From the sequence record PZ019085.1: DNA of 64,000 nucleotides. One strand, 5' to 3'. Of this stretch, positions 1 through 64,000 are shown piece by piece. This DNA is from a phage. The position numbers were made by a program, and so were the translations under genes. Positions within the stretch are counted from its first letter, which is position 1. Each line of letters opens with the position of its first letter. The notes under the pieces were generated by a model. That model was not told where the DNA came from, searched no databases, and saw only the letters and a list, made by a program, of their open reading frames with translations.

Positions 1-1
1 G

Positions 2-205
2 GTGAGTTCTTTCGGTTTTGTTGATATTATTGCTATCTTATTAGCATCTAGTATCATAAGTGTTGTTGGTGGCATCATTGGTGGCGGTACTGCAGCCATC
101 ATTATTAATCTTGTTAAAAGTAGTTTACAGGAACGTAAAGACAAGATAAAGGCCAAGAATAATGAAGTTGAACGTTTTATTACCGAATGCAGGAATTTGA
201 GATGA
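2..205 (+). CDS. Hypothetical small membrane protein (5' partial at window edge)
   Basis: ORF track; hydrophobic N-terminal stretch (IIAILLASSIISVVGGIIGGG); start lies outside the window. Confidence 0.35.
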   Translation: MSSFGFVDIIAILLASSIISVVGGIIGGGTAAIIINLVKSSLQERKDKIKAKNNEVERFITECRNLR

Positions 206-438
206 GTATAGCAATTTACATTAAATCAGAATCATGTGATTCTTATCTGTATTCCTATGATACCGGAACGTCAGAAGAGAAAATCAAAGAAGATTTAGAA
301 AGCGACTTGGATATGTTCCGACCTATTTCTGATTATATGGTCCAAATATCTGATAGTGAAAGTCCGTCAACAGAAACATGTGTTGAACTTATTATACAAG
401 ATATCTTTAAACAATCATGGGACCGAGATGATGAGTAA
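202..438 (+). CDS. Hypothetical acidic protein
   Basis: ORF track frame; internal ATG at 202 preceded by agga; stop overlaps the nudE start. Confidence 0.45.
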   Translation: MSIAIYIKSESCDSYLYSYDTGTSEEKIKEDLESDLDMFRPISDYMVQISDSESPSTETCVELIIQDIFKQSWDRDDE

Positions 439-886
439 GAAAAATAAAGTGAAAGAACTATCAGCCGGTATTATTTTCCTTACCGAAGATAAAGAATTAT
501 TCATGGGGCGTGTAACTGGTTCTCGTCCTAAAGGTTCTTTAGCTCATCGGTGGGATATTCCTAAAGGTCGTGTCGAGCCCGGTGAATCTCCTATCGAAGC
601 CGCTATTCGTGAATGCGAAGAAGAAACTGGGTTTACACAATATGACCCTGCCTTCCTGAAAGACCTAGGTGAACATCATTACTCAGACAATAAGAATATT
701 CATCTGTTCCTATATACCATCCCTGTAGAGCACGAGCAATTCAGAAACAGTGTTTGTAATTCCTATCATACATTCCCAGACGGACGACAGATTCCTGAAT
801 TTGATGCATTCGCTTTAATTAAACCTTCTCAATGGGAGTATGTAATGGGCAAATCATTATATAAGGTGCTCACTACCCTCCTATAA
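428..886 (+). CDS. nudE: Nudix hydrolase (NudE-like)
   Basis: Nudix box GRVEPGESPIEAAIRECEEETG; sits directly upstream of lysozyme as in T4-like phages; start at 428 or 431. Confidence 0.85.
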   Translation: MMSKKNKVKELSAGIIFLTEDKELFMGRVTGSRPKGSLAHRWDIPKGRVEPGESPIEAAIRECEEETGFTQYDPAFLKDLGEHHYSDNKNIHLFLYTIPVEHEQFRNSVCNSYHTFPDGRQIPEFDAFALIKPSQWEYVMGKSLYKVLTTLL

Positions 887-890
887 GTAA

Positions 891-920
891 TAAATACCTC
901 CTATAAACGTGGGAGGTATT
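891..920 (+). promoter_or_regulatory. Hairpin (acctcc/ggaggt) sequestering the lysozyme SD, with late-promoter-like TATAAA motifs in and before the loop
   Basis: Inverted repeat 896-901 / 912-917; right arm is the ggagg SD; aataaata and tataaacg motifs; resembles the known T4 gene e arrangement. Confidence 0.5.
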
Positions 921-1409
921 ATGAATATATTTGAAATGCTTCGTAATGACGAAGGTCTTAGACTGTCTTTATACAAAGACACTGAAGGCTTTTGGACGAT
1001 TGGCATAGGCCATTTAGTAACAAAGAACCCGTCTTTAGCCGTAGCTAAAGCTGAACTTGACAGAATGATCGGACGTAAATGCAACGGTACAATTACCCTT
1101 GATGAGGCTGAAAAGCTATTTAATGAAGACGTTGATAAAGCCGTTCGCGGAATCTTGGGTAATGCTAAACTTAAACCGGTATATGATTCTTTAGATGCGG
1201 TTCGTCGATGTGCATTGGTCAATATGGTCTTCCAAATGGGTGTAGCAGGCGTCGCTGGTTTTACTAATTCTCTTCGTATGCTTCAGCAGAAACGTTGGGA
1301 TGAAGCGGCAGTAAATCTAGCCCAATCTAAATGGTATCGTCAGACACCTAATCGCGCGAAACGCGTAATCTCAACATTTAAAACAGGAACTTGGAAAGCG
1401 TATATATGA
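921..1409 (+). CDS. e: Lysozyme (endolysin, T4 gene e type)
   Basis: Translation [32 protein letters not shown]... matches T4 lysozyme along its whole length; ATG at 921 after ggagg. Confidence 0.95.
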
Positions 1410-1687
1410 AAACATATAGTGAATTTTTATCAGAATCTATTCTTAACGAAGCTACTGACACATTTGCAACTAAGCTAGGTGCAGCTTTGGTTGAAGCTGA
1501 AAGTCTATTAGCACGTATTTCTGAACTTGCTAGTAAGATAGATACTCGCAAATTTGAACGTACCAGCGATATCGTTAAGCTTGAAGCATTGTTGCGTATG
1601 TGCGATAAACCGGAAGAAATCGCTAAGAATGGCTCGCTAATGAAACAACGTCTTGAAAAATATATTTCAGGCGCTTCAGAAAAATAG
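1406..1687 (+). CDS. Internal-protein-like with capsid-targeting leader ([10 protein letters not shown])
   Basis: N-terminus resembles the T4 internal-protein capsid-targeting sequence MKTYQEFIAE; ATGA overlap with the lysozyme stop. Confidence 0.55.
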
Positions 1688-1688
1688 T

Positions 1689-1740
1689 GTTTACTTCCTC
1701 CAAGGACTTTGATACTATACATTCATCAACTACTTGGAGG
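1689..1740 (+). promoter_or_regulatory. Early sigma70-type promoter (GTTTAC -35, TAnnnT -10) with inverted repeat cctccaag/cttggagg spanning the -10 and the denV SD
   Basis: gtttac at 1689-1694, tactat at 1713-1718; 8-bp inverted repeat 1697-1704 / 1733-1740. Confidence 0.55.
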
Positions 1741-1745
1741 AAATT

Positions 1746-2159
1746 ATGACCCGTATCAATTTAACACTTGTTTCTGAACTGACCGACCAACATCTTATGG
1801 CAGAGTATCGTGAATTACCACGCGTATTTGGTGCAGTCCGTAAACATGTTCAAAACGGTAAACGTGTAAAGGATTTTAAAATCTCTCCAACATTTATCTT
1901 AGGCACAGGTCACGTAACATTCTTTTACGACAAACTCGAATTTTTACGTTTACGTCAAATCGAGCTAATCGCTGAATGCTTGAAACGTGGTTTCAAAATC
2001 AAGGACACGACTGTCCAGGATATTTCCGACATCCCTGCCGAATTTCGTAATAATTATGTCCCGTCCGAAGCGTCCATTGCGATAAGTCAAGCTCGCTTAG
2101 ATGAAAAAATTGCTCAACGTCCTACTTGGTACAAATACTATGGTAAATCAATTTACTAA
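1746..2159 (+). CDS. denV: Endonuclease V, pyrimidine-dimer DNA glycosylase
   Basis: [34 protein letters not shown]... closely matches T4 DenV. Confidence 0.95.
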
Positions 2160-2165
2160 GGAAAA

Positions 2166-2426
2166 ATGAAAATGTATCAAGAATTTATCGCTGAAGCAGA
2201 TGACAAAGGTCCTAAATTTAAAGTTAAAGCTTTCATTGGTGATGCGGAAGACTTTGGCTCATTAAAACGTAATGGGTATTTTTTCTTAGGTGGCGATGGT
2301 AAAGAAATCAACACCTATGCAAAACGTAGTGAAATTGCTTATGTTGTAGCAAGCCCTAAAGTAGATGTTGACGATATTGGATACGATTTTAACAACTTCG
2401 GAATTATTTCTGGCGGTAAAGCTTAA
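2166..2426 (+). CDS. Internal protein (capsid-targeting leader MKMYQEFIAE)
   Basis: Leader motif; located in the ip locus next to denV. Confidence 0.7.
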   Translation: MKMYQEFIAEADDKGPKFKVKAFIGDAEDFGSLKRNGYFFLGGDGKEINTYAKRSEIAYVVASPKVDVDDIGYDFNNFGIISGGKA

Positions 2427-2489
2427 ACGGTTTACGCTTAAGTATTAATATAGTATAATTACTCTATCAAAACAAACAAGGAAACAAAA

Positions 2490-2804
2490 ATGAAAACGTA
2501 TAAAGAATTTATTGCAGAATCCGCCAACCAACGCGTTGAAGGTGGTTATATTTGGATTGAACAAGTTGAGCCGCCGAGCCGCACTTCTACAGGTAAATGG
2601 AAAATTACTGTTGATGGTCCTGGCGGTAAACGTAGGACTCTTAAAGAAATTAACGGGTACTATGAAGAAGCTCTTTCGGATGCAGGAACTTACATGATGC
2701 AAATCATGATTAAAAACCCTGAAAACCGTTTTGCAGCTAAAGTCTTCCGCCGTATTGGTAATAAACTTTATGATGCATACTCTAAAAACTTCCCTAAAGA
2801 ATAA
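2490..2804 (+). CDS. Internal protein (capsid-targeting leader MKTYKEFIAE)
   Basis: Leader motif; own upstream promoter-like element. Confidence 0.7.
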   Translation: MKTYKEFIAESANQRVEGGYIWIEQVEPPSRTSTGKWKITVDGPGGKRRTLKEINGYYEEALSDAGTYMMQIMIKNPENRFAAKVFRRIGNKLYDAYSKNFPKE

Positions 2805-2829
2805 CATAAATTAAAACAATAGGAACAAA

Positions 2830-3159
2830 ATGAAAACATATCAAGAGTTTATCACTGAAGTTACATTATCTGCGGAACAGAAAGCTGCTATCGAAGAAGG
2901 TAAAAATCCCAAAGTAACATATAAAGTAAATAGTAAAGGCGTTTTTGATGACTTGGTTCAAGACCCTGAATTGAAAAAGGCTCTTTCTAAAACTAATGCG
3001 TACTTTGCTCCTAAATTTAACACAGCCGGTGTACTTATTGGATTGGATGTATTCAACTCTAAAGGTGTTCTATCTAATGCCTTTGGTTATGCCGCTAACA
3101 AAATTACCAAAGCCGCATGGGAATCCAATACTAAACAAGCTCAAAAGCCTAGAGTATAA
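2830..3159 (+). CDS. Internal protein (capsid-targeting leader MKTYQEFITE)
   Basis: Leader motif. Confidence 0.7.
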   Translation: MKTYQEFITEVTLSAEQKAAIEEGKNPKVTYKVNSKGVFDDLVQDPELKKALSKTNAYFAPKFNTAGVLIGLDVFNSKGVLSNAFGYAANKITKAAWESNTKQAQKPRV

Positions 3160-3331
3160 TTCTTGCCTAATAAAGGGAAACGCAACCTCTCCTTATGAAC
3201 GTCGAGTCCTCTGAGTGATGTACCTTTTCCAACCTGTAATAAGGTCGAGCGCAATGCGGTAATGGGTTTACATAGCGAGTCGAAGGACATAACATGTGCC
3301 ACGGAATGGCCCAAACCTTAAGAGAAATAAT

Positions 3332-3871
3332 ATGAGAACATTTTTAACTGGTCCTTATCTATCCCTGATGAATGCTTTTACACACCATTCTGATGCTAGA
3401 GTAGAAGAAATTTGTAAGAACGGTTATGCCCCACCATTTGAAGACGTACTCAAGCAGTACTGTACACTTCGTTTAGACGGCGGCAGACAATCAGGTAAAT
3501 CGACCGCAGTAACTAATTTTGCTGTTAATTGGCTGTATGACGGTGGAACAGTTATTGTTCTTTCTAATACTTCAGCTTATTCTAAAATTTCTGCTGGCAA
3601 TATTAAAAAAGAATTTTCTCGTTATTCTAGCGATGATATTCGATTCCGTTTATTTACTGATTCTGTCCGTAGTTTTATTGGCAATGAAGCTTCTAAATTC
3701 CGTGGATTAACGCTTTCTCGTATTCTGTATATAATTGACGAGCCTATTAAAGCTCCTGATATGGATAAGATTTACAACATACATATTAAAACAGTCCAAC
3801 ACTGTTGCAAAAGCAAATATTGCATCGGCGGTATTGCTCGTCCTCAATTTTTTGTGATTGGAATGCAATGA
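3332..3871 (+). CDS. Hypothetical P-loop NTPase
   Basis: Walker A GGRQSGKST and Walker B-like ILYIIDEP; the track start at 3296 is GTG, ATG at 3332 preferred. Confidence 0.5.
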   Translation: MRTFLTGPYLSLMNAFTHHSDARVEEICKNGYAPPFEDVLKQYCTLRLDGGRQSGKSTAVTNFAVNWLYDGGTVIVLSNTSAYSKISAGNIKKEFSRYSSDDIRFRLFTDSVRSFIGNEASKFRGLTLSRILYIIDEPIKAPDMDKIYNIHIKTVQHCCKSKYCIGGIARPQFFVIGMQ

Positions 3872-4176
3872 TGACCACTATTGAAGTTTTTGAATATTGT
3901 TATAATAGCCAAGTATGCAATAAAAGGGCCCTTGTAGAAAATTACGAGATTTACCATTTTAAACCTAAACGATATCGTTTGACTAAAGGTCCGTTCGCAG
4001 GGCAGCAGGTTCTTTGTACTGCTCCTAATGCACGGTTGATGACTAGTATTCCGCATTTCAAAATGGAATTTATTGATGGACCATTTAAGGGATTAATCAC
4101 TCAAAGTTTAATGGCGTTTAATTCCGACCCATTTTTGATTAAAGAAAAAACTTGGATAAATTTATTTTCTAATTGA
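3868..4176 (+). CDS. Hypothetical protein
   Basis: ORF track; ATG at 3868 overlaps the upstream stop. Confidence 0.45.
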   Translation: MMTTIEVFEYCYNSQVCNKRALVENYEIYHFKPKRYRLTKGPFAGQQVLCTAPNARLMTSIPHFKMEFIDGPFKGLITQSLMAFNSDPFLIKEKTWINLFSN

Positions 4177-4182
4177 GGTTAT

Positions 4183-4545
4183 ATGAAAGCATATCAAATT
4201 CTTGAAGGTGCACATAAAGGCACTATTTATTTTGAAGACGGTACTCAAGCTCGGATTATCGTCTCTAAGACTTTTAAAGAAGACGCTATTGTAGACCCGG
4301 AAATTTTCTACGGTTTGAATGCCCGTGAAATTGAAATTGAACATCAACCTAAAGTTAAAATTGAAGGTGGTCAACATCTGAACGTTAACGTTCTGCGTCG
4401 CGAAACTCTGGAAGATGCAGTTAAGCATCCTGAAAAATATCCGCAGCTGACCATCCGCGTATCCGGTTATGCAGTTCGCTTTAACTCTCTGACTCCGGAA
4501 CAGCAGCGCGACGTTATCGCTCGTACCTTTACTGAGAGTCTATAA
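4183..4545 (+). CDS. Autonomous glycyl-radical cofactor (GrcA/YfiD-like)
   Basis: C-terminal ~65 aa ([59 protein letters not shown]) matches E. coli GrcA with the RVSGY glycyl-radical motif; that half has GC-rich host-like codons. Confidence 0.85.
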
Positions 4546-4769
4546 TGGCTAAATTGATTATAGAAGGGTCTGATGATGTTTTAAAATGTTTTGCCGCCTG
4601 GTTTAGTTGCTCAGGCGAGCAATCATTCGTTGAAGCATTTAGAACGGGTGATATTACTGGAAAATATCCGTCAACCGATATCACTGTACGCGGATATGGT
4701 ATTAATGAGCCTATCCAATTGGTCGAATATGACCTTGCCACCGATGAGGAAATTCCTTATGTCGATTGA
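4545..4769 (+). CDS. Hypothetical protein
   Basis: ORF track. Confidence 0.45.
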   Translation: MAKLIIEGSDDVLKCFAAWFSCSGEQSFVEAFRTGDITGKYPSTDITVRGYGINEPIQLVEYDLATDEEIPYVD

Positions 4770-5025
4770 AGACATCAAAGGCTACAAGCCGCATACCGAT
4801 GATAAAATCAGTAAAGTGAACGCTATTAAAGATGCAGAAGTCCGTCTTGGATTGATGTTTGATGCTCTGATTGAAGAAGCATATATCTTGAAAGAAAACG
4901 AAACAGAGCAACAAACCAAAGAAGATATGGATGCAGTGCAGGCTCTTAAGTATGCTAAGCAACACCTAAAAGAAGCCAGCATGTGGGCATGTCGTGCAGT
5001 ATTTCGACCTGAGGAAAAATACTAA
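4759..5025 (+). CDS. Hypothetical protein
   Basis: Internal ATG of the 4591 ORF, preceded by gaggaaa; overlaps the upstream stop. Confidence 0.4.
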   Translation: MSIEDIKGYKPHTDDKISKVNAIKDAEVRLGLMFDALIEEAYILKENETEQQTKEDMDAVQALKYAKQHLKEASMWACRAVFRPEEKY

Positions 5026-5240
5026 TGGCCTCTACTATTACCGGGTTATTGGACTTTCAAGAAAAGGTCAACAAAATTTGTAGTGAATACTTAAAGTATC
5101 TTGAAGAAGACCTTGAAGATTGTAAGGAAGAAGGCGAAGAAGACTATGCTGACCAGCGTCGTCGCCAAATCGAAGAGATGAGGCATTTCGCCAATATGGT
5201 ATCTAAAGAATCTTGGGCTTTAACTCCATTTTATCAATAA
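5025..5240 (+). CDS. Hypothetical acidic protein
   Basis: ORF track. Confidence 0.45.
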   Translation: MASTITGLLDFQEKVNKICSEYLKYLEEDLEDCKEEGEEDYADQRRRQIEEMRHFANMVSKESWALTPFYQ

Positions 5241-5244
5241 AGTA

Positions 5245-5295
5245 GTTTACTTCTCCTCTAGATGTGTTACTATAGACCTGTCAACTAGAGGAGAA
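5245..5295 (+). promoter_or_regulatory. Early promoter with 11-bp inverted repeat ttctcctctag/ctagaggagaa bracketing the -10 and forming the SD
   Basis: gtttac at 5245-5250; perfect inverted repeat 5251-5261 / 5285-5295; ATG at 5302. Confidence 0.55.
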
Positions 5296-5301
5296 ATCAA
5301 A

Positions 5302-5760
5302 ATGACTATCAATTCAGACGTTTTTATCCGCCGTAATAAACTCCGTCGAATCTTTGAAACGGAGTTCCGCAAAATAAATGCCGGTATAAAAGATGCTGCA
5401 AAGTCTCTTGGACTACCAGGCTTTCATATCAAGTATTCTCAACATCTCTTAGATCGTGCCATCCAGAGAGAAATAGATGAGAACTACGTTTTTGAATTAT
5501 TTCGTAAAGTAAAAAATCATGTTAAAGAAGTTGCAGAATTTTTATCAATGCCGGCACGTCCAGATGTTGATGAAGATTTTGTCGAAGGCGTCGAATATCG
5601 CCCAGGCCGTTTAGAAATAACTGATGGAAATCTTTGGTTAGGACTTACAGTCTGTCGCGAAAATCCAGCATTCAAAATGAAGACTCTTCAATGCAGAATG
5701 GCTATTATTAACAGTAAACGACTACCAGGAAAAGCTTCTAAAGCAGTGATTAAAATCTAG
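5302..5760 (+). CDS. Hypothetical protein
   Basis: ORF track; strong SD. Confidence 0.55.
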   Translation: MTINSDVFIRRNKLRRIFETEFRKINAGIKDAAKSLGLPGFHIKYSQHLLDRAIQREIDENYVFELFRKVKNHVKEVAEFLSMPARPDVDEDFVEGVEYRPGRLEITDGNLWLGLTVCRENPAFKMKTLQCRMAIINSKRLPGKASKAVIKI

Positions 5761-5768
5761 AGGTAAAC

Positions 5769-6311
5769 ATGAGAAAAGCACTACTCGCTGGTCTATTTGC
5801 TCTTTCGTTATCAGCACATAGCTCCGAGCATACTTTTAGTAATGTCCAACTCGATAACTTGAATTATGCTTATCAGTTTGGGGAACAGTTTTCTAAGGAT
5901 GGAAAATTTAAAACGCATGAAAATATGCATAAGAAAGGACTTGGATACATAATGGCCGCAATACTATGGCAGGAATCATCTGCCGGTATTAATCTTAAAG
6001 ATAAGAAAGGTCACCATGCGTATGGAATGTTCCAAAATTATCTACCAACAATGAGGGCAAGAATTAACCAGCTTGGTTATAATATGACTGACGCCCAAAT
6101 TAAGAAAATGCTATCTAAGCGGTCTAATTCAGCCAGATGGGCTTATATCGAATTTTCTTATTGGTTAAATATACATAATGGGGATATAAGAAAAGCTATA
6201 TCCTCATATAACGCGGGATGGAAGACAAGTGCTGGAAGTAAATATGCTTCTGAAGTCCTAGAAAAGGCCAATTACCTTAAATCAAATAAACTACTGGAAA
6301 TAAAAGAATGA
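5769..6311 (+). CDS. Secreted protein, lytic-transglycosylase-like (SLT-like)
   Basis: Signal peptide MRKALLAGLFALSLSAHSS; SLT-like motifs QESSAG ... AYGMFQ. Confidence 0.5.
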   Translation: MRKALLAGLFALSLSAHSSEHTFSNVQLDNLNYAYQFGEQFSKDGKFKTHENMHKKGLGYIMAAILWQESSAGINLKDKKGHHAYGMFQNYLPTMRARINQLGYNMTDAQIKKMLSKRSNSARWAYIEFSYWLNIHNGDIRKAISSYNAGWKTSAGSKYASEVLEKANYLKSNKLLEIKE

Positions 6312-6655
6312 CCAAAATGTTGGCTTTAATAGTTGGCTTGGTTTCATTTAACGCTCTTGCTAATACTACATATACTGATATAACGGAGTATACAAACAGA
6401 ACGGCGTCTGATTATTGTGGTCAAAGTCAAGAGTGTAAAGTAGATTTTTCACAAAAATTGTTATATGCGTATAAAGACGGAGAAAAAGATGGGGCGTCTA
6501 GTAGGTTCAAGGCGTCTACCTTAATTAAAAGATACTATAAAAAATGGCAAATATTAGAATGCTCGGTGGCGGAACCTAAAGATAAGGCAGCATGCAATTC
6601 TATGGTAGACCGTCTAGTTGACTCTTATAATAGAGGACTTGCAGCAAGTGATTAA
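6308..6655 (+). CDS. Secreted Cys-containing hypothetical protein
   Basis: Signal peptide MTKMLALIVGLVSFNALA. Confidence 0.5.
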   Translation: MTKMLALIVGLVSFNALANTTYTDITEYTNRTASDYCGQSQECKVDFSQKLLYAYKDGEKDGASSRFKASTLIKRYYKKWQILECSVAEPKDKAACNSMVDRLVDSYNRGLAASD

Positions 6656-7115
6656 AAACTATATCAAGGGCGATATTGTCGCCCTGTTTTCTAAAGGTAA
6701 TAATATCGCTCATGGGTGTAATTGTTTTCATACAATGGGCGCCGGTGTGGCAGGACAATTAGCAAAGGCTTATCCAAAAATTCTGGAAGCTGATAAACTT
6801 CAAACCGAATTCGGAGACGAGTCTAAACTCGGGACTTATTCGGTTTATGAAAAATATTTTAAGACACATAAAGCTTATTGCTTTAATCTTTATACACAGT
6901 TTGAGCCGGGACCTAATTTTGAGTACTATGCTTTAATGAATTGTATAATAGAATTAAATGAATTCGGAAAAAATAAGATAACAAAGCCTGTAATTTATAT
7001 GCCAAGAATTGGTGCGGGTATTGGTGGCGGAAACTGGGATGTCATCGAAGAGATTTTAGATACGTATTCCACTAAACTAGAAATTGTGATTGTTGATTGG
7101 GAACCATTATTATGA
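6648..7115 (+). CDS. Macro-domain protein (putative ADP-ribose binding/hydrolase)
   Basis: Macro-like motifs GDIVALFSKGNNIAHGCNCFHTMGAGVAGQL and IYMPRIGAGIGGGNW; the track ORF starts at TTG 6618, GTG at 6648 after gagga preferred. Confidence 0.6.
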   Translation: MIKNYIKGDIVALFSKGNNIAHGCNCFHTMGAGVAGQLAKAYPKILEADKLQTEFGDESKLGTYSVYEKYFKTHKAYCFNLYTQFEPGPNFEYYALMNCIIELNEFGKNKITKPVIYMPRIGAGIGGGNWDVIEEILDTYSTKLEIVIVDWEPLL

Positions 7116-7324
7116 ATATACATTATCCACATCCATATGACCCAAAGAATAAGGCAGTAATTATTCGTCAATGGGAACGCATTTGTCGTACCAAATGTCC
7201 AATTAATAGTCCACATGATGTAGATAAAGACTACATCGGAACATTCGTTGAATATACCTTTATTGATAAGAAAGGCCATAAACAACATGTAGAAGAATAT
7301 TGCTTAAAGGTGACATGGCTATGA
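7112..7324 (+). CDS. Hypothetical protein
   Basis: ATG at 7112 overlapping the upstream stop. Confidence 0.45.
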   Translation: MNIHYPHPYDPKNKAVIIRQWERICRTKCPINSPHDVDKDYIGTFVEYTFIDKKGHKQHVEEYCLKVTWL

Positions 7325-7527
7325 GTCAAACAAAAATTCTTACAGGTGCTAAATGCGAAAAATGCGAATGGCCTGTAGTTTTTGCTTTATGCAATGACGA
7401 AATGGCTTGTGATTTTGATTATTGGTGTTACTGTTCGAACAAAGGTTGTAGCAATCATAAAGGTGAAGGGTTTTACTCAGGATTTTACCCTTACCCAGAT
7501 TTCGTTAAAGAAGGTGAACCTAAATGA
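7315..7527 (+). CDS. Cys-rich small protein (possible zinc binding)
   Basis: CEKCEW ... CNDEMAC ... CYCSNKGC cysteine pattern. Confidence 0.45.
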   Translation: MAMSQTKILTGAKCEKCEWPVVFALCNDEMACDFDYWCYCSNKGCSNHKGEGFYSGFYPYPDFVKEGEPK

Positions 7528-7706
7528 AATTAACTAAAGAAGAGAAAGCTAAACTGTTTGAACTTATTCATGACCTATTGGATGAGCAAGCAGCCACCAA
7601 TGCGTACGATGAATATGCTCCTTTAACAGATGAAGAATATCAAGCATTGATGGAATCATTTGACAGGAAAGAACAAGAACTCATTGACTACGTGAATTCA
7701 CTATAA
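7524..7706 (+). CDS. Hypothetical acidic protein
   Basis: ORF track. Confidence 0.45.
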   Translation: MKLTKEEKAKLFELIHDLLDEQAATNAYDEYAPLTDEEYQALMESFDRKEQELIDYVNSL

Positions 7707-7715
7707 GGGACTCTT

Positions 7716-8297
7716 ATGGCTAGTTTAATTTTTACATATGCCGCTATGAACGCTGGTAAGTCTGCTTCATTACTTACTGCCGCACATAACTATAAAGAAC
7801 GTGGCATGGGTGTATTAGTTCTTAAACCGGCTATTGATACTCGCGATTCAAAAGGTGAAATAGTCTCTCGTATTGGTATTCGTCAGGACGCCAATATAAT
7901 TACAAAAGACATGGATATCTTTGAATTCTATAAATGGGCTGCGGCACAAAAGGATATTCATTGTGTATTTGTTGACGAAGCTCAGTTCTTAACTACTGAA
8001 AAGGTGTATCAACTTAGTCGTATTGTTGACGTATACAATGTGCCAGTAATGGCATATGGACTACGAACAGATTTTAAAGGTAATCTATTTGAAGGTTCTC
8101 AAGCATTAATGGCTATTGCCGATAAGCTTGTTGAACTTAAAGGTGTCTGTCATTGTGGTAAAAAGGCCACAATGGTAGCTAGAGTCACGGAAGACGGACT
8201 TCCAATTACGGATGGCAGTCAAATTGAAATTGGTGATACCGATAGATATGTGTCATTATGCCGGAAGCATTGGAATGATTTGACAGGGTTGTTATAA
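7716..8297 (+). CDS. tk: Thymidine kinase
   Basis: P-loop NAGKSASLL, FVDEAQF, C-terminal CHCGKKA zinc ribbon; matches T4 Tk. Confidence 0.95.
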   Translation: MASLIFTYAAMNAGKSASLLTAAHNYKERGMGVLVLKPAIDTRDSKGEIVSRIGIRQDANIITKDMDIFEFYKWAAAQKDIHCVFVDEAQFLTTEKVYQLSRIVDVYNVPVMAYGLRTDFKGNLFEGSQALMAIADKLVELKGVCHCGKKATMVARVTEDGLPITDGSQIEIGDTDRYVSLCRKHWNDLTGLL

Positions 8298-8324
8298 ATA
8301 CTAATATCTAACCAAGAGGTATAT

Positions 8325-8537
8325 ATGCAGCAATTAAACGAAAGACAACTTCGTAATCTTACTGTAACCCAATTGGATGAAATCCGAAGAGAATTAGGAC
8401 ATTCTATTTCTCATTTAAACGAGGATATCCGTCAAACTGGTTCTAAAGCTGATTATACACGCAAGCGCAAGCTGGAAAAATACCTCACAGATGTTAAGGC
8501 CGTCCAAAGGCGAAAAATAAATACTGGCCAAAATTAA
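8325..8537 (+). CDS. Hypothetical protein
   Basis: ORF track. Confidence 0.45.
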
Positions 8538-8549
8538 CAGGAGGCCTAT

Positions 8550-8852
8550 ATGGCCTTAAGAGCGATAGCTGTCATGGCGATGCTGGGGTTTTTTGCAGCA
8601 ACAACTCCTAACGTTGGTACTGCGTACACCGACCCATATTTTGATAACTTTATGGAATCAGGGATTAAAAACGTATATACTTTGTTTGAAATTCAAAATG
8701 TCGAGAATTCTGAAAAATTCTATAAGTATATGGCAAAGCATTACAAAAATAGCCCCTGTGACGATGCATTTGAATGTCATGAACAAGGCATAAAAACTGC
8801 CAGACAATTTGCCGAGTTCATGAAAATAAAATTAGAGCCTACATCTATCTAA
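8550..8852 (+). CDS. Secreted or membrane hypothetical protein
   Basis: N-terminal hydrophobic signal (AIAVMAMLGFFAATTP). Confidence 0.5.
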   Translation: MALRAIAVMAMLGFFAATTPNVGTAYTDPYFDNFMESGIKNVYTLFEIQNVENSEKFYKYMAKHYKNSPCDDAFECHEQGIKTARQFAEFMKIKLEPTSI

Positions 8853-8858
8853 TTTACT

Positions 8859-8887
8859 AGCCCCTTCCTTACGGTTGGGGCTTTTTT
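8859..8887 (+). terminator. Rho-independent terminator
   Basis: Stem agcccc/ggggct with a following T-run. Confidence 0.6.
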
Positions 8888-8897
8888 GCATTTAGCA

Positions 8898-8950
8898 GTT
8901 TACTTCTCCTCAGGTTGTGTTATAGTAGACCTTACTTACTAGAGGAGAAC
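8898..8950 (+). promoter_or_regulatory. Early promoter with inverted repeat (ttctcctc / gaggagaa) overlapping the SD
   Basis: gtttac at 8898-8903; tatagt -10; right repeat arm forms the SD before ATG 8954. Confidence 0.5.
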
Positions 8951-8953
8951 GTT

Positions 8954-9133
8954 ATGACACGTAAAGAAAAGATTTCTAAGTTGATGTTTTTGATTGAAGA
9001 GTACGCTAATGCGGTATCTGATTGGGAAAATGCTCATGGTTGCGAAGATGGAGACATCGACATTAACAGAGCTATGAAAAAGATGGCCGATGCCCACACC
9101 GAATTGCAAATGTATGTTAACGAGATTATGTGA
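8954..9133 (+). CDS. Hypothetical protein
   Basis: ATG at 8954 after gaggag. Confidence 0.45.
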   Translation: MTRKEKISKLMFLIEEYANAVSDWENAHGCEDGDIDINRAMKKMADAHTELQMYVNEIM

Positions 9134-9140
9134 GGATATT

Positions 9141-9305
9141 ATGCTTTACGATTATACTGGAAAATCTGAAGACGGTGTACTTGAACTTTTACCTGAAAGC
9201 GCTGAAGATGATATGGTAGTGATGTTTTGTGTCGGTTGTCAATCAATGCGTGATGAAATTTTTAAACGTGAACCAAGAAACTGTTGGCACAGGAGCATGA
9301 GATGA
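9141..9305 (+). CDS. Hypothetical small protein (paralog of 9397..9612)
   Basis: MLYDYTGKSEDGVLELLPE resembles MLYDPSGNFENGVIVLEPE downstream. Confidence 0.4.
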   Translation: MLYDYTGKSEDGVLELLPESAEDDMVVMFCVGCQSMRDEIFKREPRNCWHRSMR

Positions 9306-9397
9306 TTTACTATCTTGAACCTTGGGCTTGGTTAACAATGGCTATAGGGCCTGTTTTAATTGGTTTATTCTTTTCATGGTTAGCGAGGAAACTGTAA
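9302..9397 (+). CDS. Possible 31-aa transmembrane peptide
   Basis: MIYYLEPWAWLTMAIGPVLIGLFFSWLARKL; below the ORF-track size cutoff; fills the gap between the two paralogs. Confidence 0.25.
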   Translation: MIYYLEPWAWLTMAIGPVLIGLFFSWLARKL

Positions 9398-9612
9398 TGT
9401 TGTATGACCCAAGTGGTAATTTTGAAAATGGTGTGATTGTTCTGGAACCTGAGCATCCAGTTGGTGACGTATACCGCCCAGTTGAAGTATGCGAATGTAA
9501 TTTTGTTGCAGGTAATACTGGTGGGATTTCCATTGAGCAAGATGATGATGTTATTTACCTGGATGCAAGCCAAGTAGAAGCGCTTTATAGTATTTTAAAA
9601 CACAATCGGTAG
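9397..9612 (+). CDS. Hypothetical small protein (paralog of 9141..9305)
   Basis: ATG at 9397 after gaggaa. Confidence 0.4.
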   Translation: MLYDPSGNFENGVIVLEPEHPVGDVYRPVEVCECNFVAGNTGGISIEQDDDVIYLDASQVEALYSILKHNR

Positions 9613-9776
9613 TTTACGTCTTGGTAGGACTATGATATAGTAATCCTACCAAAACAAATGGAGAACAAAATGAAACTTTTGCTTATCGCTTATGTTGTAG
9701 TACAATACAATTATCCGATGTTTACTTATAACATGGTAAACGGCATAGTGAATCTTATTGAAACGAGTATGGTAAA

Positions 9777-9956
9777 ATGACCCGTGAACAAGCTAATAAA
9801 TTGATGGACCTTATCCATGACTTACGTGAAGCCGATTCAGATTTGAATGATGTAGCTTATCATGCGGTAAATGATAACGTAGACTTTTATGAAAATCAGG
9901 TTGATGCTTGCCAGGATGCTTTGGTGAATTTTGTTGAAACTTTAATTGGTGAATAA
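9777..9956 (+). CDS. Possible 59-aa acidic protein
   Basis: MTREQANKLMDLIHDLREADSDLNDV...; below the track cutoff; ATGA overlap with an upstream 36-aa ORF (9670..9780). Confidence 0.3.
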   Translation: MTREQANKLMDLIHDLREADSDLNDVAYHAVNDNVDFYENQVDACQDALVNFVETLIGE

Positions 9957-9957
9957 T

Positions 9958-10488
9958 ATGAAAACTGTAATTGAAACAACCGAGTTGTTTGGTGATTTAT
10001 GTATCGAAAAACGTGGTCATGTGTATGTTCTGACACAAGAAGATGATGCGGTCACTATTCTTCCTATGGAACTGGACAAGATTTTGAAACTCAATCCACC
10101 AGGCCATGCATCTGTAATTAACATTGACGAAGACCTTCAAGTTCGTTTTTATCATGGACTTTATAGTGGGGTTAATATCGAAACTGAAGACGAATGTTTT
10201 TCTATTAATAATTGGAAAACATTCGTCACTAAGGTGAAAGAATTCATGGAATCTGAAACAGCCAAAAAGGCCAAACTTCAATGGGCTAAATGCCGTAATG
10301 CTTTTATTACAAATCAGGACCGCCCTGACTATACAACAGTCCTAGGCGTTAATCCTTCGTATGAAGATGGTGACGTCGTAGTTATTCGCCAAATTGACGA
10401 CCTTCGTCAACATATCATTACATTAGACAAAGATGAAGCAGTTGCTCTTAAAGCTTATCTTGATTCTATTATCCCGACTTTGAAATAA
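9958..10488 (+). CDS. Hypothetical protein
   Basis: ORF track; ATG at 9958. Confidence 0.5.
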   Translation: MKTVIETTELFGDLCIEKRGHVYVLTQEDDAVTILPMELDKILKLNPPGHASVINIDEDLQVRFYHGLYSGVNIETEDECFSINNWKTFVTKVKEFMESETAKKAKLQWAKCRNAFITNQDRPDYTTVLGVNPSYEDGDVVVIRQIDDLRQHIITLDKDEAVALKAYLDSIIPTLK

Positions 10489-10497
10489 GGAATTATT

Positions 10498-10971
10498 ATG
10501 ATTATCAATGAAAACTCTTGGCACTTTAAAATTTATGCCATGTTCAATAGTACATGGCATCGTCCGAAAACGTTGTGTGCTTATTTTTGGAAAACGTTAA
10601 TCCCAGTATTGGCTGTTTCAATTATTGGATTTGCTATTTTAGCAGCAGTCGTAATCATTGGCCAGGAATTTTTAACTAGATTCTTTGTTTTTAGCAGTCT
10701 ATGGACATTAGTTCCGGCCTCAATTGGCGTAGGCATTTTAATGGTAGCAGTCATGGCTTTTATTGCTACCGGGTTGGTAATTGGCCCGTCTTGGTTGTTA
10801 GACAAATATAACGACAGAAAATATTATAAAGAAATTGAGCTCATTGCACAAAACCAAGAACGAATTAAAAATGGACTTGAGCCTATTGAACGTAAGAAAT
10901 CATTAATAGGTGAATACCTTAAAGCTCGTAAAGAAAAAATCTGTCCTACTCTTGAATATAAGGCTAAATGA
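10498..10971 (+). CDS. Hypothetical membrane protein
   Basis: Several hydrophobic segments. Confidence 0.5.
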   Translation: MIINENSWHFKIYAMFNSTWHRPKTLCAYFWKTLIPVLAVSIIGFAILAAVVIIGQEFLTRFFVFSSLWTLVPASIGVGILMVAVMAFIATGLVIGPSWLLDKYNDRKYYKEIELIAQNQERIKNGLEPIERKKSLIGEYLKARKEKICPTLEYKAK

Positions 10972-11957
10972 TGAAAACAATTATGAAAGGCTACTTTGGT
11001 AGTCACCTTTATGGAATGTCTACTCCTGAATCCGACGTCGATTTTAAAGAAATTTATGTCCCTCATGCTCGTGATATTTTGACCGGTAACGTTAAAGAAC
11101 ATATGAGCAAGAACACGAATAACACATCTTCTAAGAACACAAAAGACGACGTGGACCACGAGTTGTATAGTCTCAAATATTTCTTTAAACTAGCTGCAGA
11201 TGGTGAAACCGTCGCATTAGATATGCTTCACACTCCACCAGGTTTAGTAGTTAAATCTGATTTGCCTGACGTGTGGAAGTATATTCAAGATAACAGGTCT
11301 CGTTTCTATACCACTAACATGAAATCTTATTTAGGGTATGTCCGTAAGCAAGCTTCTAAATATGGTGTCAAGGGTTCTCGACTGGCTGTTCTTCGTCAAG
11401 CCCTTAAACGTTCTAATGAATGGGGACAATACTTTGATAATGGTGCAGTAATTCGTTTATCACATATGAAGAATGTTCTGCCTGTAGGTGAATTTGCTTC
11501 ATGGGTTGAAACCGAAAACGAGAAAACAGGTAAGCAAACATTCTATAATCTGTTAGACCGTAAATTCCAAGACACATTAACCAATAAAGAGTTCAATGCC
11601 ATCCTTGTTAAACTAGAAGAGAACTATGGCGAACGTGCTCGTAAGGCAGAAGCTAACGAAGGTATTGACTGGAAAGCATTGAGTCATGCATGTCGTGGTG
11701 GACTTCAATTATTGGAAATTTACAAAACAGGCGACCTGGTTTACCCACTTCAGGATGCTCCGTTTATTCTCGATGTTAAGCTTGGTAAACATACGTTTAA
11801 AACTGTACAAGAATTCCTAGAAGATATCGTTGACCAAGTTGAACATGCGTCAGAACAAGCTGCCAAGAACGGTATGCAACAAAAAGTAGATATGAGTTTC
11901 TGGGATGACTTCCTTGAACAAGTCTATCTCGAAAATCATAATTCTTACTATAAATAA
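10968..11957 (+). CDS. Predicted nucleotidyltransferase (Pol-beta-like fold)
   Basis: N-terminal motif GYFGSHLYGMSTPESDVDF resembles the NTase GS...DxD signature. Confidence 0.45.
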   Translation: MMKTIMKGYFGSHLYGMSTPESDVDFKEIYVPHARDILTGNVKEHMSKNTNNTSSKNTKDDVDHELYSLKYFFKLAADGETVALDMLHTPPGLVVKSDLPDVWKYIQDNRSRFYTTNMKSYLGYVRKQASKYGVKGSRLAVLRQALKRSNEWGQYFDNGAVIRLSHMKNVLPVGEFASWVETENEKTGKQTFYNLLDRKFQDTLTNKEFNAILVKLEENYGERARKAEANEGIDWKALSHACRGGLQLLEIYKTGDLVYPLQDAPFILDVKLGKHTFKTVQEFLEDIVDQVEHASEQAAKNGMQQKVDMSFWDDFLEQVYLENHNSYYK

Positions 11958-11988
11958 GTAGATAAATAACCCTTAACTTGAGGTAAAT

Positions 11989-12255
11989 ATGAAAAAACTA
12001 GTAATTGGTTTATTCGCAGTAATGATGGCGTTCTCTGTTGGTGCTACCATGGGTGCAGGAGCTGGTGGTAACCAGTCTTCTGGGCCTTCTAATGGTTCTG
12101 TAAATGCATCACATTCTCAGGGTATTGAGAACATTAAATCAAGCTATATTAATAGCACGGCTGGACAAGCAACTGAAGCATGGTCAAAGGGCCGAGTAGT
12201 TACTCACTCCGTATTCTGTGATATGCCTAATTATGTTGCTAAGTGCGATAAGTAA
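11989..12255 (+). CDS. Secreted Gly/Ser-rich hypothetical protein
   Basis: Signal peptide MKKLVIGLFAVMMAFSVGA. Confidence 0.5.
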   Translation: MKKLVIGLFAVMMAFSVGATMGAGAGGNQSSGPSNGSVNASHSQGIENIKSSYINSTAGQATEAWSKGRVVTHSVFCDMPNYVAKCDK

Positions 12256-12374
12256 ATGTGGGGACCTTCGGGTCCCTTTAGGGGGTTAAAATATTTTTAA
12301 AAAAGTAGTGTACATGCTTTTAGGATATGTTATTATAGACCTATCGAAACGAAATGAGTAAATTGGAGAATAAA

Positions 12375-13355
12375 ATGTTCAACGTTCAAATCAAAAAAGG
12401 TATCTATCGTAATAACGAAATCTCTGGTTCTTATGTTGCCACAAAGACATGGTTCCCGGCAAAGCTTAATCCTGAATGTTCCCACTTAGGTGATGGTAAA
12501 ATTTTCGTTATGATTGATGGTTCTGAACGTGGAGTATGGGTCTTCAAATCAGACATCGTAATGGAAGGAGTTGAGACATCACCAGTTGCAGTTGTTGAAA
12601 GCACTGAAGATATGAAAACTCGTATCAACAAACGCTTTAAAGTAATGAACATGATGACGAATGGCATTATCGATGGCAAAATTCGTTCACTCATTATTTC
12701 AGGTGCAGCTGGTATTGGTAAGACGTATTCTCTGGATAAAGCACTTAATAATGCTAATGATAATGGTTTCATCAAATACAAAAGCATTAATGGTAAAATC
12801 TCCGGTATTGGCCTTTACGAACAGCTTTGGCTCAACCGTGATGCAGACAGCGTTCTCTTAATCGACGACGTTGACGTATTCTCGGATATGGACATCTTGA
12901 ACCTTCTTAAAGCAGCATTAGATACCGGAGATAAACGCAAAGTTTGTTGGAGCACTGCGTCATCTTATCTCGATGATAAGGGTATTGATAAAGAATTTGA
13001 GTTTGAAGGTACTATCGTTTTCATTACAAACGTTGATATCGATAAAGAGTTAGAACGCGGTTCGAAACTTGCTCCACACCTTCAAGCTTTAGTATCTCGT
13101 TCAGTGTATCTCGACCTTGGAGTACACTCTAATGAAGAGATTATGGTTCGAGTTGAAGATGTAATATTATCTACTGACATGATGCAGAAACGTGGCTTGA
13201 CTGATGCTGAAACGTACAAAGCATTGTCCTGGATGAAGGCTAATGTATCTCGTCTTCGCAATGTATCATTACGTACCGCTCTTTATGTAGCAGATTTTAT
13301 TTCAACTGATAAAGATGGTTGGGAGGAAATCTCTGAAGTTACTTTACTGAAATAA
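12375..13355 (+). CDS. AAA-type P-loop ATPase
   Basis: Walker A GAAGIGKT, Walker B LLIDDVD; ATG at 12375 after ggag. Confidence 0.6.
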   Translation: MFNVQIKKGIYRNNEISGSYVATKTWFPAKLNPECSHLGDGKIFVMIDGSERGVWVFKSDIVMEGVETSPVAVVESTEDMKTRINKRFKVMNMMTNGIIDGKIRSLIISGAAGIGKTYSLDKALNNANDNGFIKYKSINGKISGIGLYEQLWLNRDADSVLLIDDVDVFSDMDILNLLKAALDTGDKRKVCWSTASSYLDDKGIDKEFEFEGTIVFITNVDIDKELERGSKLAPHLQALVSRSVYLDLGVHSNEEIMVRVEDVILSTDMMQKRGLTDAETYKALSWMKANVSRLRNVSLRTALYVADFISTDKDGWEEISEVTLLK

Positions 13356-13493
13356 GCTTATAGGAAGTTCTGAGGTAACAAAAGCCATAAAGATGAATAA
13401 TCATATGGCTTACCTCAAAGAAGGACACCAGGAACCTACTGAGGGCATAGAAATATTTAAAAATAATGTTGTACAAATCAAAGAGGATATGAT

Positions 13494-13781
13494 ATGGATT
13501 TTATGCAAAAAATTAAAGCCGCAGTCGAACTGTATGCTCATCGTATGGTTAGTTCTACGATGCAATATAGCGAGGAGGTTCGCCAGGACTCTTCCTTGAA
13601 AGGAAAAACTAAAGCCTTAATTACCTTAGATCGTCTACAAAAGAATGCCCTAGAGTTGTTCCAGTACGACAAGGATGCATATAAGAAAGAACAGGAAGAG
13701 AAACTTAAATCCGAAAAATTACAGAAAATTCCGAAGTCGGTTTGGTTCAGTGGAAAAAATACCGAAAAAAGTTTCTTTTAG
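13494..13781 (+). CDS. Hypothetical protein
   Basis: ORF track; SD gagga. Confidence 0.45.
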   Translation: MDFMQKIKAAVELYAHRMVSSTMQYSEEVRQDSSLKGKTKALITLDRLQKNALELFQYDKDAYKKEQEEKLKSEKLQKIPKSVWFSGKNTEKSFF

Positions 13782-13839
13782 TTGTTTACAAGGTCTATGG
13801 TTATGTTATTATAGACCTATCAACTACTGGAGGTAAAAC

Positions 13840-14367
13840 ATGAACGCTAAAGATATTTTCAACCTGGTAAATTATAACGACGGTAAATTTAAATCTGAAG
13901 CACAAAGCAAGTTCTTTAATGACGTTGCTTATGGTAATCTCATTACCGTGGATGGAGGTCAGATTTTCAAATCTCGCTGGAATTGGATTGCTATCATCGA
14001 TTCAGTTGGAATTGTGGAAGTCTACAAAAACACTAACAAAAAACGTACATTATTCTGGTCTCGTGAAACTAACGAGCAGTACAAAAAGGATAAAGCATCT
14101 CGTTTATCCAAAGTAACCCAGGAAGATATCGAGTTTATCAAGAAAGATATCGAGATGTACGAAAATTTAATCGCTGAAGACCAGGCAGTACTCGATAAGT
14201 TTGATGAAATTAAAGCTTCTCGTGAAATCCCTGACTTCATGAAAGAATCAGTAAACGAACGATACGCTCTCACTTCAGAACGTATTGCAAACTATACAAA
14301 ACAGAAAGCAGAACGCATTAGTACTCTTCGGAAATTTGAAGAACGTTTAAAGACGGTTCACGCATAA
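13840..14367 (+). CDS. Hypothetical protein
   Basis: ORF track; early promoter upstream. Confidence 0.5.
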   Translation: MNAKDIFNLVNYNDGKFKSEAQSKFFNDVAYGNLITVDGGQIFKSRWNWIAIIDSVGIVEVYKNTNKKRTLFWSRETNEQYKKDKASRLSKVTQEDIEFIKKDIEMYENLIAEDQAVLDKFDEIKASREIPDFMKESVNERYALTSERIANYTKQKAERISTLRKFEERLKTVHA

Positions 14368-14429
14368 ACGCTTTACCCAAGGACGGGTTATAATGGTTTT
14401 GAGTTCCAATTCAATATGAGGAAATAGTT

Positions 14430-15425
14430 ATGAGCATTACATCTGATGCGGTAAAACATGAAATTAACGGTTTATGTGCTTCACAGATTAAAGTGTGGTT
14501 TAAAGACCATAATGATCGCAGAGCACTTAATTATGAGCAAATTGCTATCCAAGTTCATCAATTACTGACTAGTAAATTTGATTTTCATATGCCATCTGAA
14601 ATCTATACTAATCTGCCGCGAGCACTTATTAAAGCGTGTAAAGGTTATGGAAAATCAATGGCCGATGGAATCTTCAGCGCGCTGAATAAACTTAACGTTC
14701 TGTCGATGATTAACTCTAACAATATCCTGCGTAATCTAGGACGTACTGATTTGTTCGGTCGTGAACAGTGTAAAATGCCTTTGAAATGGATTGTTGCTCA
14801 TCTTAACGAGAACCAAACACGTTTTCTGGCCGTATCAGCACGCTTACAAATGGGCCTAGATCGTCAGATGAACTTTAAAACTCATCCACGTTATTCAGGT
14901 TCAACAGACTTTTATAAATGTGAGCTTCAAAAGGTTGCAGGTAAAACTGTCTTGGTAGTTCGTGTAACGTTTGAAGGACGACGTCAAGGATATTTTGACC
15001 TAATCGGCTCTGGTCTCAAACATTGTGGATTTATCGACGAAGTTGATATCAAGCGAGACGGCACTGGATACCGTATTGGATATGTTTGCACTCTTAAAGA
15101 AGAGATTTCGGGACCAGCACCAGGACTAAAAGATGTTAGATATAAAGACGAGCTCGTTGAAGAAATAAAAGAAGTTGAATATGATATCAACCAAGAAGAT
15201 GCTCTTAAAGACCTTATTGACGAACTAAACCAAGACGTTATTCCGGTTCAGAAATTTGAATCAAAACATGCTGAGCAAATCAAATACTTTGAAGCTTTGA
15301 TTAACGAACTTAATGTAACTATTCAACAGACTGATGATGAAATCTCACGATTAGCAGGCTTAAATGGTAAAAATAAAACGGAACGAGCTAATCTTATTCA
15401 AGTAGTAAAACTTCTTAAGGAATGA
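14430..15425 (+). CDS. Hypothetical protein with C-terminal coiled coil
   Basis: ORF track; heptad-like C-terminus. Confidence 0.55.
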   Translation: MSITSDAVKHEINGLCASQIKVWFKDHNDRRALNYEQIAIQVHQLLTSKFDFHMPSEIYTNLPRALIKACKGYGKSMADGIFSALNKLNVLSMINSNNILRNLGRTDLFGREQCKMPLKWIVAHLNENQTRFLAVSARLQMGLDRQMNFKTHPRYSGSTDFYKCELQKVAGKTVLVVRVTFEGRRQGYFDLIGSGLKHCGFIDEVDIKRDGTGYRIGYVCTLKEEISGPAPGLKDVRYKDELVEEIKEVEYDINQEDALKDLIDELNQDVIPVQKFESKHAEQIKYFEALINELNVTIQQTDDEISRLAGLNGKNKTERANLIQVVKLLKE

Positions 15426-15480
15426 TGTACAACCAGGGATGGTTGGAGTATAATAAATTTTTCAACATGAGGAATATAAA

Positions 15481-16455
15481 ATGGCTTTTATTACACGTAG
15501 AGAACTTATCAAAGAATTTACCTCGAACGCATATACCCCAGGACCTAATCCTATCCGTATGCCTGTAAAGACTCCTGAAGAGATTGAGGAAATCTGTTCA
15601 TATTATGGGATTAATTCTCGTATGTTTACTCAATTTGAATGCATTACTAACACACCCGTTAAAGAGTTCATTAAAAATGGTGAGTTCAGCCGTTTATTAG
15701 CCAAACAGAAACTTCGTAATTTTTGTATCGGCGGTGAAGGACAATATTTCGCTAAACAGTTCCGAAATAACCTTAACAATCTGATGGCCATTGCTTCTCG
15801 TATTCGTCCTCAAGCAATTAACATGAAACATTTGAAATATACTTACGATAAGTTAGAAATCATGGTTATCAGTGAGAACGAGTTCACTCTTACATATAAT
15901 CCTAAGAATGATAACGTTGCTCGTGTATTCCACCAAGCACTAGAAGTTTTAGGCGATAATATCCACCAGATTAAAGCGATTTATTCTCGTGAGCTTAATA
16001 TTATTGACCCTATCAAGAATAAGGGCAATATCGCTATCCAGGCTCGTGTATCTATTGGTAAAAAGGTTCCTGCGCCATGGTGGCACAAAGACTCTGAATA
16101 CTATCAAAATCTTAAAAAGGAAAATGCATTGTTTGAAGCATCGCTTACTGGGACCCCAATTGAACAGGCCGAAGTCCTAAGTGCTTATTCTACTTCGGGT
16201 AAATCAATGTTTAAAGGTTTGCCAAATGTGTGCAAACTGTCTGCAGTAAAACTAAATGTTTCTAATGACCTTCTTCCGGCCGAAGATTACCATTACAATC
16301 AAATCAAGGCCACTATGGACCAACTGTCTGTTGAACTTGACAAAGCACAAGCTAAGCTTCGTGATGCTCAAAGTGTTGTAACGAATCTCCAGTTGCAGTA
16401 TTCTAAACTTTTTAACGCAATGAATGCATTAAAATCATGGATGGTTGGAGTATAA
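15481..16455 (+). CDS. Hypothetical protein with C-terminal coiled coil
   Basis: ORF track. Confidence 0.55.
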   Translation: MAFITRRELIKEFTSNAYTPGPNPIRMPVKTPEEIEEICSYYGINSRMFTQFECITNTPVKEFIKNGEFSRLLAKQKLRNFCIGGEGQYFAKQFRNNLNNLMAIASRIRPQAINMKHLKYTYDKLEIMVISENEFTLTYNPKNDNVARVFHQALEVLGDNIHQIKAIYSRELNIIDPIKNKGNIAIQARVSIGKKVPAPWWHKDSEYYQNLKKENALFEASLTGTPIEQAEVLSAYSTSGKSMFKGLPNVCKLSAVKLNVSNDLLPAEDYHYNQIKATMDQLSVELDKAQAKLRDAQSVVTNLQLQYSKLFNAMNALKSWMVGV

Positions 16456-16484
16456 TGAATCTATCTTAACGAGAGGAAAATATT

Positions 16485-17435
16485 ATGACACGTTCACATT
16501 ACATTGAATACTTTGCCGGTCTTATCGCTAACGTTCATGCCCAACGTGCTTCTGGTTCATTAGGATTTGATGTTCCACATCGAGTTGTAGTAAGTGGTAT
16601 TCTTCGAGATTTTGGTACATACACAGGCCAAGAAAATCATATCTGTAAAGATACTCAAAATGCGTATTCTCATTCATTAGGGACACTGCTTCAATGGTTC
16701 AAACGTTCTCGTTTATTATCTTCTACTGTGGCTCGTGATAACATTAAAAACTTTATGAAGCCCAGCTTTATTAAATCTGTGACATCTAAAACCGATTTAG
16801 TTGAATTTACTATTATTAACGATGTTAAAAAGACTCATTTGGCCGATTGGTTATCTACCATTCCTGAAACTAAATTTGCTGATAAATTTGCTTGTGAATT
16901 CAATAACCAAGTGAATATGCTTTTTAAACATTCTCGTAAATTATTCACAGGCGGCGATGATCGTACAAATAAAGTTCATGTTAAAGATTGGGTTACTGCA
17001 GTATTCAAACCAACCGGTAATGGTAACGCATCATTGTCAATTGATATCCAGGTTCCTTATTACTACTCACGTAATCTCGGCACCATGAAAGCTGAAGAAA
17101 TTAAGAAGCACAATAAAACCATTCGTTCGCTGTCTTATAAACTTCGCATGATGTTACAGACTATGGATGTTGTTGAAATGTTCGACGAAACCGAAGATAA
17201 TGGTTCAATGTTATTCAGTTCTCGAATTAAAATTAAACTGAAGAACCCTAACGAGTATAAGCCTAAGCCTATTAAAGAGCCTAAAGCAGAAAAAGTTGAT
17301 AACTTAAGAGAAGAACGCGAATATCTCAAATCCCGTCTGAAAGAAGTCGAAGCCCAGATTGCAGAACAAACTAAATCGTTAAAAGCTCTGAATGCGAAAG
17401 CGGACGGTTTAAGAAATGCCATTGAGGTTTTATAA
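16485..17435 (+). CDS. Hypothetical protein with C-terminal coiled coil
   Basis: ORF track. Confidence 0.55.
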   Translation: MTRSHYIEYFAGLIANVHAQRASGSLGFDVPHRVVVSGILRDFGTYTGQENHICKDTQNAYSHSLGTLLQWFKRSRLLSSTVARDNIKNFMKPSFIKSVTSKTDLVEFTIINDVKKTHLADWLSTIPETKFADKFACEFNNQVNMLFKHSRKLFTGGDDRTNKVHVKDWVTAVFKPTGNGNASLSIDIQVPYYYSRNLGTMKAEEIKKHNKTIRSLSYKLRMMLQTMDVVEMFDETEDNGSMLFSSRIKIKLKNPNEYKPKPIKEPKAEKVDNLREEREYLKSRLKEVEAQIAEQTKSLKALNAKADGLRNAIEVL

Positions 17436-17740
17436 TGAAACTACGTCTTTTAGAGGATATTGATATGAGCACTAATCACAGCTTGGTTAAGTTTATTGAC
17501 GATAGTTCAAAGATTGAATTTGTTCAGCGAGATAAAATCCACAGTGAAGAAGAGTTCGTTCCTCCGGCATGGAACGAAATAATGAAAATGGTTGAACGAC
17601 GTGAAAATGCTGCCAAATCGGCAGCAAAACATCCATGCCCGGAATGTGGAACTATCCAAGTCCAACTGGTTAACTGGACCACTGATAACTTGAAATTGAA
17701 ATGCCGTAAATGCTTCCACAAATTTGAGAGAACATTATAA
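17435..17740 (+). CDS. Zinc-ribbon hypothetical protein
   Basis: CPECG ... CRKC. Confidence 0.5.
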   Translation: MKLRLLEDIDMSTNHSLVKFIDDSSKIEFVQRDKIHSEEEFVPPAWNEIMKMVERRENAAKSAAKHPCPECGTIQVQLVNWTTDNLKLKCRKCFHKFERTL

Positions 17741-18153
17741 TGAGATATAGCCTTCGTTGTTTTATTGCAGCTTTAGTTTTTGCCATCATTCCATTCATTT
17801 GGAACAGCCAGAATACTTACATGGAAACTAAAGTAATTCCTGTGGAGGTAGTGGAATTAATCTCAGGCCAATCTACAGGAAAATATTCTAAATTAGAATT
17901 TATTGCCGTCTATAAAGATGAGCAAGGACGAGTTTTTGACAGGCATGTATCACCGTCGTTTTATACGCTTCTGAATAAAGGTGATACGATAGCTATAGAA
18001 ATTCGTGAGATGGATATCAAACAAACTACTAAAGATAACTTGATTTGGTTCTTTGGTACAGTGTTGTTGGTTTCTATCTGTATCACAGGTTTTATTACAT
18101 GTATTGTATTTGGCATTGCATATTTAATTGATGAAAGGAAAAATAATGTTTAA
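17740..18153 (+). CDS. Membrane protein (N- and C-terminal TM segments)
   Basis: Hydrophobic termini. Confidence 0.5.
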   Translation: MRYSLRCFIAALVFAIIPFIWNSQNTYMETKVIPVEVVELISGQSTGKYSKLEFIAVYKDEQGRVFDRHVSPSFYTLLNKGDTIAIEIREMDIKQTTKDNLIWFFGTVLLVSICITGFITCIVFGIAYLIDERKNNV

Positions 18154-18409
18154 AGTGTACGGGTATGACTCTACTATTCATAAATGCATTTATTGTGATA
18201 ATGCGAAACGATTGCTGACTGTTAAGAAACAGCCATTCGAATTCATTAATGTTATGCCAGAAAAAGGTGTGTTCGATGATGAGAAAATTGCTGAGCTTCT
18301 GGTTAAGCTTGGACGTGAATCACAAGTCGGATTGACTATGCCTCAAGTGTTTGCTCCTGATGGAAGTCACATTGGTGGATTTGACCAACTACGAGAATAT
18401 TTTAAATGA
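18149..18409 (+). CDS. nrdC: Glutaredoxin/thioredoxin NrdC
   Basis: MFKVYGYDSTIHKCIYCDNAKRLL... matches T4 NrdC; CIYC active site. Confidence 0.9.
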   Translation, partial: FKVYGYDSTIHKCIYCDNAKRLLTVKKQPFEFINVMPEKGVFDDEKIAELLVKLGRESQVGLTMPQVFAPDGSHIGGFDQLREYFK

Positions 18410-18762
18410 CATATTCATTAAATCTTAAAGATTTCCAAGATGTATACGAAGTTTGTGCCAATGAACTTGGTCCTGATGCTCCAACTATTATTGAAGTTTT
18501 AAATGTGCTCCCTTCATCATTAGCTTACGAAGCCAAATCATGGGGTTGGAACGACACTGTCGTTCGTGATGACCTTTACGTCCTGATGAACGATATGATG
18601 GTTAAAAAGTCAGAACCGGTTGCACCAATGGTTACCATTACCGTTGAAGAATATAATCGCCTGCAAGCCATTGAAGAGCTTCTGTGGAACATTGAATGTG
18701 ACCTGCCGTCAGGGCTAGAATCCTGGATTGATTATGAAGAGCTCAATAAACTCCGGGGTTAA
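18406..18762 (+). CDS. Hypothetical acidic protein
   Basis: ORF track. Confidence 0.5.
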   Translation: MTYSLNLKDFQDVYEVCANELGPDAPTIIEVLNVLPSSLAYEAKSWGWNDTVVRDDLYVLMNDMMVKKSEPVAPMVTITVEEYNRLQAIEELLWNIECDLPSGLESWIDYEELNKLRG

Positions 18763-18901
18763 ACCGTGGTATTCTGCTCGATGGGAGACTGTCGAGCCAG
18801 ACGTCGAAACAGTTTACAACGACGAAGAAACGTGTTATGATGAACCTACAGTAAACGATATGATTGATTTAGAAATGGGAAGAGATTATTATGCAAGTTA
18901 A
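18734..18901 (+). CDS. Possible 55-aa acidic protein
   Basis: MKSSINSGVKPWYSARWETVEPDVETVYNDEETCYDEP...; below the track cutoff. Confidence 0.3.
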   Translation: MKSSINSGVKPWYSARWETVEPDVETVYNDEETCYDEPTVNDMIDLEMGRDYYAS

Positions 18902-19058
18902 ATTGTTATACCGTTTATTAAAAAGTGGCGAACATGATTGGTATGTGTTGATTAAAACTGAACCAAATTTTTTCTCCGGACAACCATTTACGGTTCGTCC
19001 TACTAAACGTCAGCTTCGCAAAGCTAAACGTTCTCATCGTAACTTTTATAGAGAATAA
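18891..19058 (+). CDS. Possible 55-aa basic protein
   Basis: MQVKLLYRLLKSGEHDWYVLIKTEPNFFSGQPFTVRPTKRQLRKAKR...; below the track cutoff. Confidence 0.3.
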   Translation: MQVKLLYRLLKSGEHDWYVLIKTEPNFFSGQPFTVRPTKRQLRKAKRSHRNFYRE

Positions 19059-19063
19059 TTGAT

Positions 19064-19489
19064 ATGAATATTTCTGAAACTCGCGGTAAATGGTTCAAGA
19101 TTGTTAAAGAAGATGAAGAACTACAAGACAAGTTTCCTGAATTAAAGAAAGATACGATCATCAAGGTAATTGGTACTACTACCGAAGATGGTTATGGCGA
19201 CCATGGCATTATCGAAGTGATGTTGAACACAGGTGAGAAACTTTGCATCTATGACCGTGATACTTCTCTTTGGTGCTTCTGGGAATCCCATTCAATAGAT
19301 GAACTCGAAGAAATTGATTCGGCTGATATTGCAGATGTGCTAGGTAGTAAACTTGGTGAATTCGAAGGTGAACGAATTTCTTATGCATTAGCTAAATTAG
19401 CCGGACAAGAAAATAACGACGGCTATGAAGGTAACCTGATGCAAGCAGCCGCAGAATACATTGAATATTTAGAAAGACGTTTAAGTTAA
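19064..19489 (+). CDS. Hypothetical acidic protein
   Basis: ORF track. Confidence 0.5.
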   Translation: MNISETRGKWFKIVKEDEELQDKFPELKKDTIIKVIGTTTEDGYGDHGIIEVMLNTGEKLCIYDRDTSLWCFWESHSIDELEEIDSADIADVLGSKLGEFEGERISYALAKLAGQENNDGYEGNLMQAAAEYIEYLERRLS

Positions 19490-19524
19490 TAAATACCCTT
19501 ATCTATTTAAGGTAAGGGTTTATC

Positions 19525-19998
19525 ATGTTATTATCAGGCGCAAAATATAAAGAAGAAAAACAAAAATTTTATGACGCACAGAACGGTAAGTGTCCTATTT
19601 GCCACCGCGAATTAGACCCTGATGTTCAAGGTAACCATCTTGACCACGACCATGAATTAAACGGGCCAAAAGCCGGTAGAGTTCGTGGATTACTCTGTAA
19701 TCTGTGCAACGCAGCAGAAGGTCAAATGAAGCATAAGTTCAACCGTTCTGGTCTTAAAGGCCGTGATGTCAACTACCTAGAATGGCTTGAATCTCTTCTT
19801 GATTATTTGAAACAAGATTATTCTGATAATAATATCCATCCTAATTTTGTTCCAGACAAAACTAAAGAGTTCTCAAGACTAGGTAAAGATGAAATGATGG
19901 CTGAGATGCTTCAAAGAGGATTTGAATATAATGAATCTGACACTAAAACACAGTTAATAGCTTCATTCAAAAAGCAGCTTAGAAAGAGTTTAAAATGA
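19525..19998 (+). CDS. 49: Endonuclease VII (Holliday-junction resolvase)
   Basis: MLLSGAKYKEEKQKFYDAQNGKCPICHRELDPDVQGNHLDHDHELNGPKAG... matches T4 gp49. Confidence 0.95.
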   Translation: MLLSGAKYKEEKQKFYDAQNGKCPICHRELDPDVQGNHLDHDHELNGPKAGRVRGLLCNLCNAAEGQMKHKFNRSGLKGRDVNYLEWLESLLDYLKQDYSDNNIHPNFVPDKTKEFSRLGKDEMMAEMLQRGFEYNESDTKTQLIASFKKQLRKSLK

Positions 19999-21812
19999 AA
20001 ATTGAAAAAGAAATTGAAGGATTAATTCATAAAACTAATAAAGATCTTTTGAACGAGAATGCTAATAAAGATTCTCGTGTTTTTCCAACTCAACGGGACC
20101 TTATGGCTGGTATTGTGTCTAAACACATTGCCAAAAATATGGTCCCGTCTTTTATTATGAAAGCGCATGAAAGCGGAATTATCCATTTCCACGATATTGA
20201 TTATTCCCCTGCTCTTCCATTTACTAATTGCTGTTTAGTAGATTTAAAAGGGATGCTTGAGAATGGATTTAAGCTTGGTAATGCGCAGATTGAAACTCCT
20301 AAATCAATCGGTGTTGCTACTGCAATTATGGCACAAATTACTGCACAGGTTGCTTCTCATCAATATGGTGGAACGACTTTTGCGAATGTAGATAAAGTAC
20401 TTTCTCCTTATGTTAAACGCACCTATGCAAAACATATCGAGGATGCAGAAAAATGGCAAATCGCCGATGCACCGAATTATGCTCAATCTAAAACAGAAAA
20501 AGACGTATACGATGCATTCCAAGCTTATGAATATGAAGTAAATACTCTCTTTAGTTCAAACGGGCAAACGCCTTTTGTAACAATTACATTTGGCACGGGA
20601 ACTGACTGGACTGAACGAATGATTCAGAAAGCAATTCTGAAAAATCGTATTAAAGGTCTTGGTCGTGATGGAATAACTCCTATTTTCCCTAAGCTTGTTA
20701 TGTTCGTCGAAGAAGGTGTTAATCTTTACAAAGACGATCCGAACTATGATATTAAGCAGCTTGCTCTAGAGTGCGCAAGCAAAAGGATGTATCCTGACAT
20801 TATTTCGGTTAAGAATAATAAAGCTATTACTGGTTCTTCAATTCCAGTTTCTCCAATGGGTTGCCGTAGTTTCTTGGGCGTATGGAAAGATTCGACTGGT
20901 AATGAAATTCTTGATGGACGTAATAATCTTGGTGTTGTAACGCTGAATCTTCCTCGAATTGCGTTAGATTCTTATATTGGAACACAATTTAACGAACAGA
21001 AATTTATTGAATTATTCAATGAACGTATGGATTTGTGTTTTGAAGCTTTGATGTGTAGAATTAGTTCTTTAAAAGGAGTTAAAGCAACTGTTGCTCCTAT
21101 TCTTTACCAAGAAGGTGCATTCGGGGTTCGTCTTAAACCGGATGATGATATAATTGAGTTATTTAAAAACGGTAGAAGTTCAGTGTCTTTGGGATACATT
21201 GGTATTCACGAATTGAATATTCTTGTCGGTCGTGATATTGGACAAGAAATTTTAACTAAAATGAATGCTCGTCTTAAGCAGTGGACCGAAAGAACCGGTT
21301 TTGCTTTTAGCTTGTATTCTACTCCTGCTGAAAACCTTTGCTATCGCTTCTGTAAACTTGATACTGAAAAATATGGAAGTGTAAAAGATGTTACTGATAA
21401 AGGATGGTACACTAATAGTTTCCATGTTTCAGTAGAAGAAAATATTACTCCGTTTGAAAAGATTTCTCGCGAAGCGCCATATCATTTCATTGCGACAGGC
21501 GGTCACATTTCTTATGTTGAACTTCCTGATATGAAAAATAACCTAAAAGGTCTTGAGGCTGTCTGGGATTATGCTGCACAACATTTAGATTATTTTGGTG
21601 TTAATATGCCAGTAGATAAATGTTTTACGTGTGGAAGTACCCATGAAATGACTCCGACTGAAAACGGATTTGTTTGTTCAGTTTGTGGAGAAACTGATCC
21701 TAAAAAGATGAACACAATAAGAAGAACATGCGGCTATTTGGGAAATCCGAACGAACGCGGATTTAATCTCGGTAAAAATAAAGAAATAATGCATAGGGTT
21801 AAACACCAATGA
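19995..21812 (+). CDS. nrdD: Anaerobic ribonucleoside-triphosphate reductase
   Basis: 605 aa; C-terminal glycyl-radical motif RRTCGYLG and Cys-rich zinc site; no intron interruption. Confidence 0.95.
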   Translation: MKIEKEIEGLIHKTNKDLLNENANKDSRVFPTQRDLMAGIVSKHIAKNMVPSFIMKAHESGIIHFHDIDYSPALPFTNCCLVDLKGMLENGFKLGNAQIETPKSIGVATAIMAQITAQVASHQYGGTTFANVDKVLSPYVKRTYAKHIEDAEKWQIADAPNYAQSKTEKDVYDAFQAYEYEVNTLFSSNGQTPFVTITFGTGTDWTERMIQKAILKNRIKGLGRDGITPIFPKLVMFVEEGVNLYKDDPNYDIKQLALECASKRMYPDIISVKNNKAITGSSIPVSPMGCRSFLGVWKDSTGNEILDGRNNLGVVTLNLPRIALDSYIGTQFNEQKFIELFNERMDLCFEALMCRISSLKGVKATVAPILYQEGAFGVRLKPDDDIIELFKNGRSSVSLGYIGIHELNILVGRDIGQEILTKMNARLKQWTERTGFAFSLYSTPAENLCYRFCKLDTEKYGSVKDVTDKGWYTNSFHVSVEENITPFEKISREAPYHFIATGGHISYVELPDMKNNLKGLEAVWDYAAQHLDYFGVNMPVDKCFTCGSTHEMTPTENGFVCSVCGETDPKKMNTIRRTCGYLGNPNERGFNLGKNKEIMHRVKHQ

Positions 21813-22279
21813 ATTATGATAGATTTTATCCTTGCGATTTTGTGAATGGCCCTGGTTGCAGGGTCGTTCTTTTCGTTACAGGTTGTTTGCATAAATGCGA
21901 AGGGTGTTATAATAAATCAACATGGAATGCTAGAAATGGTATTCCATTCACTAGTGAAACACTAGAACAATTAATTGAATGTTTGAATAATGATTATATA
22001 GAAGGATTAACTATAACTGGAGGAGACCCTCTTTATCCTGATAACAGAGACGTTATTCACTCTGTGATTCAAACTATTAAAAATCTTTATCCCAATAAAA
22101 GCATTTGGTTGTGGACAGGATATAAGTTTGAAGATATTAAACAACTAGAAATGCTTAAATATGTTGATGTTATTATTGATGGTAAGTATGAGAAAAATCT
22201 TCCGACCAAAAAGTTGTGGCGAGGATCAGATAATCAGCGACTTTGGTCAAATACCGATGGGGTGTGGAAACATGATTAA
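21809..22279 (+). CDS. nrdG: Anaerobic RNR activating enzyme (radical SAM)
   Basis: CLHKCEGC radical-SAM cysteine motif; directly follows nrdD. Confidence 0.9.
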   Translation: MNYDRFYPCDFVNGPGCRVVLFVTGCLHKCEGCYNKSTWNARNGIPFTSETLEQLIECLNNDYIEGLTITGGDPLYPDNRDVIHSVIQTIKNLYPNKSIWLWTGYKFEDIKQLEMLKYVDVIIDGKYEKNLPTKKLWRGSDNQRLWSNTDGVWKHD

Positions 22280-22393
22280 ATTGAATTATATTATGGATAC
22301 TATAAATGATATGATTTTTCATTTTGGTCCAGAATTTTATTCACAGTGTAGTTTAGTGCTTATCAATGCTTGGTTAACCAATTAAGGGTAAAT

Positions 22394-22609
22394 ATGTATA
22401 AATTTCGTAAAGGTTTAGCTGATTTTCTTACAACTGTAACGTTCTTTTTGTTTATGGCAGTTGGAGCTATTTTTCTTATTCCTTTTACTGTTGTATTTTT
22501 CGTGATTAGTTTAATTTCTCCAGAAAAAGGACTATCTTCTAGCGAGTTTAATGAACGCCTGGATAAAATTACTAATAAGTTGAATGATGTTCTTGATAAA
22601 AAGGCTTAA
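22394..22609 (+). CDS. Small membrane protein
   Basis: TM segment FFLFMAVGAIFLIPFTVVFFVISLI. Confidence 0.4.
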   Translation: MYKFRKGLADFLTTVTFFLFMAVGAIFLIPFTVVFFVISLISPEKGLSSSEFNERLDKITNKLNDVLDKKA

Positions 22610-22611
22610 TT

Positions 22612-22923
22612 ATGATTAGTTTTGAGCGGTATGTGGTAGAGAGTTGGAAGGGGTTTGATATGTTCGGTAATGACTATTATTTTTACGAATGTAGTCTAAA
22701 TCCTAGTTTTTGGGCTGGACGTGAACGAGATCTCGAAGAAATTAATGCTCGTGCCGAATTGTTAGGTGAACTGCCTACGGTTTATTTTACCTTTGACGCG
22801 TCTGGATTTGTTATCCAGGTTTATTTTCCTGAAGAAAACTCTGGTGAGGATTCTGTTAATCCTCCTTATTGGGCTTATCAAGGAATTATTTCTCGTGGAA
22901 CAAAACTCGAACTTAAAGAATAA
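22612..22923 (+). CDS. Hypothetical protein
   Basis: ORF track. Confidence 0.45.
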   Translation: MISFERYVVESWKGFDMFGNDYYFYECSLNPSFWAGRERDLEEINARAELLGELPTVYFTFDASGFVIQVYFPEENSGEDSVNPPYWAYQGIISRGTKLELKE

Positions 22924-23218
22924 GATTGAAATTTATGGCATCCCTGAAGAAGTAGGACGTTGTCCAGGATGTTATACTGTTACAAAACTTTTAAAGGAAC
23001 TCAATGCTCCTTATACATTTTATAAAGTCCTCACTAATAATGGTAAGATTGAATATGACCGTCCTTTAATCGTATCTCTTGCTAAACGTGCAGGATTCAC
23101 TTCACTTAATATTCGTTATCCTGTCATATTTTTAAATGGTAAGAAACAAAAGAATATTGCAGAGTTTAAAAAGTCCTTGATTTCATTAGGATACGACTCT
23201 GATATCATAGAAGATTGA
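22895..23218 (+). CDS. Glutaredoxin-like protein (NrdH-like)
   Basis: KIEIYGIPEEVGRCPGCY CxxC motif early in the protein; start uncertain (GTG 22895 or ATT 22925). Confidence 0.45.
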   Translation: MEQNSNLKNKIEIYGIPEEVGRCPGCYTVTKLLKELNAPYTFYKVLTNNGKIEYDRPLIVSLAKRAGFTSLNIRYPVIFLNGKKQKNIAEFKKSLISLGYDSDIIED

Positions 23219-23245
23219 CCAGGTGCCGCCTGGTCTTCTTTATCT
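23217..23245 (+). terminator. Rho-independent terminator
   Basis: Stem gaccagg/cctggtc followed by a T-rich tract. Confidence 0.55.
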
Positions 23246-23383
23246 CATTTCTAATATAATCCATTGGAATCTTCACTTCACTATCTCCTTGTGCCCCTCT
23301 CAAATCAAAAATATTTTCATAAAACAGTTTACATCCTCAATAGATGTGTTAAGATTAAACCATCTACTATAGAGGAAAATAAA

Positions 23384-23566
23384 ATGACAATTGAAGATAA
23401 AGAAATTAAGGTCGACCAGTACTATTCTGTCAACGGTAATGCAGTACAGATAACCAGAGTTTCAAGCCTGGATGTTTGGTACCGTTCAATCAAATATCCA
23501 GAAATTGGTGAAATGCTTTGTGACCGTGGTATCTTCTGTTCAATTGCGAAGGAAATTAAGTCATGA
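23384..23566 (+). CDS. Hypothetical small protein
   Basis: ATG 23384 after agagg. Confidence 0.4.
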   Translation: MTIEDKEIKVDQYYSVNGNAVQITRVSSLDVWYRSIKYPEIGEMLCDRGIFCSIAKEIKS

Positions 23567-23811
23567 TTAGTTTAGATTCAAAGAAAGTTGTTCTAACCCT
23601 TAAAGTTAATGACGAGCGACTGGTATTCATTACCATTTCCGATTTACATGTTGAAATTGCTAATGGCGTCCGTACTTATCAAACGACTAAAACACAATGG
23701 GATTATATCCCGATGTTGACGTTCACTCAGCGTTTAGAATCAATCGGTCTCAAAGACCTTTCAGTAAGTGAAGTGAATTTTATCAAACGTGTCGTATCAA
23801 TCAACCTCTGA
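23563..23811 (+). CDS. Hypothetical protein
   Basis: ORF track. Confidence 0.45.
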   Translation: MISLDSKKVVLTLKVNDERLVFITISDLHVEIANGVRTYQTTKTQWDYIPMLTFTQRLESIGLKDLSVSEVNFIKRVVSINL

Positions 23812-23818
23812 GGTACTT

Positions 23819-24112
23819 ATGGGTAAAACATATCGTCGTAAAGATTTGAAAGTTCGCGATTACGACTATTTTGGTAAGCGTAAAGCTCCTGACGGTGTTA
23901 GCCACAAAGATATGGTTGAAAACATTTTCCGCTCAGATAAATGGAAACGTATGAAAGGCGTTGATTCTGAAGTCAAGAATGAAATGAATCGACAACTCCG
24001 CAAAGAAGTTCGTAAGTTGAAAAAAGATGTTTACAGTAAAGAAGATTATGATTATAATACTTCTCATATTGAAGCCAAACGTAAAGCTAACGAATGTTAT
24101 CGTTACAGTTGA
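23819..24112 (+). CDS. Hypothetical basic protein
   Basis: Lys/Arg-rich; ATG 23819 after gaggt. Confidence 0.45.
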   Translation: MGKTYRRKDLKVRDYDYFGKRKAPDGVSHKDMVENIFRSDKWKRMKGVDSEVKNEMNRQLRKEVRKLKKDVYSKEDYDYNTSHIEAKRKANECYRYS

Positions 24113-24250
24113 GGAAATTATGAATATCAAACGAATGCTTTTTAAGCAGGGATTATATACTTTAAATGTTAATCCAAAGGGTGATACAACTAAATGGTCT
24201 GTAAATGACTGGATTAAGTTCATCGATGAAAATGGGACGTGGAACACAAA

Positions 24251-24451
24251 ATGAATCCTGAAAATATTGTGTCATGGCAACTTCGTGAAGAACGTGCCGA
24301 ATTCTTTGCCAATATGAAACTCAACGGTGTTGAGGATGAAGACTTTTTACGCTGGTTCTGGATTTACAAATACAAAGAATGCCAACATGCTGTGCTATTG
24401 ACTTGCGCAATTATGTACGAAGGCTGGAAAGGCGCTAAAAAGTTCGGTTAA
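24251..24451 (+). CDS. Hypothetical protein
   Basis: ORF track. Confidence 0.4.
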   Translation: MNPENIVSWQLREERAEFFANMKLNGVEDEDFLRWFWIYKYKECQHAVLLTCAIMYEGWKGAKKFG

Positions 24452-24506
24452 TAGTTTATGATGGTAGGAAGATAACACTTCTTCCTACCAATTTGAGGAG
24501 AATACC

Positions 24507-24746
24507 ATGGAACAAGAATTAGACATTATTACATCGAAAAAACGTCTTGAAGTCGTAGTGAATGGCTCAACTATTAAGTTTGTATATGACACTTTAACTG
24601 ATGCTATTACTGTTAGTTGCGGTGGAAAGGCTTTTAGTCTAGATTCTACTGAAAACAAATACCCGTTCTATAAAGGTATCTTTGATATGGGTGTTGATAT
24701 CAGTGTTCGCCAAGCAAACTATTTACATTATCTTATCACGAAATAA
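24507..24746 (+). CDS. Hypothetical protein
   Basis: ORF track; SD gaggag. Confidence 0.45.
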   Translation: MEQELDIITSKKRLEVVVNGSTIKFVYDTLTDAITVSCGGKAFSLDSTENKYPFYKGIFDMGVDISVRQANYLHYLITK

Positions 24747-24812
24747 CGCACAAACTCTTGAGAGCAGAGTATAATGCTCTCATTGGATAATAAAATAACC
24801 GAGGAAAATAAT

Positions 24813-25145
24813 ATGTCTACTAAAATAAAAAACGTAGTTAATTCTTTCGCTTTCGATAAAGTTGTTGCTCTTCTAGAAAAAGGCGGTATTGTTACTCCTC
24901 AAGTTCTTGACGCATGGGAATTCCGTCTTTATGAAATCATGCAAAAACACGACCAGAAAATTGGACGTAATTCTATTCGTGAAATTCTAGTACAATATAT
25001 TCTTTCCGAATTTGACGTTGCTGCATTTGGTGTTGAATCTAAAGCTTATCAGAAACATGAAATCTCTGAAAAAACTATCCGTCGTATGAAAAATCAACGT
25101 AAGAAAAAATTCGTTGACCTAAAAATTGTTAAGGCGGTAAAATGA
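24813..25145 (+). CDS. Hypothetical protein
   Basis: ATG 24813 after gaggaaa. Confidence 0.45.
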   Translation: MSTKIKNVVNSFAFDKVVALLEKGGIVTPQVLDAWEFRLYEIMQKHDQKIGRNSIREILVQYILSEFDVAAFGVESKAYQKHEISEKTIRRMKNQRKKKFVDLKIVKAVK

Positions 25146-25369
25146 GCGTATTAACAGAAACTTTGATTAATGATCTGCGTCTAGCTGGTTACGAAGTTGG
25201 TACAAATAGTCTAGGTCTTCCTCAGATTGAAGGTCCTGGATTTATTCTAGAATATGAATTTAAACAATGGTGGCTATATGCTACGGTTGACGATGCGTTG
25301 AATATTGATTTCGTTGACCAATTTGATTCGCTGGATGCTGCTCTTGAAGCAGCAAAGGAACTAGAATGA
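25142..25369 (+). CDS. Hypothetical acidic protein
   Basis: ORF track. Confidence 0.45.
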   Translation: MSVLTETLINDLRLAGYEVGTNSLGLPQIEGPGFILEYEFKQWWLYATVDDALNIDFVDQFDSLDAALEAAKELE

Positions 25370-25635
25370 AACTATCTCGAATCGCTATAACTGAAGAAAA
25401 GCTGGGCGAATTTTACGTCGACAACTTTATGAAAGTCACGTATTTTCCATTCGTTAAAGGTGTTGGTTTTTGGGAAACTCATGTATCTCAATTAAACGAA
25501 GGCGACTATAACGAAACACATGAGAACTTTTTAGATTTTCTTTATAATGCCGGTCTTACTGAGCTTTATATCGATATCCATGAGTTCAAACGTTTAATGG
25601 AAAAAGTGTTTCAGGCTTATTGTTTGCTCCGATAG
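25366..25635 (+). CDS. Hypothetical protein
   Basis: ORF track. Confidence 0.45.
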   Translation: MKLSRIAITEEKLGEFYVDNFMKVTYFPFVKGVGFWETHVSQLNEGDYNETHENFLDFLYNAGLTELYIDIHEFKRLMEKVFQAYCLLR

Positions 25636-25707
25636 TATCTCGTGCTTTAAGATAGGTCTCTAAATATTATGATATAATAGACCTATGAATTGAGCCAAGA
25701 GGTACTT

Positions 25708-26265
25708 ATGACTGAACAAAAACCTAAAAATAACTATGTGAATAATAAAGAGCTTCTCGCCGCTATAATCGAGTGGAAAAAGGAGCTCTTAAATAATAAA
25801 GACCCAAACAAAATTATTCGTCAGAATGATACCATCGGTTTAGCAATTATGCTTATTGCCGAAGGCCTGTCTAAACGTTTCAACTTTTCAGGATATACCC
25901 AGTCTTGGAAGCAGGAGATGATTGCAGATGGGATTGAAGCCTCTATTAAGGGACTTCATAATTTCGACGAAACTAAGTACAATAACCCACATGCATACAT
26001 AACTCGAGCTTGTTTTAATGCTTTTGTCCAACGTATCAAAAAAGAACGTAAGGAAGTTGCAAAGAAATATAGTTACTTCGTTCATAATGTCTACGACAGT
26101 CATGACGATGATATGGTAGCGTTAGTAGATGAAACGTTTATTCAAGACATCTACGATAAAATGACGCATTATGAAGAATCCGCTTATAAAGCTCCTGGGG
26201 CTGAAAAGAAGGAAGTTGTTAGCGATTCGCCTAGTTTGGATTTTTTATATGAGGATGACAATTGA
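25708..26265 (+). CDS. 55: Late-transcription sigma factor gp55
   Basis: [35 protein letters not shown]... matches T4 gp55. Confidence 0.95.
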
Positions 26266-26465
26266 CATCTCTAACTACTTAGAAGAACCTTTTGACGAAG
26301 CAATCCCTTATTTGGTAAAACTGTTGGGTCGTGAATTTAAAATTAATTTTGACATCGACCCTTTGAACCCACATGACGTGTCATTTTCAATAAATGGGAC
26401 TCCAGTTGAGTACGAGTTCTGTATTGAAGAGGATGGACGTTTTTATTTTAATTTAATGAGATAAT

Positions 26466-26789
26466 ATGACTACCGAGATTATTGAAAATAAAGAAGCAGA
26501 AGATGCAGTAGCTAAAATGCTACAAGAAATCCAAAAGAAAAATGAAGCTGAAGCACGTAAAAAATCCGAAAAGATTCTTAAAAAGAATCGTTTTGAACTA
26601 AACCGTCTTTATGCCCACGCTCAAGAAGCAGCAATTCAAAACAACTTCGAAGCTTACGAATATGCTATTAAGAAATCTCGGGATATTCTACGACAACCAT
26701 ATAATGACAAGTTAATTAAAATCCAGTGGGTTACTACTCGTCAGGCTATTGAGGACATTATTAATGGCACTAGTTCAAACAAAGTTTAA
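26466..26789 (+). CDS. Hypothetical protein
   Basis: ORF track. Confidence 0.45.
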   Translation: MTTEIIENKEAEDAVAKMLQEIQKKNEAEARKKSEKILKKNRFELNRLYAHAQEAAIQNNFEAYEYAIKKSRDILRQPYNDKLIKIQWVTTRQAIEDIINGTSSNKV

Positions 26790-27009
26790 ACGTCTGAAGC
26801 TGAACGCGGGGTTCACCATTAAATTGGGAGGTCCTCTTTGTGTTAAAATTTCTGAAAAGGAATATCACGACGGTTCTATTACAGAAATTTGTCCGCCTAT
26901 TGTAAAGGCAGACCCAAAACAACTCGTGTGGGTCGATTCATTTCAAGTTAAGAAATGGTGGAAACGATGAGAGAAATTGATTTAGGCATTTTCTGAGAGG
27001 TGCTTATGC

Positions 27010-27183
27010 ATGACGAACATCCCGATTTCTGAAAATTTCGATAAAATCCGTAAAGGCAAAGCAGAAAGAATGAGACGTTTTAAAGAGTCTTATGATAAAG
27101 CTAAAGCCGAAGGAACTATTACATACAAGCCCATTCGATTTAAAAGTTCAAATGAGCCTCTGTACGGTGTACTATGTGGATAG
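27010..27183 (+). CDS. Possible 57-aa basic protein
   Basis: MTNIPISENFDKIRKGKAERMRRFKESYDKAKAEG...; below the track cutoff; followed by a terminator. Confidence 0.3.
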   Translation: MTNIPISENFDKIRKGKAERMRRFKESYDKAKAEGTITYKPIRFKSSNEPLYGVLCG

Positions 27184-27207
27184 GAACTCTTCGGAGTTCC
27201 TTTTTTT
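27183..27207 (+). terminator. Rho-independent terminator
   Basis: ggaactc-ttcg-gagttcc stem-loop followed by seven T. Confidence 0.7.
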
Positions 27208-27230
27208 GCTTTATAAACGGATGATAGAAT
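27207..27230 (+). promoter_or_regulatory. MotA-dependent middle promoter (MotA box TGCTTTA, -10 tagaat)
   Basis: TGCTTTA at 27207-27213, 11-nt spacer, tagaat at 27225-27230; upstream of gene 47. Confidence 0.55.
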
Positions 27231-27253
27231 GAATTAACTAATGAGGAAATAAT

Positions 27254-28273
27254 ATGAAAATTTTAAATTTAGGTGATTGGCATTTAGGTGTTAAAGCCGA
27301 TGATGAGTGGGTTCAATCCATTCAGTTGGATGGAATTAAGCAGGCGATAGAATATTCTAAGAAAAATGGAATTACTACATGGATTCAATACGGCGATATT
27401 TTTGATGTGCGAAAAGCAATCACGCATAAAACTATGGAGTTCGCACGTGAAATAGTTCAAATGCTTGATGATGCTGGTATTACCCTACATACTGTTGTAG
27501 GAAACCATGATATGCACTTTAAAAATACTTTAACTCCAAACGCTTCTACTGAGCTTTTAGCTAAATATCCTAATGTTAAAGTATATGATAAGCCTACTAC
27601 AGTAGATTTTGACGGATGTTTGATTGATTTAATTCCTTGGATGTGCGAAGAAAATACTGGTGAAATCTTAGAGCACATCAAGACTTCTTCTGCTGCGTAT
27701 TGTGTTGGGCACTGGGAACTGAATGGCTTTTATTTCTATAAAGGAATGAAGTCTCATGGGCTTGAACCTGATTTCTTAAAGACCTATAAACAAGTCTGGT
27801 CTGGCCACTTCCACACAATCTCTGAAGCTGCTAACGTCAAATATATTGGGACACCATGGACCCTTACTGCAGGCGATGAGAACGACCCACGCGGATTCTG
27901 GGTATTTGACACTGATGTTGAACGTATGGAATTTATTCCTAATGAAACAACATGGCATCGACGAATCACTTATCCGTTTAAAGGCAAAATCAATTATTCT
28001 GATTATACTAATCTAGCCGTACGTGTTATAGTATCAGAAATTGATTCAGAGTTGACTAAGTTTGAATCTGAACTTGAAAAAGTAGTTCACTCTCTTCGTA
28101 TGGTTTCTAAAGTTGATAACAGTGTTGAATCTGATGACGACCAGGAAATCGAGATTAAATCACTTCAAGATATCATTAAAGAATATATTGACGCGATTCC
28201 AGATATCTCAGACGAAGACAGAGAAGCGCTGGTCAAATATTCCAACGAACTTTATATTGAGGCAACACAATGA
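27254..28273 (+). CDS. 47: Recombination nuclease subunit gp47 (Mre11/SbcD-like)
   Basis: Phosphoesterase motifs GDWHLG, GDIFD, GNHD. Confidence 0.9.
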   Translation: MKILNLGDWHLGVKADDEWVQSIQLDGIKQAIEYSKKNGITTWIQYGDIFDVRKAITHKTMEFAREIVQMLDDAGITLHTVVGNHDMHFKNTLTPNASTELLAKYPNVKVYDKPTTVDFDGCLIDLIPWMCEENTGEILEHIKTSSAAYCVGHWELNGFYFYKGMKSHGLEPDFLKTYKQVWSGHFHTISEAANVKYIGTPWTLTAGDENDPRGFWVFDTDVERMEFIPNETTWHRRITYPFKGKINYSDYTNLAVRVIVSEIDSELTKFESELEKVVHSLRMVSKVDNSVESDDDQEIEIKSLQDIIKEYIDAIPDISDEDREALVKYSNELYIEATQ

Positions 28274-28527
28274 CTTTAGATGAATTTAACAATGCTGGAC
28301 TCAGGCTTGAAGTTGAAATGGACGTTAAAGATGATGATGGATTCGAGAACACTATCAAGTATTGGATTGAGCCATTACGCGTTGAAGGCAATGAAGTTAA
28401 AGCAGTTCATGTCTGCACCGACTGGGCCATTGAATTTAGCTTTAATATAATGGACAACGATACTCCTGGCTCTATTCTTAAAATGGCCGAAGCGTGTATT
28501 GAGGATGCGTATAATGACGAAGACTGA
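28270..28527 (+). CDS. Hypothetical acidic protein
   Basis: ORF track. Confidence 0.45.
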   Translation: MTLDEFNNAGLRLEVEMDVKDDDGFENTIKYWIEPLRVEGNEVKAVHVCTDWAIEFSFNIMDNDTPGSILKMAEACIEDAYNDED

Positions 28528-28753
28528 CTATGAAATCCATCGTCATGAATTTAGTATTGGTGACGGTTATATTGGTATCGTTGAATGGACCGAGAATTAC
28601 GAGGAATCAACTCCTCGTTTCTTTGGAACAATGTATGTTACCTGTGAGTACGCACCAGGTGTTGTTATGTATGCAGAACTAGATGAATATTTTGCTGATA
28701 GAGATGACATGTTAAAATATGTAGAGGACTTCATTCGAAGAGAATACATATGA
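28499..28753 (+). CDS. Hypothetical protein
   Basis: ORF track. Confidence 0.45.
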   Translation: MRMRIMTKTDYEIHRHEFSIGDGYIGIVEWTENYEESTPRFFGTMYVTCEYAPGVVMYAELDEYFADRDDMLKYVEDFIRREYI

Positions 28754-30438
28754 AATCATTTAAATTAAATCGTGTTCGTTATCAAAATATCATGTCGGTA
28801 GGCGGGAATCCTATTGATATCCAATTAGATAAAGTCCAAAAGACATTAATCACTGGTAAAAATGGTGGTGGTAAATCTACGATGTTAGAAGCCATTACTT
28901 TCGGACTTTTCGGTAAACCATTTCGTGATGTTAAGAAAGGGCAAATCATTAATAGCACGAACAAGAAAGAGCTCTTAGTTGAGCTTTGGATGGAATTCGA
29001 TGGTAAAAAATACTTCATTAAACGCGGCCAAAAACCCAATATTTTCGAAATCTCCGTTGACGGTGTTCGTCTTGATGAATCTGCCAGCAGTCGTGACTTC
29101 CAAGAAGAATTTGAACGTAGCATCGGAATGTCATACGCGTCTTTTAAACAAATCGTTGTGCTTGGGACGGCAGGGTATACCCCTTTCATGGCTCTTAGCA
29201 CCCCTGCTCGTAGAAAACTTGTCGAAGACCTTTTAGAAGTCGGCACACTCGCTGAAATGGATAAAATCAATAAGTCTCAAGTTCGAGAACTTAATTCCCA
29301 GGGACAAGTTCTCGATGCCAAGAAAGACGGTGTTATCCAACAAATTAAGATTTATAACGAGAATATCGAACGTCAAAAGAAATTATCAGGTGATAATGTA
29401 GCGCGTCTACAGAATATGTATGACGACCTAGCCAAAGAAGCTCGTTCATTAAAAGCAGAAATTGAAGAAGCTAACGAGCGACTACTTAATATAGTTCTTG
29501 ACGAAGACCCTACTGAGGCGTTCAACAAGATCGGACAAGAAGCATTCTTGATTAAATCTAAAATCGACTCATATAACAAAGTTATTAAGATGTATCATGA
29601 TGGTGGTACATGTCCTACTTGTGCATCACAGTTGCACCAGGGTGATCCTATTGTCTCTAAGATTACCGATAAGCTTCATGAATGTAATCACTCATTCGAG
29701 CAACTTACATGTCACAGAGATAATCTGAGTGTCCTAGTGGACGAATATAGAGCTAATGTTAAGACTAAACAGGACCTTGCATCTGATATTCGTACCAAGA
29801 AACAAGCATTGATTGCCACTATTGATAAAGCTAAGAAAGTTAAAGCTGCAATAGAACAAGCCTCGGCGGAATTTATCGACCATGCCGATGAGATAGCTTT
29901 GCTTCAAAAAGAACTTGATAAAATCATTAAAACAAAATCGGATATCGTTCTTGAAAAATACCATCGTGGTATTATCACAGATATGCTAAAAGATTCTGGT
30001 ATTAAAGGTGCTATCATTAAAAAATATGTGCCTCTGTTCAACAAGCAGATTAACCATTATCTTAAAATCATGGAAGCTGATTACGTGTTTTCTATTGATG
30101 AAGAATTCAATGAATCTATAAAATCACGTGGTCGTGAAGATTTTAGTTATGCTTCATTTAGTCAAGGTGAAAAGGCACGTATCGATATCGCATTGTTGTT
30201 TACATGGCGAGATATTGCAGAAAAGGTCTCTGGTGTTAAAATCAATACATTAATTATGGACGAAGTCATGGATTCCGCGACTGATTCTGAAGGTATTAAA
30301 GCTATTTCAACAATTCTTAACTCTCTAACCGATGCAAACGTGTTTATAATTAGTCACAGAGACCATGACCCACAAGCTTATGGACAACATCTTCAAATGA
30401 GCAAAGTTGGACGATTTACGGTAATGACTGTTTCATAA
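28750..30438 (+). CDS. 46: Recombination ATPase gp46 (Rad50/SbcC-like)
   Basis: Walker A GKNGGGKST, coiled-coil middle, C-terminal ABC signature region. Confidence 0.9.
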   Translation: MKSFKLNRVRYQNIMSVGGNPIDIQLDKVQKTLITGKNGGGKSTMLEAITFGLFGKPFRDVKKGQIINSTNKKELLVELWMEFDGKKYFIKRGQKPNIFEISVDGVRLDESASSRDFQEEFERSIGMSYASFKQIVVLGTAGYTPFMALSTPARRKLVEDLLEVGTLAEMDKINKSQVRELNSQGQVLDAKKDGVIQQIKIYNENIERQKKLSGDNVARLQNMYDDLAKEARSLKAEIEEANERLLNIVLDEDPTEAFNKIGQEAFLIKSKIDSYNKVIKMYHDGGTCPTCASQLHQGDPIVSKITDKLHECNHSFEQLTCHRDNLSVLVDEYRANVKTKQDLASDIRTKKQALIATIDKAKKVKAAIEQASAEFIDHADEIALLQKELDKIIKTKSDIVLEKYHRGIITDMLKDSGIKGAIIKKYVPLFNKQINHYLKIMEADYVFSIDEEFNESIKSRGREDFSYASFSQGEKARIDIALLFTWRDIAEKVSGVKINTLIMDEVMDSATDSEGIKAISTILNSLTDANVFIISHRDHDPQAYGQHLQMSKVGRFTVMTVS

Positions 30439-30492
30439 ACGCTTTAACACGATGTGGTTATAATGACCACATCAAATTAAATGGAGAACAAC

Positions 30493-30681
30493 ATGGAGTA
30501 TTCAACTGGTCAACATCTTCTCGTTGTCCCTGAAATTAAAAAATATGTTTTGACCAATACGTTTTCAGGTGAAGAACATATTGTTACTGAACAAATGCTC
30601 AAATCTGCTTTTAAAGATGAGTATAATAAAATAATGTCTAATCGCAATTCCGCATGGACAGTTACCGACTTCTACGAATAA
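30493..30681 (+). CDS. Hypothetical small protein
   Basis: ATG 30493 after ggaga. Confidence 0.4.
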   Translation: MEYSTGQHLLVVPEIKKYVLTNTFSGEEHIVTEQMLKSAFKDEYNKIMSNRNSAWTVTDFYE

Positions 30682-30693
30682 GAGAGAAATAAT

Positions 30694-31110
30694 ATGTTTA
30701 CTACTGCTAAAGGTTTCACTGCTGCTGATCTGAAAGTTACTTCTATCCGTACTGACGCTAACCCACATAACCATAATCGTGTTCGTAAAGCATGGGTCCT
30801 GCATTGTGATGACGCAAGTGCTAAAAAACTCCAATCTTTGCCACAAGAAACTCGTTTTATGATTTATGGTTTTATTGATAATGATGTATCTGATATGTGG
30901 ATTCATCTGATGCGTAAGCACTATAAAGATTCTATTGAAGCCGGCGGAAAAATCGTTCTTGATAAAGATGGTTCTGAGCGTCTGGAAGATCTCTACTGTG
31001 TCGATGCCGACGAACAACTAATTGCAGCTGGCGAAATTGTTGCTTCTAAAATTCCAGAATATATTGAATCACTGCCTGAAGCTATTAAAAAGCAGATGGT
31101 TGCTGCATAA
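30694..31110 (+). CDS. Hypothetical protein (position of T4 rpbA, RNA-polymerase-binding protein)
   Basis: Position just upstream of gene 45; codon usage typical of a well-expressed gene; identity not verified. Confidence 0.4.
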   Translation: MFTTAKGFTAADLKVTSIRTDANPHNHNRVRKAWVLHCDDASAKKLQSLPQETRFMIYGFIDNDVSDMWIHLMRKHYKDSIEAGGKIVLDKDGSERLEDLYCVDADEQLIAAGEIVASKIPEYIESLPEAIKKQMVAA

Positions 31111-31152
31111 TAAATTTGTTATAAACTTTGAATTGTCTTGAAAGGAAATAAA

Positions 31153-31839
31153 ATGAAACTGTCTAAAGATACTATCGCTATTCTGAAAAACTTTGCCTCT
31201 ATTAACTCCGGCATTCTGCTGAGTCAAGGTAAATTTATTATGACTCGTGCTGTTAATGGCACCACTTATGCGGAAGCAAATATCTCTGATGAAATTGATT
31301 TTGACGTAGCACTTTATGATTTGAATAGCTTCTTAAGCATTTTGAGTCTAGTGTCTGATGATGCTGAAATTTCAATGCACACTGATGGCAATATTAAAAT
31401 TGCAGATACACGTTCCACAGTTTATTGGCCTGCCGCTGACAAGAGCACCATTGTTTTTCCTAATAAACCAATTCAATTCCCAGTGGCTTCTGTGATTACT
31501 GAAATTAAAGCTGAAGACCTTCAACAATTGCTTCGAGTTTCACGTGGTCTTCAGATTGATACAATTGCTATTACAAATAAAGATGGTAAAATTGTTATCA
31601 ATGGCTATAATAAAGTTGAAGATTCTGGACTAACTCGTCCTAAGTATTCTTTGACTCTTACCGATTATGATGGTTCTAACAACTTTAACTTCGTAATCAA
31701 TATGGCTAATATGAAAATCCAGCCAGGTAACTATAAAGTAATGTTGTGGGGAGCTGGTGATAAAGTTGCAGCCAAGTTTGAAAGCTCTCAAGTAAGTTAT
31801 GTTATTGCGATGGAAGCCGATTCTACTCACGACTTCTAA
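31153..31839 (+). CDS. 45: Sliding clamp gp45
   Basis: MKLSKDTIAILKNFASINSGILL... matches T4 gp45. Confidence 0.9.
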   Translation: MKLSKDTIAILKNFASINSGILLSQGKFIMTRAVNGTTYAEANISDEIDFDVALYDLNSFLSILSLVSDDAEISMHTDGNIKIADTRSTVYWPAADKSTIVFPNKPIQFPVASVITEIKAEDLQQLLRVSRGLQIDTIAITNKDGKIVINGYNKVEDSGLTRPKYSLTLTDYDGSNNFNFVINMANMKIQPGNYKVMLWGAGDKVAAKFESSQVSYVIAMEADSTHDF

Positions 31840-31914
31840 GTCAAAGCTTTACGTTTATTGTGATACGATTATGGAGGAGAAATCCTCCAGTTTAATGATA
31901 ATGAGGAAAATTAC

Positions 31915-32877
31915 ATGATTACTATCAATTCCAAAGAACACATTCTAGAACAGAAATATCGTCCTTCTTCCATTGACGAATGTATTCTGCCTGCGTATGA
32001 CCATGAAACATTCAAGTCTTTAGTATCTAAAGGAAAACTTCCTCATATTATTTTGCACTCTCCTTCTCCTGGTACAGGTAAAACAACCGTAGCAAAAGCA
32101 TTATGTAATGATATCAATGCCGAAATGATGTTCGTCAACGGTTCTGATTGTAAGATTGATTTTGTGCGTGGTCCGTTAACTGCATTCGCTCGTTCGGTCT
32201 CAATGGAAGGCAAGCCTAAAGTTATTGTTATTGATGAATTCGACCGTAGTGGCCTCGCCGAATCACAACGCCATCTTCGTACGTTTATGGAAGAATTCTC
32301 TAGTAACTGCTCTATTGTTATTACTGCTAACAACATCGATGGAATTATTGAACCATTACGTAGTCGTTGTCGAGTTATCGAATTCGGACGTCCAACCGAA
32401 GAAGATAAAATCTCGATGATGAAGAAAATGATTCATCGTATGGTTGAAATCTGTAAGAACGAAAATATCGAAATCGCTGATATGAAAGTTGTTGCAGCTC
32501 TGGTTAAAAAGAACTTCCCGGACTTTCGTCGTACAATTGGCCAATTAGATCAGTACTCGTCTAAAGGTGTTCTTGATGCGGGTATTTTGTCTATCGTAAC
32601 TAATGACCGTGGCACAGTCTCTGATGTTATCGAAGCAATGAAGAACAAAGATATTAAACAGCTTCGTGCATTAGCTCCAAAATATGCCGCAGATTATTCA
32701 TGGTTCATCGATAAATTAGTTTCAGAATGTTATGACCAAGTTGCACCTGGTAAAAGTATTATTTCGCTTTATGAAATTGCAGGCGAAAATAATAAGTTTC
32801 ATGGATTAGCAAGTAATATTGAATTACATGTTATGTATATGCTTCTTCAACTGACCTGCGAACTGACTTGGAAATAA
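31915..32877 (+). CDS. 44: Clamp loader large subunit gp44
   Basis: AAA+ Walker [10 protein letters not shown], Walker B VIVIDEFD. Confidence 0.9.
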
Positions 32878-32878
32878 T

Positions 32879-33442
32879 ATGAACTTATTTGATGATGACG
32901 TCCAGCTTAACGAGCACCAAATTGCATGGAAGTCTAATGACGCTGATGCGATTCAAAAATGTGCTGATATGTTTAAAGAAAAACCTGAGAATGAATTCTT
33001 TAAAATCATTAATGCTATTAATGAAAAGAAATCTATGTCAATTGCTCAGGTCGACTACTCAAAATTTATGGTTGAGAACTCATTATCCCAGTTCCCAGAA
33101 TGTATGCCAGCTGTTTACATGATGAACTTAGTCGGTTCTGAATTAAGCGATGAAGCGCACTTCAACTATATGATGGCGGCAATTCCGCGTGGTCGTCGAT
33201 TCTCTAAATGGGCTAAACTAGTCGAAGACACTTCAGAGTTACTAGTTATCAAACTGTTGATGAAACGTTACACAATCAACATGAATGATGCTACTGAGTA
33301 TAAGCGGCTCCTTGAAAAAAATAACAAGTTGCCAATAGTCCTTAAAGAACTGAAGGCCATGGTCACTGATGAATTTCTCAAAGAAGTTACCAAAAACGTG
33401 AAAGAACAAAAACAATTTAAAAAATTAGCATTGGAATGGTAA
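32879..33442 (+). CDS. 62: Clamp loader small subunit gp62
   Basis: Position between 44 and regA; size. Confidence 0.8.
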
Positions 33443-33444
33443 AA

Positions 33445-33813
33445 ATGATTGAAATTAAATTGAAGAACCCTGAAGATTTTCTGAAAGTCAAAGAGACTTT
33501 GACCCGTATGGGCATCGCTAACAACAAGGATAAAGTCCTTTACCAGTCTTGTCATATCCTCCAAAAGCAAGGTAAGTACTATATCGTCCACTTTAAAGAA
33601 ATGCTGCGTATGGACGGACGTCAGGTTGATATTGATGGTGAAGACTATCAGCGACGTGATTCGATTGCTCAGTTGCTTGAAGACTGGGGCTTGATTGTTA
33701 TTGAAGACTCTGCTCGTGAAGATCTATTTAGCCTGACTAATAACTTCCGAGTTATCTCTTTTAAACAGAAAGATGACTGGACTTTGAAAGCAAAATATAC
33801 AATTGGTAATTAA
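33445..33813 (+). CDS. regA: Translational repressor RegA
   Basis: MIEIKLKNPEDFLKVKETLTRMGIANNKDKVLYQSCHILQKQG... matches T4 RegA. Confidence 0.9.
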   Translation: MIEIKLKNPEDFLKVKETLTRMGIANNKDKVLYQSCHILQKQGKYYIVHFKEMLRMDGRQVDIDGEDYQRRDSIAQLLEDWGLIVIEDSAREDLFSLTNNFRVISFKQKDDWTLKAKYTIGN

Positions 33814-33816
33814 AGC

Positions 33817-33836
33817 AATGGGACTTCGGTCCCATT
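33817..33836 (+). promoter_or_regulatory. Stable UUCG-loop hairpin between regA and gene 43
   Basis: aatgggac-ttcg-gtcccatt; no strong U-tract; could be an attenuator, processing site or part of the gp43 operator. Confidence 0.35.
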
Positions 33837-33894
33837 TGGAGTATAATAAGTTCATCAACAAACAAAAGACAATAACTCGTCTAAAGGAAATTAA

Positions 33895-36606
33895 ATGAAA
33901 GAATTTTACTTAACGGTTGAACAGATTGGTGATTCAATTTTTGAACGTTACATCGATTCTAACGGCCGTGAACGTACTCGTGAAGTAGAATATAAACCAT
34001 CACTGTTTGCTCATTGTCCAGAAAGTCAGGCTACGAAATATTTCGATATCTACGGTAAGCCGTGTACTCGTAAGTTGTTCGCTAATATGCGTGATGCCTC
34101 CCAATGGATTAAACGCATGGAAGATATCGGACTTGAAGCACTTGGCATGGACGATTTCAAATTGGCGTATTTGTCTGACACTTATAACTATGAAATCAAA
34201 TACGACCATACAAAAATTCGTGTGGCCAACTTCGACATCGAAGTAACATCTCCTGACGGGTTCCCTGAGCCGTCACAAGCAAAACATCCGATTGATGCTA
34301 TCACCCATTATGACTCAATTGACGACAGGTTCTACGTATTTGATCTATTGAATTCTCCATATGGTAATGTGGAAGAATGGTCTATTGAAATCGCTGCTAA
34401 GCTTCAAGAACAAGGTGGTGATGAAGTTCCATCTGAAATTATCGATAAAATCATTTATATGCCATTCGATAATGAAAAAGAATTGTTGATGGAATATCTC
34501 AACTTCTGGCAACAGAAAACTCCTGTCATTTTGACTGGATGGAACGTTGAGTCATTTGATATTCCATATGTGTATAACCGAATCAAGAATATTTTTGGCG
34601 AATCTACTGCGAAACGTTTATCACCACATCGTAAAACTCGTGTTAAAGTTATCGAAAACATGTATGGTTCTCGTGAAATCATCACATTGTTTGGTATCTC
34701 TGTTCTTGATTATATTGACCTTTACAAAAAATTCTCTTTCACGAACCAACCGTCATATTCTCTGGATTACATTTCAGAATTTGAATTGAACGTTGGTAAA
34801 CTGAAATATGACGGCCCTATTTCTAAGCTTCGTGAAAGCAATCACCAACGATATATTTCTTATAACATCATCGACGTATATCGTGTATTGCAAATTGACG
34901 CTAAACGCCAGTTCATTAACTTGAGTTTGGACATGGGTTATTATGCTAAAATTCAGATTCAATCTGTGTTCAGTCCAATTAAAACTTGGGATGCTATTAT
35001 TTTTAATAGCCTTAAAGAACAAAACAAGGTGATTCCACAAGGTCGTTCTCACCCGGTTCAACCTTATCCTGGCGCTTTTGTTAAGGAACCTATTCCAAAT
35101 CGATACAAATATGTGATGAGCTTCGACCTCACATCTCTGTATCCAAGTATTATTCGCCAAGTGAATATTAGCCCAGAAACAATAGCAGGAACGTTTAAAG
35201 TAGCTCCATTGCATGATTATATTAACGCTGTTGCTGAACGTCCTTCTGATGTGTACAGTTGCTCTCCTAACGGCATGATGTATTATAAAGACCGTGATGG
35301 TGTAGTTCCAACTGAAATCACTAAAGTCTTTAATCAACGTAAAGAACATAAAGGTTATATGCTTGCAGCTCAACGTAATGGTGAAATAATTAAAGAGGCG
35401 TTGCATAATCCTAATCTTTCTGTTGATGAACCATTAGACGTTGATTATCGTTTTGACTTCACTGACGAGATTAAAGAAAAGATTAAAAAGTTGTCTGCTA
35501 AATCTCTTAATGAAATGTTGTTTAGAGCTCAACGTACTGAAGTTGCAGGTATGACTGCACAAATTAACCGTAAATTGCTTATCAACTCACTTTATGGTGC
35601 ACTTGGCAACGTTTGGTTCCGTTATTATGATTTACGTAATGCTACTGCAATCACAACATTCGGGCAAATGGCTTTACAGTGGATTGAACGTAAAGTTAAT
35701 GAATATCTGAATGAAGTTTGTGGTACAGAAGGCGAAGCTTTCGTTCTATATGGTGATACAGACTCCATTTACGTATCTGCTGATAAAATTATTGATAAGG
35801 TTGGTGAATCTAAATTCCGTGATACCAACCATTGGGTAGACTTCTTAGATAAGTTTGCACGTGAACGTATGGAACCAGCTATTGATAGAGGTTTCCGTGA
35901 AATGTGTGAATACATGAACAATAAACAACACTTAATGTTCATGGACCGAGAAGCTATCGCTGGACCTCCGCTTGGTTCTAAAGGTATTGGCGGATTTTGG
36001 ACAGGTAAGAAACGTTATGCATTAAACGTGTGGGATATGGAAGGAACCAGATACGCTGAACCTAAGCTTAAAATCATGGGTCTCGAAACACAGAAATCTT
36101 CGACCCCTAAAGCAGTACAGAAAGCTCTTAAAGAATGTATTCGTCGTATGCTTCAAGAAGGTGAAGAATCGTTACAAGAATATTTTAAAGAGTTTGAAAA
36201 AGAATTCCGTCAATTGAATTATATTAGCATCGCGTCGGTATCTTCTGCTAATAACATCGCTAAATATGATGTTGGTGGATTCCCTGGTCCTAAATGCCCG
36301 TTCCATATTCGTGGAATTCTAACGTATAACCGGGCTATCAAAGGTAATATCGATGCACCACAAGTTGTAGAAGGTGAAAAAGTATATGTTCTGCCTTTAC
36401 GTGAAGGAAACCCATTCGGTGATAAATGTATCGCATGGCCTTCTGGCACTGAAATCACAGATTTAATTAAAGACGACGTACTTCATTGGATGGACTACAC
36501 TGTTCTCCTTGAGAAGACATTTATTAAACCACTTGAAGGATTCACATCAGCAGCGAAACTCGATTACGAGAAGAAAGCATCTCTGTTCGATATGTTCGAT
36601 TTTTGA
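33895..36606 (+). CDS. 43: DNA polymerase gp43 (family B)
   Basis: 903 aa; exonuclease motifs FDIE and YNIIDV, polymerase motifs DLTSLYPSI and YGDTDS; N-terminus MKEFYLTVEQIGDSIFERYIDSNGRERTREV recalled as RB69-type gp43. Confidence 0.97.
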   Translation: MKEFYLTVEQIGDSIFERYIDSNGRERTREVEYKPSLFAHCPESQATKYFDIYGKPCTRKLFANMRDASQWIKRMEDIGLEALGMDDFKLAYLSDTYNYEIKYDHTKIRVANFDIEVTSPDGFPEPSQAKHPIDAITHYDSIDDRFYVFDLLNSPYGNVEEWSIEIAAKLQEQGGDEVPSEIIDKIIYMPFDNEKELLMEYLNFWQQKTPVILTGWNVESFDIPYVYNRIKNIFGESTAKRLSPHRKTRVKVIENMYGSREIITLFGISVLDYIDLYKKFSFTNQPSYSLDYISEFELNVGKLKYDGPISKLRESNHQRYISYNIIDVYRVLQIDAKRQFINLSLDMGYYAKIQIQSVFSPIKTWDAIIFNSLKEQNKVIPQGRSHPVQPYPGAFVKEPIPNRYKYVMSFDLTSLYPSIIRQVNISPETIAGTFKVAPLHDYINAVAERPSDVYSCSPNGMMYYKDRDGVVPTEITKVFNQRKEHKGYMLAAQRNGEIIKEALHNPNLSVDEPLDVDYRFDFTDEIKEKIKKLSAKSLNEMLFRAQRTEVAGMTAQINRKLLINSLYGALGNVWFRYYDLRNATAITTFGQMALQWIERKVNEYLNEVCGTEGEAFVLYGDTDSIYVSADKIIDKVGESKFRDTNHWVDFLDKFARERMEPAIDRGFREMCEYMNNKQHLMFMDREAIAGPPLGSKGIGGFWTGKKRYALNVWDMEGTRYAEPKLKIMGLETQKSSTPKAVQKALKECIRRMLQEGEESLQEYFKEFEKEFRQLNYISIASVSSANNIAKYDVGGFPGPKCPFHIRGILTYNRAIKGNIDAPQVVEGEKVYVLPLREGNPFGDKCIAWPSGTEITDLIKDDVLHWMDYTVLLEKTFIKPLEGFTSAAKLDYEKKASLFDMFDF

Positions 36607-36646
36607 TATAATGCCAAGGACGGCCAACTAATTAAATGAGAGAAAT

Positions 36647-37282
36647 ATGAAAACTACACCAATCACTATCGCTATTGACGCAATCGTAAAACAAGCTTCA
36701 TCTCTTGCCACTATGGCTAAAGTAATTAGTCAAAACCCTGCCCGATATAATGCTATTCTTGAAACTCTTCGTCGCCCTGGACTGAGTAATTATGAAAGCC
36801 GAGTAATTATTACAGGTGTTGGTAAGAATGCTAATATTGCAACTAAAGCTTCTGAGACATTTGCTTCATTAGGTATTCCTAGCATGTATTTGAACACTGG
36901 GCATTATTCTCATGGTGACGCAGGATTTATTGCACCTAATGATGTATTAGTTCACATCAGTCGTTCTGGTAAGACTGAAGAAATGATAGGTGTTGCTAAA
37001 CATCTTCGTATGATTCGTCCTCAGGTTAAACAGATTCTGTTACATTGTAACCCTGACATTCCACAAGAATACGAAGCTCTTTTTGATTATACGTTCTGTA
37101 CCGGTATCGCGGTAGAAGTTGACGAGAACTCTTTAGCTCCGACGATGTCTACTACATTGTTGTTAGCGCTTATCGATACGTTCGCTATCAACCTTTCATC
37201 TGAACGTGGATTTACCTCTAATGATTTCCTTAAGTTCCATCCAGGCGGTGCACTAGGTGCCATGTTACGAGGCGAGCAATGA
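36647..37282 (+). CDS. SIS-domain sugar-phosphate isomerase (KdsD/GutQ/GmhA-like)
   Basis: ITGVGKNANIATKASETFASLGIPSMYLNTG...HGD...VLVHISRSGKTEEM matches the SIS-domain pattern of arabinose-5-phosphate or phosphoheptose isomerases; no CBS domain. Confidence 0.8.
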   Translation: MKTTPITIAIDAIVKQASSLATMAKVISQNPARYNAILETLRRPGLSNYESRVIITGVGKNANIATKASETFASLGIPSMYLNTGHYSHGDAGFIAPNDVLVHISRSGKTEEMIGVAKHLRMIRPQVKQILLHCNPDIPQEYEALFDYTFCTGIAVEVDENSLAPTMSTTLLLALIDTFAINLSSERGFTSNDFLKFHPGGALGAMLRGEQ

Positions 37283-37422
37283 AAGCAATAACAATAGGAC
37301 TTTTACTATTGATGCTTGTCATGACTATCTATTGGAGCTTAACGGCTCCAGTAATGATTCCAACACTTGTAATTGGATGGATTATGATTGGACTACAAGC
37401 AAAGTATGAATGCTTTAACTAG
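37279..37422 (+). CDS. Possible 47-aa two-TM membrane peptide
   Basis: MKAITIGLLLLMLVMTIYWSLTAPVMIPTLVIGWIMIGLQAKYECFN; ATGA-type overlap with the SIS gene stop. Confidence 0.3.
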   Translation: MKAITIGLLLLMLVMTIYWSLTAPVMIPTLVIGWIMIGLQAKYECFN

Positions 37423-37463
37423 AATAGTGTACAATACTCCTACTTACCAATGAGGACCACAAC

Positions 37464-39149
37464 ATGAAAAAAGCTGTTATTCTTGGTGCTGGACTGGCAA
37501 CTCGTTTGTATCCAATAACGCATCATATTCCTAAGGTGCTTGTTAACTATAAACAAGACACTATTCTGAGCAATTTGTATACAATTTATTCTGACCTTGG
37601 CGCAGATGAAATTATTGTAGTAGTTCATTCAAAATTTGCTGAAACTGTTCGAGCTTATTGTGAGCAAGAAGGGTTCAATGTGACTATTCGTACAGTTGAT
37701 GAAGCATACGGATCTGCTTATGCTCTTGCTAAATTACACAAAGATTTAGACGGCCATAATGTAATTGTTAACTGGTGCGATATTATTCCTGATTTTGGTT
37801 CATGGTCTTGGAATGTTAACGCAATCTATGTTAAGGGTGACGAATGTCGGTATAATTTCGACGGTGAAAATATCACTAACGTAGGTTCAACAGGTGGTAA
37901 TGTTGTAGGAATTTATCAGTTCAAAGACTGGGAATTCTATATGGGTTCTACCGATGAGGAAATTCATGAATACTGCAAAGGACGTGATTTCGTAGAATTC
38001 CTTTACAGCGGCGCATTCAATAAATCAGAGCTTATGAATATAATTGATTTAGGTGATATGCCTAAACTTGAAAAAGCTCATGAAGTTCGTGAACTTAATC
38101 GTAGTTTTAATGCAGTTGAAATTGGTGAAGAAACTGTAACTAAATTCGCATTAACCGAACAGGGCCGAGCTCTTCAGAAAGATGAGATTTCATGGTATCT
38201 TAAAGTGAAATCAGATTCAGTTCCTCAGTTAGTTTCTGTTAATGAAAATAACTTTGAAATGGAACGCATTAAAGGTAAGCCGGCATTTGAATATATTAAA
38301 TCCAAATCAAGTCTTGCTCGTCCACAAATTGTTGATGCAATTTTAGATGCACTGAAATTCAGCACAGACACTTATTTTGTAAGTCCTGAAACTGTTCGTC
38401 GTGATTTCACTAAAGAATTCTATACGAAAGTTATTGATCGTTGTGAAAGTATTCAACCATTGATTGATTCATTTGGTAAAATCACACATGTGAACTACAC
38501 TAAGATTGGACGTCTGAAGCCAATGCTGAAACAAGCTTTAGAACACCTTATTCGTTATCATAACCGTTCTCAGGGACAGTACTCTGTTATTCATGGTGAC
38601 CCTAACTTCAGTAATACTATGATTACTGATAACGGCGAAGTCAAGTTTATCGACCCTCGTGGATATTTTGGTGAAACCAAGATTTACGGGCCAAAATTGT
38701 ATGACGAAGCTAAAGTGCTTTATGCTGTTTCAGGTTATGATGAATTCAATGCTAATCCGACCTGGGGACAGTTTACTATTGATGAAACAACTTGTAATGT
38801 GACTATTAACATCAATCCATTAATTTACAAATATGGAAAGATGAGTTCGTTTAACGAGTATCATCATTTGGCGGTGGCAATTATCTGGATTGCATTGGGT
38901 GGTTATTTCAAGAATAATCCACTTAAAGCGGTAGCCGCATATTATAAAGGTATGGAACTTCTGACTAAGCAATTACGTAACATGGGCCGTGTACTTCAGG
39001 ACGGCTCTATTAGTTATGACGTAGCAGAACCTGTAACGGCTACTCTGATTACAAAAAATCCTGGTAAATGGGTACTAACTGATAAAGAAACTGGTGTTTC
39101 TTATCGTCCAATCGGTGGCGATATCACTCATCAATGGGAACGAATCTAA
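37464..39149 (+). CDS. Bifunctional sugar-1-phosphate nucleotidylyltransferase / APH-like sugar kinase
   Basis: N-terminal ILGAGLATRL (RmlA/GlmU-type NTP-transferase G-x-G-T-R motif); C-terminal HGDPNFSNTMI ... FIDPRG (phosphotransferase/choline-kinase-like catalytic loop). Confidence 0.75.
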   Translation: MKKAVILGAGLATRLYPITHHIPKVLVNYKQDTILSNLYTIYSDLGADEIIVVVHSKFAETVRAYCEQEGFNVTIRTVDEAYGSAYALAKLHKDLDGHNVIVNWCDIIPDFGSWSWNVNAIYVKGDECRYNFDGENITNVGSTGGNVVGIYQFKDWEFYMGSTDEEIHEYCKGRDFVEFLYSGAFNKSELMNIIDLGDMPKLEKAHEVRELNRSFNAVEIGEETVTKFALTEQGRALQKDEISWYLKVKSDSVPQLVSVNENNFEMERIKGKPAFEYIKSKSSLARPQIVDAILDALKFSTDTYFVSPETVRRDFTKEFYTKVIDRCESIQPLIDSFGKITHVNYTKIGRLKPMLKQALEHLIRYHNRSQGQYSVIHGDPNFSNTMITDNGEVKFIDPRGYFGETKIYGPKLYDEAKVLYAVSGYDEFNANPTWGQFTIDETTCNVTININPLIYKYGKMSSFNEYHHLAVAIIWIALGGYFKNNPLKAVAAYYKGMELLTKQLRNMGRVLQDGSISYDVAEPVTATLITKNPGKWVLTDKETGVSYRPIGGDITHQWERI

Positions 39150-39535
39150 TGCATCGTGTAGAAAACATGCTTAATCTTTGTTTTGATGTCGACGATTGTA
39201 TAACAGAGTGGAATAACAATCGTGATTACGTGAACTTCAAGCCAGACGTCGAAATGGTGTCTGCCATTAATGCCCTGTATGATGCAGGGCATACCATAAC
39301 GCTTTACACTGCTCGTGGTATGAAGTCAGTAGGTCCTGGTCGTATAGCAATTGACATTCTCCCAAGTCTGATTCAGAACTTGGCAAACATTGGCTTGAAG
39401 TACCATAATTTGCTAACACATAAACCAGTATATGATTGGATTATCGACGACAAAGCTATGCGTCCCGACGAATTCAAAGCTCTTATGAATAAAGGCGAAT
39501 TCGAAACATTTAAATCATATAAACCGAATCTATAA
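39149..39535 (+). CDS. HAD-superfamily phosphatase-like protein
   Basis: FDVDDCIT near the N-terminus, TARG, WIIDDKA; size typical of KdsC/GmhB-type small HAD phosphatases. Confidence 0.55.
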   Translation: MHRVENMLNLCFDVDDCITEWNNNRDYVNFKPDVEMVSAINALYDAGHTITLYTARGMKSVGPGRIAIDILPSLIQNLANIGLKYHNLLTHKPVYDWIIDDKAMRPDEFKALMNKGEFETFKSYKPNL

Positions 39536-39589
39536 TAATTTAAGTAAGACCTGCAAAAACCATCGCATAAATTAACGCGAGATGCAAAA

Positions 39590-40750
39590 ATGAATACTTT
39601 TAAAATCGGAACGAATTTTGATTTAGCTCTTCTTGATAAAATCGTAGAGCTCAATAAAACTTATCCTAATAGCTTGATAAACGAAGTATACGGCTCTACA
39701 AGAGAAATGGCTTTTGTAGCAGCCAGACCTGATTTTAGGCTTCCTGACGTTGACAAAAAGATGTTAGAAGATTACGTTAAACGTTGTAATGAATTAGGTA
39801 TTTGCTTTAACTATACACTCAACACGATAAATCCCGGTTCAAAAAGAGAACTAGTTGAGTGGAAGAAGAAAGCTATTCAGGATTATGTTCAGTATCTTTG
39901 GTCAATAGGCGTATGGCGTATTACTATCGCTAACCCTGTTGTTATGGAAATTGTTCGTGAAGTCAATAAAGACATTGAGATTGAAGTTTCAACAATTCTA
40001 CATGTCGATGCTGTAACTCAAATCAAATACTTACATGACCAATACAATATCAAAAAGGTCTGCTGTGGAATTCATAAGAACCGTTCAGTTTCTTTCCTGA
40101 AGCGTGCAGCAGAGTTTTGCAATAAGAACAATATAATATTTGAAGTTCTTGTAAATGAGTTCTGTTCTAATGCTGGTAAAGGGTATACAACACATTGTAG
40201 CTATCGTGACTCTTGCTATATTTTCCATAGTACTGATGTTACAGCTGATGATGCTAAATCCTTAAACGGGTATCCAATGCAACACTGCATTAAAGCTCGT
40301 GATACAGACCCATTTAACTGGTTGAGAACTCGTTTTGTTCGTCCTCAAGATTTGAAACTTTATAATGATATTGGTATCACTCAATTCAAAGTTTCAGGAC
40401 GTACAGGTAGCACAGACTACATTTTGAAAGTTCTTGAAGCATACGCTTCTGAAAAGTTTGAAGGTAATTTGTTAGAACTGTGGAAGCCTTTAGAGACTAT
40501 TTTCACTCTTGAAAACGAAACTGAGTTTTCACATACAGTAAATATTGAAACCTCTTTGTTAGATGGCTTTTTAGAAAAAAGGTGGTTCAGGCATCCAGAT
40601 TTCGATTGTGCTAATGAAATCTGTGGGACGACGTGTACATATTGTGAAAGATATTATAAACGTCAGTTATCTAAAAACGGGTTAGCAGAAAACTCTATAT
40701 CTATTATTGATATAACTAACTCTGATGACGCTTTGAGGTACCCAGAATGA
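39590..40750 (+). CDS. Cys-rich hypothetical enzyme in the sugar island
   Basis: 386 aa with multiple conserved-looking Cys clusters (CANEICGTTCTYC, EFCSNAGKGYTTHCSY); fold not assignable by eye. Confidence 0.55.
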   Translation: MNTFKIGTNFDLALLDKIVELNKTYPNSLINEVYGSTREMAFVAARPDFRLPDVDKKMLEDYVKRCNELGICFNYTLNTINPGSKRELVEWKKKAIQDYVQYLWSIGVWRITIANPVVMEIVREVNKDIEIEVSTILHVDAVTQIKYLHDQYNIKKVCCGIHKNRSVSFLKRAAEFCNKNNIIFEVLVNEFCSNAGKGYTTHCSYRDSCYIFHSTDVTADDAKSLNGYPMQHCIKARDTDPFNWLRTRFVRPQDLKLYNDIGITQFKVSGRTGSTDYILKVLEAYASEKFEGNLLELWKPLETIFTLENETEFSHTVNIETSLLDGFLEKRWFRHPDFDCANEICGTTCTYCERYYKRQLSKNGLAENSISIIDITNSDDALRYPE

Positions 40751-41030
40751 TTTCTAGAAAAACTTTTAACCACCAACTTAATGAAGAGATTTTGACTATG
40801 AAACTGAACACTAACGAACAAATTCTTAAAAAGGCCCTTATGGGGGCCTGTTTGAAACCAAAGCGGCTAAAGTGATTAAAGAACCTGTTCAATTGGAATA
40901 CTACGCTGATGCATTTCTTCATAGTGTTCTTGGAAGTATCGATGCTGAAGCTTTACGGTATATCAACACTGCCAAGAAATTCAAATAAGCTTTACGAATC
41001 GAGTATATAATAAATTGTATTGAGGTAAAC

Positions 41031-41747
41031 ATGGGAAAACATAACACAATGAAATATATCAAAGCCGCAGATTTTCAAACCGCATTTAAAGCAGTCAATC
41101 GTGAAATTTTAGAAAACCCGGAATTCGTAACTGATTCTCGTATTGGACGTTGTAATGAAATTGGGTCTATGACAGTAGTTGTTGACACTCCATCGTCATT
41201 CAAAATGACCGACCCACGTATTAACCGCATCTCTTATGAATATGCCGAAGACTTCTGGAAGTTTATGATTTCTGGTGGTACTGATGCAGAAGAAGCGTTT
41301 AAGGCATATCCTAATGTCGCTAAATTTATTTCTAAACCAAAATCGGATGCTTTGCCTGCAAACTTCAACACTTTCTATGGTCCTCGCATTGCGGCCCAAT
41401 TACCAACTCTTCTAAAAGAACTTAAAGAGAAACCTAACTCTCGAAGAGTTGTGTTCCAAATTCTAGAAAGTTCAGATCAGGCTTTGCTTGATTCGGACGA
41501 AACACTTGAATATCCATGTACTGACTCAGTGACTTATTATATTCGTGATGGTAAGCTTTATACCCACTGTCATATGCGTTCTCAGAACTGTGCTGTTGTT
41601 ATGCAGTTGGATTTTTATCTCCAAGGAAAATTACTTCATTATATCGCTAACGAATGCGGTGTAGAAGTAGGTGATTATACTCATACCATGGTAAGTGCCC
41701 ATGTGTTTGAACGTGATTTTGATTATGTTAAAGGATTCCTTGACTAA
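41031..41747 (+). CDS. 42: dCMP hydroxymethylase (thymidylate-synthase superfamily)
   Basis: PCTDSVTYYIRDGK ... MRSQNCAV resembles the catalytic Cys region of T4 gp42; syntenic position. Confidence 0.75.
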   Translation: MGKHNTMKYIKAADFQTAFKAVNREILENPEFVTDSRIGRCNEIGSMTVVVDTPSSFKMTDPRINRISYEYAEDFWKFMISGGTDAEEAFKAYPNVAKFISKPKSDALPANFNTFYGPRIAAQLPTLLKELKEKPNSRRVVFQILESSDQALLDSDETLEYPCTDSVTYYIRDGKLYTHCHMRSQNCAVVMQLDFYLQGKLLHYIANECGVEVGDYTHTMVSAHVFERDFDYVKGFLD

Positions 41748-42646
41748 TGGCTATTTTCCGCGTACCTATCTTGAGTATGCGGTCTTATGAAACTGGTCAG
41801 TATGCTATCCTTAAGGATGGCAACTTCCAACTTCATTTGCACCGTGCTAATCCAGGCGATGTGATTACATATCCACGTAATGCATCTGATATTAAAGAAT
41901 GTGAACGTCTTTTCCCGGAATTTAAGTTTGTTCCATTATGGTATAAAGATAACGCGTATAACACTCGTAAATATTTCTGGTCTGAAAATGAATTTGTGGT
42001 TGATTCATTAATTGCTTATTATGATTGTGATTTTCTAATCACAGATATCACTGGATATGATGGCGCTTTTGACGTAGAATTCAATTTCAATATCACTGCA
42101 GACCCTAATAAACCACGTTTTTATATTGATGAATTCTTAAAAACCGACATGTTGTCTGTTAATCGTTCACTTCAAACTACTGTGTTGAATGAACGTCAAA
42201 AAGAAGTGCTGGTTAACGCAGGTGCAGATGGTAATAAGATTATCGTAACGCAGAAAGTTATACGTCCTTCCGTCATGCAGCGTCTTGTAGGTGATTTGGC
42301 TCCTATTCATCTAGATGGTATTTTTCATCCATTTCGAATTAGTGACCCATGCTATCGTTTTGAACAAGTTGTTGAATGCGCAATTCAATTAGGTCAACCG
42401 CTTTATATAACTGATCCAAATAATAGTTTCGACAGAAATAAGTATCCTGAAGAAGCGCTGATTCGAATTTTTAATCCAACTAAAACTGAGTACTATCAAA
42501 TTCTTAAAGGACGTCCGAAGATTCAATATTTCGAAAATCCTGAAGAAGTATTCCATCCAGGTCTTGGTGAGTTCATCTACTTTAATGCTTTAATTTCTTC
42601 ACCGTATAATATACCTAAATACGAAGATGTCGTAATCGAGGAATAA
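41747..42646 (+). CDS. Hypothetical protein at the position of T4 beta-glucosyltransferase
   Basis: 299 aa; no match to T4 beta-gt noticed. Confidence 0.55.
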   Translation: MAIFRVPILSMRSYETGQYAILKDGNFQLHLHRANPGDVITYPRNASDIKECERLFPEFKFVPLWYKDNAYNTRKYFWSENEFVVDSLIAYYDCDFLITDITGYDGAFDVEFNFNITADPNKPRFYIDEFLKTDMLSVNRSLQTTVLNERQKEVLVNAGADGNKIIVTQKVIRPSVMQRLVGDLAPIHLDGIFHPFRISDPCYRFEQVVECAIQLGQPLYITDPNNSFDRNKYPEEALIRIFNPTKTEYYQILKGRPKIQYFENPEEVFHPGLGEFIYFNALISSPYNIPKYEDVVIEE

Positions 42647-42647
42647 A

Positions 42648-43196
42648 ATGGCTAAAATTATTTTAGTAGACGGCCCGGATAATGCTGGTAAAACAACTTT
42701 CATTAATGACATAATGGAAATTAGTGAAAGATATGTAAAGATTGATTTCCCTAAACGAACAGTTGATGGACGTTTCGATGTTAAGTCTCGAAATGAAGTT
42801 GGCTGTTTCGAAACGATGTTGAATTATTTAGACCCTACTAAGATTTATCTGTTAGACCGTGGATATATTAGTAACTGGGTTTATGGACGTATTCGACAAG
42901 ATGTGGACTCGGTTCTTGACGTTTATGAACAGGATTATGTTCGTCTTTGCCAAAACCATGATGTGTTCACAATTATTTTAACACGTAACGAAATGACTGA
43001 AAGTTTTGAAGACGACCTTATTACTTTGTCTTCATTCGGTTTTAATACAGTCATTTCATATTTTGAAGAGTTTGCAATTCATAACAAAATCCAAACGTAT
43101 CAATTACTTAATCATGATGGTGCTAACAAAGTTATAGGATTTAATGCAAGCGAACGTAATTATTTGATTACAGAAATCATTAAATGGGCTCGTTAA
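42648..43196 (+). CDS. P-loop nucleotide kinase (thymidylate/dNMP kinase-like)
   Basis: Walker A DGPDNAGKTT and LLDRGYIS (DRY-like motif of the TMPK fold). Confidence 0.55.
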   Translation: MAKIILVDGPDNAGKTTFINDIMEISERYVKIDFPKRTVDGRFDVKSRNEVGCFETMLNYLDPTKIYLLDRGYISNWVYGRIRQDVDSVLDVYEQDYVRLCQNHDVFTIILTRNEMTESFEDDLITLSSFGFNTVISYFEEFAIHNKIQTYQLLNHDGANKVIGFNASERNYLITEIIKWAR

Positions 43197-43294
43197 GAGC
43201 CATTTAAAGTTTTAAATGCTGTATAACCCTTAGTATATAATCATCTTATCCTTTAAACATGAGTAAAATATAATGATGCCTATGGAAAAATACA

Positions 43295-44467
43295 ATGTCT
43301 GATTTAAAATCTCGTCTGATTAAAGCTTCTACTTCTAAAATGACTGCAGACTTGACTAAGTCTAAGCTGTTTAATAATCGTGATGAAGTCCCTACTCGTA
43401 TTCCGATGTTGAATATTGCATTAGGTGGTGCACTGAATGCAGGGTTGCAATCAGGCTTAACTATTTTTGCTGCTCCTTCTAAACACTTTAAAACGTTGTT
43501 TGGACTAACTATGGTTGCAGCATATATGAAGAAATATAAAGATGCAATTTGTTTGTTCTATGATTCAGAATTTGGTGCTTCAGAATCTTATTTTCGTTCA
43601 ATGGGTGTTGATTTAGACCGTGTAGTTCATACTCCGATTCAATCTGTCGAACAACTTAAAGTTGATATGACTAATCAGCTTGACGCGATTGAACGCGGTG
43701 ATAAAGTTATTATCTTTATCGATTCAATCGGTAATACTGCATCTAAGAAAGAAACCGAAGATGCGTTGAACGAGAAAGTTGTAGGTGATATGTCTCGTGC
43801 TAAGGCACTTAAATCTCTTTTCCGTATTGTGACCCCGTATCTGACTATTAAAGATATCCCGTGTGTTGCAATCAACCATACAGCAATGGAAATCGGCGGA
43901 CTATATCCTAAAGAGATTATGGGTGGTGGTACAGGTATTCTTTACTCTGCTAACACCGTATTCTTTATCTCTAAACGTCAGGTTAAAGAAGGTACAGAAT
44001 TAACCGGTTATGACTTCACGTTGAAAGCAGAAAAATCTCGTACAGTTAAAGAGAAATCTACTTTCCCGATCACGGTTAATTTTGATGGCGGTATTGACCC
44101 ATTCAGTGGCTTGTTAGAAATGGCAACTGAAATCGGTTTTGTGGTTAAGCCTAAAGCTGGTTGGTATGCTCGTGAATTCCTTGACGAAGAAACAGGTGAA
44201 ATGATTCGTGAAGAAAAATCATGGCGTGCTAAAGCTACTGATTGTGTAGAATTCTGGGGACCATTGTTTAAACACAAACCTTTCCGAGATGCAATTGAAA
44301 CTAAATATAAACTAGGTGCTATCTCTTCTATTAAAGAAGTTGATGACGCTGTTAATGACCTTATTAATTGCAAAGCAACAACTAAAGTTCCGGTTAAAAC
44401 TTCTGATGCTCCATCCGCAGCAGATATAGAAAACGACCTTGACGAAATGGAAGATTTCGATGAATAA
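43295..44467 (+). CDS. uvsX: RecA-like recombinase UvsX
   Basis: Matches T4 UvsX; Walker A-like APSKHFKT; acidic C-terminal tail. Confidence 0.95.
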   Translation: MSDLKSRLIKASTSKMTADLTKSKLFNNRDEVPTRIPMLNIALGGALNAGLQSGLTIFAAPSKHFKTLFGLTMVAAYMKKYKDAICLFYDSEFGASESYFRSMGVDLDRVVHTPIQSVEQLKVDMTNQLDAIERGDKVIIFIDSIGNTASKKETEDALNEKVVGDMSRAKALKSLFRIVTPYLTIKDIPCVAINHTAMEIGGLYPKEIMGGGTGILYSANTVFFISKRQVKEGTELTGYDFTLKAEKSRTVKEKSTFPITVNFDGGIDPFSGLLEMATEIGFVVKPKAGWYAREFLDEETGEMIREEKSWRAKATDCVEFWGPLFKHKPFRDAIETKYKLGAISSIKEVDDAVNDLINCKATTKVPVKTSDAPSAADIENDLDEMEDFDE

Positions 44468-44801
44468 TCTCGATGATTTAAATCTAGAAATCGTTGATGA
44501 ATCCCCTTCTTCGGAAGGGGAAGACATTCGCAAAGAACGAGTGTTTAATGAATCTCTTAAAATTATCCGTTCAGCAATGGAAAATGTCATTCAAGAGATT
44601 CTGATTACGCTTGAAGATGGTTCTCATCATATAGTCTATATTACAAAACTAGACTGGGTTGATGGTAAAATCGTAATGGACTTTGCAGTTCTTGACCAGG
44701 ACAGAAAAGCAGAACTTGCACCACATGTTGAAAAATGTGTTACAATGCAAGTACAACAAGCTTTTAATGAACGGACCAAGAAAAAATTTAAATTCTTTTA
44801 A
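44460..44801 (+). CDS. Hypothetical protein at the position of T4 gp40
   Basis: Position between uvsX and 41; ATGA-type overlap with the uvsX stop. Confidence 0.4.
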   Translation: MNNLDDLNLEIVDESPSSEGEDIRKERVFNESLKIIRSAMENVIQEILITLEDGSHHIVYITKLDWVDGKIVMDFAVLDQDRKAELAPHVEKCVTMQVQQAFNERTKKKFKFF

Positions 44802-44810
44802 GGAGTTATC

Positions 44811-46253
44811 GTGGTAGAAATTATTTTGTCTCATCTCGTATATGACCAGGCTTATTTTTCTAAGGTCTGGCCTTATATGGATTCTGAGTATTTTGAGCGT
44901 GGACCGGCAAAAAATGTCTTTAAAATTATAAAGAGCCACGTTAACGAATATAATGCAATGCCATCTATCAATGCGTTAAAGGTGGCTTTAGATAACAGTT
45001 CTTTAACTGAAGCCGAATATAAAGGAACTTCAGACCTAATTGAAAAATTGGCTGATACTCCTGAAGACCACGAATGGTTGGTTAAAGAAACTGAGAAATA
45101 TGTCCAGCAAAAAGCGATGTATAATGCTACATCCAAAATCATTGAGATTCAGTCTAATGCTGAACTACCTCCAGAACAACGTAACAAGAAAATGCCTGAC
45201 GTAGGAGCTATTCCTGATATTATGCGTCAAGCACTTTCAATTTCGTTTGATAGTTATGTCGGACATGACTGGATGGAAGACTACGAAGCACGCTGGCTTT
45301 CTTATCTGAACAAAGCACGTAAGGTCCCGTTCAAATTAAACATTCTGAATAAAATCACTAAAGGTGGCGCTGAAACCGGTACACTGAATGTTTTAATGGC
45401 CGGTGTTAACGTTGGTAAATCTTTAGGCCTTTGTTCACTTGCTGCAGATTATCTTCAAACAGGTCATAATGTTCTTTATATTTCCATGGAAATGGCTGAA
45501 GAAGTTTGTGCTAAGCGTATAGATGCAAACATGCTCGACGTATCACTCGATGATATCGATGATGGTAACGTATCTTATGCTGAATATAAAGCCAAGATGG
45601 AAAAATGGCGTTCAAAAACAACATTAGGACGTTTAGTAGTTAAACAGTATCCTACTGGTGGAGCTAATGCTAATACATTCCGTGCATTGCTTAATGAATT
45701 GAAACTCAAGAAGAACTTTGTGCCATCTGTAATCATGGTTGATTACTTAGGTATTTGTGGGTCTTGTCGTATCAGAGTTTACACTGAAAATAGTTACACA
45801 TTAGTTAAAGCTATCGCAGAAGAACTTCGTGCATTAGCAGTAGAATCTGAAACAGTTCTATGGACTGCAGCTCAAGTAGGACGTGCAGCATGGGATGCTT
45901 CGGATATGAACATGAGCGATATTGCAGAATCAGCAGGTTTACCAGCAACGGCAGATTTCATGTTGGCCGTAATTGAAACCGAAGAACTTGCACAAGCTGA
46001 ACAACAACTTATCAAACAAATAAAATCACGATACGGTGATAAGAATAAGTGGAATAAATTCCTGATGGGTGTACGCAAAGGCAACCAGAAATGGATTGAG
46101 ATTGAGCAAGAAGGCATGAACACATCTAACACAGTAAATGAAAATGCAGGTGCTCAGATGCGTCAGGCAGAGGTGAATCGTACGGAACGCGTAGGTAAAG
46201 CCAAAACAACACGTGCTGACCTAGATAGCTTAGCCAATGAGTTAAAATTTTAA
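44811..46253 (+). CDS. 41: Replicative helicase gp41 (DnaB-like)
   Basis: MVEIILSHLVYDQAYFSKVWPYMDSEYFE... matches T4 gp41; Walker A GVNVGKSLG; GTG start. Confidence 0.95.
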   Translation: MVEIILSHLVYDQAYFSKVWPYMDSEYFERGPAKNVFKIIKSHVNEYNAMPSINALKVALDNSSLTEAEYKGTSDLIEKLADTPEDHEWLVKETEKYVQQKAMYNATSKIIEIQSNAELPPEQRNKKMPDVGAIPDIMRQALSISFDSYVGHDWMEDYEARWLSYLNKARKVPFKLNILNKITKGGAETGTLNVLMAGVNVGKSLGLCSLAADYLQTGHNVLYISMEMAEEVCAKRIDANMLDVSLDDIDDGNVSYAEYKAKMEKWRSKTTLGRLVVKQYPTGGANANTFRALLNELKLKKNFVPSVIMVDYLGICGSCRIRVYTENSYTLVKAIAEELRALAVESETVLWTAAQVGRAAWDASDMNMSDIAESAGLPATADFMLAVIETEELAQAEQQLIKQIKSRYGDKNKWNKFLMGVRKGNQKWIEIEQEGMNTSNTVNENAGAQMRQAEVNRTERVGKAKTTRADLDSLANELKF

Positions 46254-46254
46254 T

Positions 46255-46280
46255 AAAAAAGGAGCCTTCGGGCTCCTTTC
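46255..46280 (+). terminator. Terminator-like UUCG hairpin
   Basis: aaaggagcc-ttcg-ggctccttt. Confidence 0.5.
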
Positions 46281-46342
46281 GGGGTTTACATCTTCCTCTA
46301 GGCATGATATGATGTACTTACACCAACCAAGAGGAAAACACT

Positions 46343-46717
46343 ATGAATATGTCTCAAGCAATTTTTACTGCAATCACCGAAAACACAACTGTTGAAGTAG
46401 TTTCTCCGCTGGCAACCTACGTTATTCTTGCTCCTAAAACTATTGTATCTCGTATGGAAAACACGGGCAAACGTATTGTACAAATTGTTGGAGCTGGAAA
46501 TCAAAAACTTGATTATCTGCGAACTATCAAAGCTTACGAACATTTCCAAATCGAAAAAGGTTCTCCTATCCAGGTAGAACTCGTAAATGGTGATATCGTT
46601 CGAGCAATGTTCCATCATTTCTATGCATTGAATGACCAATCTAAAGCGGTTCGTTTAATTGCATACGACGCAAACCAAAACGAAATCAACGCAGACGTAT
46701 CTAAATTACGTTTTTAA
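46343..46717 (+). CDS. Hypothetical protein
   Basis: ORF track; early promoter upstream. Confidence 0.5.
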   Translation: MNMSQAIFTAITENTTVEVVSPLATYVILAPKTIVSRMENTGKRIVQIVGAGNQKLDYLRTIKAYEHFQIEKGSPIQVELVNGDIVRAMFHHFYALNDQSKAVRLIAYDANQNEINADVSKLRF

Positions 46718-46768
46718 GTTTACTTCTCCAGTAGTTGTGTTATTATAGACCTATCAACTACTGGAGAA
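46718..46768 (+). promoter_or_regulatory. Early promoter with 14-bp inverted repeat ttctccagtagttg/caactactggagaa bracketing the -10 and forming the SD
   Basis: gtttac at 46718-46723, tattat at 46741-46746; repeat arms 46724-46737 and 46755-46768. Confidence 0.55.
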
Positions 46769-46772
46769 CAAA

Positions 46773-47090
46773 ATGAAAACCATCGATTGTAAAGCAGAAT
46801 TTAAGATTTTTTATCACGGTTCAAGTAGTTCAGCTAACATCGAAAACATGCTTTGTCCTCCTGAAGAAACAGGAGTTCTGTCTGAAACAGGACGTAAGAA
46901 AAACTTGGATCGTGTATTCTTTACTGAAGATATCGGTTTAGCAAAGATTTATGCAGGACGAGCAGCACGCTCTTATGGAGGTGAACCACGTCTCTATCGA
47001 GTAATTTCTCCGGTAGATGTAGTTCAAATGAATGATACTAAAGGCGCTACAGTTTATCACGCTGAATGGGCATTTTGCGAGGAAATATGA
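46773..47090 (+). CDS. Hypothetical protein
   Basis: ORF track. Confidence 0.45.
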   Translation: MKTIDCKAEFKIFYHGSSSSANIENMLCPPEETGVLSETGRKKNLDRVFFTEDIGLAKIYAGRAARSYGGEPRLYRVISPVDVVQMNDTKGATVYHAEWAFCEEI

Positions 47091-47275
47091 GCAAATTAAC
47101 TAAAGTTACTTTTATCGGTTGGTTTAAAAGTGGTGAGATGTTCACTAAAGATATCATGTTATCAGGTGATCGCGAAGAAATCGAGTGGGTTGCGGTACAA
47201 CTTGCTGAAGTGAACAACGCATTAGTTAAAGCATTTGTTAATGACGAGAAAGTTTTCGAAGCAGATTTTCGATAA
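47087..47275 (+). CDS. Small protein, possibly Dmd-like antitoxin
   Basis: 62 aa; position near gene 41 where T4 dmd lies; similarity to Dmd is from uncertain recall. Confidence 0.3.
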   Translation: MSKLTKVTFIGWFKSGEMFTKDIMLSGDREEIEWVAVQLAEVNNALVKAFVNDEKVFEADFR

Positions 47276-47344
47276 TTTTAAAAACTGTTTACAAGCACTA
47301 CATACTGTGTTACTATCTTTCTATCAACTATAGAGGAAATTGAA

Positions 47345-47713
47345 ATGAAAAAATTAATCGCTTTAGCAATGGTATTTGGATTAACCGGATGTGGTGCCCA
47401 TGGCTTTATTCCTAATAATGTTGGCCAACTGATTTACAATCCGAATGTTAAACAATATGAACAACCTAAAGTTGAAGTGGAAGACCCGGTTACTGTAGGT
47501 AATCGAATGATTCAAGCTGATGCTCATGCTCAACGTTATCGTGATTCCGATACTGTAGCTATGTCAAAAGAACAGCGCGTTAAAGAACATTGCTTACAGG
47601 CTACTGAAATCGCATTCATTCGCTATGTTGAAACAACTGGTAAAGAGCCTACCCAGAAACAAATCGCGAATAACTACGTCCAGTGTATTGAACGTTTAAA
47701 CAAATTTAATTAA
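47345..47713 (+). CDS. Lipoprotein
   Basis: Signal peptide with lipobox LTGC. Confidence 0.55.
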   Translation: MKKLIALAMVFGLTGCGAHGFIPNNVGQLIYNPNVKQYEQPKVEVEDPVTVGNRMIQADAHAQRYRDSDTVAMSKEQRVKEHCLQATEIAFIRYVETTGKEPTQKQIANNYVQCIERLNKFN

Positions 47714-47774
47714 TTGGTTTACACTAAAGTTAAAATAAGATACTATAAGCATAACAAATCAAGAGGAAATTAAC

Positions 47775-48023
47775 ATGGAATTATTCGTAGCTAGTTCAGT
47801 AGCAGTTTTAATCGCAGGTATTGGTTCAATCATCATTTACATGTTGCCTTGGGTAATCGCACTTATTCGTGGCACAAAAAGCACAACAGCAATCTTCTTT
47901 GTATCTTTACTCTTTAACTGGACGATGGTTGGTTGGATTGGAACTTTAATTTGGTCCATCGTTGCCGAAAAGAAATCGGCTCAGCAGCCTCAACAAGTAA
48001 TTATTATTCGCGAAAAAGAATAA
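47775..48023 (+). CDS. Small two-TM membrane protein
   Basis: Hydrophobic segments VAVLIAGIGSIIIY and IFFVSLLFNWTMVGWIGTLIWSIV. Confidence 0.5.
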   Translation: MELFVASSVAVLIAGIGSIIIYMLPWVIALIRGTKSTTAIFFVSLLFNWTMVGWIGTLIWSIVAEKKSAQQPQQVIIIREKE

Positions 48024-48086
48024 ACTTGTTTACATTATAGATGGACTATAGTATAGTAGTCCTATCAAATCAACTAAGGAGTTAAA

Positions 48087-48380
48087 ATGAAAAAGTTATC
48101 ATTGGCAGCAATCTTACTTGCAGTATCATGTGCACCGGCTCCAGTTACAGCAGGTTATGATAAAGACCTCTGTGAGTGGTCAATGACTGCAAATCAAGAA
48201 GATGTTGAACAACAAATCTTCTCTGATATCATGAACATCACTAAACGAGACCGTCCTAATATGGTTAATAAAGTTGTTGAACAACTTAAGTCTGGCGGTA
48301 TCATGCAGTACAACTATGTTTTGTATTGTGACCCTAATTTCGATAACAAAGATATCGTAACCGAAATCACAGGTGAATAA
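48087..48380 (+). CDS. sp: Spackle-like periplasmic protein
   Basis: 97 aa with signal peptide; GYDKDLCEWSM ... YVLYCD resembles T4 Sp as recalled; position in the 41-61 interval. Confidence 0.65.
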   Translation: MKKLSLAAILLAVSCAPAPVTAGYDKDLCEWSMTANQEDVEQQIFSDIMNITKRDRPNMVNKVVEQLKSGGIMQYNYVLYCDPNFDNKDIVTEITGE

Positions 48381-48381
48381 T

Positions 48382-49032
48382 ATGATTTATTATATGCACA
48401 AAAATGCGCCGTTTAAATATGGTAAATTTCCTAATGCACAATGTTATAATATAACGCCGAATGAAAATAATAATGGATACCATATTGGTGTAATTTTTGT
48501 AATTGTTAAAGATAATGAAATCGTTGCCTGGGCAGATTTTAAAGGTACAACGTATGATGTTAATCCTGTGCCTTTCACGTATTACAATATAATGGATTTG
48601 GCATATGATTATAATTGGTTTACTCATGACACGTTGGCTCATATTGAAGGTGTAGGATTTGACATCTCTTATTCTAGTTATTCACTATGTCCTATGAGCC
48701 GAGCTCACGGTAAAGATGTATCATATCTTTCAATTCGGAAACGTGTAAACTTCAAACGTAGCACAGAGTATGTTGGTGGACTCTTTGTTAAAGATAATAA
48801 AATAACCCGTATTAGTTATCCTTTAAGTGTAGGTCAAAAAGATGTTGATGTTGATTTAGACTTAACTGAAAGTAACATTAATCGTATTGCTTCTGTATAT
48901 TTTGATATCGATGAAAAAATTGTAGTGTGTGGATACGAATTACCACCTGAAGAAAAGGCTGAAGCAATTGAAGTCGAATTAGAAATTTCTGTCGATGACC
49001 AAATATTTAATGCATTTATGAATCGAGGTTAA
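48382..49032 (+). CDS. Hypothetical protein
   Basis: ORF track; very AT-rich codons. Confidence 0.5.
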   Translation: MIYYMHKNAPFKYGKFPNAQCYNITPNENNNGYHIGVIFVIVKDNEIVAWADFKGTTYDVNPVPFTYYNIMDLAYDYNWFTHDTLAHIEGVGFDISYSSYSLCPMSRAHGKDVSYLSIRKRVNFKRSTEYVGGLFVKDNKITRISYPLSVGQKDVDVDLDLTESNINRIASVYFDIDEKIVVCGYELPPEEKAEAIEVELEISVDDQIFNAFMNRG

Positions 49033-49033
49033 A

Positions 49034-49231
49034 ATGACTACTGCAATTTGCACTGGTTCTAAAATTAGTGTTTTTACAAGTTTTGAAGATTACGAAGTTG
49101 TTTCAAAACACCAATGCCATATTAGCGTAAAAGCTAATGATGGTGTAATTTGGAATATTCCACAGTATGAAGGCACTACATATGAAGTCACGGATATAAA
49201 TGGTGACAAAGCAATCTTTGTAATTGATTAA
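49034..49231 (+). CDS. Hypothetical small protein
   Basis: ORF track. Confidence 0.4.
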   Translation: MTTAICTGSKISVFTSFEDYEVVSKHQCHISVKANDGVIWNIPQYEGTTYEVTDINGDKAIFVID

Positions 49232-49250
49232 ATATACTCAGGAGGTACCT

Positions 49251-49718
49251 ATGGGTATTATTAACACTGCAATAGATTCTGTTTATGCATATAAGTTTAT
49301 TCGACTAATGCAAAAACCTTTTACCGAATGGAAAGCGTATGAAGCCAAAATCATCGATGAACGTGGAAGTGTTCTTAAACGTCCTTCTACTCCTGAAGAG
49401 AAAGCGGCTTATACACCTTTTCATGCTTCAGTTCGTTCAATGAAGCGAATGATGAGCACTGTTCCAGGTCTTAATGGAATGGCCTCAATGATGTCTGCCT
49501 GGAGTGCTGTAGCTTCACGCTATAACATTACGGAAGAACAACAGAAAGAAATATTTAAAGAACTCCCTTTATTTGAGGATATGGTTGCCGGCGATTCAGG
49601 CGGTAGTCCTCAAGCTATTGCATCAGGAACAACTACAGGTGCAGTAGTAAATAAAGGTCCAGAACAAATTCCTTCCAAGAAAAGAAAGCGAATTAAAGTA
49701 AATATTAATAAGTTGTGA
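49251..49718 (+). CDS. Hypothetical protein
   Basis: ATG 49251 after aggagg. Confidence 0.45.
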   Translation: MGIINTAIDSVYAYKFIRLMQKPFTEWKAYEAKIIDERGSVLKRPSTPEEKAAYTPFHASVRSMKRMMSTVPGLNGMASMMSAWSAVASRYNITEEQQKEIFKELPLFEDMVAGDSGGSPQAIASGTTTGAVVNKGPEQIPSKKRKRIKVNINKL

Positions 49719-49757
49719 TATGATGGCCTTATTAATTTAAGGCCTCTGGAGAATACT

Positions 49758-50780
49758 ATGGCTGAATGGATAGATAATGAATTTGCTTATCGTGCGTTTT
49801 CTCACCTACCTCGTTTTAGACAAATCAATAATTCAAGCACATTTAAATTAACATTTCGATGTCCAGTTTGTGGCGACTCCCAGACAGATGCAATGAAAGC
49901 TCGCGGATGGTATTATGGCGGTACTCCAGGTAATGTGCATTGCTATAACTGTCAATATCATAATACAATTTCCGGATACTTAAAAGAGTATGATGAAGAG
50001 CTTTATCGCGAATATCTAATGGAAGTTCGTAAAGAAAAAGCTAGAATGGAACCAAAGATTGAAAAGGTTCCTGAAGCTAAGCCGGAGCCAGAGAAAAAGA
50101 CTATAAATTCTTTGCCGTCTTGTTCTCGTCTGGACAAGCTGCCTGAAGAGCATCCTATTGTGAAATATGTTAAGTCTCGGTGTATTCCTAAAGAATCATG
50201 GAACAGATTATGGTTCACATTAGAATGGCCCAAATTGGTCAACAAGATTCAACCTGGTACGTATAAGAAAGAGATTCCCGAACCACGTTTAGTGATTCCT
50301 ATTTTTAATAAAGATGGTAAGGCCGAGTCATTCCAAGGACGTGCACTTCGTAAAGATGCTCCTCAGAAATATATCACTATTAAAGCGTTTGAGTCTGCAA
50401 CAAAAATTTATGGTGTTGAACGTGTTAAGGAAGGGGACGTCTGGGTAATGGAAGGTCCTATTGATAGTTTATTCATACCAAATGCAATCGCTATTACAGG
50501 CGGCTCAATAGATTTAGATGTGGTACCATTTAAAGAACGTCGGGTATGGGTAATGGATAATGAACCTAGGCATCCGGATACTATAGCTCGCATGAAGCGA
50601 TTAGTTGATGCAGGCGAACGTGTCATGTTCTGGGACCGAGCTCCATGGAGATCAAAGGATGTGAATGATATGGTAATGAAAGAAAATGCAACACCACAAG
50701 AAATTTTAGAATACATGAAACAGAATATTTCAAGTGGGTTGCATGCTAAAATGAGATTATCTCGTTATTCGAAGATTTAA
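49758..50780 (+). CDS. 61: DNA primase gp61
   Basis: N-terminal zinc ribbon CPVCGDS ... CYNC; TOPRIM-like region. Confidence 0.9.
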   Translation: MAEWIDNEFAYRAFSHLPRFRQINNSSTFKLTFRCPVCGDSQTDAMKARGWYYGGTPGNVHCYNCQYHNTISGYLKEYDEELYREYLMEVRKEKARMEPKIEKVPEAKPEPEKKTINSLPSCSRLDKLPEEHPIVKYVKSRCIPKESWNRLWFTLEWPKLVNKIQPGTYKKEIPEPRLVIPIFNKDGKAESFQGRALRKDAPQKYITIKAFESATKIYGVERVKEGDVWVMEGPIDSLFIPNAIAITGGSIDLDVVPFKERRVWVMDNEPRHPDTIARMKRLVDAGERVMFWDRAPWRSKDVNDMVMKENATPQEILEYMKQNISSGLHAKMRLSRYSKI

Positions 50781-50974
50781 ACAAGCCCTATAATAGCAAA
50801 AGCTAGGTCAACTACAGTATCCAATGGAACAGAAGGAACCATAACACCATGGGCAACTAACAATGGTGCAATCCCGAAGTTCCATGAAATAATGCCACCT
50901 ACAACTATTGCGGCGATAGCAGTTTTCTTTTTATTGCCTTTAATAGCGTTTATTAACGATGGAAGTTTAAACAT
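50777..50974 (-). CDS. Small membrane protein on the opposite strand
   Basis: Only convincing minus-strand ORF in the window; strong SD (aggag) before its ATG; hydrophobic (AIAAIVVGGIISWNFGIAPLLVAHGV). Confidence 0.45.
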   Translation of the reverse strand: MFKLPSLINAIKGNKKKTAIAAIVVGGIISWNFGIAPLLVAHGVMVPSVPLDTVVDLAFAIIGLV

Positions 50975-51005
50975 AATATCTCCTTAGTTACCTTATTATT
51001 TATTA

Positions 51006-51030
51006 CGCTTTATAAAATTAATGTTAGAAT
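51006..51030 (+). promoter_or_regulatory. Middle-promoter-like element (cGCTTTA box, -10 tagaat) upstream of gene 56
   Basis: MotA-box variant with 12-nt spacing to tagaat. Confidence 0.4.
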
Positions 51031-51064
51031 TATCTCTCTTACTACTGAATTGAAAGGAAAAATT

Positions 51065-51586
51065 ATGGCGCACTTTAACGAATGTTCACAACTTATTTCT
51101 GGTGTTGATAAAGCAGAAGAAGCTTATTTTAATGCTCTGATTCATGAAGATAAAGACCCACTGCAGGTAATGCTTGATATGCAGAAATCTTTACAGGTTC
51201 GTCTGGCAAATGACAAGCCTGAATATAACAAACATCCTGATGAATTGGCTACCGCCGGTGATGTTGTTGATTGGCTGCGTAATCAGAAAGATTATATTGA
51301 TGATGAATTCCGTGAACTGCTGACTTCACTTGGCGGTATGAGCAATGGTGAAAAAGCCGCTAGCTCTGTATGGAAGCCGTGGAAAGCACAACATGCTGAA
51401 TATCGTAATCGTCGTATCGATGAACTGTCTCCTGAAGACCAGCTTGAAATTAAATTCGAGATGATTGATATCCTCCACTTTGTTCTGAATATGTTCCAAG
51501 GCCTTGGACTTACTGCTGAAGAAATCTTTAAACTGTATTACCTGAAAAATGCTGAAAACTTCGCACGTCAAGACCGAGGTTACTAA
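51065..51586 (+). CDS. 56: dCTPase/dUTPase gp56 (MazG-like)
   Basis: MAHFNECSQLISGVDKAEEAYF... matches T4 gp56. Confidence 0.85.
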   Translation: MAHFNECSQLISGVDKAEEAYFNALIHEDKDPLQVMLDMQKSLQVRLANDKPEYNKHPDELATAGDVVDWLRNQKDYIDDEFRELLTSLGGMSNGEKAASSVWKPWKAQHAEYRNRRIDELSPEDQLEIKFEMIDILHFVLNMFQGLGLTAEEIFKLYYLKNAENFARQDRGY

Positions 51587-51748
51587 TGGCTCGTTTAAAT
51601 AAACGACAGCTTAAGAAAGCCCACAAGAAACGTATTGACCGGCTATTTAAAAATTATGACAAGAAGCTCGTATGTGAGCTCTTATCTAATCAGCTTCAGC
51701 ATGTTAGTCAATTATCAGACCATCTACATATGGTTGATTGGGTTGCAA

Positions 51749-51973
51749 ATGAAACTTGATTTTTATGCATGGCAAAAAGCCGGGAGACCGGCTAATAAAG
51801 CATTCGGCTCTGATGGATATAATACTAGACTCCACTGGAAATTTAATACTCAAGATGATTATTCTCCGGTAATCATTAATGGTGATGTTGTTATATTAGC
51901 TAAATTCGGATATTTTATTGTCCCGAAGAAATTCATTATAAATACACCTGTAATTAAACAACAAAGGAGTTAA
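51749..51973 (+). CDS. Hypothetical small protein
   Basis: Internal ATG of the 51635 ORF; contains the soc late promoter near its 3' end. Confidence 0.35.
   Translation: MKLDFYAWQKAGRPANKAFGSDGYNTRLHWKFNTQDDYSPVIINGDVVILAKFGYFIVPKKFIINTPVIKQQRS
51937..51944 (+). promoter_or_regulatory. Late promoter TATAAATA upstream of soc
   Basis: Exact TATAAATA about 30 nt upstream of the soc ATG. Confidence 0.55.
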
Positions 51974-51975
51974 TT

Positions 51976-52212
51976 ATGGGTGGTTATGTAAACATCAAAA
52001 CCTTTACGCATCCTGCTGGTGAAGGTAAAGAAGTTAAAGGTATGGAAGTTTCTGTACCGTTTGAGATTTATTCAAACGAACATCGGATTGCAGATTCTCA
52101 TTACCAAATCTTTCCATCAGAAAAGGCAGCTTATTCTGATGTCGTTTCTGATGCAGCAACTTGGAAAACTAAGAACGCAGCAATGTTTACCCCTACACCA
52201 GTAAGTGGTTAA
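51976..52212 (+). CDS. soc: Small outer capsid protein Soc
   Basis: MGGYVNIKTF ... HYQIFPSEKAAYS matches T4 Soc. Confidence 0.85.
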   Translation: MGGYVNIKTFTHPAGEGKEVKGMEVSVPFEIYSNEHRIADSHYQIFPSEKAAYSDVVSDAATWKTKNAAMFTPTPVSG

Positions 52213-52220
52213 ATAATTTA

Positions 52221-52246
52221 AGGAATCCTTCGGGATTCCTTTTTTT
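52221..52246 (+). terminator. Rho-independent terminator
   Basis: aggaatcc-ttcg-ggattcct followed by six T. Confidence 0.75.
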
Positions 52247-52313
52247 GTTTCTACAGTTTACAACCACTAAAAACTGTGTTAAGATATTCTTACTTACTCA
52301 AGAGGAGAACAAT

Positions 52314-52541
52314 ATGTTAAATCGTTGGATTAAACCTAATAACACATTAGGTGCTTTGATTGCTCAAGAAGTTTCATTAAAGTACGGTCTTGGATATTAC
52401 GATGATGTAGTCGTACACTCATTCATGATGGATGGTGAAGACGTCAAATTTAATGCTGAAATCCGTTGGGATGATGGTGGTGTTCGTTTTGTTCGAGGAA
52501 CAATTAATGCTTACGATACTGAAGAAGTTGTTTTCTGTTAA
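52314..52541 (+). CDS. Hypothetical protein
   Basis: ATG 52314 after agaggag. Confidence 0.45.
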   Translation: MLNRWIKPNNTLGALIAQEVSLKYGLGYYDDVVVHSFMMDGEDVKFNAEIRWDDGGVRFVRGTINAYDTEEVVFC

Positions 52542-52930
52542 ACCAGGCGAAGGTATGATGCCTATTCCTGATACACATGAAAAAGGTTGGGAATATATCG
52601 GTGACGGCATGATGGAAGAAGTTGTTCGTCCAAAAACAAAACATGTTAATGCTTCAAGCTCTTCAAGTTATAATCATTCATACGTATCGTCTTGGTCTGG
52701 TGATTCCGGGTCAAGTTATTCTGATTGTGGTTCAAGCTCAGGGAGCTGCGAATGAACAAGATAGTTAAATGGTTTAAAAGCTGGGACGATGGTGTCGGTC
52801 CAGAAGATTGGCTGGATGTTCTTGAAGAGAATATGGCTAAAGAATTCCAGAAACATGAAGAAAAGCTCGTCGAAGATGAAGGCGAACGTATTGTAAAACT
52901 TTATATGGGTGAACCATCGAGGAAATTATA

Positions 52931-53395
52931 ATGGATGCTATGCTATTTAAAATGTATTTGCTTGAAGCCAAGTCATTTAAACATATACCAGTGGAAGATA
53001 AGACTCCACTAGAAATAGCTATTCTCATTAATAAAAGTCTAAATAATCCGCAATATATTGTAGAAGAATTCTGTAAATTGCAGATTCCTAAAGGTTACAA
53101 AATTCGTGTAGAGCGAGTTGGAGCTATTACTCGTTCTAAAAATTCTCCGTTTAGTCTTGAAGAAGGCATAAAGGACTTAGGTTATGAATCTACGGAAAAT
53201 GCAGTTTATGTGAATCCTGAAAAGCGTTTAGACTTGTTTGAAAAGCGAGACCATAAGTATTTTGCCAAAAAATACTTTATTACATCATTAGCAGATTTAG
53301 TCCATTTGCAACGTGCTATTTGGAAATTTTTTAAGACAAAAGGTGTAGCACTAGAAACATTCTCTGAACCAGCTAGTTTTTATCTAGGTGAATAA
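52931..53395 (+). CDS. Hypothetical protein
   Basis: ORF track. Confidence 0.45.
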   Translation: MDAMLFKMYLLEAKSFKHIPVEDKTPLEIAILINKSLNNPQYIVEEFCKLQIPKGYKIRVERVGAITRSKNSPFSLEEGIKDLGYESTENAVYVNPEKRLDLFEKRDHKYFAKKYFITSLADLVHLQRAIWKFFKTKGVALETFSEPASFYLGE

Positions 53396-53792
53396 TATGG
53401 ACCTTATGAGTATGTTTGACGAGCCTGAAGTTGAGGCTCCTAAAGTGCATCGTAGTGAACTTATTGATGAACTAGATAGTATTATACAACGACACGGCTT
53501 TAGTTTACCTGTTGAAGCCCTGAAAGACCTTGCCTCTTATTATGACGACCCGCCACCATGGAGTCCTTGGAAATGAAAGAAAAATTTAAAGAGAAATTCT
53601 TACTAGAAATCAAGGAAAAAGACTTTGAGACATGGTACCGAATGGTGAAAGGGTTGACATTGCTTTTTAAAGCGTCCTTATTCATGTTAGAACAACCTGG
53701 TCCTGATGGACCTTTAGTAGGAAAGCTTAAAAAGTAGTTTACATTCCCTCCTCTCGTGTTATGATAGACTTATCTTTAAATGGAGGTCTATC

Positions 53793-54374
53793 ATGACATG
53801 TCAATCTGAACTTCAAGAACGCGAATACCTAACAAATCTGATTGATAGCAAATTCACCCGCCAAGAACAAAACATTCTCTGGGCTTGCACTGATTCTAAG
53901 GAAGACCCGGATTTCCACTATGAATTAGACCATCTTGTTCGTAAGCATATGACTTCTACAGTACCAGTAGAACTCTACCGTGGTGTAACTCCAGAAGAAA
54001 TAGAACGTCTTTCACTTCTTTCTGTTGGATGCCATTGGTCTCCTGGACGAGTAACATCGTTCACAACTGATTTCAACACAGCTCGTCAATTCTCTGGGAG
54101 TTGGGAATATCAGACGTACACTATTCTTAGTCTCAGGAATGCTCCATTCATTTTTGATTACTACCAAAACATGGTTAACATTGTACTCGCCGGAAAGAAC
54201 CCTAAGCATGTTATGGAAGAAACGCGTGTTGACGTCCTAGATATGATTGAATCTGAACAAGAGTACATGGTCTCAGGTATCTCTAGATTTGAGATTGTGG
54301 AAATTGAAGAGTTAGAGTATGACCCTTTGTCTCGAGTATACAAAATCATTCACTTAAAGATGTTGAATTTTTAG
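53793..54374 (+). CDS. ADP-ribosyltransferase-like protein (ModB-like)
   Basis: R-S-E triad candidates (LYRG, SFTTD, EQEYMVS); position between soc and dda as for T4 modA/modB. Confidence 0.55.
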   Translation: MTCQSELQEREYLTNLIDSKFTRQEQNILWACTDSKEDPDFHYELDHLVRKHMTSTVPVELYRGVTPEEIERLSLLSVGCHWSPGRVTSFTTDFNTARQFSGSWEYQTYTILSLRNAPFIFDYYQNMVNIVLAGKNPKHVMEETRVDVLDMIESEQEYMVSGISRFEIVEIEELEYDPLSRVYKIIHLKMLNF

Positions 54375-54431
54375 TGTACAAACTCTACCTACGATGATAC
54401 TATACTTTTATCAACCACAGGAGAAACCTAA

Positions 54432-55040
54432 ATGTTTATGCCGTATAACGAGTGTGAAATTGAAGAAATGGTTCGTCGTGCTCAAAACCCCGAATATCAA
54501 GATGTATTGCAGTACGAAATTGATAGTCAATTCAGCGACATTGAACAAAGTGTACTATGGCAGTGTATGGAAAACAAGCCAGACTGTATTCAACAGGAGT
54601 TAAGTTCAATCGTTCGTAGAAATTGGACGTCTTCTGTTCCTGAGACAATGTATCGCGGAATCTCTAAGAAAACTATGGCCACACTCGATGATAAAGGCGT
54701 TGGTAGTATTATTAAATTTGACAGAGTAATGAGCTTTAGTCCGGTGTTTGGTGTAGCACGTAACTTCGCTTCATATAATTTTTATGGAACATTTAATATG
54801 TTCTGCATCAAAGATGCACCATTTGCTTTCAACTTCCGTGAACATATGCTTAATATGATTCTGGCTGCACCATCTTGTGAGTTCAATGGAGCTTTCCCTG
54901 AAGCGACAAGACGGTCTAATGCTAGACTTATATCTGACGAATGTGAATTTATGCTCCCTATAGGGACTACACTGCGTGTAGATTCTATTATTCAAGATGG
55001 ACGTTATACAATCTGGAATCTGTCTATTGTCAGTTACTGA
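54432..55040 (+). CDS. ADP-ribosyltransferase-like protein (ModA-like)
   Basis: MYRG, SFSPVF, ECEFML motif arrangement; paralogous to the preceding gene. Confidence 0.55.
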   Translation: MFMPYNECEIEEMVRRAQNPEYQDVLQYEIDSQFSDIEQSVLWQCMENKPDCIQQELSSIVRRNWTSSVPETMYRGISKKTMATLDDKGVGSIIKFDRVMSFSPVFGVARNFASYNFYGTFNMFCIKDAPFAFNFREHMLNMILAAPSCEFNGAFPEATRRSNARLISDECEFMLPIGTTLRVDSIIQDGRYTIWNLSIVSY

Positions 55041-55193
55041 CTGGATTGGAATAACCGGATGGAACTCAGAACCATTATAACACATAAAAAATTAAAGCAT
55101 TTTACGAAAAAAGAGTGTACACTACCTGAGGGCATGATATTATAAGACCTATCAGCTAAATGATCTAACGTCCGTAAGACAGAGGAAAATATT

Positions 55194-55940
55194 ATGTTAT
55201 CAAATAATAAAATTAACAAAATCAATCGTCGTCTTGACCATACCAGAGCTTCTGCGAAGAGACGCTCTAAGGATTTTAACTTAGATTTTAATTACCTTAA
55301 AAACATTCTTGATCAAAAGGTCTGCGCTTACTCAGGTGAATCTTTCAATAACTCTGTTGAAGGTGAGAAATTATCCTTAGAACGTTTTAATAATGATATC
55401 GGCTACATTAAAGGTAATGTTATCCCAGTTAAGAAAAAATATAACACGGCTCGTTCTGATTTAACATTAGAAGAACTTATTGAGAAACGTGATGCCATTG
55501 CAAGACGTATCGCTAATCCTTCTGCCCGTAAAGTAGAGAAACTTAATCTCGACGAGAAGAAATGGACCCAAATTAAAAAGGTTTATGGTACTATTTTAAA
55601 AATACGAGCAAAACGTGAAAATCGTGTTAAGCATATGGCGAACATGATGAAAAATCAACCTTTATCTAACGAATCTAAACTTAGAATTGTTGCTTTGAAA
55701 GCACGCATTAATGGCTCACATCAGGCAGAAGGCCATGAACTTACTAAACTCAACGTTCTTCTTAAAGGCTCTGACTGGAAAACTAAAACTAAATTAACTG
55801 ACGCTGAATCGCTTTTCGATACATATGATAAAGTTATCCAAGGTCTGCAACGTTTTGAAAAGATTGGTTTCATTGGTAAATTAAAATTGAAACGTGGCTT
55901 ACCACTTAGCGCATCATTATTCCAACTGATTAAAGGTTAA
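55194..55940 (+). CDS. Hypothetical basic protein at the position of T4 srd
   Basis: Position and size only. Confidence 0.4.
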   Translation: MLSNNKINKINRRLDHTRASAKRRSKDFNLDFNYLKNILDQKVCAYSGESFNNSVEGEKLSLERFNNDIGYIKGNVIPVKKKYNTARSDLTLEELIEKRDAIARRIANPSARKVEKLNLDEKKWTQIKKVYGTILKIRAKRENRVKHMANMMKNQPLSNESKLRIVALKARINGSHQAEGHELTKLNVLLKGSDWKTKTKLTDAESLFDTYDKVIQGLQRFEKIGFIGKLKLKRGLPLSASLFQLIKG

Positions 55941-55942
55941 TT

Positions 55943-56254
55943 ATGGTTTATGTATATGCAATAGTTTATCGAGATATGGAAGGATTTACTATCCCGGTTC
56001 CACTTGATGAGCATCGTCCTGCAGTATTTTTTAGAAAGGATATTGCAGATAAAGTTTTCGATACTTTGAAAACACAGTATAAAACAGATTTAAAATTGGG
56101 AGCTCTAAGAATGGTCGAAACTCCGCGTAAGTTCTGGTTTAATAAGCTTGAAATGAAACACGTTAAACTAGATGCGGAGACGCAAAGATTGTATCAACGA
56201 ATCCTGGACACAGGCCGTATTGTTAGTATTCCAATTGCAGGGACTTTACGATGA
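55943..56254 (+). CDS. Hypothetical protein
   Basis: ORF track. Confidence 0.45.
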   Translation: MVYVYAIVYRDMEGFTIPVPLDEHRPAVFFRKDIADKVFDTLKTQYKTDLKLGALRMVETPRKFWFNKLEMKHVKLDAETQRLYQRILDTGRIVSIPIAGTLR

Positions 56255-57564
56255 CATTTGATGATTTGACTGAAGGCCAGAAAAATGCCTTCAACGTTGT
56301 TATGGAAGCTATTAAAGAAAAGAAACATCATGTAACTATTAATGGACCTGCTGGTACAGGTAAAACAACCCTTACTAGATTCATCGTTGAAGCCCTTATT
56401 TCTTCTGGAGAATCAGGTATTATTTTAGCAGCCCCTACACATGCTGCTAAAAAGGTTCTAAGCAAACTTGCAGGTCAAGAAGCATCGACTATTCATAGCA
56501 TTCTTAAAATCAACCCAACCACATACGAAGAAAACGTATTATTTGAACAGAAAAAGGTTCCCGACTTAGCCTTGTGTCGTGTACTGTTATTTGATGAAGC
56601 GTCAATGTGCGACCGTTCTCTGTTTAAAATAATGTTAGCTAGTATCCCTAAATGGTGTACAGTAATTGGAATCGGCGACCGATGCCAGATTCGTCCGGTA
56701 GACCCAGGCGAATCAACTGCGTATCTAAGTCCTTTCTTCACTCACAAAGACTTCGTGCAATGCAACCTTACAGAAGTTAAACGTAGCAATGCACCAATTA
56801 TTGATGTTGCGACTGATATTCGTAACGGCAAATGGATTTACGATAAAGTAGTTGATGGGCACGGTGTTCATGGATATACAGACCTTAAATCGTATATGAT
56901 GAACTATTTTAACGTCGTTAAAACTCCTGAAGACCTTTTCGAAAATCGAATGATGGCATTCACAAATAAGTCGGTGGACAAGTTAAATTCAATTATTCGC
57001 CGAAAACTTCTTGAAACAGAAAAACCATTTATTAAAGACGAAGTCATTGTTCTACAAGAGCCATTTACTAAGACATATAAGCTAGACGGTAAAAATATGA
57101 CCGAAATGCTTTTCAATAATGGGCAATTCGTTCGTATTCGAGACGCCGTAGAAACGTCTACATTCGTTAAAGCACGTGGTGTTTCAGGCGAATATATGAT
57201 ACGATACTGGAATCTTACAGTAGAAACATATGGTGATGATGAAGAATATATCCGCGAAGATATAAAGGTTATTTCTTCTGAAGAAGAGCTTTATAAATTC
57301 AATTTGTTTTTGGCTAAGACCGCAGAAACATACAAATTCTGGAATAAAGGTGGTAAAGCTCCATGGAGCGAATTCTGGGATGCTAAACGTATGTTCACTA
57401 AGGTGAAGGCACTACCGGTATCAACCTTCCATAAGGCCCAGGGTATGTCTGTTGACACGGCCTTTGTTTATACACCGTGTATCCATTATGCCGATTCAGA
57501 ATTAGCTAAACAGTTATTGTATGTCGGCACAACTCGTGGTCGGTTTGACGTCCATTTTATTTGA
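56251..57564 (+). CDS. dda: SF1B DNA helicase Dda
   Basis: MTFDDLTEGQKNAFNVVMEAIKEKKHHVTINGPAGTGKTT... matches T4 Dda. Confidence 0.95.
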   Translation: MTFDDLTEGQKNAFNVVMEAIKEKKHHVTINGPAGTGKTTLTRFIVEALISSGESGIILAAPTHAAKKVLSKLAGQEASTIHSILKINPTTYEENVLFEQKKVPDLALCRVLLFDEASMCDRSLFKIMLASIPKWCTVIGIGDRCQIRPVDPGESTAYLSPFFTHKDFVQCNLTEVKRSNAPIIDVATDIRNGKWIYDKVVDGHGVHGYTDLKSYMMNYFNVVKTPEDLFENRMMAFTNKSVDKLNSIIRRKLLETEKPFIKDEVIVLQEPFTKTYKLDGKNMTEMLFNNGQFVRIRDAVETSTFVKARGVSGEYMIRYWNLTVETYGDDEEYIREDIKVISSEEELYKFNLFLAKTAETYKFWNKGGKAPWSEFWDAKRMFTKVKALPVSTFHKAQGMSVDTAFVYTPCIHYADSELAKQLLYVGTTRGRFDVHFI

Positions 57565-57573
57565 GAGAAAATT

Positions 57574-58251
57574 ATGAGCACTGATGTTATTATAGATTTT
57601 GAAACATTCGGCAATACATCAAAAGCGGCTGTTATTGACCTTGCGGTTATTGCATATAATTCCGACCCTGAAGTTGTTGAATCATTTGAAGAACTTGTTC
57701 AACGTGGTAAGCGAATTAAATTTAATTTAGCTTCTCAAAAAGGGAAGCGAGTTTTCGCTAAATCCACTATGAAATGGTGGAAAGAACAATCAGCAGAAGC
57801 ACGTAAAAACTTGGCTCCGTCTGAAGACGATGTCACTACGCTTGAAGGCATAAAAATCTTTTTAGATTATTGCCGAGCTAATAAAGTTGACCAATGGAAA
57901 TCACAGATGTGGTGCCGTGGTATGAGCTTTGACTTCCCGATCTTGGTCGATTTGATTCGTGACCTCTATCGTGATGAAGGTGTTCTTGAACCAGATATTG
58001 ATACTGATAAATTAGAACCGGTTAAATTCTGGGCTCAACGCGATATTCGTACGGCAATCGAAGCTTACTCGTTGACACGAGGATTAAGTATGTGTCCATT
58101 ACCAATGGGTACACTAAAAGGATTCGTTGCCCATGATAGTATTCATGATTGTGCTAAAGATATTTTGATGTTAAAATATGCTCAGCGTTATGCGCTTGGT
58201 CTTGAAGATGTCCCTGAGAATCCTGACCCGTTAAGTGTAAAACAGCGATAA
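57574..58251 (+). CDS. dexA: Exonuclease A (DnaQ-like 3'-5' exonuclease)
   Basis: IIDFETFG Exo I motif; position next to dda. Confidence 0.85.
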   Translation: MSTDVIIDFETFGNTSKAAVIDLAVIAYNSDPEVVESFEELVQRGKRIKFNLASQKGKRVFAKSTMKWWKEQSAEARKNLAPSEDDVTTLEGIKIFLDYCRANKVDQWKSQMWCRGMSFDFPILVDLIRDLYRDEGVLEPDIDTDKLEPVKFWAQRDIRTAIEAYSLTRGLSMCPLPMGTLKGFVAHDSIHDCAKDILMLKYAQRYALGLEDVPENPDPLSVKQR

Positions 58252-58317
58252 AATCAGTTTACAACCAAGGATGGTTGTGGTATAATCTTTCTATCTTAAC
58301 TAAACAGGAAAAACATT

Positions 58318-58812
58318 ATGAATATCAATACTACGGCTACTTACATCCTGAAAGACGAAAAACAAATCAACTGGTACGGTGCTTCAGTGCGAGCTTATGA
58401 AAAGTTTTGTGAAATTTTAGGTGCCACTCAAGGTAATAGTTTCACTATTGTTAACTTCATCAAACAAGCTGAAGGTCCTTGGTTATTCTTAGAAATTAAA
58501 AATTCATACGGTACAATTTCTACTACCGCCCTTCCAAGCACCGACTTTGAACTGTTGATTGAAGAAGCACCTGTTAAAGATGGTCTCCACTTTGATATGG
58601 ACATCGCTTGTATGTACGGTACTCTGATTAAGCCTATTGAGCCTACTGATTTGTTGTGTAAAGCCGTTTCAATTCGACGTCCGTTCGCAGGTCCAGTGAG
58701 TGGATGGGTAACTGACCAGTGGATTGAAGATGGTGTTGAACTTCTGAACGTAGTTCATGCAGGTGATTTTAGTGTAGTTCCTCGTAGTGCTGTGGTTAAT
58801 ATTCTTAATTAA
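58318..58812 (+). CDS. Hypothetical protein, member of a tandem paralog triplet
   Basis: C-terminal motif GWVTDQWIEDGVELLNVVHAGDFSVV shared with the next two genes. Confidence 0.55.
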   Translation: MNINTTATYILKDEKQINWYGASVRAYEKFCEILGATQGNSFTIVNFIKQAEGPWLFLEIKNSYGTISTTALPSTDFELLIEEAPVKDGLHFDMDIACMYGTLIKPIEPTDLLCKAVSIRRPFAGPVSGWVTDQWIEDGVELLNVVHAGDFSVVPRSAVVNILN

Positions 58813-58874
58813 TGTTTTACATCCAAGGATGGATGGAGTATAATGAATTCAACTTAAACAAAGAGAGAAAAAAT

Positions 58875-59330
58875 ATGATTAATATTGGTGAAATTAAACG
58901 TGTATCAACAGTGTCTCGTTCTAAAGCTGCAGGAAAGCTGGTTGAAGTAGTAGGACTTCGTACTAATGGCATGGGTCGTATTAAAGAAGTTAAAGTTCGA
59001 ATCATCCCCAGTTTTGGCGGACAAGATGCCCAGTATGCTTACGTAAGTCCTAAATTCCTGGAAACTCATGTGAGTGCTCATTTTGCTTCTACTGAACCTA
59101 ATGTACAGTTCAAATGGACCTTGTGTAAAGGTGTTGAATTCCAGACTGATAAAGAATTTGACTTCATCGATGAATACGGTTATCCAAGCAAAACTGATAT
59201 TATGTGTGGCTTCATTAGTGACCAATGGGTTGAAGATGGTGAAAAGTTATACAATATCGTATTCTTAGGTGACTTCCGAGTTGTTAAAGAATCTGAAATC
59301 ACTCGCTATGTGTCTCCTCGTAAAGCTTAA
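58875..59330 (+). CDS. Hypothetical protein, member of a tandem paralog triplet
   Basis: SRSKAAGKLVEV ... GFISDQWVEDGEKLYNIVFLGDFRVV. Confidence 0.55.
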   Translation: MINIGEIKRVSTVSRSKAAGKLVEVVGLRTNGMGRIKEVKVRIIPSFGGQDAQYAYVSPKFLETHVSAHFASTEPNVQFKWTLCKGVEFQTDKEFDFIDEYGYPSKTDIMCGFISDQWVEDGEKLYNIVFLGDFRVVKESEITRYVSPRKA

Positions 59331-59339
59331 GGAATTATT

Positions 59340-59759
59340 ATGAATATTGCAAATCTCTCTATTGGTGATTATGTACACGTATCAGATGCTTCTCGCTCTA
59401 AAGTTGCTGGTAAGTTGGTCGAAGTTCTTTCTGTGAGTGATCCGGTTTTTGGACGTAACGAAGTTAAAGTTCGTGACGCTGATGGTAACATTGGTTACGT
59501 TAAAAGCCAATTCATCGAGCCAGAAGAACGCGCGTTCAAATGGAAACTGTGCAGATCGGTTTTAGTTGTAAAAGACCACGAGTTCACCATTGCTGCGGCA
59601 ACAGATGGAACACCGTGGACAACGAATCAAGTTGCTGGTTTTATTTCGGACCAATGGGTAGAAGATGGTGTTAAGCTTTATAACATCGTTTTCGCTGGAC
59701 AGTTCATAGTAGTTCCTGAGTTCCAAATCAAAAAATATTGTCCAGCATCTTTTGCATAA
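59340..59759 (+). CDS. Hypothetical protein, member of a tandem paralog triplet
   Basis: SRSKVAGKLVEV ... GFISDQWVEDGVKLYNIVFAGQFIVV. Confidence 0.55.
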   Translation: MNIANLSIGDYVHVSDASRSKVAGKLVEVLSVSDPVFGRNEVKVRDADGNIGYVKSQFIEPEERAFKWKLCRSVLVVKDHEFTIAAATDGTPWTTNQVAGFISDQWVEDGVKLYNIVFAGQFIVVPEFQIKKYCPASFA

Positions 59760-59763
59760 AGTT

Positions 59764-59814
59764 GTTTACTTCTCCTCTGGTTTTGATATTATACCCATAT
59801 CAACCAGAGGAGAA
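59764..59814 (+). promoter_or_regulatory. Early promoter with 13-bp inverted repeat ttctcctctggtt/aaccagaggagaa bracketing the -10 and forming the SD
   Basis: gtttac at 59764-59769, tattat at 59787-59792; repeat arms 59770-59782 and 59802-59814. Confidence 0.55.
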
Positions 59815-59818
59815 TAAT

Positions 59819-60343
59819 ATGTTAGTTTACCGCGTAGAACGTAGTTTTTGTACTCAACGTGAATCATTACCAGGAATTGCTATTGAAGACGGTAAAGCCG
59901 TCAGAATTTGGGAAACCTCTTGGAATAAAGAACCTCGCTCGCCGTACGGTTGGTCGGGCACCGACAACTCTGAAGAAACATGGGAGTTCCTTGATAAGCA
60001 TGGAATACTCTCAGGTAACTTCTACCATCATGGCGACAACTATAATGTCCCTAATCGTCCTACAGTAAATGAAGACAAACTCCTTGAACAAAATATCTTA
60101 AGATACTATAGAATTGAGCACACATTTGAATTGAGTGAAGATTGGGCTCAATGGTTCTATTTTGGATTTGAAAGTGTTGACGCGGTTTATGCATGGTTTG
60201 ATGACCAGGTGGATGTTGAACTCTTGAAAGCTAAAGGATACTACATCGCTGTCTATGAAGCACCTGATTTCATCCTCGGAAGTTGTCAATTAATGTTTAG
60301 ACGTTCATTGGCAGAACAAGTTGATTTTATTTTGCTAAAATGA
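59819..60343 (+). CDS. Hypothetical protein
   Basis: ATG 59819 after agaggag. Confidence 0.5.
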   Translation: MLVYRVERSFCTQRESLPGIAIEDGKAVRIWETSWNKEPRSPYGWSGTDNSEETWEFLDKHGILSGNFYHHGDNYNVPNRPTVNEDKLLEQNILRYYRIEHTFELSEDWAQWFYFGFESVDAVYAWFDDQVDVELLKAKGYYIAVYEAPDFILGSCQLMFRRSLAEQVDFILLK

Positions 60344-60400
60344 TGTACAACAACTATGGTCTATGATACTATAGACCTATCAAAACAAGAGGAGAATATT

Positions 60401-60628
60401 ATGAAACGTCAAATCATTAAAAACGTAACTACTGATTCAAACATCGATGAGTTTGAAGATGTTCTGTTTAATCCTGATTTAGTTGTTGTACAGAAAAACT
60501 GGACTGAATTTTTATGCTACACTGAAGTGGTTTACGTTTACGAAAAACTCGGCGATGAAATGCCTATCTATGGTATCTTCCGTGAAATCACTGAAAACGG
60601 TACAACTTATTGGAAGGAAACTTACTAA
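60401..60628 (+). CDS. Hypothetical small protein
   Basis: ATG 60401 after gaggag. Confidence 0.4.
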
Positions 60629-61041
60629 TGGCTAATAAATTTGAAGTTAATAAATGGTATCAGTTCATAGATAAACGTGCCCAAGAAGAGTTTATTAAAG
60701 ACCACACTGATAATGGGATTTATGCACGCCGTCTTGGCATGGAGCCATTTAAAATATTAGATGTTGACCATCTTGGACGTCCTACTAAACTTGTGACATC
60801 TACTGGCACGGTTGGGTACGCAACAGGCGGTGATATTCTTGATGAAAACTTTATCTGGCTCTCCACGAATGAAGCAGAGTTCTTTGACGAAGTTGGAAAT
60901 CCATATCAAGATTCTGAAGAGCAAGATTCTGATGAACTTGGCGAATTGTCTGAATTTCCTGCGATGACGATTACTATCGAAAATAACGACCAGGCATGGT
61001 CTTTGTATCAAATGTTGAAAGCACATTTTAAGGAACAATAA
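60628..61041 (+). CDS. Hypothetical acidic protein
   Basis: ORF track. Confidence 0.45.
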
Positions 61042-61220
61042 TGCCTTTATACGACTATAAATGTCAATCTGAAGATTGTGGTCATGAATATGAAAAAATT
61101 AAAAGGATTTCTGAACGAGAAAACGATGTTTGCCCTGAATGTCATCGTCTGTCTACTCGTCGGGTTTCTGCTCCTAAACATGTGAACGGTGGTTTTTACG
61201 ACTTACTTAAGAAGGGTTAA
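61041..61220 (+). CDS. FmdB-type zinc-ribbon small protein
   Basis: [18 protein letters not shown] ... CPEC, classic FmdB zinc-ribbon pattern; 59 aa, below the track cutoff. Confidence 0.45.
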   Translation: MPLYDYKCQSEDCGHEYEKIKRISERENDVCPECHRLSTRRVSAPKHVNGGFYDLLKKG

Positions 61221-61222
61221 TT

Positions 61223-61669
61223 ATGGCTTTTAATACGTCTTTTAAAGGTTTTAAAGGTTTTGAAGTTGGTAAGAAATATCGTATTATCAAAGGACAGGAA
61301 GATAATTTCTTGAGAATTCTTAATACGACCGGTAAACGTCTTAATACTAATCTGCATACTACTTTATTGTCTAAAGATTTTATTGTGGAAGAGATGATTG
61401 GTTATGGTGTTTCAGTGATTGCCGTAGAAGCCGTAGGTGATTATGGCCGAACTATTCATAGTATGCAAGGTGATATTCTGATTTATGGTGCAGAATTTAA
61501 ATTCTTTGAAGAAGTTCCGGAACCAGATACAGCTGTCGATTTCAAAAAAGGCTCTATAGAATTTGTTGATGGTTCGGTGATCGTATCAGGCGATGTGGTC
61601 ATTACAGTTAAAAGTGAACAAGGGCGTTTAGCTGCAATTGATACACTTCAGAAAATTAAATTTAAATAA
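61223..61669 (+). CDS. Hypothetical protein
   Basis: ORF track. Confidence 0.45.
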   Translation: MAFNTSFKGFKGFEVGKKYRIIKGQEDNFLRILNTTGKRLNTNLHTTLLSKDFIVEEMIGYGVSVIAVEAVGDYGRTIHSMQGDILIYGAEFKFFEEVPEPDTAVDFKKGSIEFVDGSVIVSGDVVITVKSEQGRLAAIDTLQKIKFK

Positions 61670-61710
61670 GGGCTTAGGCCCTTTTTGCTTTAGATTTCGG
61701 ATGATAGAAT
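61668..61710 (+). promoter_or_regulatory. Terminator hairpin followed by a MotA-type middle promoter (TGCTTTA, -10 tagaat) for gene 39
   Basis: aagggc-ttag-gccctt plus T-run; TGCTTTA at 61686-61692, tagaat at 61705-61710; shares a cggatgatagaat core with the gene 47 promoter. Confidence 0.5.
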
Positions 61711-61732
61711 ACCTTCATAACGAGGAGACAAC

Positions 61733-63550
61733 ATGATTAAAAATGAAATTAAGGTATTGTCAGATGTAGAACATATTAAGAAACGTAGTGGTATGTATAT
61801 TGGTTCTTCGGCCAAAGAAGCACATGAGCGTTTTTTGTTCGGTAAATATCAACAAGTTGAATATGTTCCTGGTCTGGTTAAATTAATCGATGAGATTATT
61901 GACAACTCGGTTGATGAAGCTATTCGTACATCATTTAAGTTTGCAAATAAAATTGATGTGCAAATTAAAAATAATCAAGTTTCGGTGGAAGATAACGGAC
62001 GTGGTATTCCTCAAGGTTTAGTTACCGACCAAACAGGTGAACAAATTCCTGGGCCTGTAGCAGCCTGGACTATTCCAAAGGCCGGTGGTAACTTTGGTGA
62101 TGACTCTGAACGCAAGACCGGTGGTATGAACGGCGTCGGGAGTAGTTTAACCAATATCTTCTCTACGTTGTTTACAGGCATTACGTCAGATGGCGAAAAT
62201 GAAATCACTGTTAACTGTTCAAATGGAATGGAAAACAAATCATGGTCTTCTAAGAAATCTAAAGGTAAAGGCACTAAAGTAATCTTCACTCCTGATTTCA
62301 CTTCATTTGAAGAGCATAATTTATCTCAAATTTATTTAGATATTACTTTAGACCGACTTCAAACATTGGCAGTCGTTTATCCTGATATCAAGTTCACATT
62401 TAATGGTAAAAAGGTTGATGGTAATTTTAAACGATTTGCTAAACAATTTGGTGAAGATAACATCATTCAAGAAAATGATAAAGTCTCTATAGCATTCACA
62501 ACATCACCAGATGGCTTCCGTCATTTAACTTATGTGAATAACATCCATACTAAAAACGGCGGTCATCATGTTGAATGTGTAATGGATGATATCTGCGAAC
62601 ATCTTTTGCCTGGTATCAAAAAGAAATATAAGGGTATTGAAGTCACTAAAGCTCGTGTTAAAGAATGCCTCACAATGTTGATGTTTATTAGAGACATGAG
62701 CAACATGCGTTTTGATTCTCAGACTAAAGAACGTTTAACGTCAACGTACGGTGATATTCGTAATCATATCCAATTAGATGCTAAGAAAATTGCTCAGGCA
62801 CTTCTTAAAAACGAAGCCTTGATTATGCCTATTGTTGAAGCAGCATTAGCTCGTAAATTGGCGGCAGAAAAGGCTGCAGAAACTAAAGCGGCTAAAAAGG
62901 CAACTAAAGCTAAGGTTCATAAGCATATTAAAGCTAACCAATGTGGTAAAGATGCAGATACGACATTGTTCTTAACAGAAGGTGATTCGGCAATTGGTTA
63001 TCTCATTGATGTTCGTGACCGTGAACTACATGGTGGATTCCCATTACGTGGTAAGGTGATGAATAGCTGGGGTATGTCATATGCTGATATGATGAAGAAC
63101 AAAGAGCTCTTTGATATCTGTGCTATCACAGGTCTTATTCTTGGTGAAAAGGCAGAGAATACGAACTATCGTAATATTGCAATTATGACCGATGCCGATC
63201 ATGACGGTCTTGGAAGTATCTATCCGGCTTTGCTTGCTTTCTTTAGTAATTGGCCTGAATTGTTTGAACAAGGACGTATTCGCTTTGTTAAAACGCCTGT
63301 AATTATTGCACAAATTGGCAAAACTCAAAAATGGTTTTATACTGTAGCTGAGTATGAAGAAGTTAAAGATACACTGCCTAAGCATAGTATTCGATACATC
63401 AAGGGATTAGGCTCCCTTGAAAAGTCAGAATATCGTGAAATGATTCAGAACCCTGTGTACGACGTAGTTAAACTTCCTGAAAATTGGAAAGAACTCTTTG
63501 AAATGTTGATGGGTGACGATTCAGAACTTCGTAAAGAATGGATGTCCTAA
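61733..63550 (+). CDS. 39: Type II DNA topoisomerase ATPase/Toprim subunit (gp39, uninterrupted)
   Basis: GHKL ATPase motifs (IDNSVDEA, GRGIP, GGMNGVG) and Toprim (LTEGDSA); single 605-aa ORF. Confidence 0.9.
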   Translation: MIKNEIKVLSDVEHIKKRSGMYIGSSAKEAHERFLFGKYQQVEYVPGLVKLIDEIIDNSVDEAIRTSFKFANKIDVQIKNNQVSVEDNGRGIPQGLVTDQTGEQIPGPVAAWTIPKAGGNFGDDSERKTGGMNGVGSSLTNIFSTLFTGITSDGENEITVNCSNGMENKSWSSKKSKGKGTKVIFTPDFTSFEEHNLSQIYLDITLDRLQTLAVVYPDIKFTFNGKKVDGNFKRFAKQFGEDNIIQENDKVSIAFTTSPDGFRHLTYVNNIHTKNGGHHVECVMDDICEHLLPGIKKKYKGIEVTKARVKECLTMLMFIRDMSNMRFDSQTKERLTSTYGDIRNHIQLDAKKIAQALLKNEALIMPIVEAALARKLAAEKAAETKAAKKATKAKVHKHIKANQCGKDADTTLFLTEGDSAIGYLIDVRDRELHGGFPLRGKVMNSWGMSYADMMKNKELFDICAITGLILGEKAENTNYRNIAIMTDADHDGLGSIYPALLAFFSNWPELFEQGRIRFVKTPVIIAQIGKTQKWFYTVAEYEEVKDTLPKHSIRYIKGLGSLEKSEYREMIQNPVYDVVKLPENWKELFEMLMGDDSELRKEWMS

Positions 63551-63575
63551 GCTCCTTCGGGAGCTTCATTTTAAT
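63550..63575 (+). terminator. Terminator-like UUCG hairpin after gene 39
   Basis: agctcc-ttcg-ggagct followed by a U-rich tract. Confidence 0.5.
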
Positions 63576-63592
63576 TTTAATAAGGCTTAATT

Positions 63593-64000
63593 ATGAAAGT
63601 TATGTTTATCCCATCTCGTGCAGTCCCATTTAATCCTGACCGTGTACAAGGTGGTCTTGAGGCAGTACATTTAAATGTGTTGAAATATCTTGTGTCCATC
63701 GGTGCTGATATTGATTATATCGGCTTTGATAATGACACGTTTGGTGACTGGAAAGTTACACACCATCCTGTTGGTCATCTGACTAAATTCAGTCTAGGTA
63801 TGAGTTATACTATGGCCCGTAAGATTGTTGAACTAGCCGGCATCCATGAATACGATTTTGTTGTTACTATGGAACCGACTAAACTAACCGTTCAGGCAAT
63901 TAAAGACGCAGGTCTCTCTAAAGTTCATAAGAATTTTATGGCTACGCCGTTTGAACCGGTGTCTCGTGGTATTGTTCAAATTTGGGATCAGACTATCCAG
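63593..64000 (+). CDS. Glycosyltransferase, GT-B/GT4-like (3' partial, runs off the window)
   Basis: MKVMFIPSRAVPFNPDRVQGGLEAVHLNVLKYLVSIGADIDYIGF resembles the GT4 N-terminal domain; ATG 63593 after aagg; no stop within the window. Confidence 0.55.
   Translation, partial: MKVMFIPSRAVPFNPDRVQGGLEAVHLNVLKYLVSIGADIDYIGFDNDTFGDWKVTHHPVGHLTKFSLGMSYTMARKIVELAGIHEYDFVVTMEPTKLTVQAIKDAGLSKVHKNFMATPFEPVSRGIVQIWDQTIQ

Follow-up and report, generated by a model that had tools for sequence, protein, structure and literature searches.

The four small leader-bearing genes of the window (the whole 64-kb stretch of phage DNA analysed here) are probably members of the T-even internal protein (Ip) class, whose products would be packaged by way of a capsid-targeting leader (CTS), processed by the gp21 prohead protease and injected into the host, where they would most probably block host defences. 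The gene class, its swappable slots and these particular genes are already known, and nothing in the window is new in gene content, architecture or mechanism.

The Ip locus and its leaders

The window is assigned to a coliphage of the genus Mosigvirus (the RB69 group). It has 96-98% DNA identity to many sequenced phages, and its Ip locus has orthologues at the same level of identity in many Mosigvirus genomes (APCEc01, JS09, HY126, GADS24 and others). The gene order is nudE-e-IPa-denV-IPb-IPc-IPd-vs.8, where IPa to IPd are the genes under study (Table 1); it is syntenic with that of T4, nudE-e-ipIII-ipII-denV-vs.8, except that denV and vs.8 in T4 are only 27 bp apart, whereas three of the four Ip genes of the window lie between them. 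An Ip locus adjoins either e/denV or 57B/tRNA, and all four genes are found at the e/denV locus. The sequence-only reading had described the interval 1406-3159 as four internal-protein genes; the four ORFs are indeed inside it, but so is denV, which encodes no internal protein and is likewise annotated in APCEc01 and RB69.

Table 1. Genes, leader patches and promoter match in and around the Ip locus of the window
Feature	Position	Strand	Basis or remark
e (lysozyme)	921..1409	+	Pfam Phage_lysozyme; APCEc01 and RB69 annotation; left edge of Ip locus
IPa, Ip5-like internal head protein, 93 aa	1406..1687	+	phrog_3499 'internal head protein', E 1e-46
denV (endonuclease V, pyrimidine-dimer glycosylase)	1746..2159	+	phrog_1183, E 1.5e-62; Pfam Pyr_excise
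IPb ribosome-site and leader DNA patch	2131..2197	+	Candidate recombination junction; resembles other Ip gene 5' ends
IPb, internal head protein (RB69ORF125c family), 86 aa	2166..2426	+	phrog_2667 'internal head protein', E 9e-20
Sigma-70-type (T4 early-like) promoter match TTTACG-17-TATAAT	2431..2459	+	Consensus scan 10/12; pattern only
IPc ribosome-site and leader DNA patch	2478..2519	+	86% identity to T4 ipII, ipIII 5' ends
IPc, Ip10 internal head protein, 104 aa	2490..2804	+	Body 96.8% identical to PP01 Ip10
IPd ribosome-site and leader DNA patch	2809..2860	+	Homology to JS09/PP01 stops exactly at 2860
IPd, RB69ORF123c family, 109 aa	2830..3159 (incl. stop codon)	+	Body 99% identical to RB69ORF123c
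vs.8 homologue	3332..3871	+	87% identity to T4 Vs.8; phrog_1488; right edge of Ip locus

All four leader variants are present exactly as they had been quoted, each at the ATG of a forward-strand ORF, and together give the consensus MK[T/M]YxEF[I/L]xE. Translation of the full window in six frames gives four matches to the pattern MK.Y.EF..E, every one at the start of one of these ORFs; from residue frequencies 4e-4 matches would be expected, and none arose in 40 shuffles. The enrichment over chance is 10^4-fold. The T4 IPII/IPIII leader, MKTYQEFIAE, differs at one position from each of those of IPb (MKMYQEFIAE), IPc (MKTYKEFIAE) and IPd (MKTYQEFITE). The features in common with T4 IPI, IPII and IPIII extend to the gp21 L/I-X-E site after residue 10 of a 10-residue leader, small size, the e/denV locus and mutually unrelated bodies.

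In the T4 CTS system (Mullaney & Black 1996, reviewed in PMC9026906 and PMC3012670), the CTS alone suffices for foreign proteins to be packaged and then delivered into the host upon infection, and mutagenesis of IPIII has assigned positions 4 (Tyr) and 7 (Phe) to targeting and positions 8 and 10 to gp21 processing (PMC9026906). Tyr4 and Phe7 are kept in 4/4 leaders of the window, as are the processing determinants [I/L]8 and Glu10; the L/I-X-E sites at residues 8-10 are LSE in IPa, IAE in IPb and IPc, and ITE in IPd, with cleavage predicted after Glu10. With every determinant present in all four leaders, and with the genes at a classical Ip locus, the proposal that these are capsid-targeted internal proteins is well supported.

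If the T4 work carries over, the N-terminal 10 residues would act as the CTS by binding the prohead scaffolding core, so that each protein would enter the prohead before DNA packaging. Once gp21 had cleaved them after Glu10, the mature proteins (8-11 kDa) would stay beside the DNA in the head and be ejected with it into the cell ahead of any phage gene expression. The prohead core and protease proteins that this calls for (gp21, gp22, gp67 and gp68) are presumably encoded by the phage, because the window is Mosigvirus DNA and gp21-gp23 are part of the core genome of T4-related phages (PMC9026906); the T4 map would put their genes outside the window. A search of the literature gave no virion proteome of a Mosigvirus in which the four proteins are covered.

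Bodies and family assignments

Downstream of their leaders the proteins are divergent, as had been claimed: residues 11 to the end have no significant pairwise BLAST similarity, and a profile-profile alignment (hhalign) of IPc against IPd, both of which fall in phrog_3966, covers 14 leader columns and nothing else. On the same two results, the candidate reading of IPc and IPd as remote paralogues, suggested by their common PHROG, was rejected. Comparison of the four bodies with T4 IPI, IPII and IPIII (Ip1-3) also gave no similarity beyond the CTS.

The description of the bodies as novel, on the other hand, has to be dropped. Deposited genomes of other phages, in numbers from dozens to hundreds, carry copies with 98.7-100% protein identity; IPc is Ip10, IPa is a homologue of RB32 Ip5, IPb is annotated in RefSeq, and IPd is RB69ORF123c. 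IPa and e overlap by their start and stop codons, respectively (ATGA), and the predicted mature form of IPa (9.2 kDa, pI 6.3) has a body 100% identical across many Mosigvirus and some Tequatrovirus genomes; at 47% identity to RB32 Ip5, with which it has a PHROG in common, it forms a separate subfamily of Ip5. IPb (predicted mature form 8.2 kDa, pI 5.2) belongs to a family of 218 phage records, several of them, including RefSeq entries, labelled 'internal head protein'. IPc (predicted mature form 10.8 kDa, pI 9.6) has a body 72% identical to Ip10 of phage VR7, its JS09 homologue is annotated 'Ip10; similar to Ip10 [phage Pol]', and one database source gives the name Ip10 to a homologue; carriers of Ip10 are phages Pol, PP01, VR7 and SP18. 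Polymorphic Ip families of T-even phages, Ip4-Ip12, were reportedly described by Repoila et al. in 1994; the database records examined give no Ip number for IPb or IPd.

IPd (predicted mature form 10.7 kDa, pI 9.6) stands somewhat apart. The mature parts of IPa, IPb and IPc have homology to proteins already classed as Ip, whereas that of IPd has it to unnamed CTS-bearing ORFs only. Its family comprises 91 phage records, labelled 'hypothetical protein' in every one listed, and a literature search found no paper naming RB69ORF123c. An exhaustive HMMER search of 1.84 billion representative proteins returned two real clusters only, with the leader in both; weak matches to large repetitive proteins (cadherin-like, collagen-like) were rejected as repeat-driven noise. 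AnYang ORF054, the sole distant relative and 37% identical to IPd, has the leader and the position after denV in common with it. Judged by sequence, the RB69ORF123c family very probably belongs to the Ip class despite its 'hypothetical' label, and its placement there is a small gain.

Structure prediction of each body was among the checks that the sequence-only reading had proposed. An AlphaFold2 model of IPd (pLDDT 79.9) predicts a compact folded domain, and PDB fold searches with it gave no match. Searches of PDB sequences with all four bodies found no relatives. The alignments available for prediction were shallow, since word-indexed homology searches gave only 2-3 close homologues per protein.

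These properties bear on the possibility that the proteins are packaged by their leaders for a physical role, as DNA counter-ions or as aids to packing or ejection, with bodies under no constraint beyond charge and size and hence free to drift. Two of the four, IPc and IPd, are basic, like T4 IPII and IPIII, and in T4 the lysines of internal proteins touch DNA phosphates, with ~1000 Ip molecules within the packaged DNA (PMC3012670). IPa and IPb, however, are near-neutral to acidic, unlike T4 IPII and IPIII, and the bodies are 97-100% conserved per family, both within Mosigvirus and across genera, which favours specific folded functions over drift. The compact domain predicted for IPd also argues against a physical role, as does the finding that all three T4 internal proteins proved to be specific enzyme inhibitors (PMC12373910), so that this explanation seems improbable.

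Possible targets in the host

An anti-defence role for the four proteins is plausible by analogy, since T4 Ip1, Ip2 and Ip3, which are non-homologous, each inhibit one distinct GmrSD type IV enzyme (2025 study, PMC12373910). The idea is already in print: the same study proposes an inhibitor role for the remaining genes of both Ip loci, and in a 2010 review the internal proteins of T-even phages appear as a diverse set of defence proteins that have the CTS alone in common (PMC3012670). In addition, RB69 IPI shields RB69 against GmrSD (PMC6024577). Speaking against such a role, the four bodies have no similarity to Ip1, Ip2 or Ip3 outside the CTS, and scans with Pfam, NCBIfam and PADLOC matched no family, known anti-defence and defence-related ones included. 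Internal proteins arrive with the DNA, and are therefore the sole phage protection before its own gene expression; as the three of T4 are specific GmrSD inhibitors, the many other leader-bearing proteins of T4 relatives, these four included, make up a list of candidate inhibitors.

The gene content of the window points to DNA of a kind open to GmrSD-type attack. It encodes genes for arabinosyl-5-hydroxycytosine (a SIS isomerase, an NTP-transferase/kinase, and U32-like and ThyA-like proteins), the pathway for which is described in PMC13326640, and arabinosylated DNA of Mosigvirus is cut by BrxU, an enzyme of the GmrSD family (PMC13390438). The modification predicted from these genes differs from the glucosyl-hmC of T4. 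Each mature protein would most probably act against a single, specific first-line defence of the host by binding and blocking it. The best candidates are variants of GmrSD-family type IV restriction enzymes that attack the sugar-modified cytosine DNA of the phage; the assignment of a target to any one of the four is speculative. Were targets to be found, they would help to account for the host range of therapeutic Mosigvirus phages, a value already recognised in the field.

Another possibility is that the proteins are injected effectors with targets other than type IV enzymes, such as BREX, retrons, abortive-infection sensors, DNA-end nucleases, superinfecting phages or host takeover functions, for which the head-packaged T4 ADP-ribosyltransferase Alt is a precedent (PMC9026906). 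Charge and predicted structure vary widely among the four bodies, none of which resembles a known GmrSD inhibitor: sequence comparison finds no similarity to the characterised ones beyond the CTS, and the predicted fold of IPd has no PDB neighbour. Such a lack of resemblance discriminates weakly, because the known inhibitors are themselves mutually non-homologous. Three of three characterised CTS-type internal proteins, moreover, hit GmrSD variants, and GmrSD diversity is large enough for many non-homologous inhibitors (PMC12373910). At 8-11 kDa the proteins are also too small to be likely enzymes, and no catalytic-domain matches were found. Targets outside type IV restriction are, on balance, rather unlikely, and inhibition of GmrSD-type enzymes is the preferred reading.

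Homology breaks, defective copies and promoters

It is at the short ribosome-site and leader patches that homology among Ip loci breaks off. In blastn, the IPb patch matches 5' ends of Ip genes in T4 (ipIII), Lutter (ipIII) and AnYang at 77-94% identity, and the flanks of these matches have no homology. JS09 is 98% identical to the window up to position 2860, the last leader codon of IPd; from there an IpII body replaces that of IPd, so that JS09 has IpII where the window has IPd, and homology is found again from 3229. Among eight phages compared, from six genera, there are 2-5 CTS genes per locus, in differing combinations. Since homology breaks at the ribosome-site and leader patch, cassette exchange is indicated: the locus appears to be a cassette array in which unrelated bodies are swapped by recombination within this patch. 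Anti-CRISPR loci and the PeSL promoter cassettes of T4-type hyperplastic regions (PMC2839356) likewise have unrelated small genes swapped at short conserved junctions, and the same analogy to exchangeable anti-defence islands is made by Silas et al. (PMC12373910). In the Ip locus of the window, unlike those islands, the junction is partly within coding sequence, in the virion-targeting leader.

A tentative extension, which we consider possible but doubtful, is that at least one of the four bodies, with the unannotated IPd or the acidic IPb as the most plausible choice, is injected to inhibit a defence that internal proteins have so far not been tied to, for example an arabinosyl-5-hydroxycytosine-specialised type IV subtype or a non-GmrSD system, and that the leader patch would serve as the recombination junction for trade between Mosigvirus and Tequatrovirus. 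If this were so, the patch would let phages with differently modified DNA exchange injected countermeasures.

RB69 has the identical gene set in the same order (ORF127c, ORF125c, ORF124c and ORF123c), with window proteins 92-97% identical to its own. In the deposited RB69 record, however, the IPa leader is altered by a paired indel, ORF123c is without Glu10 and ORF124c (Ip10) has a shortened C-terminus, whereas all of these genes are intact in the window; JS09 has an internal deletion in its IPb, and Lutter a frameshift. The truncated and frameshifted copies of IPb and the RB69 IPd homologue lacking Glu10 suggest that these genes are dispensable and sometimes decaying.

Could at least one of the leaders therefore be vestigial, a decaying or non-packaged remnant of shuffling on a protein that is expressed early in the cytoplasm or is non-functional? 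The defective relatives would fit such a history, as would the early-type promoter match directly upstream of IPc. No consensus late promoter TATAAATA is found upstream of IPa, IPb, IPc or IPd; one-mismatch sites occur only upstream of e, and late expression of the four genes has to be assumed to come from read-through from these near-consensus sites. All four window ORFs are nevertheless intact, lack none of the CTS determinants and have good ribosome sites; each gene is 97-100% conserved in many independent isolates; and the leader is kept at the protein level although the four genes differ synonymously. Sequencing errors, which the RB69 record is documented to contain (PMC13326640), may moreover account for its oddities. 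A vestigial leader on any of the four thus appears quite improbable, and functional packaging signals are the preferred reading.

The gap between IPd and the vs.8 homologue (3160-3331), considered as a possible RNA gene, gave no Rfam match and no excess of structure (z = +1.25); it contains an out-of-frame remnant of the N-terminus of T4 vs.8.

Layout of the locus

Judged by its sequence, the window belongs to a T4-type phage in the RB69 group (genus Mosigvirus); in a database comparison, bases 1-4200 matched 763 phage records, with top full-length matches (96-98% identity) to GADS24, JN02, APCEc01 and Mosigvirus mar005P1 isolates. At the equivalent site T4 has the order nudE-e-ipIII-ipII-denV-vs.8, which identifies the locus as the classical internal-protein (Ip) locus. 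One Ip gene precedes denV and the other three follow it, ahead of vs.8; in T4, denV and vs.8 are only 27 bp apart.

Coordinates of the Ip locus and of the DNA modification cluster
Feature	Position	Strand	Description	Predicted mature product
nudE	356-886	+	locus gene	
e	921-1409	+	lysozyme	
IPa	1406-1687	+	leader-bearing ORF	9.2 kDa, pI 6.3
denV	1746-2159	+	locus gene	
IPb	2166-2426	+	leader-bearing ORF	8.2 kDa, pI 5.2
IPc	2490-2804	+	leader-bearing ORF	10.8 kDa, pI 9.6
IPd	2830-3159	+	leader-bearing ORF	10.7 kDa, pI 9.6
vs.8	3332-3871	+	after 170-nt gap; then vs.7, vs.6	
SIS-domain isomerase	36647-37282	+	modification cluster	
NTP-transferase/kinase	37464-39149	+	modification cluster; intact, 561 aa	
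Peptidase-U32-like protein	39590-40750	+	modification cluster	
Thymidylate-synthase homologue	41031-41747	+	modification cluster	
Two ORFs	41747-43196	+	modification cluster; no Pfam match	

The gap between IPd and vs.8 (3160-3331), with a sigma-70-like promoter match at 3132-3160, holds, out of frame, a remnant (GHNMCHGMAQTLR) of the extension with which the N-terminus of T4 Vs.8 is annotated: the T4 start has been placed too far upstream, or else the lineage of the window has lost the segment. Considered as an RNA gene, the gap matched no Rfam family and had no excess RNA structure (z = +1.25). Long ORFs antisense to IPa (1378-1722, - strand, 114 aa) and IPc (2445-2807, - strand, 120 aa) presumably arose by chance in AT-rich sequence.

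Leaders, bodies and identity of the four proteins

The sequence-only reading of 1406-3159 as four capsid-targeted internal proteins, with a shared leader and unrelated bodies, quoted the leaders exactly and is correct on both leaders and bodies, but its interval also takes in denV, whose product is not of this class. The pattern MK.Y.EF..E has four matches in a six-frame translation of the 64 kb, only at the four ORF starts; residue frequencies predict 4e-4, and 40 shuffles gave none. The leaders differ from one another at synonymous sites, so the motif is more than a recent DNA copy and is being maintained at the level of the protein. After residue 10, no significant similarity was found among the bodies compared pairwise, or to T4 IPI, IPII and IPIII. 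Remote paralogy of IPc and IPd, suspected because both score phrog_3966, was rejected: profile-profile comparison of the families aligns only 14 leader columns.

In T4 IPIII, mutagenesis shows that targeting depends on residues 4 and 7 and processing on residues 8 and 10, and the prohead protease gp21 cleaves after L/I-X-E (PMC9026906). Tyr4, Phe7, Ile/Leu8 and Glu10 are present in all four proteins. With exact leaders, these determinants and the classical locus, the proposed class is borne out, and IPa-IPd very probably belong to it. The prohead protease and core genes, part of the conserved core of T4 relatives (PMC9026906), should lie outside the window, judging by T4 map position. The 10-residue leader alone suffices for foreign proteins to be loaded into T4 heads and delivered into cells (PMC9026906), and RB69 itself reportedly gains protection from GmrSD through its IPI (PMC6024577), so the delivery route operates in Mosigvirus. 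We infer that IPa-IPd are packaged, cleaved and injected; a literature search found no published virion proteomics covering them.

None of the four matched Pfam, NCBIfam or PADLOC families or PDB sequences. IPa and IPb match the 'internal head protein' families phrog_3499 (E 1e-46) and phrog_2667, respectively. IPa is 100% identical in many Mosigvirus and some Tequatrovirus genomes (Lutter, Geo) and 47% identical to an RB32 protein annotated Ip5; IPb occurs in 218 records, several annotated 'internal head protein'. IPc is Ip10: its body shares 96.8% identity with the protein that PP01 lists as 'Ip10 internal head protein' and 72% with Ip10 of VR7 and SP18, and in the JS09 record the homologue is likened to Ip10 of phage Pol. 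IPd is RB69ORF123c (99%), a 'hypothetical protein' in every match listed. An exhaustive HMMER search with IPd (1.84 billion representative proteins) yielded no more than two genuine clusters: that of IPd itself and one of Dhakavirus type (39% identity), which retains the leader (MKTYQQFITE or MKTYQEFITE) and in AnYang likewise lies right behind denV. Other weak matches were rejected as repeat-protein noise.

The bodies had also been called novel, which they are not: close copies of IPa, IPb, IPc and IPd occur in about 239, 176, 132 and 77 records, respectively, so that even close relatives differ in which of them they carry. Literature and databases already contain the phenomenon, the locus, the hypothesis and the genes themselves; the one minor gain is that the RB69ORF123c family, hypothetical in the matches listed, has the sequence and position of an internal protein.

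The deposited RB69 record (AY303349; L004 1046-1327, 2130-2402, 2471-2800) shows differences from the window that would abolish processing. A -1/+1 pair of indels 22 nt apart turns the ORF127c leader into MKTYMNFYQN; ORF123c, with FIAA in place of FITE, lacks Glu10; and the C-terminus of ORF124c (Ip10) is shorter and different. Sequencing errors, documented elsewhere in the record, could account for these differences, or they may have arisen in the laboratory strain.

Cassette exchange among phages

Across eight phages (RB69, JS09, Lutter, PP01, VR7, CC31, AnYang, T4), the locus holds two to five leader-bearing genes in differing combinations and orders. Ip genes that are otherwise unrelated resemble one another in DNA only over a 35-55-nt patch (77-94% identity) made up of the ribosome site and leader codons, and it is here that homology between phages breaks. 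Most clearly, JS09 is 98% identical to the window up to base 2860, the last IPd leader codon, after which an IpII body and a duplicated denV fragment replace the IPd body, homology resuming at 3229. IPa and Ip10 are common to Mosigvirus and Tequatrovirus almost unchanged. On this comparison the locus behaves as a cassette array, and the JS09 and Lutter loci bear footprints of cassette exchange and decay, also between genera with different DNA modifications. JS09 (L005 2956-3965) has an IPb with an in-frame internal deletion leaving 38 aa; the Tequatrovirus Lutter (L006 2961-3222) has a frameshifted IPb and an IPa with 100% identity to that of the window.

Expression and possible targets

How might these genes be expressed? 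Upstream of IPa-IPd there is no consensus late promoter (TATAAATA); its nearest exact match in the window is at 8293. Near-consensus late sites do occur shortly before e, and a search of 800-3500 revealed no terminator on the + strand, so that late transcripts could read through from e. The start codon of IPa shares the ATGA at 1406-1409 with the stop codon of e, whereas T4 ipIII starts 88 nt after e; the overlap suggests that IPa translation is coupled to this late lysis gene. Sequences like T4 early promoters (GTTTAC...TA..AT) stand ahead of denV and IPc (1690-1725 and 2431-2459, +), the second coinciding with an early-type sigma-70 match directly 5' of IPc, and resemble the promoter-bearing cassettes of T4-type hyperplastic regions (PMC2839356). 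An early promoter ahead of a gene for a head-packaged protein is somewhat unexpected, and the timing of IPa-IPd expression is uncertain.

Inhibition of GmrSD by Ip1 is long established. T-even internal proteins were reviewed in 2010 as diverse defence proteins with only the capsid-targeting sequence in common (PMC3012670). IPIII is required for T4 infection of ECOR17, and IPIII made in the cell is effective even when it lacks its leader (PMC9391042, 2022); Ip2 and Ip3 inhibit two further distinct GmrSD variants without cross-protection, and still other variants have been proposed as targets of the remaining genes in the two Ip loci (PMC12373910, 2025). By analogy, IPa-IPd are best explained as head proteins that are processed by gp21 and then injected, each of which blocks one particular first-line defence; a variant of a type IV restriction enzyme is the most probable target. 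That at least one of them has an anti-defence role is moderately probable, and the four are sensible candidates for experimental study. A mainly physical role inside the head, targets other than restriction, or partial decay of the genes are less likely, given how strongly each body is conserved, the folded predicted model of IPd and the T4 precedents. The window also encodes an arabinosyl-5-hydroxycytosine DNA modification cluster (36647-43196, +), corresponding to RB69p045-055, whose pathway has been described (PMC13326640); since the GmrSD-family enzyme BrxU cleaves Mosigvirus DNA so modified (PMC13390438), the selective pressure that the anti-restriction reading assumes is present.

Follow-up and report, generated by a model that had tools for sequence, protein, structure and literature searches.

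The window analysed in the current work, a stretch of phage DNA of 64,000 nucleotides (sequence record PZ019085.1), contains at positions 4183-4545 of its + strand an ATG-to-TAA open reading frame of 120 codons plus the TAA stop, which is the vs.6 gene of an RB69-like phage (Mosigvirus) and the orthologue of T4 vs.6 (Y06I). The DNA of this gene is ~98% identical to that of RB69, where the gene at the corresponding position is annotated as vs.6, ‘autonomous glycyl radical cofactor GrcA’, and the 1.1 kb surrounding it is 98-99% identical to RB69-like phages (Mosigvirus). The gene order vs.7, vs.6, vs.5 is common to the window, RB69 and T4, as is the order of the larger cluster to which these genes belong (denV ... 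vs.8-vs.7-vs.6-vs.5-vs.4-regB). Within this cluster, vs.8, vs.7, vs.6, vs.5 and vs.4 form a single same-strand run in which stops and starts abut or overlap: the TAA of vs.6 shares one base with the ATG of vs.5, and a Shine-Dalgarno-like GAGG (4175-4178, + strand), read from the sequence 4 bases before the ATG of vs.6, overlaps the TGA stop of vs.7 (4174-4176). A scan for promoters and terminators around vs.6 produced no signal above chance.

The predicted product, of ~14 kDa, is an autonomous glycyl radical cofactor of the GrcA/YfiD type. An initial annotation, made from the letters alone, had described it as GrcA-like, which is borne out by matches to the Pfam Gly_radical family (E=2e-18, residues 60-101), to E. 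coli YfiD/GrcA as the closest solved structure (6OWR, E=2e-42, residues 21-120 aligned) and to the NCBIfam GrcA equivalog model (TIGR04365), even though the last of these gives Vs.6 159.1 bits, which is under the cut-off of 170 (E. coli GrcA scores 234), because the N-terminal half of the phage protein is divergent. The match to PHROG 1209 is full-length (9.1e-63, residues 1-120 against profile positions 1-121). Vs.6 and its T4 counterpart, both of 120 residues, are 93% identical, and the RefSeq name of the RB69 and T4 Vs.6 proteins is GrcA. The glycyl radical motif R92-V-S-G95-Y-A-V (4456-4476, + strand) is identical in alignments to that of YfiD and of the PflB C-terminus. The predicted radical site is Gly95 (codon GGT, 4465-4467, + strand), equivalent to Gly102 of YfiD and Gly734 of PflB, an assignment which rests on established knowledge of pyruvate formate-lyase (PFL) and YfiD (PMC8683613, PMC13450708). 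The anaerobic ribonucleotide reductase genes which the initial annotation had placed in the same genome were both located inside the same 64 kb, nrdD at 19995-21812 and nrdG at 21809-22279.

Comparison of vs.6 with E. coli grcA divides the gene into three segments, all on the + strand. The first, comprising codons 1-59 and the first base of codon 60 (4183-4360), is of phage type and corresponds to the disordered N-terminus of YfiD. The second is a tract of 175 bases (4361-4535) that encodes the glycyl radical domain up to the residues RTFT and is, by its near-identity to E. coli grcA, host-derived. The third consists of the last three codons and the stop (4536-4545), which read GAG AGT CTA TAA where the host has GAA AGC CTG TAA; they are not host-like, and the right edge of the tract in the window phage is therefore placed before them. 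In a codon alignment of codons 61-120, the protein is 100% identical to that of E. coli and 6 of 180 nucleotides differ, all of them synonymously; three of these six differences fall within the final three codons. Across the tract itself (gene nucleotides 179-353), only three of 175 bases (CAT/CAC, CCT/CCG and CGC/CGT) distinguish vs.6 from grcA of E. coli ER1709, as compared with 19 of 42 at gene nucleotides 130-171 and four of nine at 172-180. The switch in identity is thus abrupt, at approximately gene nucleotide 179 and within one reading frame, and it is found at the identical position in all nine Tequatrovirus/Mosigvirus vs.6 genes that were compared (those of the window, RB69, T4 and six IMG/VR contigs). 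Among the first 60 residues of Vs.6 only ~18 match E. coli GrcA, and synonymous sites differ there too; a BLAST alignment of vs.6 to E. coli accordingly covers gene nucleotides 133-363 only, with near-identity from 179 onwards. The nucleotide likeness to the host across the whole gene that is expected for capture of an entire gene was not found. The 5’ half resembles phage vs.6 genes and not E. coli (the 5’ halves of the window and of Klebsiella phage JD18 differ at 47 of 180 bases), so that the two halves have discordant nearest relatives, phage vs.6 for the 5’ half and Escherichia for the 3’ half. The earlier description of a chimeric gene therefore stands, as does that of an almost exact match at its C-terminus; the length given for this match, ~65 codons, was a slight overcount, since 60 codons encode identical residues.

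The same description had credited the 3’ half with host-type codons, and codon identity agrees with this: CTG specifies five of six Leu and CGC four of six Arg residues in the 3’ half, versus 11% and 10%, respectively, in the ORFs of at least 120 codons on the + strand of the window. Examination of GC3, which had been recommended as a check, gave a divided answer. The rise from 0.233 in codons 1-60 to 0.417 in codons 61-120 is real and places the 3’ half ~1.8 sd over the genome mean, but it does not attain significance by itself when set against 60-codon segments of the genome (mean GC3 0.297, sd 0.068), of which 36 of 592 reach 0.417. GC3 was dropped as a stand-alone test on account of this 6%, and weight was placed instead on codon identity and on the distance comparisons described below, codon choice being decisive where the GC3 shift, though real, is modest.

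Distances were determined on the 171-base segment encoding EGGQ..RTFT, for a sample composed of 81 bacterial grcA loci, two Klebsiella loci (~83 loci altogether) and many phages. From E. coli, the window differs at three of 171 bases, RB69 at one, T4 at two, and the six IMG/VR Tequatrovirus/Mosigvirus contigs at one to three, while another Escherichia species differs at three. Bacteria in which the segment encodes the same or nearly the same protein are further removed from E. coli: 14 differences for Citrobacter, 23 for Klebsiella and 30 for Salmonella. When bacterial grcA genes of different named taxa are compared in pairs, the median is 29 differences and the 5th percentile 19. Phage RB43, which also infects E. 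coli, differs from it at 31 of 171 bases with just one amino-acid difference, and Slopekvirus, Winklervirus-like, T5-like and jumbo phages differ at 24-49 of 171 bases from the nearest of the ~83 bacterial grcA genes. By this yardstick, the identity between the window tract and E. coli is judged to exceed what protein conservation gives. The nucleotide alignment to host grcA that the initial annotation had called for, with three differences in 175 bases, thus goes far beyond protein conservation, and neither of the two observations named there as counting against a chimera, namely nucleotide identity merely at the level of the protein and uniform codon usage across the gene, was made. In neighbour-joining analysis, the Tequatrovirus and Mosigvirus tracts group with Escherichia in 97.5% of bootstrap replicates, and in L096, a contig from a related phage, all 175 bases of the tract agree with grcA of E. 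coli strains living today (100.0% identity).

When the 3’ end of E. coli grcA was compared with phage records, the distribution of identities was bimodal, with 629 records at 95-99%, 18 at 90-95% and the remainder below 90%. The mosaic is not special to the window phage, as the E. coli-like tract is carried by these 629 records; T4, T2, RB9 and RB69 are among the phages that possess it. Conversion has not reached every T4-like phage of E. coli, Phi1 being 75.9% and RB43 ~83% identical. Host DNA does occur in phage lysates, and host reads could in principle have been mis-assembled into a phage genome; that such an artefact should recur across 629 independently sequenced records, each time in frame, at the same position, between phage flanks and with base differences specific to the phage lineage, is scarcely credible.

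A second phage-host pair is provided by phages of Klebsiella. In Jiaodavirus, a 5’ half of phage type (GC3 0.20-0.28) is joined to a 3’ half with a GC3 of 0.58-0.61, and identities of 95-99% to the 3’ end of Klebsiella grcA were obtained for 62 phage records. In JD18, all but four of codons 61-114 match Klebsiella grcA, the four exceptions being synonymous, and JD18-type phages carry the Klebsiella-specific Ser105, encoded by TCG. Over the 171 bases, these phages show 6-7 differences versus Klebsiella and 22-23 versus E. coli; a bacterial sample without the K. pneumoniae complex had given 14-20 differences, and addition of the Klebsiella loci and the JD18-type phages reduced this to 6-7. The left edge of the tract in the JD18-type phages coincides with that in the window, and the Klebsiella phages group with Klebsiella with a bootstrap value of 80%. 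We infer from these comparisons that a separate conversion from Klebsiella grcA took place in Jiaodavirus. Salmonella was considered as a third replicate, but none of the phage records exceeds 95% identity to the 3’ end of Salmonella grcA.

The Klebsiella phages also bear on the question of whether any transfer has to be invoked. The protein sequence of the radical domain is almost invariant across bacteria and phages, and grcA has codons typical of highly expressed genes, so it could be argued that the 3’ half is held identical to that of the host by strong purifying selection on the protein, acting together with selection for host-optimal codons or for an RNA feature. Segments elsewhere that encode identical or near-identical protein nevertheless differ at 14-31 of 171 bases, and RB43 and Phi1, in spite of infecting E. 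coli, differ from its grcA at ~17-24% of bases. Neither the remainder of the gene nor that of the genome shows codon adaptation of this kind, and no unrelated gene in the 64 kb exhibits comparable identity to the host; when the other 63.8 kb of the window were searched with megablast in 5,426 E. coli genomes, no further host-like island came to light. Moreover, ~21 synonymous sites separate the two hosts, and at these the E. coli phages and the Klebsiella phages each match their own host, which rules out codon convergence and therefore implies at least two independent conversions. Maintenance by selection without transfer is consequently regarded as highly improbable.

Identity by itself gives no direction, and copying of the tract from phages into the chromosomes of E. 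coli and Klebsiella is also conceivable. In E. coli grcA, however, divergence from relatives is about the same for the 5’ half as for the 3’ half (0.154 and 0.175 from Salmonella, 0.129 and 0.135 from Klebsiella, and 0.020 and 0.018 from a second Escherichia), as is expected under vertical descent; it follows that the host gene was inherited vertically and that the phage is the recipient. The tract has a match in all 5,426 complete E. coli genomes, its codons are of host type (GC3 0.44 in E. coli and 0.67 in Klebsiella, as against 0.2-0.28 in the phage 5’ halves), and the phages nest inside Escherichia or beside Klebsiella, whereas the bacteria do not fall inside the phages. Reverse transfer thus has very little to recommend it, and the comparisons point to transfer of the tract from host to phage.

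As regards the age of the recipient gene, vs.6 is among 11 ORFs of unknown function that are conserved in all T4-like genomes compared in an earlier study (PMC1524935). A 25-residue N-terminal motif is common to Tequatrovirus (T4), Mosigvirus, Jiaodavirus, Slopekvirus, Pseudotevenvirus (RB43) and Winklervirus, and was absent from the bacteria compared. Since an old phage-type gene is conserved across the T4-like phages, the mosaic represents replacement of a patch and not capture of a new gene. The proposal of a fairly recent host capture hence survives with regard to the recent host origin of the 3’ half; a capture that created the gene does not fit with a 5’ half conserved across T4-like phages. 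One may still suppose that a whole host grcA was captured recently and that its 5’ half then diverged fast while its 3’ half was constrained, seeing that homology to GrcA can still be recognised in the 5’ half (phage residues 21-120 are aligned with YfiD 27-127 by HMMER) and that the disordered N-terminus of YfiD is likely to be fast-evolving. Against this, the 5’ half differs at synonymous as well as non-synonymous sites, including the 19 of 42 positions just upstream of the switch, and the 3’ half has accumulated just 3-6 differences despite an equal time for divergence of both halves. The phage-type 5’ half is in addition found with 3’ halves that are not host-like, in RB43, Slopekvirus and Winklervirus, and with a 3’ half of Klebsiella type in the Klebsiella phages; because it is paired with differing 3’ halves, the 5’ half is older than the tract. 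Recent capture of the complete gene is therefore considered very unlikely.

The best explanation for these observations is host-to-phage gene conversion, in which part of an old phage vs.6 was overwritten by E. coli grcA, and we assign to this reading a probability of roughly 0.85. Comparison of the sequences indicates that the tract was replaced by E. coli grcA: the 175 bases specifying the radical domain (4361-4535) were swapped for the homologous stretch of the host gene, presumably through gene conversion by homologous recombination of the phage genome with host DNA in the infected cell. The conversion appears to be very recent, falling within present-day Escherichia diversity. The tract seems to be confined to the sole part of the gene in which phage and host were already sufficiently similar for recombination, and the converted part would then offer a still better substrate for further conversion. 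The switch in identity lies within a few codons of the point (~residue 57) at which similarity to the C-terminal radical domain of PflB begins, which fits recombination that is possible only where the sequences are already alike.

Among the phages of E. coli, such conversion probably took place several times, to judge from the distribution of variants. At gene position 219, both C and T occur in E. coli, and the same two bases are seen in both phage genera (Tequatrovirus and Mosigvirus), although a recurrent transition could be the source of this shared state. The last three codons are variable mixtures of host and phage forms: OES_C-2 has the host AGC CTG, T4 has the host GAA, and the window has GAG AGT CTA. 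EP32a has variants as well, and one of these coincides with another Escherichia allele. Alternatively, the allele produced by one conversion may have spread through phage-phage recombination, against which the position 219 alleles and the last-codon mixtures speak. What favours such spread is the similarity of T4 and the window across the gene: their vs.6 genes are 92% identical in nucleotide sequence (89% in the 5’ half) and differ at 15% of codons synonymously, as compared with 62-80% identity and 38-59% synonymous-codon differences for the neighbouring genes, and the island of similarity extends from approximately 4030 to the vs.6 stop codon, after which it drops sharply. This high similarity over the whole gene fits a recent phage-to-phage exchange of the entire vs.6. 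Shared breakpoints were dropped as a sign of a single event: the left edge, which recurs in the Klebsiella phages, coincides with the end of phage-host homology and is uninformative because independent events would stop there too.

In its most general form, the pattern would mean that the radical-domain tract of vs.6 is repeatedly overwritten by grcA of the current host genus, a proposition to which we give even odds. If true, T4-like phages, which are strictly lytic and degrade host DNA, would still undergo ongoing host-to-phage gene conversion, and the tract of ~175 bases would constitute a record of the recent host genus (Escherichia or Klebsiella type) for isolates and metagenomic contigs. 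A stronger version would hold that an exact match to the PFL of the host and to its activating enzyme, PFL-AE, is under selection; in this connection, Klebsiella phages of two genera have Leu77/Glu81 as found in Klebsiella and Salmonella GrcA, including cases in which their DNA has ceased to resemble that of the host.

The function of the converted domain is derived by analogy. In YfiD, a disordered N-terminus precedes the C-terminal radical domain (PMC13450708), and both YfiD and T4 Y06I are described as binding oxygen-cleaved PFL and restoring its activity once they have been activated by PFL-AE (PMC8683613, PMC13450708); for T4 Y06I, restoration of oxygen-cleaved PFL in vitro is attributed to Wagner et al. 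2001 (cited in PMC8683613). T4 Y06I and the window protein differ at one residue in the radical domain. Since the radical domain of the latter is identical to that of YfiD, the same mechanism is ascribed to it, and we have high confidence that Vs.6 of the window would work in the manner of YfiD and Y06I. The host activase PFL-AE is predicted to install a radical on Gly95, whereupon activated Vs.6 would dock onto host PFL whose radical domain has been severed by oxygen, thereby bringing its activity back. T4-like phages shut off host gene expression. With host expression off, a spare part supplied by the phage could keep PFL working in a microaerobic host. The products of PFL are acetyl-CoA, which yields ATP via acetate kinase, and formate, which the class III ribonucleotide reductase NrdD/NrdG uses as its reductant. 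Rescue of PFL may thus supply formate to the NrdD/NrdG encoded in the window, and this link would explain in biochemical terms why the phage carries vs.6 together with nrdD/nrdG.

The gene and its function were already known, T4 Y06I having been characterised in 2001 and RefSeq having named the protein GrcA. For the host-identical tract or the conversion pattern, no earlier description was found in the searchable literature; an earlier mention is possible and no priority is claimed. The value of the case lies in the evolutionary pattern, which represents an unusually clean natural instance of homologous recombination between a virulent phage and the host chromosome, featuring a defined tract, a known direction as judged from the comparisons above, identity of up to 100% with living host alleles and a replicate in a second phage-host pair. 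An otherwise ordinary gene thereby becomes an experimentally tractable case of gene conversion from host to lytic phage. It is now possible to test how often lytic phages copy host DNA, whether the tract serves as a marker of the recent host genus for T4-like phages, and whether the spare-part protein needs to match host PFL and its activase residue for residue.

Among known systems, T4 Vs.6 (UniProt Y06I_BPT4) and RB69 Vs.6 are products of the same gene as that of the window and have the same mosaic structure, from which the window differs by a few substitutions and by three private synonymous changes inside the tract. E. coli GrcA/YfiD (6OWR) is alike in size and in its two-part architecture, and its C-terminal 60 residues, RVSGYAV included, are identical to those of Vs.6, which very probably works like it; the N-terminal 60 residues of the window protein, by contrast, are ~30% identical to those of E. 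coli GrcA, are shorter by seven and follow a phage-specific consensus. The same small glycyl-radical-domain protein is encoded by T5-like phages, Serratia phage BF and Erwinia jumbo phages, RB43 and Slopekvirus, whose 3’ halves are 25-49 of 171 bases away from any sampled bacterial grcA and bear no sign of recent conversion. Cyanophage psbA is known to exchange segments with host genes, and it resembles vs.6 in being a host-type metabolic gene of a lytic phage in which patches are exchanged with the host by intragenic recombination. Unlike in psbA, the patch in vs.6 is ~175 bases in length, lies inside an old phage gene, attains up to 100% identity to living host alleles and, in each of two phage genera, corresponds specifically to the genus of the host.

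Comparison with T4 revealed an island of elevated similarity at window positions 4030-4545, encompassing the end of vs.7 and the entire vs.6 gene (4183-4545, plus strand), in which 83-98% similarity per 60-base window is observed, against about 62-80% for the flanking genes, and which ends sharply at the vs.6 stop codon. Considering that the phage-type 5' half of vs.6 is located within this island, conversion by host sequence is by itself insufficient to explain the similarity to T4. The extent of the island suggests a recent exchange of the whole vs.6 gene between Tequatrovirus and Mosigvirus.

Variation in vs.6 was also encountered among related phages. In Escherichia phage OES_C-2 (Tequatrovirus, locus L177, 327-683), the 5' half of the gene lacks two codons and reads ..REIETQPTVK.. 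where others read ..REIEIEPQPTVK.., and the last codons (AGC CTG) are host-like. Therefore, the right edge of the host-like tract in this phage differs from that in T4 and from that in the window. A Jiaodavirus-type vs.6 present at about 401-760 of locus L119 (the 167 kb IMG/VR contig UViG_2974754850) is frameshifted between its phage-type 5' half and its host-like 3' half, which makes it a pseudogene unless the frameshift is an error of sequencing.

At the protein level, Leu77 and Glu81 are found together in Klebsiella phages belonging to two genera, being Slopekvirus (phiKp_16, L088) and Jiaodavirus (L084 and L175). The same two residues are present in GrcA of Klebsiella and Salmonella, whereas E. 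coli GrcA and the E. coli phages carry Glu and Lys at the respective positions. With at least 26 differences, the corresponding Slopekvirus DNA cannot be called host-like, and the presence of Leu77 and Glu81 in this genus can be attributed either to an older conversion which has decayed at synonymous sites, or to selection for a match with the host protein.

Among the bacterial records, one grcA copy is located on a plasmid (unnamed4, 276 kb, L026) of Klebsiella sp. WOUb02. An enterobacterial grcA of the Klebsiella cluster was also retrieved from an assembly bearing the name of a Gram-positive genus ('Vagococcus sp. WN89Y', L034), and contamination or mislabelling of that assembly is suggested by this finding.

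GrcA-like genes with a more bacterial-looking N-terminus (..SGSIWLIE..) were identified in eight viral IMG/VR contigs (L111-L116, L131 and L133), having a size of about 85-154 kb except for L112 and L116 (32-42 kb). For six of these contigs, namely L111-L114, L131 and L133, the nearest 3' segment is that of Haemophilus parainfluenzae (24-31 differences in 171 bases), and for L115 and L116 it is that of Pantoea (33/171). Judged from such sequences, spare-part genes may also be present in phages of Pasteurellaceae. A GrcA-like gene is furthermore carried by the jumbo Serratia phage BF (L092, 425-1347), where the small subunit of an anaerobic ribonucleotide reductase is annotated two genes downstream, and by T5-like phages, such as DT571/2 (L091, 420-788); no host-identical tract is present in the GrcA-like genes of phage BF and the T5-like phages.

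Elsewhere in the window, the genes for endonuclease VII (gp49, 19525-19998), nrdD (19995-21812, with its 605 codons in a single ORF without interruption) and nrdG (21809-22279, directly after nrdD) are consecutive, each stop overlapping the next start. Three neighbouring small ORFs at 2166-3159 (starting at 2166, 2490 and 2830) share a near-identical N-terminal motif (MKMYQEFIAEA, MKTYKEFIAES and MKTYQEFITEV, respectively). In the RB69 annotation, the counterpart of the first (RB69p125) is an internal head protein, those of the other two being hypothetical, and the shared motif resembles the capsid-targeting leader of the T4 internal proteins.

Follow-up and report, generated by a model that had tools for sequence, protein, structure and literature searches.

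The closest described relatives of the arrangement reported here are the promoter-containing hairpins of phage T4. The genes e, soc, 49 and I-TevI each have a promoter inside a hairpin that sequesters the Shine-Dalgarno (SD) sequence, with translational control of about 100-fold (PMC3014915); in the case of gene e, the hairpin cuts lysozyme synthesis about 100-fold (PMC3014915). Reviews name such internal-promoter SD hairpins only for e, soc, 49, I-TevI, I-TevII, I-TevIII, segB and mobE (PMC3014915, PMC2988022), and Edgell et al. state that the hairpin-regulated genes "are all late genes" (PMC2988022). A second group of relatives is formed by the promoter-early stem-loop (PeSL) cassettes of T4-type phages (Arbiol 2010, Comeau 2014), which like the modules described below are compact units with an AT-rich UP region, an early promoter, a stem-loop, an SD and an ATG. 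They are likewise repeated before many small early genes, with the stem between -35 and -10 or over -10; the PST/T4 PeSL stem is reported upstream of the promoter. The stems are described as terminators or attenuators and as recombination points, the SD is shown as an element of its own on the 3' side, and neither PeSL paper links the stem to the SD (PMC2839356, PMC4122927). As for the promoters themselves, those of the early genes of T4-like phages have GTTTAC in common at -36 to -31 (PMC1524935). The 57 early promoters of RB69 are given as sequence logos only, and the survey that reported them mentions no hairpin, stem-loop or palindrome and no link between an inverted repeat and the SD (PMC1524935). 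In the literature searched we found no description of an SD gate at an early promoter; a mention in older T4 papers is possible.

The window analyzed here is a stretch of 64,000 nucleotides of phage DNA (sequence record PZ019085.1) and, in a BLAST search against phage genomes, shares 97-99% identity with RB69/JS09-like T4-type coliphages (genus Mosigvirus). Mapping the JS09 annotation across it placed about 124 genes on the + strand, all co-oriented, in the order e.2/nudE/e/denV, regB, tk, nrdC, 49, nrdD, 55 and 46/47, followed by 45, 44, 62, regA, 43, uvsX, 41, 61, 56, soc, modB/modA, dda, motB and 39. The window is the early and middle region of a T4-type phage. Hairpins of the known type are present at gene e (893-920) and gene 49 (19495-19519), and a search of the whole window against Rfam returned 0 matches at the gathering score. 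Indels relative to JS09 were seen, anecdotally, near 2.2-3.3 kb, 19.5 kb and 47.1 kb of the window.

The regB promoter was examined in detail. The original prediction had described a module at 5245 in which an inverted repeat brackets the -10 box and its right arm is the SD, and every element of this layout was confirmed when its coordinates were checked. The features are listed below. The SD-opening cost given here and throughout is the ensemble free energy required to make the SD window (-15 to -4) single-stranded in a -100 to +30 context, and it was calculated for all genes.

5245..5250, + strand: -35 hexamer GTTTAC of the regB early promoter, of the T4-type early consensus.
5251..5261, + strand: left arm TTCTCCTCTAG, the anti-SD segment in the -35/-10 spacer, present only on RNA begun upstream.
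5268..5273, + strand: -10 hexamer TACTAT, which follows TGTGT and is looped out in the predicted read-through hairpin.
5273..5284, + strand: conserved box TAGACCTGTCAA, comprising the discriminator and the first transcribed bases.
5285..5295, + strand: right arm CTAGAGGAGAA, the regB SD; opening cost 12.9 kcal/mol on read-through RNA and 2.9 kcal/mol on local RNA.

The two arms form a perfect inverted repeat of 11 bp, and the regB start codon is the ATG at 5302. Transcription is predicted to start at about 5280, based on a 7-nt rule and the preference for C at -3 to -1 in RB69 (PMC1524935). The gene upstream, vs.3, stops at 5240, four bases ahead of the -35. Since the 1.9 kb of co-oriented genes upstream of the promoter contains no strong terminator, read-through RNA is expected at regB. 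The stem itself reaches only z = -2.4 relative to shuffled sequences, a modest value because polypurine/polypyrimidine shuffles fold well too.

We consider it probable that regB and six other early genes carry an RNA switch embedded in the promoter. A pyrimidine-rich anti-SD segment upstream of the start, usually in the -35/-10 spacer and at modB formed by the -10 and discriminator, would be complementary to the SD/start-codon region of its own gene about 25-35 nt downstream. RNA begun upstream would contain both arms and fold into a 10-16-bp hairpin with the -10 in its loop, and this hairpin should block 30S binding at that cistron. RNA from the local promoter would begin between the arms, with an unstructured leader of about 21 nt and the SD free. 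Such a transcript cannot form the stem, since every left arm either occupies the -35/-10 spacer or extends no farther than about -3 and so precedes the predicted start of its promoter. The gated genes would thereby be translated from their own early promoters only. The outcome would be a brief immediate-early pulse that is insulated from later or stronger upstream transcription, such as that of the internal-head-protein gene before denV.

Several considerations bear on this proposal. Likeness to the T4 gene e hairpin suggests the translational consequence, and we infer where transcription starts, that the hairpin forms in vivo, and how large the translational effect is and what it is for. Most likely it limits translation to the immediate-early burst and insulates the genes from later or stronger upstream transcription. 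denV is directly 3' of a gene annotated as encoding an internal head protein, and internal-protein genes are strongly expressed late. The only source of RegB is an early promoter whose activity ceases at 2-3 min, and RegB synthesis "must be tightly regulated" (PMC3014915); T4 proteomics places both RegB and ModB among the early proteins (PMC9697503). Translating ribosomes from upstream or helicases could melt the stems in vivo. It may also be that the hairpins have a general function and that SD burial is a side effect, as the repeats of other early promoters miss the SD.

Compact early-promoter modules were defined by a GTTTAC-like -35 separated by 17-18 nt from a TAnnnT -10, with an annotated start codon downstream, and 22 were curated in the window. 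The start codon is mostly 26-31 nt farther on, with 38 nt at 12308 and 50 nt at 55115. The stem hides the SD or AUG in type A modules, whose -35 elements start at 1689, 5245, 8898, 23327, 46718, 53737 and 59764; 46284 is a weak eighth candidate. Type B modules (9612, 13784, 48028 and 60343) have the left arm in the spacer and leave the SD free, their right arm running from the last part of the -10 through the AGACC box. In type C modules (15425, 58257 and 58815) a small hairpin lies entirely within the spacer (AACCAaggaTGGTT). A stem with its left arm in the spacer was found in 15 of the 22 modules, and the other seven are repeat-less. The TAGACCTATCAA box has 7 matches at no more than one mismatch against 0.35 expected, all on the + strand and directly 3' of a -10, so the conserved stretch of this kind that had been noted after the -10 is real; its AGACC part matches the C-rich -3 to -1 of RB69 early promoters (PMC1524935).

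These results narrow the original prediction. It had held that the same layout recurs at more than 15 gene starts, but the SD or AUG is hidden in only 7 of the 22 modules, or 8 with the weak case. Among the eight examples cited for it, 13783 and 60343 are type B with a free SD and do not hold, 53737 is type A with a different geometry, and the others are type A as well. The proposed hidden-SD switch itself is borne out by predicted folding at regB and six more genes, which is only about one-third of the modules. The type A modules other than regB, together with the weak candidate, are as follows; paired opening costs are for read-through and local RNA, in kcal/mol.

1695..1742, + strand: denV module (-35 at 1689), with left arm TTCCTCCAAG at 1695-1704 and -10 at 1713-1718; stem z -3.6.
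1733-1742, + strand: denV right arm and SD CTTGGAGGAA, ATG at 1746; opening cost 10.8 and 2.0.
8904..8949, + strand: mobD.2a module (-35 at 8898), with left arm TTCTCCTC at 8904-8911 and -10 at 8921-8926; z -0.7.
8942-8949, + strand: mobD.2a right arm and SD GAGGAGAA, ATG at 8954; opening cost 8.7 and 2.4.
23335..23375, + strand: 55.6 module (-35 at 23327) with a two-part stem, -10 at 23350-23355 and ATG at 23384; opening cost 9.3 and 0.9; z -1.9.
46724..46768, + strand: ORF040c module (-35 at 46718), a perfect 14-bp stem of TTCTCCAGTAGTTG at 46724-46737 and CAACTACTGGAGAA at 46755-46768; z -5.0.
46741-46746, + strand: ORF040c -10, with ATG at 46773; opening cost 18.1 and 3.6.
53755..53800, + strand: modB module (-35 at 53737), with CGTGTTATGATAGACT at 53755-53770 pairing with GGTCTATCATGACATG at 53785-53800; opening cost 13.4 and 3.9; z -5.25.
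59770..59814, + strand: motB.2 module (-35 at 59764), a perfect 13-bp stem of TTCTCCTCTGGTT at 59770-59782 and AACCAGAGGAGAA at 59802-59814; z -5.9.
59787-59792, + strand: motB.2 -10, with ATG at 59819; opening cost 19.6 and 1.0.
46293..46336, + strand: ORF041c module (-35 at 46284), weak and doubtful, TTCCTCT at 46293-46299 and AGAGGAA at 46330-46336; opening cost 4.0, not an outlier; z -0.2.

Perfect repeats of 10-14 bp are thus found at 1689, 5245, 46718 and 59764. The modB stem (53737) has 16 pairs and a geometry of its own: the -10 and discriminator pair with the 3' end of the SD and the AUG (53793), and the -10 is not bracketed. The 55.6 stem pairs CCTC (23335-23338) with GAGG (23372-23375) and TAGATG (23341-23346) with CATCTA (23361-23366). 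The mobD.2a stem is weaker and sits behind a terminator-like hairpin at 8859-8882; the ORF041c module lies behind the gene 41 terminator hairpin at 46261-46276.

The predicted energetics set the type A genes apart from other genes. Checking the folding of read-through against local 5' ends gave the difference that the switch calls for: across the type A genes, opening the SD takes 8.7-19.6 kcal/mol when the RNA is read through and 0.9-3.9 kcal/mol when it starts at the predicted local site. Among the 102 module-free genes the median cost is 4.0 kcal/mol and the 90th percentile 7.1 kcal/mol, and all seven type A values are at or above the 94th percentile of these genes. A cost of at least 8.7 kcal/mol was found for 7 of the 22 module genes versus 7 of the 102 others (Fisher p = 0.003). 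The same metric places gene e (13.95) and gene 49 (12.55) among the top outliers, with scores like those of the new sites, and it is validated by this recovery of two known hairpins. The predicted read-through stems at the seven sites have energies of -12 to -24 kcal/mol, and those of -17 to -24 kcal/mol match or exceed the gene e hairpin of this phage (-18.3) in stability.

The specificity of the pairing was assessed by permutation, with own pairs compared to cross pairs as a control for the TTCTCC/GGAGAA consensus common to the sites. In stem length and duplex energy, the pairing of each left arm with its own right arm beats all 5000 partner permutations (p < 1/5000), and cross-site pairs of at least 8 bp occurred in 18 of 462 comparisons. 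Outside the SD core, the stem parts differ between sites and yet pair, as in AAG/CTT, TCTAG/CTAGA, AGTAGTTG/CAACTACT and TCTGGTT/AACCAGA. A pure composition effect was ruled out by these cross-site tests, and a protein operator or palindrome was ruled out by arm sequences that differ at each site. Relative to shuffled sequences, the stems scored z = -3.6 (1689), -2.4 (5245), -5.0 (46718), -5.25 (53737) and -5.9 (59764), and those at 8898 (-0.7), 23327 (-1.9) and 46284 (-0.2) were not significant. Single sites stand out in this way, whereas promoter-only segments as a class do not fold more stably than random windows of 46 nt (p = 0.87). MAFFT alignment of 12 modules followed by RNAalifold recovered the stem with double changes in 6 of 7 pairs and a consensus energy of only -0.46 kcal/mol, which is negligible because the registers of the arms shift from site to site. 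The stems of single sites and the permutation tests were used in its place.

Conservation was examined with RegB-encoding loci from viral contigs and with denV loci; searches with motB.2 and modB gave too few sequences for covariation. In regB upstream regions from lineages with 63-77% protein identity, stems of 10-15 bp are kept while their inner sequences differ. The T4-type stem, TTTTCCTCTTGACTG/CAGTTAAGAGGAGAA, has 13 Watson-Crick and 2 G-U pairs, and a lineage at 63% identity has the 15-bp stem TTTCTCCTCTTTATG/CATAAAGAGGAGAAA. In another, with 12 bp (TCTCCTGTAAGT/ACTTACAGGAGA), an SD-proximal G to C change is matched by a change in the left arm. Own pairing exceeds cross pairing for both regB (p = 0.003) and denV (p < 5e-5, 24 lineages). 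Among 33 distinct sequences upstream of denV, 28 have a read-through cost of at least 8 kcal/mol, and the median local cost is 2.4; four of the five exceptions come with another kind of promoter, whose -35 TTGAC falls inside a terminator stem. In several denV lineages the left arm has shifted to directly 3' of the -10 and the right arm is still the SD (for example ATGTCCTCC...GGAGGACAT and ATAGTAGCCTT...GGAGGCTACTAT). Since the left arm moves and the SD stays as the right arm, selection follows SD pairing rather than promoter position.

The same metric gave the following values for T4 genes, as read-through and local costs.

T4 regB: 18.8 and 2.7 kcal/mol.
T4 modB: 16.1 and 1.8 kcal/mol.
T4 nrdC.8: 15.4 and 3.4 kcal/mol.
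T4 motB.2: 15.0 and 0.3 kcal/mol.
T4 denV: 11.2 and 2.6 kcal/mol.

SD gating is therefore predicted for regB, denV, modB and motB.2 in both T4 and this phage, despite differing stem sequences. The compensatory changes in the regB and denV orthologues and in T4 indicate that the pairing is under selection, and comparison of the sequences indicates that the arrangement is conserved from T4 to RB69-like phages and more distant relatives.

The stems could instead be the terminator or attenuator half of mobile PeSL cassettes and serve as recombination sites, with the overlap with the SD being incidental. We consider this unlikely. The modules have the early promoter with an AT-rich upstream region, the promoter-associated stem, and the SD and ATG of those cassettes, and the units in the PeSL papers cover types B and C. 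RB49 and phi1 stems lie between -35 and -10 or over -10, and in a transcriptional fusion one of them lowered lacZ expression as a strong terminator would (PMC2839356); PeSLs are reported throughout the T4-like phages (PMC4122927). Other early promoters have site-specific repeats without the SD, 9 of 25 in T4 (p < 5e-5) and 5 of 22 in the window (p = 0.0025), and the module sequences are alike enough for recombination. However, there is no U-tract 3' of any of the eight right arms, where the sequence is A-rich with 1-4 T per 8 nt, and a terminator scan did not call the SD-type stems; the reading of these stems as intrinsic terminators was rejected on both grounds. The SD-type stems also bear loops of 20-25 nt, whereas a plain hairpin could be far tighter. 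The shift of the denV left arm among lineages around a right arm that stays the SD, and the gating of the same four genes in T4 and this phage, likewise speak against an incidental overlap. In addition, the strong stems are found where terminators are absent, a context that suits a read-through function: at all five of them the upstream stop codon is 0-4 nt before the -35 with no terminator between, while the two weak stems, 8898 and 46284, are directly 3' of the terminator-like hairpins at 8859-8882 and 46261-46276. The repeat-less modules 12308 and 52256 are likewise 3' of terminators, and in JS98-like relatives a terminator precedes the ORF040c promoter and the stem there is eroded to 5 bp.

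SD-hiding hairpins that are opened by upstream translation are an established form of coupling in other operons and in RNA phages. A ribosome ending the upstream gene might accordingly melt the left arm, such that the downstream gene is translated in step. The distance from the stop codon to the first paired base is short enough to raise this at some sites, with 6 nt at 46718, 7 nt at 1689, and 10 nt at 5245 and 59764. A terminating ribosome unwinds only about 5-7 nt beyond the stop, given the position of the ribosomal helicase. The -35 hexamer is always between the stop and the arm, and the ribosome would open the outermost pair at most. Larger separations from the stop, of 17 to more than 100 nt, are seen at 53737, 8898 and 23327 and in many denV lineages whose left arm follows the -10. 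With such distances, and with the -35 imposing a gap of at least 6 nt, coupling is quite improbable as the basis of the pairing.

It is about as improbable that the stem mainly guards the GGAG of the SD from RegB or other RNases on long transcripts, so that polycistronic RNA survives and promoter-proximal early RNA is cut. RegB requires a single-stranded GGAGRAYARAA and is readily inhibited by secondary structure, and GGAG-bearing RNAs that resist it include most middle and all late ones (PMC1702504, PMC3014915). Some gated SDs are near the RegB consensus, with 11 of 11 positions at 46718 and 10 of 11 at 59764. Yet the fit is no better at gated modules than elsewhere: the ungated 9612 and 12308 score 11 of 11, and the gated regB, denV and modB just 7-8 of 11. 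Furthermore, the T4 denV SD is RegB-resistant through its 3' sequence (PMC1702504), yet the denV stem is the best conserved. Shielding as the main purpose is weakened by the equal fit at ungated sites and by the resistance of T4 denV, but it is compatible with translational gating and the two are not exclusive. Lastly, that a pyrimidine-rich spacer is complementary to a purine-rich SD by chance is very hard to credit, since the TTCTCC/GGAGAA common to the sites, the cross-site pairs noted above and the fair folding of the shuffled regB site (z -2.4) are set against inner stem parts that vary and still pair, the permutation tests, and a pairing that orthologues restore by compensatory changes and that T4 shares.

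A translational switch at regB and the six other genes, the reading we prefer, would have wider implications. For the timing of phage gene expression, T4 serves as the reference. Since T4 early genes lie on many overlapping transcripts, the presence of an mRNA says little about the timing of its protein. A multi-omics study of T4 found a large unexplained discrepancy in timing between transcripts and proteins and urged study of control at the level of the SD (PMC9697503). If such switches operated genome-wide, a reading taken up below, promoter choice and not mRNA presence would set which cistrons of the overlapping early and middle transcripts are translated, which could account for part of this mismatch (PMC9697503). 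Genome-wide switching could also explain why RegB attacks early and not later RNAs with the same GGAG. An anti-SD arm in an early promoter would provide a rule readable from sequence, namely that a gated gene depends on its own promoter for translation, and this rule would cover early enzymes that could do harm, among them the RegB RNase and the ModB ADP-ribosyltransferase, as well as DenV. The compact design might be of use for gene insulation in synthetic operons. Much more tentatively, T-even-type early promoters may double as RNA switches genome-wide, with about one-third silencing their own gene on non-local RNA through an anti-SD arm; we are inclined to doubt a claim of this breadth. On this reading, about another third of the early promoters would have a different promoter-spanning hairpin.

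In relation to known systems, the type A modules resemble T4 e, soc, 49 and I-TevI, as well as I-TevII, I-TevIII, segB and Aeh1 mobE, in that the SD or AUG would be paired with upstream sequence on long transcripts. As in the T4 late-gene hairpins, a promoter between the arms would provide a shorter, translated RNA without the 5' arm. The predicted SD/AUG helix and the internal promoter are both found here, whereas the late or middle promoter and the late gene are not. The known T4 cases use late (gp55; TATAAATA) or middle promoters to switch late genes on. Here, in contrast, the promoter is a sigma-70 early promoter, GTTTAC-N17/18-TAnnnT, and the genes, among them regB, denV, modB and motB.2, are early. 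The anti-SD arm is within the promoter spacer itself and the logic is reversed, with translation predicted to occur during the early burst and to be blocked on read-through RNA made later. The promoters agree with the RB69 early consensus (Nolan 2006) in the GTTTAC -35, the TAnnnT -10 and the C-rich -3 to -1. They differ from the PeSL cassettes in that the right arm is the SD, the U-tract is absent, the stems reach farther 3' and the predicted effect is translational. We propose that what is new is a predicted early-promoter form of the T4 late-gene hairpin control, which overlaps the PeSL cassettes and is distinguished by its reversed timing and wide conservation.

The classical hairpins that place a late promoter within a stem-loop occur in the window phage and hide the SD of lysozyme (gene e) and of endonuclease VII (gene 49). 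For the opening-energy metric, the ensemble free-energy cost of making the SD single-stranded in the read-through context, these two structures were the positive controls, and two further leaders were examined alongside them.
Window 893-920: classical hairpin of gene e
Window 19495-19519: classical hairpin of gene 49
Window 25634-25707: nested hairpin upstream of gene 55 (ATG at 25708)
Window 49725-49744: hairpin GGCCTTattaatttAAGGCC upstream of gene 61, primase (ATG at 49758)

The gene 55 hairpin has a folding energy of -24 kcal/mol (z -3.2 against shuffles). Its outer helix pairs a segment approximately 65 nt upstream with the SD region of gene 55, and its inner helix, formed by ATAGGTCT and AGACCTAT, encloses a TATAAT; a MotA-box-like TGCTTTA is found at 25644 in the same hairpin region. 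The SD-opening cost was 15.7 kcal/mol in the window phage and 14.9 kcal/mol in T4. Gene 55 may be a further promoter-gated gene. The gene 61 hairpin lies directly 3' of the -10-like TGTGATATGAT and directly 5' of the primase SD, for which the opening cost was 10.4 kcal/mol; the fold itself was not significant when compared to shuffles (z -1.3).

A second kind of promoter-spanning inverted repeat was distinct from the SD-hiding stems.
Window 9621-9652, 13791-13818, 48043-48062 and 60358-60377: promoter-spanning repeat
T4 (loci L155 and L156): the same kind of repeat at dmd, mobD.2, ipI, ipII, ipIII, motB, e.6, e.7 and trna.4

Here the spacer provides the left arm and the last bases of the -10 box plus the discriminator provide the right arm (for example, GGTCTAT...ATAGACC), so that the -10 box is in the loop and the SD is free. 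The pairing was site-specific both in T4, where it reached at least 6 bp in 9/25 versus 3.2% of cross pairs (p<5e-5), and in the window (5/22, p=0.0025). As modeled, this hairpin is confined to read-through RNA. Small repeats also flank the -10 box in MotA-box-type middle promoters (GCTTTA...TATAAT) at window 14372-14400, 30444-30470 and 36610-36640, as exemplified by GATGTGGTtataatgACCACATC at ~30452-30474 upstream of 45.2.

At a homologue of ORF040c (L027, ~340-400), the right-arm sequence CAACTACTGGAGAA is retained, and upstream of it lie a terminator and an isolated TATAAT that has neither GTTTAC nor a left arm. The leader of this locus, TATCAACTACTGGAGG, recurs at window 13819-13834, there without an anti-SD arm. 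The leader seems to be a common cassette onto which left arms were fitted.

Terminator-like hairpins and a third kind of hairpin were also associated with early promoters.
Window 8859-8882, 12271-12287, 46261-46276 and 52220-52241: terminator-like hairpins abutting early promoters on the 5' side
L094, L096, L100 and L102 (contigs of 345-378 kb): composite terminator/promoter element at denV homologues
Window 58261-58278, 58821-58834 and 15431-15444: small hairpin entirely within the -35/-10 spacer

In the composite element, which differs from the SD-hiding stems, a T-run follows a G+C-rich terminator hairpin, and the stem of this hairpin includes the denV promoter's -35 TTGAC (for example, GGGTTGACttcgGTCAGCCCTTTTTGCTATAAT). 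In the window, SD-hiding stems are weak or absent at the early promoters behind terminator-like hairpins. The arrangement of such a hairpin directly ahead of the promoter is that of the PST/T4-style promoter-early stem-loop (PeSL) cassette. The spacer hairpins follow the pattern A(C/T)CCA-aGGa-TGG(T/A)T, then TATAAT and a T-rich stretch, and one of them (58259-58280) was called by the terminator scan; they resemble the RB49-type PeSL, whose stem lies "between -35 and -10".

What the first reader, a model, noticed from the sequence alone, without database searches (positions are those of the whole stretch)
6648..7115. Macro-domain protein in a phage that also encodes ADP-ribosyltransferases
Macro domains bind or hydrolyse ADP-ribose modifications. 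In a phage it could erase host defensive ADP-ribosylation (DarT-type DNA modification), degrade ADP-ribose-derived signals, or tune the phage's own Mod-type ADP-ribosylation of host proteins.
Basis: partly seen in the sequence, partly recalled or inferred. Interest (0 to 1): 0.65.

Follow-up and report, generated by a model that had tools for sequence, protein, structure and literature searches.

The report
Phage T4-type anti-DarT macrodomain (AdfM)
This gene is the RB69-group copy of phage T4 gene tk.4, a small macrodomain enzyme already reported to protect T4 from the bacterial DarTG2 defence that tags phage DNA with ADP-ribose, so the finding is real but already known.

Summary

The gene is the syntenic orthologue of T4 tk.4 (84% identity, no gaps). 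GenBank records already call it "macro domain protein" or "phosphatase". A 2025 preprint renamed T4 tk.4 adfM: it was the only transposon hit under DarTG2 selection, and a clean knockout sensitises T4 to DarTG2. The other two have none.

ModB, ModA and a second anti-DarT gene (AdfA) are also in the window.

My one addition: this family is not a captured DarG. It lacks DarG's C-terminal domain and catalytic lysine. An invariant Gln84 sits at that position, as in Streptomyces SCO6735, which cleaves thymidine-linked ADP-ribose without a lysine. The family is also a different lineage from PhiKZ gp104, which has been given the same name, AdfM.

No enzyme assay on a Tk.4-type protein was found. Verdict: already known, low-to-moderate interest.

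The parts
6648..7115 (+). tk.4 / adfM orthologue: a 155-aa, 17.5-kDa stand-alone macrodomain protein (stop codon included in the coordinates)
6633..6637 (+). GAGGA Shine-Dalgarno-like motif, 10-11 nt upstream of the GTG start
   Evidence: Read directly from the sequence. The same GAGGA is conserved in T4 upstream of its ATG start.
6720..6722 (+). Codon for Asn25, invariant in the family. It corresponds to PhiKZ AdfM Asn23 and to the Asn of the DarG 'VNTVG' motif.
   Evidence: Invariant in 82/82 family sequences and present in 79 of the 80 best bacterial relatives, the last being unaligned at that position. Aligned to PhiKZ gp104 N23. The N23A mutant has reduced de-ADP-ribosylation activity (PMC13309987).
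6735..6746 (+). Codons for Met30-Gly31-Ala32-Gly33, the first glycine-rich ADP-ribose-binding loop of the macro fold
   Evidence: G31 and G33 are invariant across the family and across DarG, TARG1 and PhiKZ AdfM. Their role in ligand binding is inferred from general macrodomain knowledge.
6897..6899 (+). Codon for Gln84, invariant. It occupies the position of the catalytic Lys of TARG1 (K84) and DarG (K80), and of the essential Gln85 of SCO6735.
   Evidence: Invariant in 82/82 and 80/80 bacterial relatives. The profile alignment places family 'NlYtQf' on BT1257 'NMIGQH' and TARG1 'YLITKK'. BT1257 'MIGQHG' aligns to SCO6735 'MIGQHG', where the Gln is Q85. Q85A and Q85E abolish SCO6735 activity (PMC9411070).
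7002..7031 (+). Codons for Pro119 to Gly128 (PRIGAGIGGG), the second glycine-rich (diphosphate-binding) loop. Gly126 replaces TARG1 Asp125.
   Evidence: P119, I121, G122 and G124 are invariant.
6308..6655 (+). Context: vs (valyl-tRNA synthetase modifier), the upstream gene. Its stop overlaps the tk.4 start.
   Evidence: ORF. Annotated in related phages. Same order as in T4.
7112..7324 (+). Context: tk.3 (DUF7202), the downstream gene. Its ATG overlaps the tk.4 stop (ATGA).
   Evidence: Pfam PF23832, E 1.2e-37. Junction sequences. Same order as in T4.
53793..54374 (+). Context: ModB-like ADP-ribosyltransferase (193 aa)
   Evidence: PHROG 832 'RNA polymerase ADP-ribosylase', E 4.8e-38. JS09 ModB annotation at the collinear position. 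YRG, SFT and EQE (R-S-ExE-type) motifs can be read in the translation.
54432..55040 (+). Context: ModA-like ADP-ribosyltransferase (202 aa)
   Evidence: PHROG 832, E 6e-38. JS09 ModA annotation. YRG, SFS and ECE motifs can be read in the translation.
48373..49032 (+). Context: AdfA (gp61.2 family), a second, unrelated anti-DarT factor in the same window
   Evidence: Pfam PF23813 'Anti-DarT factor A', E 3.2e-118, full length.

Best explanation
The gene is the Mosigvirus orthologue of T4 tk.4 (adfM). It encodes a pre-replicative, stand-alone macrodomain ADP-ribosylglycohydrolase that protects the phage against DarTG2-type defence.

Proposed sequence of events:
1. The gene sits in a co-directional run, regB, vs.1, vs, tk.4, tk.3 and on to tk, in which vs.1 through tk.2 have overlapping stop and start codons (shown from sequence).
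2. In a host carrying DarTG2, the DarT2 toxin ADP-ribosylates thymidines in single-stranded phage DNA and blocks replication (literature).
3. The macrodomain binds the ADP-ribose moiety through its two glycine-rich loops and hydrolyses the ribose-thymine bond, restoring the base (inferred).

The chemistry is most likely the lysine-independent, water-mediated type described for Streptomyces SCO6735. The family has an invariant Gln84 where DarG and TARG1 have their catalytic Lys. It also keeps an invariant Asn25, matching the Asn whose mutation lowers the activity of PhiKZ AdfM.

What is shown here: the fold, the orthology and the residue pattern. What comes from literature on the T4 orthologue: the anti-DarTG2 role. 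What is inferred: the enzymatic step and its mechanism.
For: Fold:
- Pfam Macro above its cut-off.
- AF2 pLDDT 96.

Orthology:
- 84% identity without gaps to T4 Tk.4.
- Same neighbours as in T4, vs upstream and tk.3 downstream.

Function of the orthologue:
- tk.4 was the single HIDEN-SEQ hit under DarTG2, and a clean knockout sensitised T4.
- An earlier paper showed that T4 lacking adfA and adfN stays DarTG2-resistant, predicting a further factor (PMC11825919).
- The only NCBIfam and PADLOC hits are DarG, over its macro part.

Mechanism:
- Q84 and N25 are invariant in 82 family members. In the 80 best bacterial relatives Q84 is present in all 80 and N25 in 79, the last being unaligned there.
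- Q84 aligns to TARG1 K84 and to the BT1257/SCO6735 Gln.
- SCO6735 cleaves DarT-made ADPr-thymidine, rescues DarT toxicity, and is dead as Q85A or Q85E (PMC9411070).
- PhiKZ AdfM removes DarT2-made ADPr from an oligonucleotide, and its N23A mutant is impaired (PMC13309987).
Against: - I found no biochemical assay of any Tk.4-type protein. The T4 authors themselves only say enzymatic removal 'seems likely'.
- The genetic result is for T4, not a Mosigvirus, and was obtained at 30 degrees C in minimal medium.
- The catalytic Lys of DarG/TARG1 and the Asp of TARG1 are both absent: Q84 and G126.
- The features said to make SCO6735 efficient on DNA are also absent. Lys34 corresponds to Ala32, and the basic 'mobile loop' is five residues shorter.
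- The protein is acidic, with calculated pI 5.6.
- RB69-group DNA carries a different cytosine modification from T4 (my own knowledge; sugar-nucleotide cluster seen). DarT2 targeting could therefore differ.
Confidence: 0.75

Rival explanations
1. The protein neutralises DarT2 mainly by binding and blocking the toxin (stoichiometric 'interaction-inhibition'), not by hydrolysing modified DNA.
For: Catalytically dead SCO6735 Q85A, DarG K80A and TARG1 K84A all still inhibit DarT in vitro, with SCO6735 the strongest (PMC9411070). [quoted passage not shown] No hydrolase assay exists for Tk.4.
Against: The residues that are invariant across phage and bacterial relatives are active-site and ligand-loop residues: N25, G31, G33, Q84 and the GAGxxGG loop. 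The bacterial relatives have no recurrent neighbour gene in their flanks, so nothing suggests a DarT partner. That pattern points to conserved catalysis rather than a toxin-binding surface. The protein also lacks DarG's C-terminal DarT-binding domain, being 155 aa against a 338-position DarG model.
Confidence: 0.1
2. It is a small-molecule enzyme, as the widespread 'phosphatase' annotation implies: an ADP-ribose-1''-phosphate phosphatase or an O-acetyl-ADP-ribose deacetylase. Alternatively it degrades ADP-ribose-derived immune signals such as those of Thoeris. On this reading DarTG2 protection is secondary.
Against: The only phenotype reported for the T4 orthologue is DarTG2 sensitivity. T-even phages are not known to use the Tpt1/KptA pathway that produces Appr-1''-p (my own knowledge). 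Poa1p has Ser, not Gln, at the Q84 position, and its mutated residue F152 corresponds to G126 here.
Confidence: 0.07
3. It reverses or tunes the phage's own Alt/ModA/ModB ADP-ribosylation (or ModB RNAylation) of host proteins.
For: ModA and ModB are encoded in the same window. SCO6735 and TARG1 also act on protein substrates.
Against: Alt, ModA and ModB modify arginine (PMC8120803). The characterised members of this macro class act on Asp/Glu esters, phosphate-linked groups and thymidine-linked ADPr, not on Arg-ADPr (general knowledge). The gene lies 46 kb from modA/modB with no shared operon. The T4 screen linked it only to DarTG2.
Confidence: 0.04

Closest known systems
T4 Tk.4 = AdfM (anti-DarT factor Macrodomain; Humolli et al., bioRxiv 10.1101/2025.11.20.689424)
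   Same: Same length (155 aa), 84% identical with no gaps. Same genomic slot between vs and tk.3. All family-invariant residues are shared.
   Different: GTG start instead of ATG. About 16% of residues differ, for example GIGGGNW against GIGKGNW. The host phage is a Mosigvirus, not a Tequatrovirus. The anti-DarTG2 phenotype has been shown only for T4.
[quoted passage not shown]
   Different: Only 21-30% identity. SCO6735 Lys34 corresponds to Ala32. The mobile loop after the Gln is five residues shorter and lacks the lysines, so it has the same length as in TARG1. The protein is acidic.
DarG antitoxin macrodomain of DarTG2 (PDB 5M31/5M3E/5M3I; NCBIfam NF048014)
   Different: No C-terminal DarT-binding domain. 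It scores 30 bits against the 250-bit cut-off of the DarG model. The catalytic Lys in 'FPTK' is replaced by Gln in 'LYTQ'. No darT gene lies next to it.
PhiKZ gp104, also named AdfM (Morgan et al., Cell Rep 2026, PMC13309987)
   Same: A phage-encoded stand-alone macrodomain that counters DarTG2. The conserved Asn (N23 there, N25 here) is shared. That protein has direct biochemical proof of removing ADPr from DNA.
   Different: A different lineage. Pairwise BLAST aligns only 23 residues. It keeps DarG's 'FPTK' lysine. It is found in 287 phage records, mostly jumbo and phiEco32-like phages; the 25 sampled rows and the ten commonest genus names are consistent with no T-even phages, but the full list was not inspected. 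The Tk.4 type is found in 2842 records. PhiKZ gp104 is imported into the phage nucleus.
Human TARG1/OARD1 (PDB 4J5R) and yeast Poa1p (PDB 6LFQ)
   Different: The TARG1 Lys84/Asp125 dyad is absent, being Gln84/Gly126 here. Poa1p has Ser at the Gln position, and its F152 corresponds to Gly126.

Membership tests
Macro domain superfamily (Pfam PF01661) | Sequence match above Pfam's gathering score, covering the domain | tested here: met
   27.6 bits against a cut-off of 22. Residues 22-136 match model positions 2-117 of 118.
Macro domain superfamily (Pfam PF01661) | Three-layer alpha/beta macro fold | tested here: met
ALC1-like / TARG1-DarG-Poa1p class of macrodomains | Closer in structure and sequence to TARG1, DarG, Poa1p, BT1257 and SCO6735 than to MacroD-type, viral or PARG-type macrodomains | tested here: met
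T4 Tk.4 / AdfM orthologous group | Full-length high identity to T4 Tk.4 | tested here: met
   130 of 155 residues identical, no gaps, E 8e-104.
T4 Tk.4 / AdfM orthologous group | Conserved position between vs and tk.3 in the regB-tk block | tested here: met
   The window order regB, vs.1, vs, tk.4, tk.3 ... tk matches T4.
T4 Tk.4 / AdfM orthologous group | Required for plating on DarTG2-expressing hosts | not testable with these tools
   Shown only for T4. It needs a deletion mutant of an RB69/JS09-type phage.
DarG antitoxin (NCBIfam NF048014 equivalog) | Score above the curated cut-off; macro domain plus C-terminal DarT-binding domain (about 340 aa) | tested here: not met
   30.4 bits against a cut-off of 250. 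Only model positions 4-146 of 338 are matched, and the protein is 155 aa.
DarG antitoxin (NCBIfam NF048014 equivalog) | Catalytic lysine (T. aquaticus DarG K80, 'FPTK' motif) | tested here: not met
   Gln84 in 'LYTQ' aligns with the Lys of 'FPTK' and of TARG1 'ITKK'.
DarG antitoxin (NCBIfam NF048014 equivalog) | Encoded next to a darT toxin gene | tested here: not met
   The neighbours are vs and tk.3. The 80 best bacterial relatives have no recurrent neighbour gene either.
SCO6735/BT1257-type (Gln-type) stand-alone macrodomains | Gln at the position of the TARG1/DarG catalytic Lys (SCO6735 Gln85, essential) | tested here: met
   Q84 is invariant in 82/82 and 80/80 sequences. It aligns to the BT1257/SCO6735 'MIGQHG' Gln.
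SCO6735/BT1257-type (Gln-type) stand-alone macrodomains | Extended basic mobile loop (five residues longer than in DarG/TARG1, with Lys89 and a second Lys) and Lys34 | tested here: not met
   From the Gln to the conserved Tyr is 9 residues here against 14 in SCO6735. The loop here reads FEPGPNFE. SCO6735 Lys34 aligns with Ala32 (plus my reading of those alignments).
SCO6735/BT1257-type (Gln-type) stand-alone macrodomains | Hydrolysis of thymidine-linked ADP-ribose on ssDNA | not testable with these tools
   Needs a gel-shift or dot-blot assay on DarT2-modified oligonucleotides.
TARG1-type glycohydrolase | Lys84/Asp125 catalytic dyad | tested here: not met
   Gln84 and Gly126 occupy the aligned positions.
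PhiKZ gp104-type AdfM | Sequence membership in the gp104 lineage (DarG-like 'FPTK' macrodomain) | tested here: not met
   BLASTP aligns only 23 residues, E 6e-4. hhalign gives probability 96% but 21% identity, i.e. superfamily-level similarity only. The two types appear to occupy separate sets of phages, judged from the sampled rows and genus counts.

The most novel reading that the evidence does not exclude
Phages recruited two separate macrodomain lineages against DarT2, and both now carry the name AdfM. The T-even type was not captured from a DarG antitoxin. It came from a widespread family of stand-alone, Gln-type bacterial macrodomains and works by a lysine-independent mechanism. Like SCO6735 and TARG1, it may therefore accept more than ADPr-thymidine, for example ADP-ribosylated RNA or Asp/Glu-linked protein ADPr. 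It could then also blunt other ADP-ribosylating defences or trim off-target modification by the phage's own Alt/Mod enzymes.
Probability: 0.2. Interest if true: 0.5.

Novelty: already known. Interest (0 to 1): 0.25.

Why it matters
DarTG systems stop phages by ADP-ribosylating their DNA. T-even phages turn out to carry layered countermeasures: AdfA, the NADAR enzyme AdfN against guanine modification, and this macrodomain against thymine modification. Recognising the gene in RB69/JS09-type phages helps predict their host range on DarTG2-carrying E. coli, which matters for choosing therapeutic phages. It also corrects the uninformative 'phosphatase' and 'hypothetical protein' labels in hundreds of GenBank records. 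The observation that the T-even enzyme has Gln instead of the DarG lysine offers a cheap mutational test of the lysine-independent mechanism proposed for SCO6735. None of this opens a new field, because the central question has already been answered for T4.

Tried and rejected
- **Promoter and terminator scan of 4500-9000:** no enrichment over shuffles (15 promoter-like sites against 16.4 expected), so it says nothing about expression.
- **Alternative starts:**
  - The TTG at 6618 (165 aa) has no counterpart in T4.
  - The ATG at 6735 (Met30, the 126-aa CDS annotated in phage JN02) would remove strand 1, the H-x-C-N motif and Asn25.
  - Both were rejected in favour of the GTG at 6648, which aligns with the T4 ATG.
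- **'Captured DarG antitoxin' idea:** rejected. There is no C-terminal domain and no catalytic Lys. The closest structure is BT1257 rather than DarG. The bacterial relatives are stand-alone ORFs of about 155 aa without a conserved neighbour.
- **MAFFT alignment with BT1257 and SCO6735:** it mis-registers those two sequences in the middle of the domain, so I relied on the HMM alignments for the Gln equivalence.
- **LeRoux et al. 2022 (DarTG defence paper):** I tried to read it to confirm that RB69 is not restricted by DarTG2, but it is not held. I leave that point as recollection only.
- **Literature search for biochemical work on T4 Tk.4:** it found only the HIDEN-SEQ preprint, plus an unrelated RIL-seq preprint that mislabels tk.4 as a 'putative thymidine kinase'.
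- **First structure submission:** It was repeated without it.

Full report
**What is there**

The + strand carries an ORF from 6648 to 7115: 155 codons plus a stop. Its GTG start overlaps the stop codon of the upstream gene (GTGATTAA), and its own stop overlaps the ATG of the next gene (ATGA). The ORF is one link in a run of same-strand genes, from vs.1 to tk.2, whose stop and start codons overlap. A GAGGA motif lies 10-11 nt upstream of the GTG. The GTG aligns exactly with the ATG start of the T4 orthologue.

Two other possible starts were rejected:
- The TTG at 6618 has no support in T4.
- The ATG at 6735, used in the GenBank record of phage JN02, would cut off the first beta strand and an invariant active-site Asn.

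**Where the window comes from**

A 2.7-kb stretch around the gene is 99.5% identical to Escherichia phage GADS24. It is 98.5-99.4% identical to JS09-like phages of the genus Mosigvirus, the RB69 group of T-even phages. In its first 10 kb the window has the same coordinates as JS09 from position 104057. The RefSeq CDS JS09_069 ('tk.4 conserved hypothetical protein', product 'phosphatase') has exactly the coordinates 6648-7115. Other records call the same gene 'macro domain protein'.

**Is it a macrodomain?**

Yes, by several independent lines:
- Pfam Macro scores 27.6 bits against a cut-off of 22, over essentially the whole model.
- PHROG 335 matches at 2e-66.
- A profile built from 82 relatives hits solved macrodomains at 4e-18 (BT1257), 7e-17 (TARG1), 3e-15 (SCO6735), 6e-14 (Poa1p) and about 1e-12 (DarG).
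- AlphaFold2 on that alignment gives mean pLDDT 96.0 and pTM 0.91.
- Foldseek against the PDB returns TARG1, Poa1p, DarG, BT1257 and SCO6735 first.

The protein therefore belongs to the TARG1/DarG/Poa1p ('ALC1-like') class of macrodomains.

**The ADP-ribosyltransferase part of the title**

ORFs at 53793-54374 and 54432-55040 match PHROG 832, 'RNA polymerase ADP-ribosylase', at about 5e-38. They sit where JS09 annotates ModB and ModA. R-S-ExE-type motifs can be read in both translations.

**What it is**

T4 has the same gene order: regB, vs.1, vs, tk.4, tk.3, tk.2, tk.1, tk. The window protein is 84% identical to T4 Tk.4 over all 155 residues, with no gaps. It is the orthologue of T4 tk.4.

The A1pp/macro motif in tk.4 orthologues was noted as early as 2006 (PMC1524935). 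In November 2025 a transposon-sequencing study of T4 (HIDEN-SEQ, bioRxiv 10.1101/2025.11.20.689424) reported three things:
- tk.4 was the single significant hit when the library was grown on E. coli expressing DarTG2.
- A clean tk.4 knockout became sensitive to DarTG2.
- The protein resembles the DarG macrodomain; the authors renamed it adfM, 'anti-DarT factor Macrodomain'.

This filled a gap left by an earlier paper. [quoted passage not shown]

The only NCBIfam and PADLOC matches of the window protein are DarG, over its macro part, at 2e-7 and 2.5e-8.

**How it probably works, and what I can add**

The T4 authors infer enzymatic removal of ADP-ribose from DNA but did not assay it. I found no biochemical work on any Tk.4-type protein. 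The residue pattern is informative.

In an alignment of 82 relatives with 36-87% identity to the window protein, the invariant positions are G23, N25, G33, A35, D49, G62, N80, Y82, Q84, P119, I121, G122 and G124.

- **Asn25.** It aligns with Asn23 of PhiKZ gp104. PhiKZ gp104 is a phage macrodomain shown in vitro to strip DarT2-made ADP-ribose from an oligonucleotide, and its N23A mutant is impaired (PMC13309987).
- **Gln84.** It aligns with the catalytic Lys84 of TARG1 and the Lys of the DarG and PhiKZ 'FPTK' motif. It also aligns with the Gln of 'MIGQHG' in BT1257 and SCO6735. After subtracting the 20-residue tag, that Gln is SCO6735 Gln85.
- **What is known about SCO6735.** It cleaves DarT-made ADP-ribosyl-thymidine efficiently and rescues cells from DarT. 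It lacks the Lys and Asp of TARG1/DarG, is inactive as Q85A or Q85E, and is proposed to use a water-mediated, backbone-assisted mechanism (PMC9411070).
- **TARG1 Asp125.** It corresponds to Gly126 here.

The Tk.4 family is thus a Gln-type macrodomain. Its chemistry is more likely SCO6735-like than DarG-like.

It is not simply an SCO6735 copy, however:
- SCO6735 Lys34 corresponds to Ala32.
- The 'mobile loop' after the Gln is five residues shorter and non-basic, the same length as in TARG1.
- The protein is acidic, with pI 5.6.

**Origin**

The protein is not a captured DarG antitoxin. It has no C-terminal DarT-binding domain, scoring 30 bits against the 250-bit cut-off of the DarG equivalog model. 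There is no darT next to it.

A scan of one genome per bacterial and archaeal species found more than 400 loci encoding relatives. Among the best 80:
- All 80 have Gln84, and 79 have Asn25; the remaining one is unaligned at that position.
- 73 are stand-alone ORFs of 150-199 aa.
- No neighbouring gene family recurs beyond what close relatedness explains. The largest set is an ABC-transporter ATPase in 10 loci.

Among phage genomes, the Tk.4 type occurs in 2842 of 50,697 records, including T4-like, Felix O1-like, rV5-like and jumbo phages.

The PhiKZ gp104 type occurs in 287 records, mostly jumbo and phiEco32-like phages. The 25 sampled rows and the genus counts are consistent with no T-even phages among them, though I did not inspect all 287.

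Pairwise BLAST between the two aligns only 23 residues. Two different macrodomain lineages have therefore independently received the name AdfM in the literature. The Cell Reports paper does not cite the T4 work.

**Rival readings**

1. **Toxin binding rather than hydrolysis.** Dead SCO6735, DarG and TARG1 still inhibit DarT in vitro. Against this, conservation is concentrated on active-site residues and extends to bacterial relatives without any conserved neighbour gene.
2. **A small-molecule enzyme.** Candidates are Appr-1''-p phosphatase, as in the 'phosphatase' annotation, or degradation of ADPr-derived signals. This is supported only by the resemblance to Poa1p and a general argument about phage macrodomains (PMC9503650). 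It is not supported by any phenotype.
3. **Reversal of the phage's own Alt/Mod modification.** This is disfavoured because those enzymes target arginine (PMC8120803). This macro class is not known to cleave Arg-ADPr (my own knowledge).

**Verdict**

The feature is already known and annotated, so interest is low to moderate. The residual open points are modest:
- direct enzymology of the T-even type;
- the role of Gln84;
- substrate range;
- whether the Mosigvirus copy behaves like the T4 one.

Noticed in passing
window 48373-49032 (+): A full-length AdfA (Pfam PF23813 'Anti-DarT factor A', E 3e-118; gp61.2 family). The window therefore carries two unrelated anti-DarT genes. In RB69 the wild-type AdfA allele is reported not to block DarT1 until it acquires an escape mutation (PMC11825919). 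I did not check which allele type this copy is.
   Followed up: partly
window 6667-6685 (+), inside the tk.4 ORF: A perfect 8-bp GC-rich hairpin followed by a T-rich tract (AGGGCGATATTGTCGCCCT GTTTTCT), flagged as terminator-like. It begins 19 nt after the start codon. It sits in a 27-nt run that is 100% identical to T4, with no synonymous changes across 8 codons, although the surrounding DNA differs. It could be an RNA element affecting translation or stability, or just codon conservation of YIKGDIVAL.
   Followed up: partly
window 6929-6954 (+), inside the tk.4 ORF: A MotA-box-like middle-promoter pattern (TGCTTTA, a 12-nt spacer, then TATAAT) pointing at tk.3 through tk. The pattern TGCTT-N13-15-TANNNT occurs 32 times in the window against 11.6 expected from shuffles. 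That is consistent with many T4-type middle promoters across this early region.
   Followed up: no
locus L001 (phage JN02, MT782071.1) 4036-4416: The JN02 record annotates the same gene from an internal ATG (126 aa). That would delete strand 1 and the invariant His22/Asn25 motif, so it is probably a start-codon misannotation. Several other records call the gene 'hypothetical protein' or 'RNase III inhibitor'.
   Followed up: partly
window 36647-40750 (+): Between DNA polymerase (gene 43) and a thymidylate-synthase-fold protein at 41031-41747 (probably gp42 dCMP hydroxymethylase) lies a cluster absent from T4. It comprises a SIS-domain sugar isomerase, a 561-aa protein with an N-terminal nucleotidyltransferase domain, and a peptidase-U32-family protein. 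JS09 labels two of them arabinose-5-phosphate isomerase and phosphoheptose isomerase. This is probably the RB69-group pathway for the arabinosyl modification of hydroxymethylcytosine (my own recollection, not checked).
   Followed up: partly
window 6308-6655 (+), gene vs: The gene immediately upstream, vs (valyl-tRNA synthetase modifier), was the most strongly depleted T4 gene in minimal medium relative to LB in the same HIDEN-SEQ study (figure legend). It has no Pfam match.
   Followed up: no
literature (bioRxiv 10.64898/2026.06.19.733364): A RIL-seq preprint on phage T2 lists tk.4 as a 'putative thymidine kinase' whose mRNA pairs with the host sRNA ArcZ. It detects the protein at 60 min of infection. 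The functional label is wrong, since the protein is the macrodomain, but the data indicate that the protein is made.
   Followed up: no
window about 1759-3190 (by collinearity with JS09 locus L002): JS09 annotates a full denV (138 aa) and, 1 kb downstream, a 46-aa 'DenV' fragment. The two flank two internal-protein genes. This suggests a past insertion or duplication at the ip locus.
   Followed up: no
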